Shown here piece after piece: positions 1 through 47,403 of a stretch of DNA of 47,403 nucleotides. Below the pieces are notes generated by a model. It was not told the DNA's origin and did not search any database. It saw nothing but the letters and a program-made list of their open reading frames with translations. This stretch comes from Patellaria atrata CBS 101060 (taxonomy: Eukaryota): assembly GCA_010093705.1 (NCBI GenBank), contig MU006097.1, positions 858,298 through 905,700 of the forward strand. The letters are read 5' to 3'. Numbering within the stretch: the stretch's first letter is position 1; every line of letters starts with the position of its first letter. A program made the translations under genes and the position numbers.

Positions 1-1012
1 ATCGGCCGTGAAATTGAACCAGGACTCTATATCCTCGGAAGTTGATACATCATCTTTGTATCGAAGGAGGACGTAGAGACTTTGGAGCAAGTGTATTACT
101 ATCAGAATTTGTGTCTGGCGCCAAATAGATTCAAAGTCGATATTCTCATCAGGACCAGTATCAATTCCACATCCCTTCTCATAATTTTCGAAACAGCCGC
201 GCAAAGCTTGAACGTAGCGGCTAACAGTGTGATTGACAATGTTCGATTTTGGTCTTATAAAATCCACAAGTTTTCTTCCAATCAGAATTAACGGATTCTC
301 TTTCCAAATTGATTCATTTTCTGTTCGGGTGGAACTGAAACCTATGCGGAAAAGAATCTCACTAACTCTAATGACATGCACTCGTTCGGAAAGATACAGT
401 GTCCAGATACGAAATCGCCTCTGAGTTTGAGAAGAGGAGGAATCGGGATTCATTTGTACGGGTGCTGTGATTATCGAGGATCCTGGGAGAAATGTGCAAG
501 CACCGAAATTCAACGTCCCAGCAGCATCCTGAACGCTAATTACTTCCTCCTCCGTGAAACCGCTCAATAGTCGAACTTTAGACCTGTTTTGCCATTCTAG
601 AATAGCAATTCTGAGCGATATTACTTCGTCTAATTTTGCCTTTGCAGAGAGCCATAGTGCATCCTCCTTGATCTGATTGATATCGAAACGTCCTGCACCA
701 GACTGGGGAATATTTATCACCGCGGTTTTCGCATCGAATTCTTGCTTTGACCCTTGGTTATTCGCTGGGAAGGGCTGTAGTGGTTCGCGATATATTTTAA
801 CTGAAGGCTTCTCGACTAGAAATTGGATGATGGCATGGCTGGGCTTTGGTGGAGAGGTGGCAGAAAGTCCTTCGTATACAGCTTTCCATGATCTGAATGG
901 CTGTCAGTAGATATCATGATCAAAAAGGAAAGCAACATTACAGTAATGGTGACTGTCCACTCAGGCACTCATCTAGCGGAGGTAAATACTTGGACTTTGG
1001 ATCGGGCGTCAT
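1..1012 (-). CDS. NUP188: Nucleoporin Nup188/Nup184, 5' portion (gene continues beyond the left edge); intron 893-941
   Basis: Manual translation from ATG 1012: MTPDPKSKYLPPLDECLSGQSPLL|SWKAVYEGL...EFDAKTAVINIPQSGAGRFDINQIKEDALWLSAKAKLDEVISLRIAILEWQNRSKVRLLSGFTEEE. This matches the N-terminus of fungal Nup184/Nup188 as I recall it. A GTAATG...CTGAC...CAG intron restores the frame. It is absent from the ORF track, presumably because the frame runs off the window edge. Confidence 0.85.
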
Positions 1013-1401
1013 GGTTGCGCTTCAGTCAGCGCGATTGGGAAAAACACGAGATTCCATGAGGATAAGGAATTTTTTCAGGCGATTCGAGCTAAGGTCTGAC
1101 GCAGTATGCGATGTGGACCTCAGCAATCGCGACTCATTAACATGAGGGTTGAAATCACGCTCATGTTTATTTCGCTGTTTGCTACGCAGAACTGCGTTCT
1201 TGTCACATCTCGCTTGCCGTGAAGCTTGAACGTCACTCCAGGTCAAGAGTCAACCTTATGCACCACGTTTCCTCAATATATATCTTTCTAACAAATTCTC
1301 CTTCCTCTGAGCTTTTCTGAATCACCTTTCTTCCTCTCACTCAGTTCATGTAGAAAATCTCTCTTCAAATTCCTCACCTAATATTTGGTCATTCTTTCAT
1401 A

Positions 1402-2341
1402 ATGTCTACCCGCGGTCAGTTCAACACCAAGAACCCCACGATCAAACGCATCTGTAAGTTTCACAAAACTTTACTCTTGCGTTATCTACGCCGCGTACTC
1501 ATTATGCAAAGTGAAAGAAGCATCCGAACTTGTCTCCAACCCCTCCTTAGATTTTCATGCCGAGCCTCTAGAAGATAACCTCTTTGAATGGCACTTTACA
1601 CTATGTGGACCCCCTTCCCCATCCCCTTACGCCGGTGGTATCTACCATGGTCGCATAATACTACCATCTACGTACCCCTTAAGACCTCCTTCGTTTCGAT
1701 TCGTAACGGCCTCTGGAAGATTCGAAGTGAACCGCGAGATCTGTCTGTCAATAAGTGGGCATCATGAGGAGACATGGCAACCAGCTTGGGGTATCAGGAC
1801 AGCTCTGGTGGCCATTAGGAGTTTTATGGATACAGATGCAAAAGGTCAAGTTGGAGGTCTTGAATGTAGTGAACCTGCGAGAAAGAAGATGGCAAGCGAT
1901 AGCGCATCCTTTAAGTGCGGGACGTGTAGGAAGACTAATAAAGAGATAATGGCGGAGAGGGCTGAAGCGGCCAAGGAGATGGGAAGCAAAGGAAAAGAAG
2001 GGGTTGTTCCGGAAGAGCTGAGATTGGCTTATCGGGACGAACTGAATAAGGGCAAAGAGAATGCAAAGAACGACCCAGACCAGAAAGCGGAGTCCTCGCA
2101 ACAGTCGAAGGCCCAAGAAAGCCAAGCGCTGAAGCCAGATTCTCAACCTTCAGCTCAGAACGGAACTGCATCATCCTCTTCCCCGAATCCAGTTGTCGTT
2201 GTACAGCCTTCGCGTACGACACCCATAGTGACGCGACAAGCAACAGTCCAACATGATGCAGGCATACCAAGCTGGATCGATAAAGCGATATACGGCCTTG
2301 CAGCGTTGTTGATTTATATGGTTTTACGGAAGATCTTTTGA
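1402..2341 (+). CDS. UBE2J1: Tail-anchored ubiquitin-conjugating enzyme E2, UBE2J1/Ubc6 family (ERAD); exon 1 1402-1453, intron 1454-1511, exon 2 1512-2341
   Basis: MSTRGQFNTKNPTIKRIL-KEA...PLEDNLFEWHFT...YHGRI.LP..YP..PP...GRFEV.REICLSISGHHEETWQPAWGIRTAL, containing the active-site Cys. C-terminal TM segment (WIDKAIYGLAALLIYMVLRKIF). A GTAAGT donor and AAG acceptor keep the frame. Confidence 0.93.
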
Positions 2342-3013
2342 TTTACGAAGGGATATGTTATATGAAGATCATAGATGTCATTTCAGTACCTAATCCCCTG
2401 TTTCGGTATCTAAGACAACCCTGCATTGGAAGGCAAAACGCAGTTGATAAGAGTTAAGATTGTACTAGGATAAGATTATCATTATACAAATTACTCATTT
2501 TTGAAGAGTAGAGGTGTTTGCAAGCCATGCGTGCATATATTGAAACCGAGGTTCACCACCGGAGCTGCAAACAACACATGTTCTCCCCACCTGTCTCACG
2601 AGTCGAAGACTGGCTGTACCACTGAGTGAAGGAACTTTTTGGGAACATTGTCAAGCTTTAAACAATATTAAGCTCTACATATGGTGCTTTGTTAGGTGGA
2701 AAATATCTATTCCCAACCTAATCGATCTCTGAACTCAATATGGATCTCTTCAGGTTATCCTCCTAGATATATAAACTATCTTCTTACTCCTTGTTACCTG
2801 TCTTTTTCTTCAGGAGTGACTACAAAAATCAATTGCAGAGATATCCGCAACATTGAGAAAGACCAGAATATCAACTAAACAATCTAGCAACTACTAGAAT
2901 CAGTCCTTCCGCTTCGTATCGCGACTGGATCGAACCCGGCTCACTCGTTCAAGGAAGTGGCCCTTCTCAATTCAAGAACAATCTCCCATTGAGCATCGCG
3001 GTAGCAAGCAACG

Positions 3014-3493
3014 ATGCCAGCAATCATAATCCTAAGCCCATCATCTATAAGGAGTCCGACATTCCCTCTCATTCCAATTATCACGATATCGCCTCCTACG
3101 CCAACAACAGTGAAATTTAGGGATCCCATGTCAACTACGATTGCAGTGGCAATATCACATCCCGAGGAGGTTAAATCTTCATACGCTGCAGATACGGAAA
3201 CATCACATAACACAGATCTTCAGCCACTACCTACAGTCAACATTGACCCGTCAGCCCCTGAGCATACCGAAACTTCAGATCTAGCGAAGTCAGAACCATC
3301 AGAGTCGGAGCAACGCGAGTCTTCTAAGCATACCGACGTCCAACTTACACATCCTGATGACGTTGTTTCATCCGCTTCTTCAGAATCGCAAGATTTTCCT
3401 CGTGCGGTCAGAACTAGGGCTACGCTCAAAACAAAGAGTATGTCTACATTAACTACGCAATATCCAAATGATATGCTGACGGTACATTTGTAG
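3014..3493 (+). CDS. Hypothetical Ser/Pro/Thr-rich protein (159 aa)
   Basis: Single ORF with ATG and low-complexity composition, containing a PIITISPP motif. No recognisable domain. Confidence 0.35.
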   Translation: MPAIIILSPSSIRSPTFPLIPIITISPPTPTTVKFRDPMSTTIAVAISHPEEVKSSYAADTETSHNTDLQPLPTVNIDPSAPEHTETSDLAKSEPSESEQRESSKHTDVQLTHPDDVVSSASSESQDFPRAVRTRATLKTKSMSTLTTQYPNDMLTVHL

Positions 3494-3957
3494 TGCACAA
3501 GACGCTGATATGTGTTGTTATGTGACAACTGTCCTACATGGGACGGCCTCGGGGGAGTTATAAATAGCAGGATGCCTATGAGATGCTAATTCACTGTGGT
3601 ACGAAAGTCTCACGTAAGGGTGCTCATGCTGTTATTGTAGATTAGGATAGTTAAAAGTAATGAGAAATGAGGATATACCATGGATTCTTAGGACACTTTT
3701 TCATCGAGTCTGTGCAAATTTGCGGTTTAAATGTGTTTTCCTCCTCTATGAACGACAAATCAGCTCCCCCAGTCCTGAACTCCCATTTTCCCAACCCTCA
3801 CAACTCCCCTGTCATCCGGTTAGTCAATCCTAACCCATATCCCCTAACCAAGACTCTCCCCAACAACCTTCCTATGAAAGAGTTTTCTTTATCGGTATAC
3901 CCTACACAAATCAGATATCAGTACTTATCTTTCCTAGATCACCGAGATATCTCACCC

Positions 3958-4173
3958 TTAGTAACCCAAGTGGATGTACGCCGTATCCATGTAGGACTTA
4001 TATTCCGGCAACTTAGGTGTGGCCCTAGCCTTGATCTTTTGGAAAATTGATTTGAGAAGATTTTTGGAAGAGTTGGCGGTGTATGTGCTGTTTAGGGACT
4101 GAGTGTCGAGGGAGATGTCTTTTACGGAGGGAAAGGAAGTAATGTTGGAGTTGTTGGAGGGAGAGGTGGACAT
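3958..4173 (-). CDS. Small hypothetical protein (71 aa)
   Basis: ATG in CATAATG context; TATAAG on the minus strand at ~4412-4417; pyrimidine/C-rich leader and G-rich trailer on the coding strand, like a real transcription unit. No domain recognised. Confidence 0.45.
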   Translation of the reverse strand: MSTSPSNNSNITSFPSVKDISLDTQSLNSTYTANSSKNLLKSIFQKIKARATPKLPEYKSYMDTAYIHLGY

Positions 4174-5367
4174 TATGATTGTGAAGTGGAGGTATTGAAC
4201 TGATTGGTTTGATATAAAGTTGGTATCTTGTGAATATGATGGTTTGGAAATAGAAGGATAGAACTCGACTGGGTGAGCTCCGAATTTGACCTCTGGTTTG
4301 ATTTTGGAGATAAAGAAGAAGATATGATTCTCTTTGAGAAGATGGATTGAATTTCAGATATGAAAATCTTGTTAAAACAGAAACTTTCTGAAGCACAAAC
4401 TCACCCTCCTACTTATACCCCTTTCCTCATCCCTTCCACCGCCCACCACGACCGCGAATACCACCTCTATCATACAAGGCTATGCAACACATCTTCATCA
4501 ACGTACCAATAACATAACCTCACAGAGGAGCGGTAGCATTACGGCATTCGTGACACCGTAGAAAGGGATGCTCGTCATTGGCCACATCGTCTATTATTTC
4601 TACCTAAGCACACAGCTTAGAAATCCGATGCGTTATCCGCTTGCATATTTCCACATATTGACTCATTATCGGAGACAGACAGTGATGTATACACTTCCGA
4701 ATGAGTCTTTTACATATTTTACGTGCCGCATATTTTATTTCCACTATTGATATGTTTTGTCGTATCATCTAACAGTTGAGAAGGGTATGGTGGTGATTGG
4801 TTGAATCATCTAGGTGGAATCGGTAAGACGAGCCGAGGGCGATCCGACGGATGAACTATTCCTGTTACGGAATAGTTGGCCTGGGCAGAGTGCAAATGGA
4901 CTGAAAGTGGAAATGCATCCGATGAGCTTGGATTTCTTAACCTACTTTACGATAGACGGTGTAGAGGGAAAAATACAATAGGAGCCGTGAGAGCCAAGAA
5001 GCTAAGGACTCTATGGGTAGTCTATGTACCTTAAAGGCATCTAGAATTTTTGTGAATAGCAAAATGTATTGTAGCTGTTATGTTGATGTCAAGTGAGGTG
5101 AAAACGACAATGACATCATATCGGCTGAGACGGCACAAGTAGTTATTCCTTAGAAACTGACTCGCTTGCCTCTACAACAAGGAATAGAATCGATGATGTT
5201 ATCATCTTAGTTTGTTGAACTGACATCGAGTATCGAACTATATTGTCTCTTCCAACTACTTTCTGTCCACTTCTTAAAATTATTTTCTGGTTTTCCTCAT
5301 CAGACAACCAAAGCACACTACTAGAGATTTTACTCTTGTGTTTTTCTGCTATCAAATCTGGATAGGC

Positions 5368-7060
5368 ATGGTTGCACAGCGTCGAAGAAATCTTGAAGCT
5401 GCACCGAATAGCAATGATGATCAAGACACCTACCGCAGAGACGATCTCGAAAGCGCGATTCCACCAGAGTCACCAAGATCCCGGTTCAAGGATGTCGTGC
5501 ATAGAACGATTGACGCCCAGAAGGCCCAGAAGTTGAAGGAGAAACTAAGGAGTGGAATAGATCGTAAAGGGATGGAACAATATCGTAAGAGTCAAGAAGA
5601 AGTATGACATGGAATATTGCGCATAGAATTCCACTGATACTGATACGCTACATGACAGCTTAAACGGATTTCCAATAAGAAAGTCAAAAAGTTTTACCAA
5701 GAACAGAATGAACGTCTCAATGATTTGGTCGAAATAGACCATCTAGTCATGAGTCTGGCTGATGATATACTGGATTCTATGAACCCCCAGGACATGGACA
5801 ACGATGGCATTTGTGGTAAGTAAGCCTAATAAAATTCGGGCTACAATATGCCTATAACGGGTCGTAGAATCTGGTGGCGCATTACAGCGTGTAAACGAAA
5901 GTATAGAGCCCCTTTTACCTGATGATGAAAGACAACGCCGACGCAAAGGGAGAAGAAACGCGAGATGGGCTGTCAACGTTTGTCTTCATGATCTCCCACG
6001 GAGCCTTCTGTCACTAACATCCCGTTTTTAGATCAATGTCATTGCAAATATTCTCTTGCTACTTGCAAAATGCATTGCAGCGGCATATTCGGACTCTCTG
6101 TCGTTAATCGCTTCTCTGGTCGATTCTGCTCTAGATTTACTGTGTACTTTGATCGTGTGGACTACCACCAAGCTCGTTAGCTGGAAGTTACATATGCTTA
6201 AAGCCAAGTTCCCCGTAGGAAGACGAAGATTAGAACCTCTTGGTATCCTGGTCTTTTCGATTGTGAGCACCTTGAATCTTATGACAGGTTCTTAGTAAGG
6301 GGAAATGCTAATAGTACTAGATCATGATTGTTTCATTCGTTCAGATCCTGCAAGAATCTGTCACAAAATTGCTCCCCGGAGGTGATAGAACAACTGTTAA
6401 ACTTCCTCCTATTGCTATTGCCGCAATGGCAAGTACAGTAGGTGTTAAGGGCATTATCTGGATAGGTTGCGCAAGGATCAAGACAACCCAGGTCGAAGCT
6501 CTAGCAAAAGGTAACTAGAACTGAGTCTTGACCGAGAACATGCTGAAAAATTATGACCTTAGATTGCAAGACCGATGTCTTCTTCAATACCCTTTCTCTT
6601 CTATTTCCGGTTATTGGGCATCAACTGAACGTGTGGTGGCTAGATCCAGCAGGCGCCGCCATTCTTTCATTATTCATCATCTATGATTGGGCGGAGACTA
6701 GTTTCGAAAACATTACACGGCTTATGGGCGCGGCCGCTAGCGAACGGCTTCACCAGAAGGTCATGTATATGGCTTGGAGATTTGCTCCTCTTGTCAAGTC
6801 ATATAAAAGTCTTAAAGCGTACCACGCCGGAGACGGTGTATGGGTGGAACTTGACGTGCTGATGGACGAGAAGACGCCACTACGACAAGCTCATGACGTA
6901 GCTGAGACTCTTCAATATTGCTGTGAAGGTCTTGGGGAAGTGGATAGAGCATTTGTGACTGTTGATTGTTCGCCCTCTCTAACTCCTCATTTGAAGAATT
7001 TTGCGCTAACAACACTTTTCAGATGCCTGGCAAGGACCGACTGGACATGTTGCTGAGTAA
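5368..7060 (+). CDS. Cation diffusion facilitator (Mn-CDF / MTP8-11-like metal tolerance protein), multi-exon
   Basis: Spliced translation contains KKFYQEQNERL, SLSLIASLVDSALD (DxxxD), FPVGRRRLEPLGILVFS, DCKTDVFFNTLSL, WWLDPAGA, AYHAGDGVWVELDV and EVDRAFVTVDY...GPTGHVAE*. About six GT-AG introns (first 5602-5658, last 6968-7022). Confidence 0.92.
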
Positions 7061-8077
7061 AATGGGGTTTTTGGGGCGGGTACCGTGTTACATACATACT
7101 GTATTGTCAAGAACTGCATGTTAGGGACTGCATACCGTAAGGAGTACGTCAGGATAATGGCATGCATTTGAACATAATTTGATAACAGAAAATATCCAAC
7201 TGTAGAGTACGGTTTACCACTAAGCTAAGCAGTGCAACTTCCTTTCTGACCAGTATGGGTTGCCGTAAACTTAATGGGACTTCAACTCTTCAGCCTTGTA
7301 ACATCATCTCGTCCGTAAGAACGCGTCTTACGATTCAACGAGGCTGCGTATACGGACAATCTGGTTCTTATCATGCAGGAAAGTTTTTGATACTATTCAA
7401 TACTGATATGGACTCCTATTATCATTTTATGCGGCTGTAACGGACAGTCATCTCGTAGGTTAAGACTCCAATTCTCAACCCAGGTATCGAAGGAGATCCG
7501 AGTATCAGTAGTATCGACAACTCTGGCCTTGGTTTGAGAGTTCCGTGTGAGCGTCGCACTGCCCTGCATGCACTACTTCAAATGGGTCGTTCTTCTTCGA
7601 CCTTAACCTATGTGATCACCTCGTATTAGGCGATAACAGCTAGCCTTAAGACTACCCTTTTCTTCTGCACCTTGACAGTACCGTCAAATCAACAGTCTTT
7701 CTTATATGTTCTTATTTTCCCGGTGGAGTCTGAATGTACGACTGAACCTCTACCGCCCCATCAACCCTTTTCATATCCTCGTCCAAATGTACGGCTGAAC
7801 CCCATGCTCCCTCCATCAACCCTTTTCTATGAACCCTCAGGCTTCACTAAGTGATACTTGCATATATTGATTGCGTGGCACACTCGCAACCCTTTTCGAT
7901 AGATTCTGTTAAAGCAGCGAGTAGTTGTGTTAAGTGAAGATTTGGGTAACTGATGCCCCAGTTGCTGTAACCCCAAATCATACTAGCCCATTTTTACTGT
8001 AGGTTGCTTTCTATTGTAATTGCTCTCACCTTCCCAACTGAATTATAAATCTGATTTCCCACAGGCATGAGACAGTC

Positions 8078-8800
8078 ATGCCAGCTCTACTGGAACGCAA
8101 AGAATCATTAGAACCCAGAGCTATAGAGACTATTGATTTTAAACATAAATATTTGAAATGTATAGAATGTTTTAGATCCCTGTTTAAACTCTACGAGCAG
8201 GGAATAGATTCCGGACACTTGATTATCGCGTGTCCTTTATCATCCTGCACTTTTCTAGCGGCAACGCCAGCAATAATGAGGATGCATAAAGAGACTGGCC
8301 ATAGCCGCGAGACTGGCACGACAGGTCATGCGGTATTTGTGTGCAGACAGGATGGTTGTGCTGCGAAGTTTGACCGGTTTGACACTTATCTTCGCCACGA
8401 AAATGGACATAGTAATTCAGCGCCCCGCTATCCATGTCACCACTGCAGGAAATACCGGGGTATCAATGGGTTTAAGTGTAGAGATCACCTCACCCAGCAT
8501 CTGAGGAACTACCACCACATTGGTGAGAGTGATGGGAGCTTCCAAGGAAAGTCTTGTCACCATCAGAACTGCGAGCACTACCGCGAGAAGCATGATAGGC
8601 CATGGGAGTCAGGTCAAGTATTCCAAAAATCTTCAGACTACCATACACACATGAGGAAAGTGCACGACGAGACCCCTTATCCTTGTAAAGCGCCTGGTTG
8701 TGTTCGTGTCTGGGGAAAGGGCTATTTCTGCGAGGTGGGACATGATCAAGCATATGAAGAAAGAGGATCCTAAGTACGCAGCTACAAACAACCATGGTTG
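8078..8800 (+). CDS. C2H2 zinc-finger protein; last finger apparently frameshifted (possible pseudogene or sequence error)
   Basis: Repeated CxxxxC...HxxxH fingers (CPLSSC..HKETGH; CRQDGC..HENGH; CHHC..HLRNYH; CHHQNC..HMRKVH; CKAPGC..). The ORF ends at 8773, but the shifted frame after ~8737 reads DMIKHMKKED...* (stop ~8800). Confidence 0.75.
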
Positions 8801-9302
8801 AGTAAGGTAGTCTTCCGGGGAGGGACTCAGTATTTAATTTTACTGTGGTCTGTCCTTACAATTCTGGTTCTTGTTCCTCCGTCTATTCCCGTTTCTCCTT
8901 TCCCACTCAAAAAACACAAAAATATGTACCACCCCTTACTTCAACGACGTTACCACTAGATTCTCATTTCCCAGTATAACATGTCAGCCGCGCCGTTTTC
9001 TTTTGTTGGGCGTTTTTAGGTTCCGGTTGGTAGATTAGAATACACTGTCGTTACCGTAACTCTGCTCGCCCTCCATTCAGTGATATTAGTTTCGTGACGC
9101 CAAAGGATCGAGCTATCTGCATCAGGGTATATTGCTCGTTGCTATCTTAGGTATCATCTCCAGTTCCTCCTCTTACTTCCTATGTTCTTCCGAATGCACT
9201 GTAAGAAAACGCTGAATGCAACGACAATATTAAAATCCACAACATAAATTTCCATACACATAAGGCCCCTACATTATCTCTCATGGAAAACAATGGTCAA
9301 AT

Positions 9303-10469
9303 CTACACCACCCTCCACACAGCCCACCATACCACAGCTCCCGCAACCAAAACCGCGCCCGCCAAATCCCGGACCGCGATCTTGCGCATCCCGAAGTGAA
9401 TCTCTTGGTTCCAGACATCACCCGCTACCAGGGGGATAACCATATTTTCATCTTTCCCCTCCCCCTTCTCCTTTAGACCCTCCTCCCTTACCTCCTCAAC
9501 CCTCTTAACCCCCTTCTCTCTCACCACCTTCATCGGCACAACAATATGCTTCGGCGTCGCCAACAAACAATCCAACTCCTCCACAACGCGAATACTAAAC
9601 GCAAAAATACTCAACGCCTCACCAATAACATCCCTCCTCTCCGCCTGCGTGAGAACCATATCGGCAGCCGCAAACCCCGCCTTAAACTCCGCCTTGACAT
9701 CCTCGCCATCAGCCTCGCCCTCAAAGTTAAAAAACCGTAGCGGCACCTCCGGCGTAGCATCCAGATTGTTTATGGAGTCCTGCTGCGATGCATCCGCCCG
9801 CCGCCTCCTATCCCTCGAACTCGACGCCGGCGGCGCAGAAAGCCAGAACTCACGCGGCGCGGAGGCGAGCTGGGCGCGGATCCAGCGCCCCCCGGAGAAT
9901 AGCGCCATATACAGCACCCAGGCGTACGCGAGGAGGACGTGTGGGCGAGCTTGTGCGGTGGCGGTGAGGTGGGCGGCGAAGTCTTGTACGACTTCGCCGG
10001 GGAAGTGGGAGAGGTGCGCTGCGAGGTCTACGTCGCTTAGACCATAGAGTTGGGCGAGGTCTTGTTTGAGACGGGTGGAGCGGGGGAGGCCGGGGGGGAG
10101 GAGGGTCGATAAGAGACTGAGAAGGGCGGGCCGCGGAGGGGTGGTGTCTGGAGAGGAGAGGAGGAGAGAGAGGGAGGGGTTGCGCGGGGTTGAGAGGTCG
10201 GAGAGGTCGGAGAGGAGGGACTCGATTGTGAGGTAGATGTGTGCGAAGTGCGTTAAGCCGTGGGTGTAGAGTCTTGGGGATGATGAGATAGGAGGGAGGG
10301 CCAGGGGGAGACGGGAGGTTAGGAAGCGGTTCAGGGTTGTGTGGGGTTGTCTATACGTTCATAGTCAGTATAATTAGTTACCTGCGAGTATATTGGACGG
10401 GTACCTCGTAGCAGCGTTTATCTCTGCGCTCAGCGAGCTTGGAGGCGGCGAAAGCGGCGGTGCGGGCAT
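9303..10469 (-). CDS. Heme oxygenase-like protein with C-terminal membrane anchor; intron 10351-10404
   Basis: MPAPPLSPPPSSLSAEINAATR|QPHTTLNRFLTSRLPLALPP...PHVLLAYAWVLYMALFSGGRWIRAQL...LRFFNF...KAEFK..., in frame with ORF 9303-9917. It has the proximal His region and the LxGG distal-helix motif of the heme oxygenase fold, plus a hydrophobic C-terminus. Confidence 0.88.
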
Positions 10470-11099
10470 ATTGGGAGAGTTCTCTTGCGAAAGCATTATG
10501 AAAGACGAGACGGGAAGTCTCGTAGAGCGCGTCGCGCAGCCCTATTTAAGTCACCTTGAGGACTTCATGGTGTTGTAGGCAGAAGAGCAAAAGGCCGGCA
10601 CGTGGAAGATATCAGAGTCAAGGTGAGGCCACGCGGGATGGGCAAGGATGCTCGGAGCCGGGGCGCCACATCCCGTGCTGGGACATAGTATTAAACTACC
10701 GGTTCCTATGTCAAGTGATGACAGCTTTGGTTTCTGATGAGAAGTGAGATGTCTTTGGTGATACGAAGGAATTATGGGAGATGATCAGGGACAAGTGATT
10801 AGATTTCGACGTTCAGCGCAAGGTTACGTCATGTGAGGCTGAAATGGAATCGCTGGTGAGGCTTGACTTCGATACCTCCTGAGGGTAGTGTCCTTCCGTT
10901 ACACATATCACTTAATAAAGAGCAAAATTAAACTATACCTAAGTGGATTGCTATACTTGAATGATGAATATAAAATAATGGTCATTTATCTGCTGCACAA
11001 GGTGAGTAAGTTCTATCCATCATCTACGGTGGACCTAACCATGTGAATTAGATAGATAGGTACCTTAGGGTTCTTCAAAGGATTCAATACCCTCTTGTA

Positions 11100-12552
11100 T
11101 GACTAATTTTAGCACTTTCGTCGATCCGATATCATTGCGATATACATAAATGTCAAGCCCTAAATTGAAGTACACCTCGGCCTTGATTTGCCTGTTATGT
11201 TCGCGATAAATCAATCCGATCGAGATGGAAACCCATATGGTGTAGTTTCTATCTCCACCGACTAAATTCCGGCCTTGAGCCCTACATTATGGAGAATCTT
11301 TTGCGCTTCATCAACAAAATCCCCTACCGCAAATGATGCTTGGTCCAGAACTGTTTCTTCATAACATCTTGAAGGTTGAATTCGTAACCTCAGAATCTCC
11401 ATTCTTAGAAACCTAAGATAGCACTACTTTTCTCTCACTCCTAATGGAACTTTTTAAGAATTTAAAAAAAATGGGAAAAAAGAAAAAAAGTTGCAAAAGA
11501 AAACCTCCGTAGAGGAGGGAAAGTTATAACCTGGCGAACGCATTTAACTTCATAAAGAAAATATTCTGGCGGAAGCGGGGCTCGAACTAATGACTTGTTG
11601 ACTGATAGGAAATTGACTGAAGGAAATATGACAAATGAGAATGCCACCACTAAGCCATTGCCGCCAGAATTGAAAGTGAGCAGCATTTGAGCGTCTATGA
11701 GGGACTTGTTTGGTGAAGGATTTTGTTTGAACCTGCCTCCTTTACAATATAGTTATTATTCTTGAATGCAGGACCATTGTTGAGGTAGAGTGTAAGTAAG
11801 TGAGATTCAGCTCGGAGGTCCGGATTAGTACGATCCTTCAATTGGAGTCTAAACTACGATAGCTGACGGTATCTTTACCATTATTTCACCTATAATAATT
11901 GCTACGGAGAATTAAGATTCGTCTTACTCATGAACCTTTTTGTACGATTTACACTATTTTCGGCCTCGCTCAAGGTCCACTGAAATCCTTCGTATCGAAA
12001 GACTGTTTCTTTTCCATCTTCAGTTCTCCTCTGATTTGCTCTATTAACCATCCACCGCGCTAACATCACCCTGTAGATGTTTCCGCCATTTCTATATCTT
12101 GAACCGCTTTTGTATTCTTTTGTCCTACGAAGAGCCAAATGTTGAGTTAGTAGAAAGGATAGATCGACTCACGGCGCATTGAACCCATGCTTCTCTTTCA
12201 TCTCTCGCATGGTCTCATTGAGGCTATCGTTCCCCCAAATATATAATTTCTCGATCTCGTCATACTGCTTTTTCCAATCCAAATTTTGATATCTCGACCT
12301 CCGCGGTGCTGCGGGTGATACCCGTGTTGCTTTTGGTGGTACGATGCTCTGATACGATACATCAGAATCTACTGCTGTTGAACCACTGGATTCTACATCG
12401 GTAGCATTGTGCAACTCTGGCCCAGCTATTGTCCTCACTTGTTGCCCATGTGGTGTAAGTGTATATGCCACGTCATATTCGGGCCCGGTTGAAGGAGGAA
12501 GATTAAAAGGTTTGCCCGTCGAAGAAGAATTCAGGCATCTGGCTCCCTTCAT
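11100..12552 (-). pseudogene. Degenerate Clr5-domain gene, possibly with a C-terminal TPR-like remnant
   Basis: LDWKKQYDEIEKLYIWGNDSLNETMREMKEKHGFNA is a typical Clr5 domain. The continuation KEYK/KRFKI*KWRKHL...ARWMVNRANQRRTEDGKETVFRYEG needs frameshifts and has TAG (12092-12094) where Trp is expected. Downstream frames are broken and AT-rich. The left boundary is approximate. Confidence 0.65.
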
Positions 12553-15154
12553 TCTTAGGTTCGCAAGGCTGAGTTACTGCCAGGTGGTTTATGAAGCTGA
12601 TAAGATCCTACTATCAACCGATTGGTGTGGGAAAATACTACGTTATGTTTCATTTCTAGGAAATCAAAACTTACGGAGAAACAAACGGCTTCTTATACAT
12701 ATGCTGAGTTGCGTTATAAAGAGATAAAATACGTAGTCGCAACAGTTTTCAAAAGTCCACAAAAGTTTCGGCCAGCAAGGCGCAGGACAGCCTCACATAA
12801 GCAGTATGCATGCTAAGGGGATATGTTCAGATGGGGGACAAGTTTCGGTCAGTGCCAATTAGCCAAAGGTAAGAAATAGTTCTCAACTTCAATAGTACCC
12901 TGCTATAGCCTGATACAGAACCCTTTCGATGCAAGAATCTGCCCTTAGTTTTATTGGCTTATACCATAGAATATCCAAGAACTTGATAGGACCAGGATTT
13001 GGACCTGCGAAGGAATCAAGAGGGCACAAAAGTTTCGATCCAATTATATACGATCATGGGATAAGGTGATCCTAATAATCGTCACATTTTATTTCCTCAT
13101 ACTAACTTAATGGTTCGAAAGTCCTCAAAGGAATTTAAGACCAGTTGATAGCAGATATAAAAATGGGTTCCCGCACAGCGCTTCTTTACATCTTCAATTC
13201 AGATCATTCCGACTGCAAGATAAAGTGACAATTATTACTACAGATCCAAGTCTACGGTTCGCCCCCAACCTTATAGATGCCCTCTACTAGAAGGAAGGAC
13301 AAAAACATGACGGGGAACAATGGCCCATCCCAGAAGCACGGTGAAACAGAGACGACTTCGAGTACCGTCGCCAAGGTACTGTTGACTATTTCCTGGATGC
13401 TCGTTGTCGATAGAACTCTGACAGTGTTGGTTTATCCAGGACCCAACTCCAAAGGGCCAACCCTCTCTAAAGATCGGTCCCAAACCATCAGTCCAATATG
13501 TCCAAGTTCATCGCGATTGGTTGAATAAAGGCAGTTTTGATGGGGAGATTTGCAAATCTATGGATCCAAACGTGAGTGTTATGATGCAAAGATAGATGAG
13601 GGAAGGGATGAAAGAACAACCTTACCATACTATCGGCCAAGTTGTATCGCTACCCGATATGCCCTATGCTTCAGCTGTAACGAACAATAATGGCGAGCAT
13701 TAGATGCACCGATCGTGGTAGGTTTGGGGGAACGTTCAGAGTTCTCGTCGATGATCCTGTGACTAGCGAGAAGAGTCGTGGCTGCCATTTGGTCGGTATA
13801 GGAGAATTGTTGGTCTTCTTGAGACGTTTAAGTTTTGAACTCATCTATTGTGGTCGTTGTGCGTTTCGCGCTCGAAGATCTATATACAAACCAGAACGTA
13901 TCGATCCTTCTGTTGGGTGTCCCTAACACCTCCTTGGATGTTCCTTTTTGTTTAGTGAAAAGATACTCACATCTCCTCTGTTTACTGAAAATTTTCTAGC
14001 CGATGTCCCCCCTTTTCTTTCAAATTTCGTAGCTGTACTTTTTGCTTAGAACATCTATATCTGAAGGATCGACGACCGCAAGCGAATTAAGAAACAAATA
14101 CAACCGATCTACAATCGACAAGTGTCTAGATCATCAAAATGCTGAGGATCTGGTGGGTAGTTTAGAATTCGAAGGTGGGAAATGAGCATATAGCAAGCAT
14201 GCGGCATAATAACAGCATGATCATGAGGAATGAAGTGCTACCCAGTTTACCTAAGGTATCTAACTGCACATGAAAAGCATATGTGAAAGGAGCTGCTGCA
14301 AGCACCTACTCAATCATGCTTCTTCACCTCTCATATTATCAATTGCATAGCTGACTACGCTGACTTCGACTGAGATGAAAATCTTTGCGTTACCTTGCCT
14401 AGCGTAGTTCGACAGAGCTCGACGACCTTTAATCTCTTAGAGACTCCTTGCCTGGAGAATTCCTTGCTCTTGATTTCGTATGAACGGTGTATGGAGTTTC
14501 ATAAATAGTAATAATTATCGACTTCAGGGCACCGTCTCTTTCATTGATTGTAGTATTTTCACGTCGACATGAGACATCGAATAGGTAGAACTAGCGGTGG
14601 TTCTAGGCCTAAGGTAGACTAAGATAGTTTAGTACGGCACTAACTCGTCTCTATTTCCACAGCATCTTTCTTTCTCCTTTACGAACCTAACTTCTTACCG
14701 ATAAATCTACGCGACCGACACATTGACCCGCACTCTATCATTACGGTAATGTGCATTAGCGACCTGGCGTTCAAAAATGTGCGCGTTATACTTTGATCAT
14801 AAGAATAGCTAGAGCAAGTCGAGCAACCAGAAGAGCGTAGTCTGACATGATATGATGTATTGTGGCAATTGCAAGCAAATGATAGAAACAATGGCGCTGA
14901 CAACGAAAGAATATTCGATCATATTATCCCTTCCCTTCAATTTACCATCATTTCAATCCTCAGGATATCGTCATTCGACCTGGTTCGACTCCGAACGAAA
15001 GAGGGTAAAAGAATTTCAATAGATTTGCAACGAGCGGGTGGAGTTAGAAACTTTTAGCGATAAAAGGAATAAAAAGGAAACCAGAGCTTCACATGTTAGG
15101 AGAGACCCATATCAACCAGACTGAGTGGCCAAAGGGGTCTTTTTTTTCATCCAA

Positions 15155-15779
15155 TCAATCGAAAGTCTCTAGAACATCTTCAAATAATATTTCCGAGCCT
15201 AACTTTTCTAATACCCGCCCGCAAGGAGAATTCTTATAAGGTAACATACCAGCTTCGAGAAGCCTTTCAGCACTCTTCATCATCTCTAGATCTTCACCGA
15301 TGACTACGATCAATTCTACAAGAGCTTATATAAGACAATATTTAGCGTCGAATGTTTCTAACAGCCGCTCAGCGTAATCTACTAGTAGGTAGTTCTTGTC
15401 ATATCTTTACAATGGTCCGTTGCTGATAATATTCTCAATATTTCCATTTCAGCGAACAGAGCTGCCGTCATAAGAAGATGCGGGCCCTGCAGACGAGGAC
15501 ACACGCTGTACTCCGTCCAGCGGTCTAGAAGCAGCCGAAGTACGTCATCATTATTGTGTGTGGTTGCAGTAGTTAAAGGTGTCCGCCCTATTATGTATTT
15601 GGCGTTGATATTGGCTCCATATTCTAAGAGCAAGGCCGTGAACTCCACACTATTCCTTTGCGCCGCATGGATGAGCGATGTTTTGAAGTCAACCCCAGCT
15701 GCTTCTGGGTCTCCTGTCCATTGGATGTCTAGTGCATTAGGATTTGCTCCTTGGCTGAGAAGCACAGCGACAGCACGGT

Positions 15780-15815
<36 letters not shown>

Positions 15816-17066
15816 CTAGCAGCTGCCAAGCTAAAGGAGTACGCCCTAGAGCATCAGCGACGTCTAGTGCCTCGGGATGAAGAAGAACTTCAGACTCTAG
15901 CTTCTGTAGAGACATCCCCAAAACTATCTTGTGGATCTGATTATAATTCTGGTCCTCAACCCAATCGCCCCCAGCTGTTAGACTTCTAATTGTTTCTTCA
16001 CCTTCTTTGGACGGGAACCTTTGCAGGATGAAATCGTGCGCTTTGTTCCTTGGACTATTATCATGGGTACCGATAGGTCTGTATGGACAAGATTAGCCGG
16101 CTTCCTCATTTGCCGATACTATTTTTGACTTTCTGGTTACGTACCGATAGTCAGGATCCGCACCTGCTTGAAGTAGAAATTTCGCTGTTTCCACTGTTTT
16201 CCGTAAACAGCCCACTATTATAATAAGCTTCGGGAAGAGAAATATGGAAACAATTAGGCGAGACGCTTCCGTGTAACACAGAATAGCCTCTGGTACTGCT
16301 TACGTCGCGGGGTGATGCTAAGCTACGCTTAAATAGGTCCTTGACCCATGGATATTCCCACTCAAAGCCAAATCAACACATTGAGCAGAATCGGGTACTC
16401 TGCGAAGAAAGCTCAGTTGCATATGTGGACCGACGTTAGGATGGTTGTCAATTGAAATCGAACGGTCTGGGACCAAAAAAATCCTAACGGAAACCCGTAT
16501 TCCACGCTGACATGAGAAGACTGAGCCTTTTCACGGCTGGACTGGTTACATTTTGGAGTCGAGAGTGGTAATTCAGCTTATTCAGCAAATACTTTACCGA
16601 ATACTTTGTCAACGATCGCGGGTGTACTGGACTTACGTTGTGTGTGGCACACACAGGAACAACCAGGCCGACATTTCGAACCACATTGTGTTAGCCTTAC
16701 TCCTACAGCGTCAACACGCGGAGAGTCTGTCGACTGCGTAGAGGCCGAAGATTGCCTGCGCGGGTAGGGTGGTCCACGGTAGGGCCCAATTTGGCTCTCG
16801 TGGAAGCGCTCTGCCTGCGACCTGAGCATATTCTCTACCTTGCCTAACCTCTCGTCAACTTGTTGATTTACTTGAGAGACAGATACCTTCAAGTAGTCCT
16901 GATGGTGGGCAATAGACCAAAGAAACCCTCCAGGCAACTGGCTTTGATCATGAGCTCTTTTCAAGGTGACGGTAGAAACTTGTCTGCTAACCTGGGCCTA
17001 TGCGTGATATGATATGTCTAATGGGTTGTCAATTCGTCAACAGCGATATTCAGCACTTTTACCATG
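15155..17066 (-). pseudogene. Ankyrin-repeat protein pseudogene (fungal family with a CRPGCSCVCH Cys/His motif followed by ankyrin repeats)
   Basis: Fragments CRPGCSCVCHTQRK, KAQSSHVSVEYGFPLGFFWSQ, LRRVPDSAQCVDLALSGNI, LASPRDVSSTRGYS, KFLLQAGADPDY, DALGRTPLAW, LLEYGANINAK..GRTPLTTA and C-terminal LFEDVLETFD* are spread over several frames with stops. The 5' boundary is approximate. Confidence 0.8.
15781..15813. repeat. Poly(C)33 / poly(G)33 homopolymer inside the ankyrin pseudogene
   Basis: 33 consecutive C on the + strand, translated as poly-Gly in ORF 15382-15921. Confidence 0.95.
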
Positions 17067-17763
17067 GCTTTTATATATGATGGGCACCGAGTAGGATGCT
17101 TAGGTCCGCTTTACTGTTTTTGTATCCTACTGTAAAGACTGCACTTGAGGTGCTCCTTTATGAACTGGTAAGCGGCAAAATTCGGTATCTTGCTACTATC
17201 GAAATAGGATATAGGCCATCCACAAACTACCTTTAGACTCGTTGACTTTGGTAGTTCGCTTGCTTTAAGACCTATTGAATGTGAGAGTCACTCTCAGCAG
17301 GTTGCAAACCTGACCGCTCCTCTCGCACAGTCGTAAGTTTATGTTCTATTCCTAAACCAGCAACTATGAGTGGGAGGATTGGCGGATTGAAAACCCTCTT
17401 GGGATGATTCGAGGGGAACCACAAGTGCTGGCTTGGTAAATGATCATATTTCTGCTAGGTAACCCCGCAAAGACAAAGAACAATGAGTTACACAGCGTTT
17501 CCTATCTGAACAGCTGAATCATTGGTGAGTATCTGTTCGAAGAGCCGGATTTCAAGCCCTAAATCCTTCGATCATCCTTTAAGAAACCACGCATGTTGTG
17601 ATTGTGAGATTTCCTTGTAGAACGATATAACAGGTGAAATTCGATTGACTGTCCCTATTTATTATTGTTTTCAACCCAGATATTTGTTGAACTGTTAATT
17701 AGTGGCTTTATTATCCAGTGGCTGTACACCGTACACAGCGAGAACATCTGGTTCCTTGCTACT

Positions 17764-20700
17764 ATGAGATTTGGTCGAAATCTGCATAAGTATCGGATAC
17801 CCGATTGGGTGGACAGCTACGTGAAGTATGATGGAGTAAGGAGGGATATCAAGCTTCTGAAGACCTCCATAGTAAGAGGGAGCAAGTCGAACTCTCAGCG
17901 TACCCATCATCCCATCCTGATTAAGTTATGTCGACTAATTAGATATTCAGACGTTGTAACTGAAATCAAGCAAGAACTTGAGCGAGTAGAATTATGCTAC
18001 CAGAACACGTAGGACGTAATTCTGCGGAAGGAATCTGTTCTGCTGCAGAGCTACGCGCCCTTTCTTCCCCTCTCAAGCGCTCAGGACATCAGTAGCATTC
18101 AAGCCTATGACTACGAACTAAAGGAAATACTAGCTATTTAAATTGAACTACGAAGAGATATGCAGAAAATACAATAGTTTGGCCGAGTGAATGCGAATGC
18201 ATTGGACAAAATACTTCAAAAGCTTTTAGACCTGGATCGTGGGCACAAAGTGGGATATCTTGAGGTCTACAGCCATGAAATTGCGTCTCATGTCCGATCT
18301 ATAAAAGGATCAGCGGAAATTGAGGAAGTAATTCTACCATTGAAGGACAGAATCCGACTAAAGAGCGGCATGATAAAGGGGATCCCTCTTTTCCCAAGAG
18401 CTTTCGGTCGCCGGCACTCCATCGACCAGGACGACTCGTTCGAATTATGCTATAGCGCAATCGGCCATGATGATCCACATATTCTTAGTGATACCCTAAG
18501 TGTGTAATCGATACAAAATATTTTCAAGACGCCAGAAGGGAACCGTTCCTTTTGGATTTGTTTCACTACTCAACTCACGTAGAATCTCATAAGTGCAAAG
18601 ATTACCTCCTCAATTTACTTTTCCGAGGGTCGAAGACTTCAACGTCTGATTCACATTCAACATATGTACATCGACTTGTTACCTCTATTGGTCATATTGA
18701 CGTTATCCACGAATGGGGCCACTGTGGACGATTTAATGTCGACCTTCAAGACGTTACCAGGTAAAAAAACAGCACTCCACGACTTTCTAGCTCAGCTTGA
18801 TCCGGAGTCAAGCAAAGTACTCCTGCATAGAGACGAACTCGGTCGAACTTCACTCCATTACGCCGCCTAGTTTAGATTGGTGGATGCAGTCAAAGCCTTG
18901 CTTAAATATATTTGAAAGTGGGAACTTCTAAGTGAGCAAGTGAGCTTGCACTGTAGCACGTTCAAAGACTCTGAGGGCCATACGCCGTTGCACCTCGCCG
19001 TTATCTATGATCATCCAGTTATCGTGAGAGACTTGCTATTGTTCTCTAGTCCATGGGATTCCGAGATTCTGAAAGATATTCTGACCATATCTATTCTCTC
19101 TGGTAACATTGAAATTTCGGAAATGCTAATAAAGTCAAAACTTACCTACTGCGTCCGAAAATCTGAAGAGACAGCGCTTTAAACAGCATCACGTTCAGGT
19201 TGCGCCGCTACCGTGAAACTCTTACTTGATACCAGACACAGACAAGAACTGAATGTTCCTAAACCAAGGTATAGCCTAACGCCACTGATGATAGCATGCA
19301 TTTATGGCCACTCAGACATTGTAGATATACTCCTCGCATCAGGCGCGGATCCGAAACCGATCGATCCTTTCAGTCTCTCAGCTCAAGACTATGCAGCGTA
19401 TAGCGGTTTCTTGTCTATCGCTGGGAAGCTGCGATTATTTGAACGCGGCTTGCATAGTCGCACTCCGAACCATGGCCGAAGGATTGCTAAGCCTTTATGG
19501 CGTCCTAAGACTATCCCTCTAAGCAAGATATTCGTCAACCTGGGCACATTGAACACTAAGAAAAGGGTTGATACTGTAGATCTAGGTCCTTATTTACAGA
19601 GGTACCCTACTAACCCATATCCTGAAACCAGCTTTTCAGTATCTATCTCTGGGATCGGAGCGGCAGGTTTTATTGAACCGATTCGGCTACCAATTCTAGA
19701 TGATCGAGGGAGTTTCCCTTCGCTCTTCTTAGCGGAGGAACTAGAAAACGCAAAGCTTGTATTTAACATTTCTCGTTTCACGGTCACTATGCTGGAACCT
19801 GGTAAACATATTGGCACTGCAATTGCTCTATTATCCAGCTTAAAGCAAGGACTAGGCGCAGATCGCGAGAGCTCTATACGAGATTATACTATTCCAATAT
19901 ACGGAAATGAGACGATGTGCTTTATGGCACCCTCAGCTTTGGCTTTATCATTGTGAGGCTATTCCAAACACTGACTCCCTTCCCATATACAACGGAGGAA
20001 ATTTGGGCTCCAGCTAGGCCAGCACCTATAGTTGGACATAGAGGTAGTACGAAATCAACATAGTGACGTTTAAATTAATCATTATGTTAGGAATCGGGCA
20101 AAACTTCCCTATTATTTCGCGACTGCAGAGAGGAGAAAATACGATAGAGGTTAATGAAGCTTTGCAATTGAGAGTGCTGAATCCACTAAGAGTTTCAACT
20201 AGCTCTTCCTTATTGTAATTAATTTGGGATTATCCTATGTGGAGGTAATGATTTTTCACTGTAATCATATGTAATTGAGCTAAATTCGAACCTAGTGCGG
20301 TTGGAACTCGTATTATCATTTTAAAATTCGTTATATTAATCAGAGAAAAGATGTCTAGTTAACCAGAGACCACGTACCCGTCATCTACCACGATCTCCTC
20401 GTCAGTGAGATCGACGCAGACATTGCCACACAGGCTCTCACCTTCGCTCAGGTAAACAACACCCTTTAAATTCATTCCCTTCATTAACATGACATCAAAT
20501 ATATAGTTCATGTATATTAATAAATCATAAGCCCCGCGAGACTTCCCATCGACGAATTTAAAAAAAATCCATAATACCCTAGAGCCGATCCGAAAGATGC
20601 GCTCACAATCTCTGAACTCGGTCAAGGATAGGAGCACACAAGACTTCGTAGACCGGATGAAAACGGCTTTCGACTATCAAAAGAAAGATTTTAAGGGAAA

Positions 20701-21360
20701 TACTAGGGGGAGTCACATCCATGCATCGTTTGCCACTTTAAAAGAGCTGCTGTGCTCACTTTCAGAGTACGTGGGTATTAATATCGAACCCAGTGAGTTC
20801 GAAATGAAAGATAGAAGAACTCAGCCACGATGAGAGCGCTGATAGAGTATAGAATATACCATCCTTTAGGAAGCAGAGGACTGGAAAATGGATCTCTTTG
20901 GGATAGAGCTAAACACCTTCGTCGACGCCATCCTGGAGAAGGTTTACGCTTTTGGAGGAAGAAGAGAAATCGTTTTCACATCCTTCTATTGCACAAGCAG
21001 CGAGCTTACCCGGTTCTCTTCCTCGACGAGTCAGGAGTTTCTCCGATAGGGGATGTCAGAGCGAGCAGTCTTCCAGAAGCAATCCATTTCGCGCGTTGCT
21101 AGAAGCTACTCGGGATTGTCATGTCTTTCGAGCCTTTTGTCATGAGTCCTACGTCGGTGGATAAAGTCAAGGAAGCCGAACTTGTTTGTGCTACCTTCGG
21201 GATCATGAATGAGGACCCAATCAATGCCAAGGTATGAGCAGGAGCTGAATTAGTTGTTCACGGAGGGAGGAGTGGTGACGTTCAAGGCTGCGCACGAACT
21301 AGTTCTAACTAGTACTGATTACTAAGGCTGCTGGCCTGACGGACAAACCAGGTTAGTTCT
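17764..21360 (+). pseudogene. GDE1: SPX-ankyrin-GDPD glycerophosphocholine phosphodiesterase (Gde1-like) pseudogene
   Basis: SPX N-terminus MRFGRNLHKYRIPDWVDSYVKYD; ankyrins (GRTSLHYAA, GHTPLHLAV, LTPLMIACIYGH); GDPD motifs IVGHRG, GENT, DV*LTRDHVPVIYHD, FKGNTRGSHI, DVRASSL. In-frame stops at 18010, 18139, 18175, 18505, 18868, 18913, 19180, 20356 and 21100, plus frameshifts. The 3' end is approximate. Confidence 0.9.
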
Positions 21361-21621
21361 TGAACTAGTACTGACTCTAGTTAATGGTTCCTTTTCTTCT
21401 CTCAACATCACACCTCCGCTCCCATTATCATTTACGTCTGGGGATATGGATCCTTAGATTGTCCGATAAGCTAAGAGATTACCCTCTATATCGATAAATT
21501 TTCAATTATCTCATCACAAGGTCAAAGCGAGCGCAATTCGCAGATGGAACAAAGGATTGAGTATTGATAACGAAGATGATATGATATCAAATTAATAAGA
21601 TGAGAAAAGCCACATGACACC

Positions 21622-23511
21622 CTATGCAAGCCAGAACCAGAACCTCTCAAGCCAATTTCTCGGGATTCGCTCAGGCCAAACCTCAGCATCAAGGGCTGCC
21701 TTACCGGTCCAAATATCAGCTTCGCTAGATTTGACAAATGATGAACGCTTCCAGACTCTGTAGAGGAGGTACAAGCAGAAATAGATAGGAAGACCGATAT
21801 ATGCGGTCAGGAAGTCGTCGATTAACCATCTCCCCTTTGTGAAAACGGCAAACCCATTGAAGATGATGATCATCGAGAAGAAGATAAGAGCGAACCAGGC
21901 GGTGTATGGCTGGAATGGAGTCTTGTAAACAAGTGAGTCACGGCTGACACCCTGAACTTCAAGGGCTTTCTTGAAGCGCAGGTACGCAATGCAAATCGAG
22001 CACCATGTTAGGAGCTGCGCAATTGTGGTAATATTTGCTAACCAGATGAAAACATTGTTGGCACCAGCAGAGACGCACAGGTATGTGAGCAGAGAAACTG
22101 ACGATGTGATACCAACGCAGTAGTACGGTACACCGCGCTTTGAGCACTTCAGCAAAAACTTCGGTGCATGGCCGTTCTGCGCAACCGCGAAGAGGTAGCG
22201 GGAGCCCGTGTAGAGGAACGCATTGCCCGAAGACGTTGCAGAGGTCAATATGACGGCATTAATGATTGAGGGTAGAGCTGGGATGCCAGCGCGGTAAATG
22301 GCAATGACCCACGGGGAGCGGGCAGCACCAGCACCGCCTTTCAAAAGTTTTTCCTCGTTTGAAGGAACTAGGACCCCTATAGCGAGTGATCCGAGGACAT
22401 AGAAGAACAGAATACGCCAGAAAACTCGACGGACTGCCTTGGGAATGTTGCGCTTTGGATCTGCGGCTTCACCAGCAGCCACTGCCACCATCTCGACACC
22501 ACCGTAACTAAAGGCGGCGTTGATGAGAGTTTTGAACAAACCGAGAAAGCGACCAGAGTCTCCAGTATCTATATATTCTTTCATAGCCCCAGGATTCTTC
22601 CAATATCGGAATCCCAGTCTGTCACGGCTCGGCCCACCTCCAAGGTCCAGAATCAGAGCCAGAATGAGCAGGCCAACGATGGTAATGATCTTGATACTAG
22701 CAAATATGAACTCAGCTTCGCCGTATATTGATACTGCAAAGATGTTTAAGAATATAATGATAACAATGATGATGCTGATCCAAGCGGCAATGTTGATTTC
22801 CTCATTCCAGAATTGGATGACTACAGCTGCGGCACTTATCTAAAAGGATTGTGAGCAAACGTTCTGTACCACCAAAAAAAGCCTATTACTAACCTCGACA
22901 CAGAGGATGATACTTGACGCATACCAATTATTCCAACCAACTGCAAATCCCATTGCAGGGTCTACGTATCGAGCACAGTATTGGGGGATGGCACCTGGGA
23001 GAGGAAGATATGTGCACATTTCACCAAGACACATCATCATTCCGTAGATTGCTAGACCGGTGAATGAGTAACCGAGAAGGACGGAGAGCGGCCCAGATGT
23101 AGCAAAAGCACTACCGATACCAAGGAACAGACCGGTTCCGATGGTTCCACCTAATGCGATAAACTGGATGTGCCTGGACTTGAGACTGAATGGGATGTTA
23201 GACATACGGAATTCCCCATATCTGAAGCATTATCCACTGCTATATTACTCCTAGCCCACAGTACGCTTACATCGTCAAAAGGTGCTACTAAGCAACAGTA
23301 CGAACCAGAAGATTGTACAGTACAGTTGCGCGACCGATCATAGGGAAATGCCCACTTACCCTCTCGCAACATAACCATATTCCTCAGCCGTTTGGACGTC
23401 TCCGTACAGATCAGTAGCCTCGTTGATGGCGACATCTTTTCTATTTGCGACGATATGTTCCTCAGTGGGCGACTCTGTACCGACTGTGTATTGATTCTTC
23501 TCCTCGTCCAT
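21622..23511 (-). CDS. Amino-acid permease (APC/YAT family, proline-permease-like); introns 23186-23359 and 22840-22893
   Basis: MDEEKNQ...EEYGYVARG|LKSRHIQFIALGGTIGTGLFLGIG...LGEM...GFAVGWN..CVE|ISAAAVVIQFW...YGEAEFIFASIKI...LGFRYWKNPG...AAFSYGGVE...SPWVIA...PFQPY; multiple TM helices; intact frame. Confidence 0.95.
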
Positions 23512-25886
23512 AATAGAATGACGGATATTTCGCCCAATAGCGTGAAGATTTGCTAGAGATATTAACCCAGGAAGATACACGCGGAGAGCGTCTGTTCACG
23601 ACTTTCCAGAGAGGAGAACCTGTGATACCGCTTCCACTCGGGTTGTCACGCTACTCTTATATCTGTGATACATCATCTCTAGTCGCGGAGGCCTGGAATA
23701 CACCCCAATGCTTTCTTCTAAGAGCTATCTGCATGCTTGCCTGGGCACTGAGAATAGATGAATGGTCTGGATTATAAAGAATACTATTCACAACCACTCA
23801 GAGCTCTCGTTTTCTGCATGGAAATAGCGAGGATTAAGCAGCCTTTCAGTGCGATGTGATAAAAGGTCTCTGATGTGCGTCCAATAAGTGGGTGATGCTG
23901 GCGACCCTGTCCACAATCTGGTAAACAACTGCATACAGTTCACTCGGCGGATTCAGCATATTTTGTGCAACACCGGTGGGTTGGCACGCGATGCCGCGAG
24001 GCTGCAATGCGGGTCTGGTTCGTCTAATGGAAAGGCAAATATATGTCCACCCACGCTTGCTGTGCCTGCTCAAGCTATATGATTTCCCTTTCAAGAACGT
24101 GGCCCGGACAGCTAGACAGGTGTGACTTGCATCCTTCATTTCCTCTATTCTTTACTATGCAGGACCTTTCACGATATCCTTTGTATGAGAAGGACAATTT
24201 ACGCGTAAACTCAATGGAATGATCAAATACTGTGGTGGGATTAAGCGTTCATTCCAAAAACAAGGGTGGTACCCATTCGTCAAGCAACTTGGCCTTGAGG
24301 TCTTGTGAAAGGAAAAGAGAGAGCTAAGCGCCAACAAGAATTGGCGAAGAGATATGCTTTGGAGCATCAAAGTTGCCGAGAACGCCCAGCTTCCTCTATT
24401 GGCTTATCACTACCTTATCGGGTCCCCAAATCATGCCAACAACAGGACATGAGGAAGCACGATTTCGTCCTACTAAGGATGTTATCGCAGCTAGAAGCTT
24501 GGTAAATGTTCTCGAATTATACTGCGTACAATGTGGTGTGAGTGACATGTACACGAGATTTCGTCCGTCTAGGAGAATAGTGCGTCTCTGATAGAACTCC
24601 AAGCTGATCAGAGTTGATAGGGATAGTAAGTGAATTACCGAGCGATCAAACTTTGTAAACAATCATATTCAAGAATGCAAAGTCAAGTAGATTGTGACCT
24701 TTATTAACCGGCTCTCACCACCACCACCAATGCACCTCCAAAGCATAAATTGATATCAAGGAAGAGATTGTGCACCAAACACTGAACTCGGCTTGCCGAT
24801 ACCCAGAAGGCTCCGATCCCTGCTCTGCAATAGTTGTGAAGCAGAGAGACACGGACAAGGCTATTGAGGTTGGGCTTCCGGATCGGGAATAGCACTCGCA
24901 GAATCATCGCATATCAACCAATTTGAAGTTACCAAAGGCAGTTCCCGCTCAGCTTGGCCAAGGACACAATGCATATATGGTTGGGCCTCGATCCTCTTAC
25001 TCGGTTGGTGGAAACTCTGGGGCCGACGATGCACGTTTTCTGTGGAACCGGTCATGGAGCAGTCATCCGGTTGTGAAACCTCGTACATGTATGTGGGCTT
25101 CTTAGCAGTGTTGCACATGTGTAAAACTATTAAGAACGTATATCATCGAATGAATGACCATTCCGCATGTTATTCCCAATGCTATGTTCAGATTGTAGTA
25201 GATTGGTGATGGAACGACTCAACCATAATCCGCACCATCGCAGCGAGGGTTTTACTTCAATCCTAAGCAGTATCTTCACTTGGACTGGCGTGATATAATC
25301 CCTCAGAACAAATTCCTCATTCGCCCGTGGACTTTCGAAAGTTTATTGACAGCCCAGAACGCAGCCATGAAACCTCGGGATGGGATATTAGTGGCCATCA
25401 AGCTATACTCTACTACCTGGATTTGGAAGTTGAATCGAGGAGTCCATGTACCGCATAAAATAGACGCATATTCGGTAAGCAGAGCTTGTGGGGAGGGTAC
25501 AGGCGGTAATTTCCTGACAATCTACTATACTTCTTGAATGGAATCAAGTAGATGCATCACTGAGAATGTATGGCTTTATGCTCTACTACGATACTCCTCC
25601 AGTTTAGATTACTAAAATCATCGGTTGTCGTCTCCTCGCCCTCAGTTCATCATCAAAGCATCACTGAGAGCTTAGATGTACAAGTCCGGATCTCATAATT
25701 GTCATGGGGATGTCCCTTTACCACCAGTGTTTGGCTTGCACTCACAGCCAAAGACTTTCTTGGACGTATCTCTATAGGAGGATTGAATAACGAAATGTCG
25801 TATAATTAGTGCTTTTGTTCTCCTATACGCCTCCTATAGACGGGAGGACATCTCTCATTCAGTGCTTTCGGGTCTCCAGAGCTTCT

Positions 25887-28244
25887 TTAGATGATGGTAA
25901 TTGTGTATCTCCCGTCACTCGTACATCCCTGCGAAGGCACTCTGCAGGAAGCGCATCTTTTCACCAGTGATGATAATACACGATACGCGGGATCTCTACG
26001 GTTGAAAGGCCCATCTTGTTTAACGTCTCTTAAGAACTCTGGTAGCTCTTCTGGAAGTAATTTGCCGAATTGCGGGAGACTTTCCTCTTCCCAAACAGGA
26101 TACTGGTTCTTTGGAACTTGTAGATGGCCTGATTCGTCGAGCTTCTGATTCCTGTTTGGCCAAAATATCGTGTAACCCATACCAATGCGCTGATAAATAC
26201 CTTTACTTGGTGCTATTGCTTCAATTAGAAGAAAGTAAATAGAAGATTCCCAGATATCTTGAAATGTACCATGACGGGTACGCGCGGAAAAAAGAGGAAG
26301 CATGTAGCATTCCATTGTTCTCCTGAATTCCGGTCGCCGTCGATAGCGTAAGTTGATATCTTCAGTATCGAACTTAGTGTGAAACATAATTCGACCCTCT
26401 GAACACCCTAAGTATTTACCCTCATACATAGGATTATCAACGCTATTTCTCAAGACCCAAGGGTATTCGGAATCCCTAAAGTTGATGAAGTCGGACCAAG
26501 TTAGACCGAACTCATCTGACGCGTTGTTTCCGTAGCCTATGGGAAACATCCATCCAGTCAACCGAAGCGAAGATTCTTTTATCTGACCAAACAAATTAGT
26601 CCCAGAAGGTGTTACGTGCGCATCAATGAACTCCACCAGCCGTTGGTGATCAGTCTGGTAGTTGTAGCGAAGTGGTGCATCAAAACGAGCCCAAGACCAA
26701 GAAGGCGCACGATCATTCCAAGCGATTTTCGGATAATATATAAGACCCCACGCAAGATCTCTTTCGAGAGTTTCATTCCATAGGCCAGCTAGATATGATG
26801 ATTTGGAGATTTGATGGACAACTCTAGCCACTCCCGAAATAGCAACTAGTTTATCGTCGGCAATAGTTAACTGAGTATTGCTGTAGTATTCCACGATTGT
26901 CTGCCAGATATCCGAGTAATTGGTAGACGACAAAGCTTTCAGAGACCCTAGAGTATCAGGCTTGAGGGTAAGATCCTCGCGTCCTATGAGAGATCTGAAT
27001 CCACGGAAATGAGAAGGAACCATAGAACAATCTAAAATCTCCGAACTAAGCTCTTCAGCACACTCGAAATACACCAAAGACTTTGTGAAGCTTATATTTC
27101 TTCTCGCTAGGAGTCGTTCCTGGCATACCCAACCTCGACGGTACAACGGTTCCTCATCGAGCTTGTCGAACAGAAGTATATCCGTGTGCCGTCTGGTGAC
27201 CTCGTTAGCTCGTTTTCTACCAGATAAATGCACTCGGTGAGGCCAAATTGTAGTAGGATCTCGGTCGTAGAAGAGTCCTTCCAAGCTGTTGGTAGCACAA
27301 GTTGCAGCAATATTGCAGAAGCTATTTTGGTATATCAGGTCCATTAGGCCACTCTCGTAGTCCCAATCCTCTGCCGAGTCTTGGATAATGCACTATTATT
27401 ATTGTGTCAACTAGTTATCCTAAGATCAACTGTTCAACAAACTTCCAGTTTCAATGAAACCTCTTCTTACCAGCGAATCAATCCACAAATACTGGATTCC
27501 CAACTTAATCGTACATTCAACGGCATCAATGTACTTACGCGGTGCTAATTTTACTGGGATACGCATGCTGTACTCAGCAAGACTTTGTTTTGTGAGCTTC
27601 AAGTGCTGATCATTACCCCATCGATGACTCAGTGTGGTATATGGGCTTCGAACGCGGTTCTCACTGGTCGAGACTAATCGAAGTGTCACCCTCGTCCCCT
27701 CTCGCCCAATCTCTATCAATCTTGTCGGTACCCAGTCATTCGATTCCCGGCAAACTTCATGAGAACTCTCGCAGTTTTTAATGCGGCCGGTTATATACTT
27801 CCAAACTTCCTGTGAATCTGTCCTATAAGAAGGCTTTTGCAGCTCGCGATCAGAGGCTACCCTTATGACGAACTCGCAATAGTCATTATTTTGCAGTGAG
27901 TATATAATAACAACAACGCTAAGAGATCGCCGAGCTCGCGTCTCCAGCTGCATATTCGCAAGGTTGGTAGGAGAGACTTCGAGAAACTCCTGATTCCACC
28001 TTGGGGGGGAGGATTTCATATGATGTAAGATCTGCATACACCACCAACATCTACTCTGAATGCCATTTACGAGCTCTGCTGAATTGCGGTGGAGAATCGT
28101 TCCTTCTTCTTTAAGAAGGTAATAGAGAGCAATCTTGTCGAAGATGGGCAGTTCCCATATTGTTTGGCACCGCTCACATTCCTTCCCTAATGTAAAATCT
28201 CCATCATTGGGTAGTTCTTCAACTAATTTAGTGGAGGATTCCAT
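25887..28244 (-). CDS. Heterokaryon-incompatibility (HET) domain protein; intron 27393-27470
   Basis: N-terminal CxxC..CxxC; HET motifs PTRLIEI, YTTLSHRWG, YLWIDSL|CIIQDS.EDW, IYQNSFCNIAAT, PLYRRGWVCQERLLARR; C-terminal DKLVAISGVA, YLAGLW, RAPSWSWA, YQRIG. Splicing joins ORFs 27426-28295 and 25887-27344 in frame. The start ATG is uncertain. Confidence 0.92.
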
Positions 28245-29399
28245 AGATATATGTAGAAATATACACCACTCCGTGTCCGAGATCGTCAGGTTCAATAATA
28301 CGTCTAAGTTCAGACCATCTTAGTTTGAAAAGTTCTACTATGATGAGACTTTTTTGTAAGATATCAAGACCAAAAAGGTGAAAGATGGCGCAAGGCTCGG
28401 AAAAGATAAGTAGTCTTGGATTCGACCTTACTCGATTAGGATTGACCCTCAGCCTTGCAGACTTCCAGAAACTTCAACTGTTACTATACTCGGCTTTGAA
28501 GCCTACGCAATGAGGTCTCAACGTTCAGAAATGAATCATTCATAAGAGCCCAAAGCATGACTCGGGACACCTTATATTTAGAAATTGCGGTGAGTTCCTA
28601 ACGCTAGTTCTAAACCCACGACGGAGAATCTCCCCCGCTATGTTCGCCTTGGTCCCTACAGGCTAGTCTGGACCGTACAACTTTTTTATTAGGGACTGCA
28701 TGTAGCGCTCACCATGCACTTCAAAGGGTTAATAGTTTTCCAGTGGGCTAGAGTTTAGCCTCACTGTCCATAAGTAACTTGGTGGGAGAAAAAGCTGTTC
28801 AGCCTTGCGAATCAGTGCCCTAAATTAGACTACGAGACCGCCCTCGGGGGCAGATCTTGTTTGCATTGTTAAGCGATGGAACCCAAAGATACCGAAATAT
28901 CCTCTAGGTATCTGCTCCTCGTTGCCGAGCAACAACCACAAATCCTCTTTAGGTTTTGATCTGATGACCACTTTTCGAGATAGAGTCGTGACGCTGCAAC
29001 CAATGGAGAGTCCTCTCGGTTGTCCTCGGTTATTTGCCGAGTTTGGGGATGTATACTGTTGTAGATTCATATTGTAATAGAGGAAGTGGTTTGTGAGATT
29101 AATTTGCAACGCCAATTAAGCTCATATATTCGGTTTCGGAAGGGATTCGGTACGTTCCGATGATGGTAATATCTGTTCTATTCCAGGTCTTAGTAATGAG
29201 TAGTGGAAGGATTGTTCCCGCATATTAGATATACGGACCCAAAACCAAGGGGTCCATTTACCTCAACAACGGGGTACCCGGTGGCGCATACTGAGATATT
29301 GTAGCAAGGAAGAATGCCTCGGGTATTGCAAATATCATATGAGAAGAAGTTCAAGCTAGAGCGAGTAACAATGCTGTGCTCTGTAAATGATCGGGATAT

Positions 29400-30629
29400 T
29401 CAGTCTTCGACCCTTGGCCTCTTACCGTCCCGAACTGTCTCATCACCGTATCTCTTCCTTTCTCCAATAGGTTTGGCATTGGCCCCAGTAGCCCCTCCAC
29501 CTTGATATCCTTTGTCCGGCTTAAACCTATCATCATCCATATAGTCATTCTTTGCTCCTTTTCGATCCCCAAATTCTCCCCACCTTCCCGTGTCTTCCGA
29601 CCTCAAGTCTTTATATCTAGTCCTTCCTTTCTTTCCCAATTTCGTCATATCCCTAATTTGCATGTACTGCGGTAATAGCTCACGGTTAACATCGTCCGCA
29701 AATTTTGCTCCTGCTATCTCCCGCCTATCCAAACCTTGCTCCTTGGCGTCGTCCTGAAAAAAAGCCCCTTTATGGAAGTACTTTTGCATATATCCCATCT
29801 TTCCCCTATCCCCTTGCTCTTCTCGTTGTTTCTTCAGGAATTCGCGATCTTCCGCTTCCCGTTCCGCGGGAGTGAGGTTCTTCCGTCGCTCAATTTCGGC
29901 GATCTGGGCTTCCTCCTGTTCGATCTTTTCTCTCTCTCGTTTGACACGCCGTAATTCACGTAACTTCCAGGCTGCACGTTCAGCCTCCACATCCAGTCCA
30001 TCGGTATCGTCAACCGCCTCTGCATCCAAAACATCCTCGTCATTGTCCCACTGCTTTTTCCCCGCAGCCTTTGCTGCAGCATTTTTCTCCAGCTGCTCCT
30101 GTACTACCGCATCGGCTTTCGCTTTCCGCTTTGCTTCCTCTTCCGCGTATTTATCCTCTTCTGATTTACCGTTGGGCGCTGAGACCCCATTCATCTTCCG
30201 CTGATCCTTCTTAACAAACACAGGCCTCAGCATCTTTCGTCTAGCCGCGCCATCATCGCTGCTACTCTCCTCATCGCTCTCACTCTCCTCTCCACTTTCA
30301 CTTCCATCCTCTTCGGAGCCCTCTTCACTATCTTCTGTCTCAAACCCTTCCTCCTCCTTCGCTTTGGCAATTCTCTTAGCTTCTAACCGCGCCGCTTCTT
30401 GTGCAGCTGCTTGCTCCCTTCGTGCATTGAGATCAACGTTCTTGAGATTATTTGATAGGGCTTTTGCCGAGGGGAATGATGTAGCTTTAGGAGCAGACGC
30501 GGTGGGTTTCTGTTGAGCTTCCTCTTCGGATTCTTCTTCCTCGGAGGTTTCTGGTTCTGGTGCGACGGGTTTACCAGCTCGGTATCGAGCTGGCATAACA
30601 GGGTTGGGGCGCATTGTTTTGGGAGGCAT
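29400..30629 (-). CDS. MFAP1: Microfibrillar-associated protein 1 (MFAP1/Spp381/Saf3-like) spliceosomal B-complex factor
   Basis: LRPVFVKK, VDDTDGLD.EAERAAWKLRELRRVKRERE, MQKYFHKGAFFQD, RELLPQYMQIR, GKKGRTRYKDLRSEDTG; intronless 409 aa. Confidence 0.95.
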   Translation of the reverse strand: MPPKTMRPNPVMPARYRAGKPVAPEPETSEEEESEEEAQQKPTASAPKATSFPSAKALSNNLKNVDLNARREQAAAQEAARLEAKRIAKAKEEEGFETEDSEEGSEEDGSESGEESESDEESSSDDGAARRKMLRPVFVKKDQRKMNGVSAPNGKSEEDKYAEEEAKRKAKADAVVQEQLEKNAAAKAAGKKQWDNDEDVLDAEAVDDTDGLDVEAERAAWKLRELRRVKREREKIEQEEAQIAEIERRKNLTPAEREAEDREFLKKQREEQGDRGKMGYMQKYFHKGAFFQDDAKEQGLDRREIAGAKFADDVNRELLPQYMQIRDMTKLGKKGRTRYKDLRSEDTGRWGEFGDRKGAKNDYMDDDRFKPDKGYQGGGATGANAKPIGERKRYGDETVRDGKRPRVED

Positions 30630-31311
30630 GTTGAATAATATGTGTTGGTGGAAATGTAATTGAAGATCGTGCGTATGCCCTCAAAAGTGAGGTCTAAAAT
30701 CGTAAAAGCGCGAGTCATGTTAAGGTATTCTTGGCAGTTTTTGACGTTGGTATGCGCACGGCCTCGCTTCGCCCATGGCGTTCCCGTCTGAACCTTAACA
30801 CAACGTTTGAACTTCAATTCTCTCCTATCCTGACTGAAACAATAATTCTCAACTTCATCTATGATACGGGTACTACGAGAATATGTTAATTGAAATATGT
30901 TAATTGAAGTGCGTGATTCTTCGACGTTCCCTATGTCAAGTATCGGGTTGGTTCTACACAGTAAGTCCAGCAAGTATTGATAAGCTGTTAGAGTCAATAT
31001 AGAATGAGTGAAGTTAATTATATCTCTATGAGAATGATATAATTATATTTTATAAAGATCATGAGCAGTCGAAGATTGAATATGATAGAGAGTCTGTTAT
31101 CAGTCTGAACACCAATTCGACCTCTCCTGTCCGCTGACTTCCAGTATCTTGGCCCTACTGTTCATTAAAATCACGTTTTTCCCGTTCTTCATCAACTAAA
31201 TCTGTACCAGAAACATGCTCAAGTCATCAAAAATAGGTCCCACCTTCCTAAACAAACAGTCCTGTTTGCACCTCATAAGTAAAAAATTGCGAGAATCCCT
31301 TCGACTTTCAT

Positions 31312-31405
31312 GGCCGGATGGCCGATTGGTGTAGTACGTAGTACTTTACTCAAATCAACCTCCTGCGTTACGGATGGTATGTGGGTTCAACCCCCGTCTG
31401 TGTCA
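31312..31405 (+). other. Degenerate tRNA-like sequence (Pol III A/B boxes): pseudo-tRNA or SINE head
   Basis: A-box-like TGGCCGATTGGT(GTAG) at ~31319-31334 and B-box/T-arm GTGGG-TTCAACC-CCCGT at 31381-31397. The acceptor and anticodon stems pair poorly, so this is not a canonical tRNA. Confidence 0.4.
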
Positions 31406-32000
31406 GCTTAAGGACCCTCATTTGAGTTAGGAACCAGAATATCGCTAATGAACCAGACCATGAAATGAGTCGCCACAGTAAATCAGTTCGCCTGGTTTCT
31501 GGGATCCCCGAGGGGATTTTCTTTTGCAATTTTTTATCCCTTCCGAGTTTTCTTTTTTTTTAATTTGTTTGCGACGGACAGAGAGGCGCGCATGATTCAC
31601 AAATGTCAGGTGAGAGGAGTAGCAGCAATAAAACTCCTGTTGACTTATGTTTAAAACTCTCTTTTTCTTTGGTGTAATGAAGCAAACGTGTTTCGACAAG
31701 ACAGAGCCTCTGCAACGGACAACGTAGGATGTGGGAACCATTCAAAGGGATGCAAACATTTTTGTTCTCTTTGCTATGTATCCACGATTTCACATAAAAC
31801 CATAAGATGGCGGGTATCGCTGACTTCGAATTCCTAGACCTATCCTCTACTTATATTTAGTGTTGTTTGAATGCCACGCGGTCGCAATAAATGCGCGGGT
31901 CTCAGTTGATCGCGATGTAATTCAGGTGCCTGCTACAAGTTGTTCATACCCCTTTAACGTTGTTATTATGTAATAATCTATTTCACATTTCTTTCATGCT

Positions 32001-32729
32001 CTAATTCTGATCTTTATGGGACAGTTTGAGTTTTAGCTTGATAGCCTTCTTACTCTTCTCCCACCAGTTCAGGTCTTCTCTGGAGAAGCTGGTATCTACG
32101 GGATCCTCAAAGAGTGTTGCCCAACGACCAGGTGTATACCATTCATCATAACGGTAGTACATCGAACTAGGACGATAGTCAGACTCTTGCCGTACATCCT
32201 CTGGTAAACTTAGACGAACCTTCTTCTTAAGATTAGTCGTGGATTTGCACACGATATCCGGGTTCACCGACTTCACGTCTCCGACGGTATCCTGATTCGA
32301 CAAGTTCGGATTTACCTCATTATACGGGTTCATCAATTTCAAGGCTGCGGCTGCCCTCAATCTAGCTTCTGCTTCTTGCTCGATATGCAGATTTGCAAGA
32401 AGCATTCTCCTCTTTCGCCACTCATCCCTGGTATCCCAACAGGTCTGCTGATACTCCTGATTCATCTTCAATTCCTCGTCCTCACTTAAAGTCGCCTTAA
32501 ACTCGTTGATTTCTATCTCAATGACCCGGAGGCGGTTGTCGACCTCATTGAACTTCTCCTGTGCGAATTCGACACGATCCTGAATAGGCCAGTAACCATC
32601 GTCTGTGTCTGAAACATCCATCATCTCTAGATCAGAGGTGTCGTTCATTTCGACTTCTGTATGTTGGTCTGCGTGGTACCGTACTAGATCCGCTTCGATG
32701 ATCTCTCGTTGATCGGCGTAGTCCCACAT
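32001..32729 (-). CDS. Hypothetical acidic/coiled-coil protein (242 aa)
   Basis: Long single ORF with ATG, coiled-coil-like central part and a C-terminal YxPGRWA...DTS motif of the sort seen in fungal hypothetical proteins. No function assigned. Confidence 0.6.
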   Translation of the reverse strand: MWDYADQREIIEADLVRYHADQHTEVEMNDTSDLEMMDVSDTDDGYWPIQDRVEFAQEKFNEVDNRLRVIEIEINEFKATLSEDEELKMNQEYQQTCWDTRDEWRKRRMLLANLHIEQEAEARLRAAAALKLMNPYNEVNPNLSNQDTVGDVKSVNPDIVCKSTTNLKKKVRLSLPEDVRQESDYRPSSMYYRYDEWYTPGRWATLFEDPVDTSFSREDLNWWEKSKKAIKLKLKLSHKDQN

Positions 32730-33422
32730 TAGGAGATAAAAGGGCTTGATACTCCACTAAGTTTAGATACGATTTGATGATAATCCGAATTTGAATGCTG
32801 TCTTTGGCACTATGAAGGGTCATTTGAAATGGTCCACACTTCAGTTCCTTGAAAAATATATGCGCAAAGTTTGTCTGTTTGAACAAGGTCGGGGTGCTGA
32901 GCGATCATCGATATGCAATAGAAAGGCCTCCGGACTTTCACAAAACAATGTTAAGACTGATTGTGGTAGGACCTGACCGCAAAATATTGTTAAGATACTA
33001 CTCCCTAACGTTTTACGAAAACTCACACGGTGACAACATCTTTTCTATACAATGTATGAGGATATTGTTCAGCGACAGCCTTCATCCTTGAATAAAGTTG
33101 ATATCTACTTCCTCTTTTCCGAACCCAAAAATAACAAAATGGACAACCTCGACCCAAACACCGAGGCAGGTGCAACTCATATCATGAACCAACAGAAGAG
33201 CTCACGAACCCAATTTCTCGGGAGCATTCACCCCCTATCCAATCGACCGGCTCTTGATGACCCGACAGACGGCCACTGTCCCGTCTGCTTGGAACCATAT
33301 CCCGAAGAGTCCCTTGAAGGCTCTTCTCAGGACACTTTACCAGCGCAGCTACCCTGCAAGCATCTCATCGGAATCTACTGCTTGAAATCCTGGACCGCCC
33401 CACCCTCCCAGGGCGGCGAGGG

Positions 33423-34070
33423 GAATTGGAAAGGATACTGAAGGGAAATATTTTGGAGACTGCAGGTTTATCCAAACCCCAAGACATCTGATTCTTCACT
33501 GCAAACATTTCTCCAAGGAACGAAAAATCATGGAGAAGCAGCTAAATTCAAGAATAACATTAACAAAACTTTTTTGTATAGAGAAGGGGAAAGAAGTACT
33601 CTTCCAATACTTACACAGTACACAAATCTCAACAGCTAACTGGCTGCTACATAAAAGAGAAATCAATGAAGAACAAGAAACATATTAAAAATGATAGTAT
33701 ACAGGGGAAAAACAGATCGATATATAATGCAGGGAATTGAAGAGCAAAGGATAAGTGGAGTTGGTTCAGTTTTTCTAATGCTTGGATTAGACTGCAAAGT
33801 TTGAACAACTGGGGAGCTTCAATCCTCAGACACTCTCACTAGACATATTATTGCCCTAGAATAGGGATTTATGTAGATGAAAGAGTAGCGCCATAGCCAA
33901 AGAGGCTGCATGCGCAGTATTGTAGATAATGCAATACAATAGATTNNNNNNNNNNNNNNNNNNNNNNNNNNNNNNNNNNNNNNNNNNNNNNNNNNNNNNN
34001 NNNNNNNNNNNNNNNNNNNNNNNNNNNNNNNNNNNNNNNNNNNNNAAAAAAAAAAAAAAAAAAAAAAAAA
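33423..34070 (+). mobile_element. 5'-truncated non-LTR (LINE, probably Tad1/I-like) retrotransposon: ORF2 C-terminal end, 3' UTR and poly(A) tail
   Basis: 33425-33688 reads IGKDTEGKYFGDCRFIQTPRHLILHCKHFSKERK...LFQYLHSTQISTANWLL...*, resembling the CCHC-type C..QT..HL..HC...R motif at the end of LINE ORF2. The A-run 34046-34071 follows the N gap. Flanked by a 13-bp TSD AGGGC(G/C)GCGAGGG at 33410-33422 and 34071-34083. Confidence 0.85.
33946..34045. other. Assembly gap (100 N)
   Basis: Run of N immediately before the poly(A) tract. Confidence 0.99.
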
Positions 34071-35088
34071 AGGGCCGCGAGGGAAAGAACACCTGTCCGA
34101 TGTGCCGGTACGAACTCTTCCCTATCGATGAGAGCGATAAGATGCATAACACGGAGCCAGATAACGGTCAAGGGGGTGAGCATGAAGAATTTTCAGTCAA
34201 CGCGCTGGTTTTCAACGAAGCATTGAGACAAACTCTCGCGGGGCGTTATGGTGAGTCTACCGACACCCTTTTACCAGATTCGAATCTCACAGTGAACAGA
34301 CTACGTCAAATGATCGTCGAAGTGAACGAGTTCTATGGCTCTCTATATGCTTCCTTCGCGGATTATAATATCATGGTGATCCGGCATCTTGAGCGGAACA
34401 GGTCAACCGAGGCTGACCTTATTGTGGGGGATTCTCGTCGTATAGTTTTACACACCATATTGCAGATGTTGATAAGGATCCAGGACTGGATGCTCGGAGA
34501 TGATCCGGAAGGCCTGCGTCTTGCATTAGTAAGGGCTTTGGGTCTGCCTGTGATGCAGTTCAGGGAGGCCGGTGGGAAGATGCTCGCGCATATCAAGACC
34601 TGATTGACTACATCTTTCGTCACTTCCCTCACTTTATTATTGCTGCCGTACAGCGTAATACCCCTCAAGATGTATCTTGATAACATTAGCTATTTATTCA
34701 TAGTTTCATTATATTACGGAAAAGTTGAAAAGAGAATGTAATTCAGATTTTGTTTGAATTTTGATCATAACCTGTCCATATACTGTCTTATAACCCATTT
34801 CAAAACCCCCTGTACCGTGAACTTATACTCCTACACCACCAAAACCAATGTGTTTATTTCGCATATCATCGTATAGCGTATCCATTAGGTACCTCAAAAT
34901 TGTACTTACACAATTACTTTGTTTGTCTAAATACATTGTCAATGTTCGTAAAACTCTGAACTTATTATTTTTGTTTCCCCTCTCTTTCTTTTAGACTTCT
35001 CTGGGTTCCCCTTAACGATAGTTCCTATAATGTTATAAACCGCATGAGACCGAATACACATATCCCAGGCCTTACAATACGCTCTACC

Positions 35089-36385
35089 CTAGCAGATAGT
35101 CCAACTAAATCCGGAAGAGGCTACATCAACCCCTCCTATCCACAAAACATCACTAGATCCATGTATTGAATACGAGATACACCTCAATCTCTTCCCCCTA
35201 TACACATTCAACACCCTCCCCATCATTCCAGGCCGTAGCGCTTCAGTGGGCTCGTCGTACCTGGTCTCCTGCTCTTGAATCTCGCGCTGCAGACTACTCT
35301 CGCTAGCCTCAAGGAGACGGAGTTGTCCGTCGTTGTTGCGCTCCATTTCCGCGATGACGGTCGTGGGCAGACTCGAGTTCGTCTTGGAGCGCTTTGTTGC
35401 CTGTTTTGTATTCAGAGACCAAGCTTATAACAAGGGGCATATGACACCAATTCATTAGTCCGAACAGCGAGATCCATCTCCTCCTTAAGAGTTCGGAGCT
35501 CCTCCTCATGCCGTTTCCGGAGCTGCATCATCTCCTCGTTGATATACGAGCCCCGGTCTGTGTCAACGAGACATTTGCCATCCTCGACCAACTCCTTCTG
35601 GATCTTCATCACAGCCGGGGATTTCCGAAGGAGCTCCTCTGCGAGAGCTATCGCAACTTGCGGGTCATTGTTGTAACGCCGCACGTTGGCTCCCGCAGCG
35701 ACCATCGTCCCCCAGGACGAACCTGTCCGGCAGAGTTCTTTCTCTCGCGCTTCGCCATCGGCGGTGGCTACGTCCTTTCACATATTTGTGACGAGCGAGA
35801 TGTTGCCCATGTTTCGGCACCACACAGCTTCCTAAACATGCGCAGATTCTTCGTGGACGCGTTTGTCATCCGCTTGTCCGTGATCCGGGGAGATCGATGA
35901 TGCCGGAAAGTAGCATACCGTCTTCATATGACGTGCGTATCCATTCCGCAATGATGGCCAAGACTTCAGAGCCGCTGTGGTTAGTATCGTCAAAGCCGGG
36001 AGTGTCCACAAGAGTAACCGCGTAGGGACCAATTTGACAATGGACCTCGATAACAGCATGGGTATCTTCATACAAAGCAGCATAAACATTCGAGGTCTAG
36101 GATATCGCAGCGCTGCTTACATCCTTGTAAACCGTGACCTATTTCCACGTCCTGGCCGGCAACGTTGCTGATGAAGGTTGACTTTTCTGTTCCTGTCATC
36201 CCGCAGACGGGTACCACGGCGTTGTCTTTTGGCTTTGCTCTCTTTCTCCAATGCGGTTCTGGAGATGTGTGCGCCAGCTCTGCGGGCTCAGTATCGTTCT
36301 GTCATGAACCCGGCATTGTTTCCGCTTCCGCGGGTATGGGTCCCGCGTCATCGGGAGGGCTTTGAGTATCGATATTAGTTCTCAT
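35089..36385 (-). pseudogene. P-loop GTPase (AIG1/MMR_HSR1-like fungal family) with coiled-coil tail, pseudogene
   Basis: VVPVCGMTGTEKSTFISNVAGQDVEIGHGLQG (Walker A with G>E), VTLVDTPGFDDT (G3), LLSGII, RITDKRM...NLRMFRKLCG, LVTNM* (TGA at a Trp position), AREKEL, IQKELVEDGK. Additional TGA near 36303 and frameshifts. Confidence 0.85.
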
Positions 36386-37699
36386 AACAGCTGTGGATTT
36401 ACAGATAAACTTTTGGATCACCTCAAGGTCGTGGTGCGCAACTCTTTCTCGGTATGGTCGATGTCGCAGCGAATTTCATCAGAGCCAGACGTATGTGATT
36501 GATTCAGGGTTTCCCTATAATGGTTATTGGATATACTCCGTTCAAAGGTTATGGTAAGGTTTATACGTTTGTTCTTGTTGTTGCTGGCTAGATTTCCTTC
36601 TGAAGTCTCGGAGCAAATTGAACATTTTGGGCCGTTGGGCGAAGATGATATTAACTTTCTATTTGTCTCCTTACATGATTGATTTTATGGATTGAAGTGA
36701 ATATTTGCCGAGTTTAGTTTTGAGCTAATAAGGGAAAGGAGACGGAGATCATGATGGAAAGTAAAACGTAACGTAGGTCAAACTCGATATGCAGGGAGCT
36801 GTTCAAAAACAGCTTAATTCGGAAAATTTAAGCTTAGTTCGTTCGCTTTTCTAAACCTCCTATCAGTCCCGCTAGGAGTATAAGGTAAACTGAGAAAATA
36901 CGATACCTACTGTAATCACCAGTTAAAAATACGAGACTGTATTGGGCGTATTCTCTGATTTTAGTTTAATGTTTCATACGTGCAAATAACAGGGTTTTTG
37001 AATTGTAAAAGCGTATCAGTAGTCCTATAAATTACCCCTCCCCTCATACCTTACTGGGATTCCTTTTCGCTATACTCTCACCACAAATGGCCGACCTTAC
37101 TATATAGAAGTGGGTGAGAGTGGATGGTGACTTCGCAACCGTACCAATGAGTGAAACATATGAACAATGCGGCTAGTTCACAGTGCGATCTCGTACTAAA
37201 GAGCTCGCCGATAAATACTTGTCAAATGTGGACGGAGAGAGCAAACTGTAACCAGAGGCACAAGGGCTTGGTATAATGAGGTTGTGGGCCTGCAAAATAA
37301 GTCACCCATTTCTCGAAATAGTTTCGATGCCAAAGATTAGGGTTTCAAAAATTGAAAGAGAGAATAGCTTACTCTTATCGAGAAGAATAATACTTAGTTT
37401 TCATGTCTTGAACTTTATTGTTGGTTGCGCTATTTGGCCTGGAAATAAGGTGAAAATGTAAAGTATCAAGAGTTTCGGTGTTCACTGGCTCACGACTTTT
37501 GATGCCAAGCCTTGGCGCCGCAGTTCGTGTTATACCCATTTTATCACTACATCACGCTTCATGGACTGGGAGGGAGATTCAATGACCGTTTCCAATTCCA
37601 AAGTGGTATCTACATAGCAAGAGAGCGCGCTCGTTATAGTTATCCGTTCCGTTCCTCTCAATAACTCCCTATTATCATAACCTTGCGTGACATCATTAT

Positions 37700-38915
37700 C
37701 TAACAACCGACGTAGATAGCTAAAGTACGTTGATCAGTACGAGATGTAGGAGTCAGGAAGATGAGCATATTTACCATTTGCAAAAAGCGCATAAGTATCG
37801 GCATTGAGTACAGCTCTGCTAGATGACAATGCAATGCTGGCGGAGTAACCATAAGCATAATCATCAGTTCCAGGGCTGTACACGCCTGGCGCGTGCGTGT
37901 ACTCGTGGAGCGTCGTGGTAGCCTGGTCTTGAGCGTGGCAAGTCCGGGTGAGGGCTGGGAGAGCGCTGAAGTATATGGGGCAGTTGACTACGAGGTTGGT
38001 GGAGGGCTGTGTGTAGGCGAGCGTATTGCTGCTACAAGCCCCCAGTTGATCAGTACAATATTGTCGCGTGGCCCCACTATTTGTGGAGCTACATTCGGAG
38101 GCAACCGCACGGAATCGCGCCGCAACGGTTGATCTCACACTGGAAGAAGTGGTCTTGAAGTACTCCTGGAATCTGTTTGAAAATCAGCTTCACTGTCCAT
38201 CTACAGCGACCAGTTACTCACTTGCTAGCAGAGCCAGAAGCAGCAGCATTGGCAGCAGCATTTGCGAGGCTTTGGCAGTTCCTGAGTGCAGTTTGGGTTG
38301 CGGAAAGGCGGCTGCCGGTACAGTCTGACTGAATTCGCGTGCGCTTTTCGAACGCAACCTTCTTGGCCCTAGCAGCCTCTCCATCAACGGAGAGGGAAAG
38401 GATGTTGCTCTCGAAGTATACAGCACTACCGCTTAACTCATTCGAGTCGGCTTCGGCGAAGGGAATGGCTCCCTCGGTGAAAATGTCAAAGTTTCCGCCA
38501 GAGGAGAGATCGTGAACCTCGGCGACATCGAACTCGAATTCGAGGGTCTGGCCGGCGGCAATTGGTACGAATGCTTCATCGTTGAGACCGCTTGTCCTAA
38601 CACGCATGCGAATACCCTCAAAGGCCACGGGAGCAGCTTCGGGACGTCAGCTTGGCACTATATCCGGGAGCCGGATGAAGACCTACTAGCAGAGAACACT
38701 TTCGCGTGTTCGACAGGAGCGGAATCCAGGAAGGTTCCGGTCTTTAGCAATTTCAAATCAGACGTTCCAGTGTTGTGCACAATAGCTTTGATCAAGGTGT
38801 TGCCAACAGCTTCAATGTCAACTTTGACATCACTATTGCGCTTGTTCAGGTTGACAGAGGCGGCGGAGACAAGTGTAACCAGTGCGGCCAACGAAAGTGA
38901 AGCGGAGATCCTCAT
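37700..38915 (-). CDS. Deuterolysin / neutral protease 2 (M35 metalloprotease) prepro-protein; exons 38915-38687, 38636-38222, 38172-37775, 37719-37700
   Basis: Signal peptide [18 protein letters not shown]; propeptide ending in [35 protein letters not shown] (HExxH); GTDDYAYGY (aspzincin Asp ligand); [17 protein letters not shown]. Three GT-AG introns keep the frame. Confidence 0.96.
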
Positions 38916-40890
38916 AATGAATGTGAGAAACTGGTGTTAACTTGTTAACTGCGCCGTGAAGACTGAAGTGACTTGATTGTATTAATGCTGCTGGGGATCA
39001 CTGCTCTCGAAGGTCCAGCCAGCCTACTTATAGAAAGCAAAGAAGAATATCCTCCATGGGAGCTGCCTCGGCGTTGACCGTTGATGAACCATGTCCCCTG
39101 ATAAGCACCATGGGGCAATTCCTTGAAGAAGAAGGTCAAGATCACTGCGTATTTAGCATAGCTATCGATCTTGGGTTTCTCGGGCTCAAAATGTAGTCGA
39201 TCCTATAAATGAGCTAGTGAAGTCATACGTATGGCGAGTAGCATGGATGTAAATTGCGGGGGACAGATATCCCTATCTCTTCGTTCTCTTGGCTATCACA
39301 CGATACTATGGAAATGTCGTGCACGATGGGGTCCCATGCAGGTACATGCCATACGAACGAAGCAAACGGTTAAGAGTTGGAAACATATATACAGGTTTCT
39401 GGGAAAAGAAACTTGAGAACTCAGGCTTTCCAAGTATGCTTGATAGATGTCTCAGGGATGATGCTCAACTAAACCAATAAGAATGGATAATGACTTCGAA
39501 AATGTCTATATAGATCCATTTGACTGGCTAACGATGGAAAAATGCGAAATAGCAAAGGGACAGAATCTGAGACGTGTTCATGCCAGCGCATTGACAGAGC
39601 TGCCCCGCAGCTAAGATGGACCCTTGAAGCTTTTGGATGATGGTTTTTAAACAATTGAAGGGCAGATAGTTGATCAAGACGGGATTTAACATGGACTAAG
39701 CAGGGCTGAAGTTCACGTCAATTAACATGACTGGGTAGACAAGGCTAAAACCCTTATCTTGTAATATAAAGGGTAAGTAGCCTGAAGTAAGTGTGACAGG
39801 GATTTCCCTTTCATACTGTGGACAACTAGGGCACTGCATATATGAGTATATAGTGTTTTCCCAATCGCCTACGGGTGTAGCCATGCCCGGTTGAGGAAGG
39901 ACGAGATTAGAGGAGTAAAAAATGGTTGAGGTTGAAAGAAACTCTTGAGGTAACCTTAAATGAGCAGCATCCCGCCAAGTAGAACTATTTCTAATGCACC
40001 AAACATCTCAAAAGTGCCAATCTCCCGTTCCTATGCACAGCTTCTGACAAGACTGTAAACGAACACGCGTTTGAAATATGGCGTCTTGATGTTCCACTAC
40101 TACCGGATGGAATAGAAGTGAAAAATTACCTTGCCTTATCTCGCATGAGGAAATGGTTGTGATTGCAGAGTCGTAGTGCATGACTTGCTCCCCCATGACT
40201 TAGTTCAAAGGTTGTAAAGCTGTTTCGCCTTCTGTTCATCTATGTACGCGTATGTAGTTCCACTGTACAGAGGTACAGTATTTCTTGTGCTCTTAAGAAG
40301 CTTTTGGCGAATCCGCCACAGCCGTATAACGTGCAGGATTCTCTGTGATCGGCACATGCAGTTTAATCCCCGCGAGAGCCTGTAGTTCTGCTACTACTGC
40401 AACACCACGAAAGATCACCAATTACCAAGGTGCGACTGCAAGTACTAAAGTCTTAAAAAGATCGAGACTTCGCCGATAGCCAAGGTGTGCATCCCTTTCA
40501 CTGGCTTTTTCGGAAACTTGGCTGAGATCGTCAACAATGGGAAGGTCGGGGACACTGCTGGAGTTGCAGTTTATCAGATACAAGCTCAAGTGCGTACCTT
40601 ATGATCTCGGTCAGCACTCCTATAAGGGAAGCTCCGAACAAGTCCCCAGGACACCTCGTGCATGGAAGATAGCAATAATGGGTTTGGGTTACATTAATCT
40701 CCATTCGTGTCTCCTCTCACAAGCACACCAGTTAGCTAAAGCAAATCCTGTCTCAATAGCTACCATACCTAAAGCTTCAATTGGAGTAATCAGTCCTCGT
40801 TAGACTTGGGAAACTCACCGCGGAGCGACTCTCCCAATCCAACGATTTGCATTATCAATCTCCATCCTCATTCTCCATATCCCACCATCC

Positions 40891-41478
40891 ATGATCACTC
40901 GAGGGACTGCTATCGTTGTTCTTGCTGCCATCAGCATAACCGCCTTCTTCACTTACCCCTCTTTCGGATCGGCGTTCAGAACCATGGTCGGTTCGAGTTC
41001 GAATTCTATTCGGCCCACCGCCCTCTCCATCGAGCTCTCCCAGCATTCAACCTCTCCTCCGACCCTTCGTGCCACAGTACGAAATAATCATTCCAAGATC
41101 TTGACCATATTAACTTGGGATACCCCGCTGGACGAGAAGGCAGCAATACTTGGAGTCTTCCGTGTGACGGAAAAGAGTTCGGGGGACGAAGTTGAAATGG
41201 GAGGAATAAAAATCAATCGGCTACTCCCTCCTCCCCGCGACGCATTCGTCGAGCTAAGTCCTGGCGCAGAATCTAGCAAGGATTTCGAATTAAAAGAGCC
41301 ACTGTGGCCGATGGAAAAGGGCCATCGTTATTACATTAAGGCCGTTGGCGATTGGAAAGCTGTATGGGAGGCTAGAGTTGGAGACCTTACCGATGGTGAC
41401 TTTAAGGATATGGCTGCAAGTGAAAGGGCGATAAAAATAGAAACATACGAAAGTGAACCGATTGAGGTTGAAATATGA
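40891..41478 (+). CDS. Secreted or signal-anchored protein resembling an isolated M35 (deuterolysin) propeptide domain, with no catalytic domain
   Basis: Intact 195-aa ORF with hydrophobic N-terminus (AIVVLAAISITAFF). The core LRATVRNN...LTILTWDTPLD...VEMGGIKIN...DAFVELSPG aligns by eye with the neighbouring propeptide IKAIVHNT...[11 protein letters not shown]...VAFEGIRMR...EAFVPIAAG. No HExxH. Confidence 0.75.
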   Translation: MITRGTAIVVLAAISITAFFTYPSFGSAFRTMVGSSSNSIRPTALSIELSQHSTSPPTLRATVRNNHSKILTILTWDTPLDEKAAILGVFRVTEKSSGDEVEMGGIKINRLLPPPRDAFVELSPGAESSKDFELKEPLWPMEKGHRYYIKAVGDWKAVWEARVGDLTDGDFKDMAASERAIKIETYESEPIEVEI

Positions 41479-42074
41479 AGTCTGCACTTCTTGTTTTCAC
41501 TTTGTATCGCCCAAACAGCCAGAGAATGACTGAGGTCTGGTGGAACATAGGGAAACAAGAAAACGCGTTCCGCCTGTTCATGTATACTATCTCCAACAGT
41601 TGAATCTAGAAAACACGGCAACATTCTTCAGGCCTAACCTGAAGAGACAATCACTCATAGACCTAAATTTCATCTCAGACAACTTTAACAGCATGGGTGA
41701 ATGGAGGCATGGGCGAATGGAGTTATTATTGATCGTAACCGCACGTTGACAATGAGGGCGTATTAGGCTTTGGTTTCGGAGGATCCGGAAAGCTCAAGGC
41801 GAACAGCACGTATCACGTACCTATCGCCATATACGCGGGTTTCTGTGTACTGGCCTATCGTATTATACAAAATACGGATAGAAGTTTATATAGACTACAT
41901 TTACCACGGCCGCTTCAACCCACACGACTAGGGCAAATCCGGGGTCCCAACACGTTCCCTCCGGCAGCCCCAAGGTGTCAACGGTCGAGGGTCGAGGGCG
42001 GAATACGGCGAAGACATGAAGCTGGAACCGCAAGCTGGCCATCTCGTGCCATCTTGCACGCGTCCAACAACCCA

Positions 42075-43510
42075 TCAACCAAATTTCGGAGAGCACGGCT
42101 GCATGGAGCGGACCGAGCGGATCAAAACGGTATATGTCGCAAAATATGCGACCACGGGCGCAAGACACAGGAAGGGAAAAACGTAATCTATAGCGTGGGC
42201 TGTCCTCGTCTGCAACGCTTGCGCTTGCGTCTGGCCGTTTGGACCCTCGCTTCCCTCCCGAGATGCTCCAACACCCTCCGAGCCCGCACGACAGACGTTC
42301 AGGAACTCCATCACGCCAAGCAAATCCTCGTCAGCCAGCTCTTCGCCATCCATATCGATGGAGGAGCGGGAGCCCCTGGTCAGCTTCAGGCGCTTTGGAC
42401 CGCGCGGGGGTTCGGGGGACCCGTTGTCCTCGTTCGGGGGCCCCTCGTGCTCGCCCTCGGACTCGTCGTCCGTCACCACGGGGGAGAGGTGACCGACGCG
42501 GATGGCGGCACGGTAGCCGCCAACGCCCTCGCCCGGATCCACCTCCAGGTAGGTGGGGTCGGGAGGCAGCGCCTGGACGGCGACGGTACGGACAACATCG
42601 CCGGCAAGCATCTTATCCCTAGTGAAGGTGTCGGGGTAGCACTCGCCGATCATTCTCATCTATAGGTGATGCGCCTGGGGGTGCGGCCATTGATCCAGGA
42701 CGTGAAGGAGGCGAGCGGAGGAATAGCGGCGAAGATACCCACGCCGTAGGCGCTCTCTTAAGATCCAGCCACGTTATAAAGTCGGCGGTGGGGCAGCCGG
42801 CCTGCTGGAGGGCCGCGAGGAGATAGGACTGTGCGGAAGTCGCGAGTCTGATGCCCGGCCGGACACGGGTCGTTGATCCGGGTTATACCTGAAGAAGCGT
42901 TGCAGTTCCAGGTAGTGGTCGTACAGCCTGGCGCTCGCATGGCGCTTGTTGAGCTCGCTCGTGACGTCGAGGGCACCGACGAAGCTGAGGAAGTCTCAAC
43001 TGCCCTTGAAGCGGCTTTTAGGGTTAGGGTCGACGACGGCGATGGGGACAACTCGAGAACTCGCACCACGCGGTGCTTCGCCAACCACCTCACGGAAGAA
43101 AGCAGGCTCCGGACGGAGAAGAGCTCTTCTCGTCCGCCAGGCGTCACCACCTAGGTGATATCGTCGTCCGTCGCTTCGAACACAAAGTCCACCCAGGTCC
43201 ACCCAGGCGGCCGCCCTGCCGTCGAACTCGAACCCGAGGGACAGGGACGCGAGGTGCCCTCCTCACCATGCGCGGGAGCTATCTCCAGGGTACAGGGATG
43301 GGGGTTAGCCTGAAGGACGTCGTATGTGGAGGGAAATGCTACTCTTAAAGTTAGGGTCGCGCGGCGTGAGCGCGAATTCCGTCGTTTGGGTGAGGGAGAA
43401 AGCGACGCCGGGACACGTTACGAGTGATACGTTTATCAGTTGAGGAGCAACAAAGGTCACGATGCGGACGAACTGCGATGCAGAAGAGGTTGGCGACGTG
43501 AGCGTGTCGT
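42075..43510 (-). pseudogene. GC-rich degenerate multi-exon gene of unknown function
   Basis: Strong GC3 bias and protein-like segments (LASLSLGFEFDGRAAAWVDFVFEATDDDIT*, DFLSFVGALDVTSELNKRH..LYDHYLELQRFFR, acidic stretch plus PKRLKL). Candidate introns with CTAAC branch sites; in-frame stops at ~43151 and ~42660; a 10-bp tandem duplication at ~43188-43207. Boundaries are approximate. Confidence 0.5.
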
Positions 43511-44936
43511 GATACTGATATTGACGATGAGATGGGTGCGAGGATTTCTTGGAGTGTAAAGTTGTTAGCTGTAAGCTGTCTGCTGTCAGTGCTGTGGAGC
43601 GACTCGATGCACGGGCCATGATTTCAGCACACCATCCGTGCGGAAATCATCACGCCTATCTTAGCGGAACGAGTTGAAAGGGTGTATGTAGGTTGTCGAA
43701 CTTCCACTTACACTGTATTGTCTTTGGTCGAACGAGTAACGGGGTCAGGATGAGTAACTGAGACGGAAGACCGTCGCTCATCTACTACCACGCCTGAACG
43801 GATACGTCGGGATGGAATGGAATGCGCATGATCGGCAGCCCGTGGAGTCGTACGCAGGCGAGGTATATCACTTCAAATACGGAGAACGGGTGCATCGACT
43901 TCACGTCACTGGTGACTTGGATTCGGGCATGAGATATGAATACAAACTAGCAAGACCTATCGTGTAAAGACATACCTTGGATGTTTCCGCGTCGAAGAAT
44001 ATCCAACACGTTCGGATCAAGTATTGCGAAAAGGGCATTCAACCTCAAGACAATGCAGACTGAGCAAATCAAGCTGAATGGGACATTTCATGGAGCCAAT
44101 GAGCCGATATGACCATATATCAAGTGTACAGAACGGACCGAACAAAGAGCCCTCGCAGCATTGTATCAGAATCAGCTCCTACGCACCAACCTAACCCAAG
44201 CTCTACTGTAGGGAGATAATACACAAGAGAGCTCTACTCAGACTGCTCAAGTCGCGAATACCACTGTCGGTGCGGCAAGTACGGGTTGGGTATGGGACGA
44301 AGACAAAAAGTGCTACCGTTATCAAAACGGGTAGGAGTAGGTTTTGCAGTGAGATGCCTGAGATAGGACCAGGCAACTATTAGCAGATGTGTTTGATAAA
44401 GTATGGATGAAAGTTTCGACAACTGGTTATATGGTGTTTTATGTTGTTCGTTTATTGTAGATTCGGTTTCCATTTGACTGATTTGTGTTGGTTTGGCGCG
44501 GCCCAATCACGTGTACTATCTGTCTTTGGTGGTTACCGCAAAGCCCTCATACCCGTTCACGGCAATGTTTCAACATCTCAAGCGATTGTATCCTTTTCAC
44601 TACACATCTATTGCGTCTTCCGTTGGCGCTACTCGCTAATACTGTGCCCTTACAAAGAAAATGGCTGGTGGAGCGGTGGGCGTGTCCATCCAATGGACGA
44701 TGGTGAATGGCCTTTTATGTTTCGTCTGTCTTCACCATGCAAGTGGATGGCGAGCCTGCGCCACGTCGTAGCCTCGTGGGCAGCGCGTTGAATCACTGCT
44801 ATATAATCTTTCCATGATTAGGCCTTCGAAGTCTGCTTCCCTCCTGTCGACGTTCGACTTATAGACCTAGCCACTGATATACCGAACGAATCACACGAGT
44901 AACACTTACCAGGAGGTCGCTCGCGAATTTAGTTTT

Positions 44937-47403
44937 ATGGCTCTCATACGCCTCTTGCACCGCAAGCCCGACGGCGAGATCGTCTTTCGCGAACCCACCG
45001 GCGGCGATGTCCCTTCCTACACAATACTCTCCCATACCTGGGGAAAAGAGGAGGTCAGCTTTCAAGACATGGAAGCCGGCACGGCTAGGAGCAAGGCTGG
45101 CTGGAGGAAGATAGAGTTCTGCGCTAAGCAGGCTGCAGCAGACGGGCTACAATATTTCTGGATAGATACTTGTTGTATCGATAAAAAGAACGCCGTAGAG
45201 CTTTCAGCGGCCATCAATTCGATGTTTCGGTGGTATCAGAAGGCAGTGCGGTGCTACGTCTACCTTTCAGATGTCTCTATTCACGGTGAAGGTCAGGACG
45301 GACAGTCTAGCTCTACATGGGAAGCCGCATTTAGGAAGAGTCGATGGTTCACTCGGGGTTGGACGCTTCAAGAGCTTATTGCGCCGGCACAAGTCGACTT
45401 CTTTAGCTCTGGGGGCAATCGACTCGGGAATAAGCTATCGTTAGAACAAATGGTCTACGATATTACCGGTATCAATAGAAATGCTCTCAGTGGTGATCCG
45501 TTGTCCACCTTCACTATTCCTGAGCGGATGTCTTGGGCAGAGCGCCGCCAAACCACTATCGAAGAAGATGAGATCTACTCGCTCCTTGGAATCTTCAATG
45601 TCTCATTACCCCTTATCTATGGCGAGGGAAGAGAAAGTGCATCTAGACGGCTTCGAGAAGAGATAGACAAGGTCAATAAAGGTTAATTTAACTTCTACTA
45701 AAGGGAGACCGAATAGTGCTCACGAAACTAGGTGCTAACTTCGAACGATTTTCTGTCGGCCTTAACCTCTCGACCCTACCTCACTATGTTCAATTTGTTG
45801 CAAGGTCGAAGGAGCTTACGGAAATGCACCGGATGCTCCACGGCCATAGCACTCGATCTATTGTTATCCTTCATGGCCTTGGAGGGATCGGAAAGACTCA
45901 ACTAAGTCTCGCTTATGCTATGCGACACGAAGAAAAGTTCAGTGCAATATTCTGGTTAAATGCGAATGACGAGGGTTCTCTCAAGCTTAGCTTTCGAGCC
46001 GTCGCTCAGCAGATCCTAAAATATCATCCTTCGACCAGTCTACTTGCTAGTATAGACTTGGACGACCTCGACCAAGTAGGGCATGCGGTCAAGGCCTGGC
46101 TCGATCTCCAGAAGAATACTCGCTGGCTGATAATCTATGACAATTACGACAACCCTCAAACAAGTGGTAACACCAATAGCTCTGCAGTCGATATACTTCG
46201 ATTCCTCCCCGGATCAAATCATGGCTCAATCATCATCACGACACGATCGGCGCAAGTTAAGCAAGGTCAACGTCTCCATATCCAAAGGTTGATGGACGTA
46301 CAAGAAGGGCTTGAAATCCTATCGAACACGTCAGGACGAGAGGATATTCAAAGCGGTATGTTGAAACGATATGAAGATGCAAGATAAGAAGCGTACTGAT
46401 AAGATAGACCCCGATGCATTAGCACTAGTTAAGGAACTAGACGGCCTACCTCTTGCTCTATCCACTGCAGGTGCATACCTTGAGCATGTGACAACGAGCT
46501 TCTCAGATTATCTTCGGCTCTATAAGGCGTCATGGCTAAAACTTCAGACGACCAGTCCACAATTGATTTCCTACGAAGACCGCTCGTTGTATACAACATG
46601 GCAGATCACCTTCGATCGGATCGGACAACAGAATGCCGCATCAGCCAAATTACTTATATTGTGGGCATATTTTGATAGACAGGATGTGTGGTTCGGACTC
46701 CTTCGACATGCAAAATCCGCAGACGATGAATGGATAGAGAAACTAACTAAGGATGAACTAGACTTTAATAAGGCCGTTGCGCTACTATGTAGCTTCGGCC
46801 TGGTTGATGTAAATCGGTCTTCTCATCATCAATTCAGGTCTAGAGGGTATAGTGTACACAGCTGCGTACACTCGTGGACGATGTTTGTACTTAACAAGGA
46901 TTGGAATGAAGACTTCGCAAGGCTGGCCTTAACTTGCGTGGCTTCAAAGGTTCCCAGCATAAATGAGAAGGACTGGTGGCTCTTACAACGGCGCCTTCTT
47001 CAGCATGCGAGACGGCAGGACCTCTTTATAGTGGATGGTAAGGTAGATATGAATGGACTGGATTGGGCATTTCACAATCTAGGCAATCTTTACGCCGACC
47101 AAGGCAAGTTGGCCGAGGCGGAGAAAATGTACATTCGGGCGCTCCAAGGCAAGGAGGAGGCACTTGGACCGGACCACACATCGACACTCAGTACAGTCAA
47201 CAACCTAGGCAACCTCTACGCCGACCAAGGCAAGCTGGCCGAGGCGGAGAAGCTGTACATTCGGGCGCTGCAAGGCTATGGGGAGGCACTTGGACCGGAC
47301 CATACATCGACACTCGATACGATCAACAACCTAAGCAACCTTTATAGGAATCAAGGCAAGCTGGCCGAGGCGGAGAAGATGTACATTCGGGCGCTGCAAG
47401 GCT
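44937..47403 (+). CDS. Fungal NLR: HET effector domain + NB-ARC + TPR repeats (3' end beyond the window); introns 45682-45731 and 46356-46407
   Basis: HET motifs YTILSHTWG, FWIDTCCIDK, AINSMFRWY, SRWFTRGWTLQELIAP; Walker A GLGGIGKT; Walker B WLIIYDNYD; IIITTR; ELDGLPLAL; YSVHSCVHSW; then 42-aa TPR units. I read exon 3 (46408-47403) as open to the window end. Confidence 0.95.
47076..47403 (+). repeat. 126-bp tandem repeats encoding near-identical 42-aa TPR units (about 2.6 copies visible)
   Basis: Units start at 47076, 47202 and 47328 (AAYCTARGCAAY...); consensus NLGNLYADQGKLAEAEKMYIRALQGxxEALGPDHTSTLxTxN. Confidence 0.95.

Follow-up and report, generated by a model that had tools for sequence, protein, structure and literature searches.

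What does a small gene encode when it shares its upstream region with a deuterolysin gene, and when its product resembles the propeptide of that very protease? The question arises in a 47,403 nucleotide stretch of DNA from Patellaria atrata CBS 101060 (contig MU006097.1, positions 858,298 to 905,700), here called the window. DNA contigs from two sequencing runs span it from end to end with no joint. A sequence-only reading had proposed that the two divergent genes form a protease/inhibitor or protease/chaperone module. The features concerned, numbered within the window, are as follows.

37700..38915, minus strand: predicted NPII/deuterolysin-type M35 metalloprotease gene (exons 38915-38687, 38636-38222, 38172-37775 and 37719-37700)
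38916..40890, no strand: shared divergent intergenic region of 1,975 bp, presumed to be a bidirectional promoter
40891..41478 (stop codon included), plus strand: predicted stand-alone M35-prodomain-like gene, 195 aa, intronless
40897..40953, plus strand: N-terminal hydrophobic helix, residues 3-21 (a helix in the AF2 model; signal anchor or possibly signal peptide)
40984..40986, plus strand: second in-frame ATG, Met32, in the context ACCATGG, within a flexible linker; possible alternative start
41023..41472, plus strand: predicted beta-sandwich domain, residues 45-194, with homology to the prodomain of M35 proteases (hhalign, Foldseek, VIA)

The four exons of the minus strand gene sum to 1,062 nt and encode 353 residues plus a stop, in agreement with the database protein P0151. 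In P0151 a signal peptide is followed by a prodomain that runs up to K174-R175 and by a mature domain that begins at T176 and carries HEYTH and GTDDYAYGY. Its precomputed annotation consists of PF14521 and PF02102, and the window gene itself gave PF02102 matches with E-values of 3.5e-8 and 1.3e-27. The NPII structure 1eb6 matched the protease with an E-value of 7.1e-68, and in an alignment of 12 M35 proenzymes (A2) the residues K174 and R175, H304, E305 and H308, and D319, Y322 and G323 were invariant. Judged by its Pfam matches, its HExxH and GTxDxxYG motifs, its conserved cysteines and its likeness to 1eb6, the product is assigned to the M35 peptidases of the deuterolysin NPII type. Passages of PMC11985622 describe how Kex2 matures the M35 zymogens of fungi.

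On the plus strand, the 195-codon frame exists as the sequence-only reading had it. Position 40891 is the start of the longest ATG-begun reading in an open frame that opens at 40804, and the C-termini of homologues fall within a few residues of its own end. An exhaustive search recovered 269 homologous clusters at 50% identity, which are mostly ascomycete and make up an uncharacterised family; a word-indexed search got no further than the protein of the window itself. The dN/dS values among homologues lie between 0.14 and 0.33, and on this measure the ORF is a real gene. The best 150 of the 269 homologues range in length from 115 to 417 aa, and an M35 catalytic domain was found in none of the 14 that were scanned among the longest family members listed. 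The motifs WDTPLD, NRxxPPxRD and GxWKAVW are peculiar to the family, in which FDVAEVHDL, the motif best kept among the prodomains of fungal M35s, is not conserved. Nearly invariant throughout the family are N65, L74, P79, D81, G88, R110, P113, P114, G153, W155 and W159.

The relationship to the protease was examined by profile comparison. When the ORF-family alignment (A1, 80 sequences) was compared with A2 by hhalign, a probability of 97.1% and an E-value of 5.4e-11 were obtained over 138 columns, with ORF residues 39-195 set against P0151 residues 24-163, that is, the whole prodomain, at an ORF-to-prodomain identity of ∼18%. The prodomain columns of A2 by themselves gave an E-value of 9.2e-11. 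In contrast, the control with the mature-domain columns gave 0.63, and the best of ten column-shuffled prodomain profiles reached 0.075. These negative controls place the similarity between the ORF and the prodomain well beyond chance, at the level of profile and structure only. Indeed, BLASTP of the ORF against either prodomain exon returned no alignment at E ≤ 100, so that the four similarity blocks on which the sequence-only reading had based its case are insignificant as pairwise matches, although hhalign does align the same columns. Against Pfam, the ORF gave no match to PF02102 at E ≤ 1 and none to Inhibitor_I9, Inhibitor_I29, PepSY, FTP or PF12690; the sole match was Styelin (E = 0.033), under its cut-off. 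Searched against the sequences of the PDB, the family profile produced a single row, a flagellin at E = 0.95, which is due to the hydrophobic helix, and the same artefact accounts for 8fk7 at Foldseek rank 5.

The AF2 model of the ORF product (pLDDT 89.3) consists of a hydrophobic N-terminal helix, a flexible linker and a beta-sandwich that, as modelled, spans the whole prodomain fold. The linker of ∼22 residues has low pLDDT, falling below 50 at residues 36-40. The four best Foldseek matches in the PDB were all the proenzyme of AsaP1 (2x3b_A, 2x3c, 2x3a and 2x3b_B, with E-values from 1.9e-6 to 6.7e-5). In the VIA comparison AsaP1 was aligned with Z-scores of 11.4-11.5 and an rmsd of 2.6-2.9 Å over 111-117 residues, at 23-24% identity, and the alignment joins residues 44-195 of the ORF model to AsaP1 chain residues 23-151, which constitute the prodomain. 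The runner-up was the protease inhibitor BsuPI at Z 9.1, and generic sandwiches with Z ≤ 7.2 came thereafter. Independent Atlas models of the ORF and of the M35 prodomain agreed in both directions; in both Atlas feature searches the nearest Pfam-named cluster was BsuPI (0.84 and 0.78), matches which serve as leads only. The kinship that had been read from the letters is thus upheld by profile and by structure, and at these two levels the product of 195 residues is a free-standing homologue of the M35 (deuterolysin) prodomain, devoid of a catalytic domain.

The likeness extends to individual landmarks. The M35 aspzincin prodomain, represented by AsaP1 of Aeromonas salmonicida (2x3a/2x3b/2x3c; the N-terminal part of PF02102), has the same beta-sandwich throughout the domain, at Z 11.5. 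Common to the ORF and the M35 prodomains are the invariant Asn of the 'xNxG/xNNH' strand, the pattern L-x-W/T-x-x-P/x-L-D, and a basic residue in the I-K/N-R loop that is followed by Pro and by D-x-F. A lysine of the AsaP1 prodomain presumably enters the S1′ pocket, and its possible equivalence with the NR loop of the family is not counted here as evidence. Unlike M35 prodomains, the ORF has no attached catalytic domain, no C-terminal linker, no KR site and no FDVAEVHDL, and it has its own hydrophobic N-terminal helix instead of a classic short signal peptide. Its product stops just short of the segment, a linker with the Kex2 site (KR), by which a true prodomain is joined to the catalytic domain; the frame ends after the sandwich, and the HExxH/GTxDxxYG domain is absent from the 195-aa protein, as had been noted.

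The small gene is intronless, whereas intron 1 of the M35 gene (38686-38637) falls within the prodomain-coding part, a difference also correctly seen by the sequence-only reading. We considered whether the ORF might be a recent partial copy of its neighbour and rejected this, in line with that reading, on the grounds of the ∼18% identity, the missing intron and the large family of its own (269 clusters). A tblastn search of the window with P0151 found only the neighbouring gene and no second M35-like stretch.

At the N-terminus of the ORF product, a signal anchor seems likelier than a signal peptide that is cleaved off. Within the helix, the top Kyte-Doolittle window of 19 residues scores 1.86, and the hydrophobic segment has a membrane-spanning score in 65 of 82 family representatives (those with at least 60 aa ahead of the W[DG]TP motif). 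In several members it begins 31-84 residues into the protein, which fits a signal anchor. The earlier description of the protein as secreted is therefore doubtful, with the reservation that the window protein itself possibly has a cleaved signal peptide. Some family members may be without the anchor, in which case the domain would be cytosolic and apart from the secreted protease. The second ATG is conserved, lies just past the hydrophobic helix and has a strong Kozak context, and the database gene model P0001 begins there; a start at Met32 may give a 164-aa form without the helix. An ATG-free spacer was tried as evidence for leaky scanning and dropped: all nine of nine spacers were without an ATG in any frame, yet codon shuffling gave P = 1.0 for five of the nine, and a product of 0.12.

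Is the head-to-head arrangement peculiar to this fungus? Related metagenomic loci were found with a 12-sequence alignment, and the count was taken over the 17 whose upstream DNA extends to 2 kb or more. A divergent M35 gene lies ∼1.0-1.8 kb upstream of the ORF homologue in five of them (L003, L007, L009, L016 and L025), which corresponds to five of eight lineages once near-identical loci are collapsed. All five belong to the subclade of the family tree nearest to the window and four of them to one clade, so that linkage is documented in only two places of the tree. The linked loci are well diverged, with 58-63% amino acid identity and dS of 1.1-2.2. The flanking genes of L007 and L009 have none in common with those of the window, an inverted block lies next to the gene pair when these two loci are compared, and the six paired proteases all carry one NPII signature of 16 residues. 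From these comparisons the divergent pair appears to be conserved, the same two predicted families standing head-to-head in diverged loci with differing flanks, and in at least one further clade of fungi the pairing is seen to have outlived synonymous divergence to saturation. The survey is not uniform: in the three other lineages no M35 or other endopeptidase gene was found within up to 10 kb, and the neighbours there are Maf1, dynactin-5, Arf, PMI, Kelch, MFS and an M20 fragment. Thus the linkage suspected by the sequence-only reading recurs in five diverged loci and fails in three lineages. The recurrent pairing with a protease gene suggests an uncharacterised partner in protease control.

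When the 1,975 bp between the two divergent start codons were compared with the five related loci, no conserved coding sequence was seen. All six intergenic regions have just two 7-mers in common, GCGGGGA and AGATTAA (shuffled sequences gave a mean of 0.3 and a maximum of 2); the signal is too weak to call, and there are no strongly conserved k-mers. The motif CCGHCGG, which we take to be the PrtT-type promoter motif, is absent from the intergenic region of the window and occurs once in one of the five related regions; over the whole window there are 9 matches against 8.3 expected. Counts of PacC, CreA, AreA and CCAAT motifs were uninformative.

Several known systems bear on what such a protein might do. 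The free inhibitors of the I9 type (yeast PBI2, Pleurotus POIA1, the Plasmodium SUB1 propeptide-like protein) and the I29 type (CTLA-2, crammer) follow the same logic, each being a prodomain homologue free of a catalytic domain. Passages of PMC6993865, PMC4089206 and bioRxiv 10.64898/2026.05.05.722857 treat free propeptide-like inhibitors of serine and cysteine proteases as experimentally established. By sequence and model, the ORF product has the structural half of what defines this class, that is, it is a predicted prodomain homologue without a catalytic domain. It differs in fold, in the class of enzyme concerned (a zinc metalloprotease) and in being apparently membrane-anchored rather than soluble, and its inhibition of the protease would be by analogy. 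PepSY/FTP propeptide domains of M4/M36 peptidases are said, by Yeats, Rawlings and Bateman in 2004, to occur also in stand-alone secreted or membrane-anchored proteins, for which peptidase regulation was proposed; they are likewise metalloprotease prodomains that exist separately, but their fold and peptidase families are unrelated to those of the ORF. BsuPI of Bacillus subtilis (3isy, PF12690) is a protease inhibitor built on a similar sandwich, the second-best structural match (111 residues). However, it shares only 9% identity with the ORF, which has no PF12690 match, and it is bacterial and by name targets an intracellular protease, a serine protease. As far as our literature searches reach, no protein inhibitor of the M35 family has been characterised, in keeping with the earlier statement that no M35 equivalent is described.

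The reading that we favour, to which we would give somewhat less than an even chance, is that the ORF encodes a trans-acting, membrane-tethered mimic of the prodomain that binds or inhibits the mature form of the paired protease. The protease zymogen would fold with its own prodomain, and Kex2 would cleave it at KR late in the secretory pathway. The anchored mimic, expressed from the same promoter region and facing the lumen or the cell exterior, would dock onto the prodomain-binding face of the mature enzyme, and so keep it inactive, or hold it at the membrane, close to the producing cell. It would then be a membrane-tethered trans inhibitor or holdase, akin to the I9 and I29 propeptide-like inhibitors, and the second start codon might supply an additional, anchor-free form. 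Several points count against the mimic. The protease retains a complete prodomain, so that a second is not obviously needed; the ORF is without the C-terminal linker and does not keep FDVAEVHDL; three lineages are unlinked, and the linked loci occupy only two places of the tree; possible anchor-less members would have the domain in the wrong compartment; and the head-to-head linkage could have been left over from an inverted duplication.

This last point can be developed into an explanation of its own, which we regard as unlikely, if deserving of serious thought: an ancient inverted M35 duplicate lost its catalytic half, its sandwich now serves a role unrelated to M35, for example as a membrane or cytosolic binding module, and in some lineages the pair persists for no other reason than that short divergent pairs break up slowly. 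The three of eight lineages in which the gene lies unlinked amid housekeeping-type genes would fit, as would family motifs that differ from those of M35 prodomains, the identity of only ∼18%, the possible anchor-less members and a type of beta-sandwich so common that VIA gives many matches at Z 6-7. Against a mere relic, the pair was kept over dS-saturated divergence during which its surroundings were rearranged or exchanged, a long distance in the family tree separates the window from the other linked clade, and the paired proteases are all of one M35 subtype. Improbable, in our view, is a trans-acting helper of folding or secretion, a chaperone or escort that aids the folding, trafficking or Kex2 processing of the protease and does not inhibit it. 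The conserved divergent pairing would suit such a helper, the hydrophobic N-terminus would place it in the secretory pathway with its client, and prodomains of M35 and other proteases serve as folding chaperones; Bogdanovic et al. in 2016 reportedly found this for the AsaP1 prodomain. Yet the protease already has an intact prodomain, and the characterised free propeptide-like proteins of the I9 and I29 type are known as inhibitors.

A role in defence or attack, in which the exposed mimic would block not the enzyme of the fungus itself but those of competitors or hosts, be they M35 or related metalloproteases, strikes us as very unlikely. The domain is predicted to face outward, its modelled fold is M35-specific, and prodomain-type inhibitors are generally able to cross-inhibit relatives; but such a role would leave unexplained why the pairing with an M35 gene of the same fungus is conserved, a membrane tether would restrict the reach of the protein, and Patellaria atrata is a wood saprobe. 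That the ORF or its similarity to the prodomain arose by chance can be given practically no weight and is regarded as refuted: the want of a pairwise BLAST alignment and of a Pfam match is outweighed by 269 homologous clusters, dN/dS of 0.14-0.33, a confident fold, and matches by both profile and structure, for which the controls were negative.

Among the proteases that fungi secrete, M35 deuterolysins are abundant, and in fungal protein production they are a nuisance. They are also implicated in the virulence of plant and animal pathogens, according to passages of PMC12924839, PMC11522218 and PMC7215534. If the inhibitory mimic is real, a natural prodomain-derived binder linked to its protease would offer a specific inhibitor scaffold, as well as a handle on how fungi protect themselves once Kex2 activates the enzyme within the secretory pathway. 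It would also be a third, metalloprotease case of the free propeptide as regulator, after the subtilases and the papain-like enzymes. Were the linkage a relic instead, the ORF would still be a clear example of a prodomain set free and re-used.

A bolder version of the mimic, which we think speculative and rather improbable, would make the ORF the founding member of an M35 protein-inhibitor family. The mimic would be tied to the protease by a conserved bidirectional promoter, and leaky scanning from two starts would give two forms, a cytosolic one and one with its anchor in the secretory pathway or the cell surface, which would guard the fungus, on either side of the membrane, from its own protease once Kex2 has activated it. 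The stand-alone look-alikes of 158-176 aa that the Atlas shows in bacteria would be the same kind of device. A scan of prokaryote genomes with the M35 alignment gave 22 pattern matches, none of which was confirmed, and a literature search for the accession PF30909 found no paper that mentions it. That accession is carried, on the aligned part, by the Atlas structural cluster closest to the ORF, composed of 214-aa ascomycete proteins (TM 0.88). It also annotates a bacterial cluster (173 aa, 'Protease') that was matched when the M35 prodomain served as query, and its presence on both clusters indicates that the domain of the ORF may already be catalogued (Pfam 38.1).

The window ORF encodes a free homologue of the M35 prodomain whose N-terminus is hydrophobic, and its pairing with an M35 gene of the NPII type is conserved. 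As the sequence-only reading had it, this plus-strand ORF of 195 aa faces away from an M35 gene some 2 kb off; the two genes lie on opposite strands and diverge, with 1,975 bp between them. The features in and around the pair are:

40891-41478, + strand, window ORF, 195 aa
38915-38687, 38636-38222, 38172-37775 and 37719-37700, - strand, M35 protease gene (product P0151), four exons read from the sequence
29403-30680, - strand, MFAP1 (Pfam)
25890-28319, - strand, second, split HET-domain gene, upstream (Pfam)
44871-47402, + strand, HET-domain ORFs, then NB-ARC and TPR_10/TPR_12 repeats (Pfam)

P0151 (353 aa; 'Neutral protease 2' or hypothetical protein of Patellaria atrata CBS 101060 in its database entry) is a textbook M35 deuterolysin. 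A signal peptide is followed by a prodomain ending at K174-R175, which is invariant in the alignment of P0151 with other M35 proenzymes, and the mature domain bears HEYTH and GTDDYAYGY. Its Pfam matches are PF02102 and PF14521, and it matches the solved structure of Aspergillus NPII (1eb6) with an E-value of 7e-68. One review (PMC11985622) describes the cutting of the KR sites of fungal M35 zymogens by Kex2 in the secretory pathway as their maturation. The window holds no second M35-like stretch detectable by tblastn with P0151.

The similarity between the window ORF and the M35 prodomain is real at the profile level and undetectable pairwise. BLASTP of the ORF against each prodomain exon of P0151 gave no alignment at E <= 100, and our local Pfam copy gave no match for the ORF. 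An alignment of the ORF with 79 of its 150 listed homologues was compared by hhalign with one of P0151 and 11 further M35 proteins (out of 17 from its search). The profiles matched with 97.1% probability (E 5.4e-11, 138 columns), residues 24-163 of P0151, the entire prodomain, lying against ORF residues 39-195. The prodomain columns alone gave an E-value of 9.2e-11, compared with 0.63 for the mature domain and 0.075 for the best of ten column-shuffled prodomain profiles. The profile comparison proposed in the sequence-only reading is therefore significant, with negative controls; the four blocks picked out there by eye are exactly those that hhalign aligns, but BLASTP lends them no pairwise support.

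Structure prediction led to the same domain. The AlphaFold2 model of the window ORF, built with the 80-sequence family alignment, is confident (pLDDT 89.3, pTM 0.75) and predicts a helix (residues 3-21) that a low-confidence linker joins to a beta-sandwich (45-194). In Foldseek against the PDB the first four ranks were the four chains of the Aeromonas salmonicida M35 proenzyme AsaP1 (E 1.9e-6 to 6.7e-5), to our knowledge the sole solved M35 structure to include the prodomain. The best matches to the model are thus to an M35 prodomain, as the sequence-only reading would expect: VIA gave Z 11.4-11.5 (rmsd 2.6-2.9 A over 111-117 residues, 23-24% identity), covering AsaP1 chain residues 23-151, which are prodomain and not protease. 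Next in VIA came BsuPI, a protease inhibitor of Bacillus (Z 9.1, 9% identity), and generic sandwiches ranked below it (Z <= 7.2). Models in the ESM Atlas agree with the match in both directions: the ORF model resembles fungal 'Neutral protease 2' clusters in their PF02102 part (TM 0.66-0.69), and, with M35 families excluded, the feature clusters nearest the P0151 prodomain are unnamed ascomycete clusters also nearest the ORF (0.83-0.84, a lead only).

Both Atlas searches also brought up stand-alone proteins of bacteria, 158-176 aa long, for which the same fold is predicted. Their clusters, from Pseudomonadota, Myxococcota and Bacteroidota, have the M35-prodomain fold at TM 0.63-0.72; some are auto-named 'Protease', and one carries PF30909. 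The Atlas assigns PF30909 (Pfam 38.1) to some clusters of this fold, so the domain may already be catalogued under that entry, for which a literature search turned up no functional characterisation.

An exhaustive HMMER search with the window ORF returned 269 clusters (50% identity) at E <= 1e-3, 175 of them at E <= 1e-10, the named members being 'hypothetical' proteins of Dothideomycetes. Among the 150 best homologues, lengths run from 115 to 417 aa, and all close homologues share a C-terminus to within a few residues. None of the 14 longest scanned has an M35 domain, which bears out the claim that the ORF stands alone without a catalytic domain; one of the 14 has a Sua5 domain, probably through a merged gene model. 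Between metagenomic homologues dN/dS is 0.14-0.33 over the 10 pairs for which dS is defined (two more pairs are saturated), and the family genes are thus under purifying selection.

The N-termini were compared in 150 sequences (the window ORF and P0002-P0150): the family motif, searched for as W[DG]TP, is missing from 30, is preceded by under 60 residues in 38 and by at least 60 in 82. A 19-residue stretch with a mean Kyte-Doolittle value of at least 1.6 occurs in 65 of these 82, and for several of the 82 the hydrophobic stretch starts 31-84 residues in, a pattern that a signal anchor, in an orientation we infer to be type II, fits better than a cleaved signal peptide. Of the earlier claim of a secreted protein with a hydrophobic leader, the hydrophobic segment therefore stands, but the family pattern favours an anchor. 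The window protein itself, with an h-region of about 15 residues and then GSA|F, may be cleaved. A linker methionine is present in 60 of the 65 anchor-bearing representatives, mostly 37-48 residues upstream of the W motif. In-frame ATGs number exactly two in the window and in each of eight close metagenomic loci (L001, L002, L003, L006, L007, L009, L016 and L025): the first (40891 in the window) precedes the helix in weak context, with a pyrimidine at -3 in 8/9, and the second lies in the linker in strong context, with a purine at -3 in 9/9 (ACCATGG at 40984 in the window, where the database model P0001 begins). This arrangement suggests leaky scanning, yielding putative anchored and anchor-less forms. 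The interval between the two starts is free of ATGs in all frames, but codon shuffling shows this to be expected from the codon content and not significant.

A metagenome contig scan with a 12-sequence alignment found 28 loci with a homologue. By tblastn with P0151, an M35 gene lies upstream on the opposite strand in five (L003, L007, L009, L016 and L025), with start-to-start spacers of about 1.0-1.8 kb. The raw count is 5 of the 17 loci having at least 2 kb upstream, the other 11 having less than 1.3 kb and being uninformative. Since the 12 loci without linkage represent three lineages (L012/L013/L014, identical; L017-L023 and L028, near-identical; L026, a partial match), linkage becomes 5/8 lineages. 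The unlinked lineages have ordinary neighbours, none of them an endopeptidase gene over up to 10 kb. The linked loci are diverged: their homologues are each 33-39% identical to the window ORF, and 63% (dS 2.2) and 58% (dS 1.1) identical for L003 against L007 and L007 against L009. All six paired proteases have a 16-residue NPII-type signature in common. Between the window and the linked loci, coding conservation is confined to the two genes and absent from the spacer; the pair is flanked by HET, MFAP1 and NLR-like genes in the window, and followed in L007 (10637-18467) and L009 (10659-18810) by DNA ligase, EH-domain, Cupin_8 and S26 signal peptidase genes, in inverted order. Given this divergence and these differing flanks, surrounding synteny does not account for the conservation of the pairing, which holds for part of the family. 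Not all members share it, and it is documented at two places only in a tree of 105 rows (loci with HSPs of at least 100 aa and P0002-P0089 of 150-260 aa, identical rows removed; L025, L026 and L027, too short, omitted): four of the five linked loci fall, along with a protein from Paraphoma, in a single clade (SH-aLRT 93), and the window ORF falls outside it on a deep unresolved branch. The proposed synteny thus recurs, but three lineages lack it. The L007/L009 inversion breakpoint adjoins the small gene, which still has the protease gene beside it.

Free propeptide-like proteins (I9, I29) are inhibitors, and on this precedent we tentatively propose, as the leading reading but at somewhat under an even chance, that a tethered prodomain mimic keeps the paired protease inactive or retained. 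Both products would enter the secretory pathway, where Kex2 would release the mature protease; the tethered mimic could then dock on the enzyme face otherwise covered by the enzyme's own prodomain, and enzyme so bound would be held inactive or kept close to the cell that makes it. However, the protease has a prodomain of its own, the family does not keep the most conserved fungal prodomain motif, the mimic is without the linker leading into the catalytic domain, and there are members that lack the linkage or may be cytosolic.

That the prodomain-like protein has taken on a new function, its linkage being a relic, is an unlikely reading that still deserves weight. A chaperone or escort acting in trans on the paired protease seems distinctly improbable, an inhibitor of foreign proteases a long shot, and chance can be practically discounted. 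The tethered mimic would extend the free-propeptide principle to M35 metalloproteases, to which it would add a predicted tether to the membrane and a divergent gene pairing that is conserved. A literature search found no paper on a stand-alone M35 prodomain homologue or on a protein inhibitor of M35; the main text of a 2026 survey of Dothideomycete M35s (PMC12924839) does not mention prodomains, and that of an Aspergillus ochraceus degradome paper (PMC11241649) mentions no such protein. Table 4 of the latter gives eight M35 members for that species; PP619190, at only 183 aa, has the top TPM among them and may be an M35 relative that is truncated or has a single domain.

The stretch at 44871-47402 resembles a fungal NLR-like gene of the incompatibility or immune type that continues past the window end. 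At 42000-44000 the GC content rises to 0.55-0.62 (about 0.45 elsewhere), with overlapping long ORFs on both strands (e.g. 42075-42659, -; 41739-42662, +), none with a Pfam match. All six spacers (38916-40890 in the window) share two 7-mers, GCGGGGA and AGATTAA, against a shuffle mean of 0.3 and maximum of 2, too weak to interpret; GCGGGGA matches the CreA/Mig1-type motif SYGGRG. A second GC-rich stretch (0.53-0.54) at 9001-11000 has a sharp flip in GC skew from -0.26 to +0.39.
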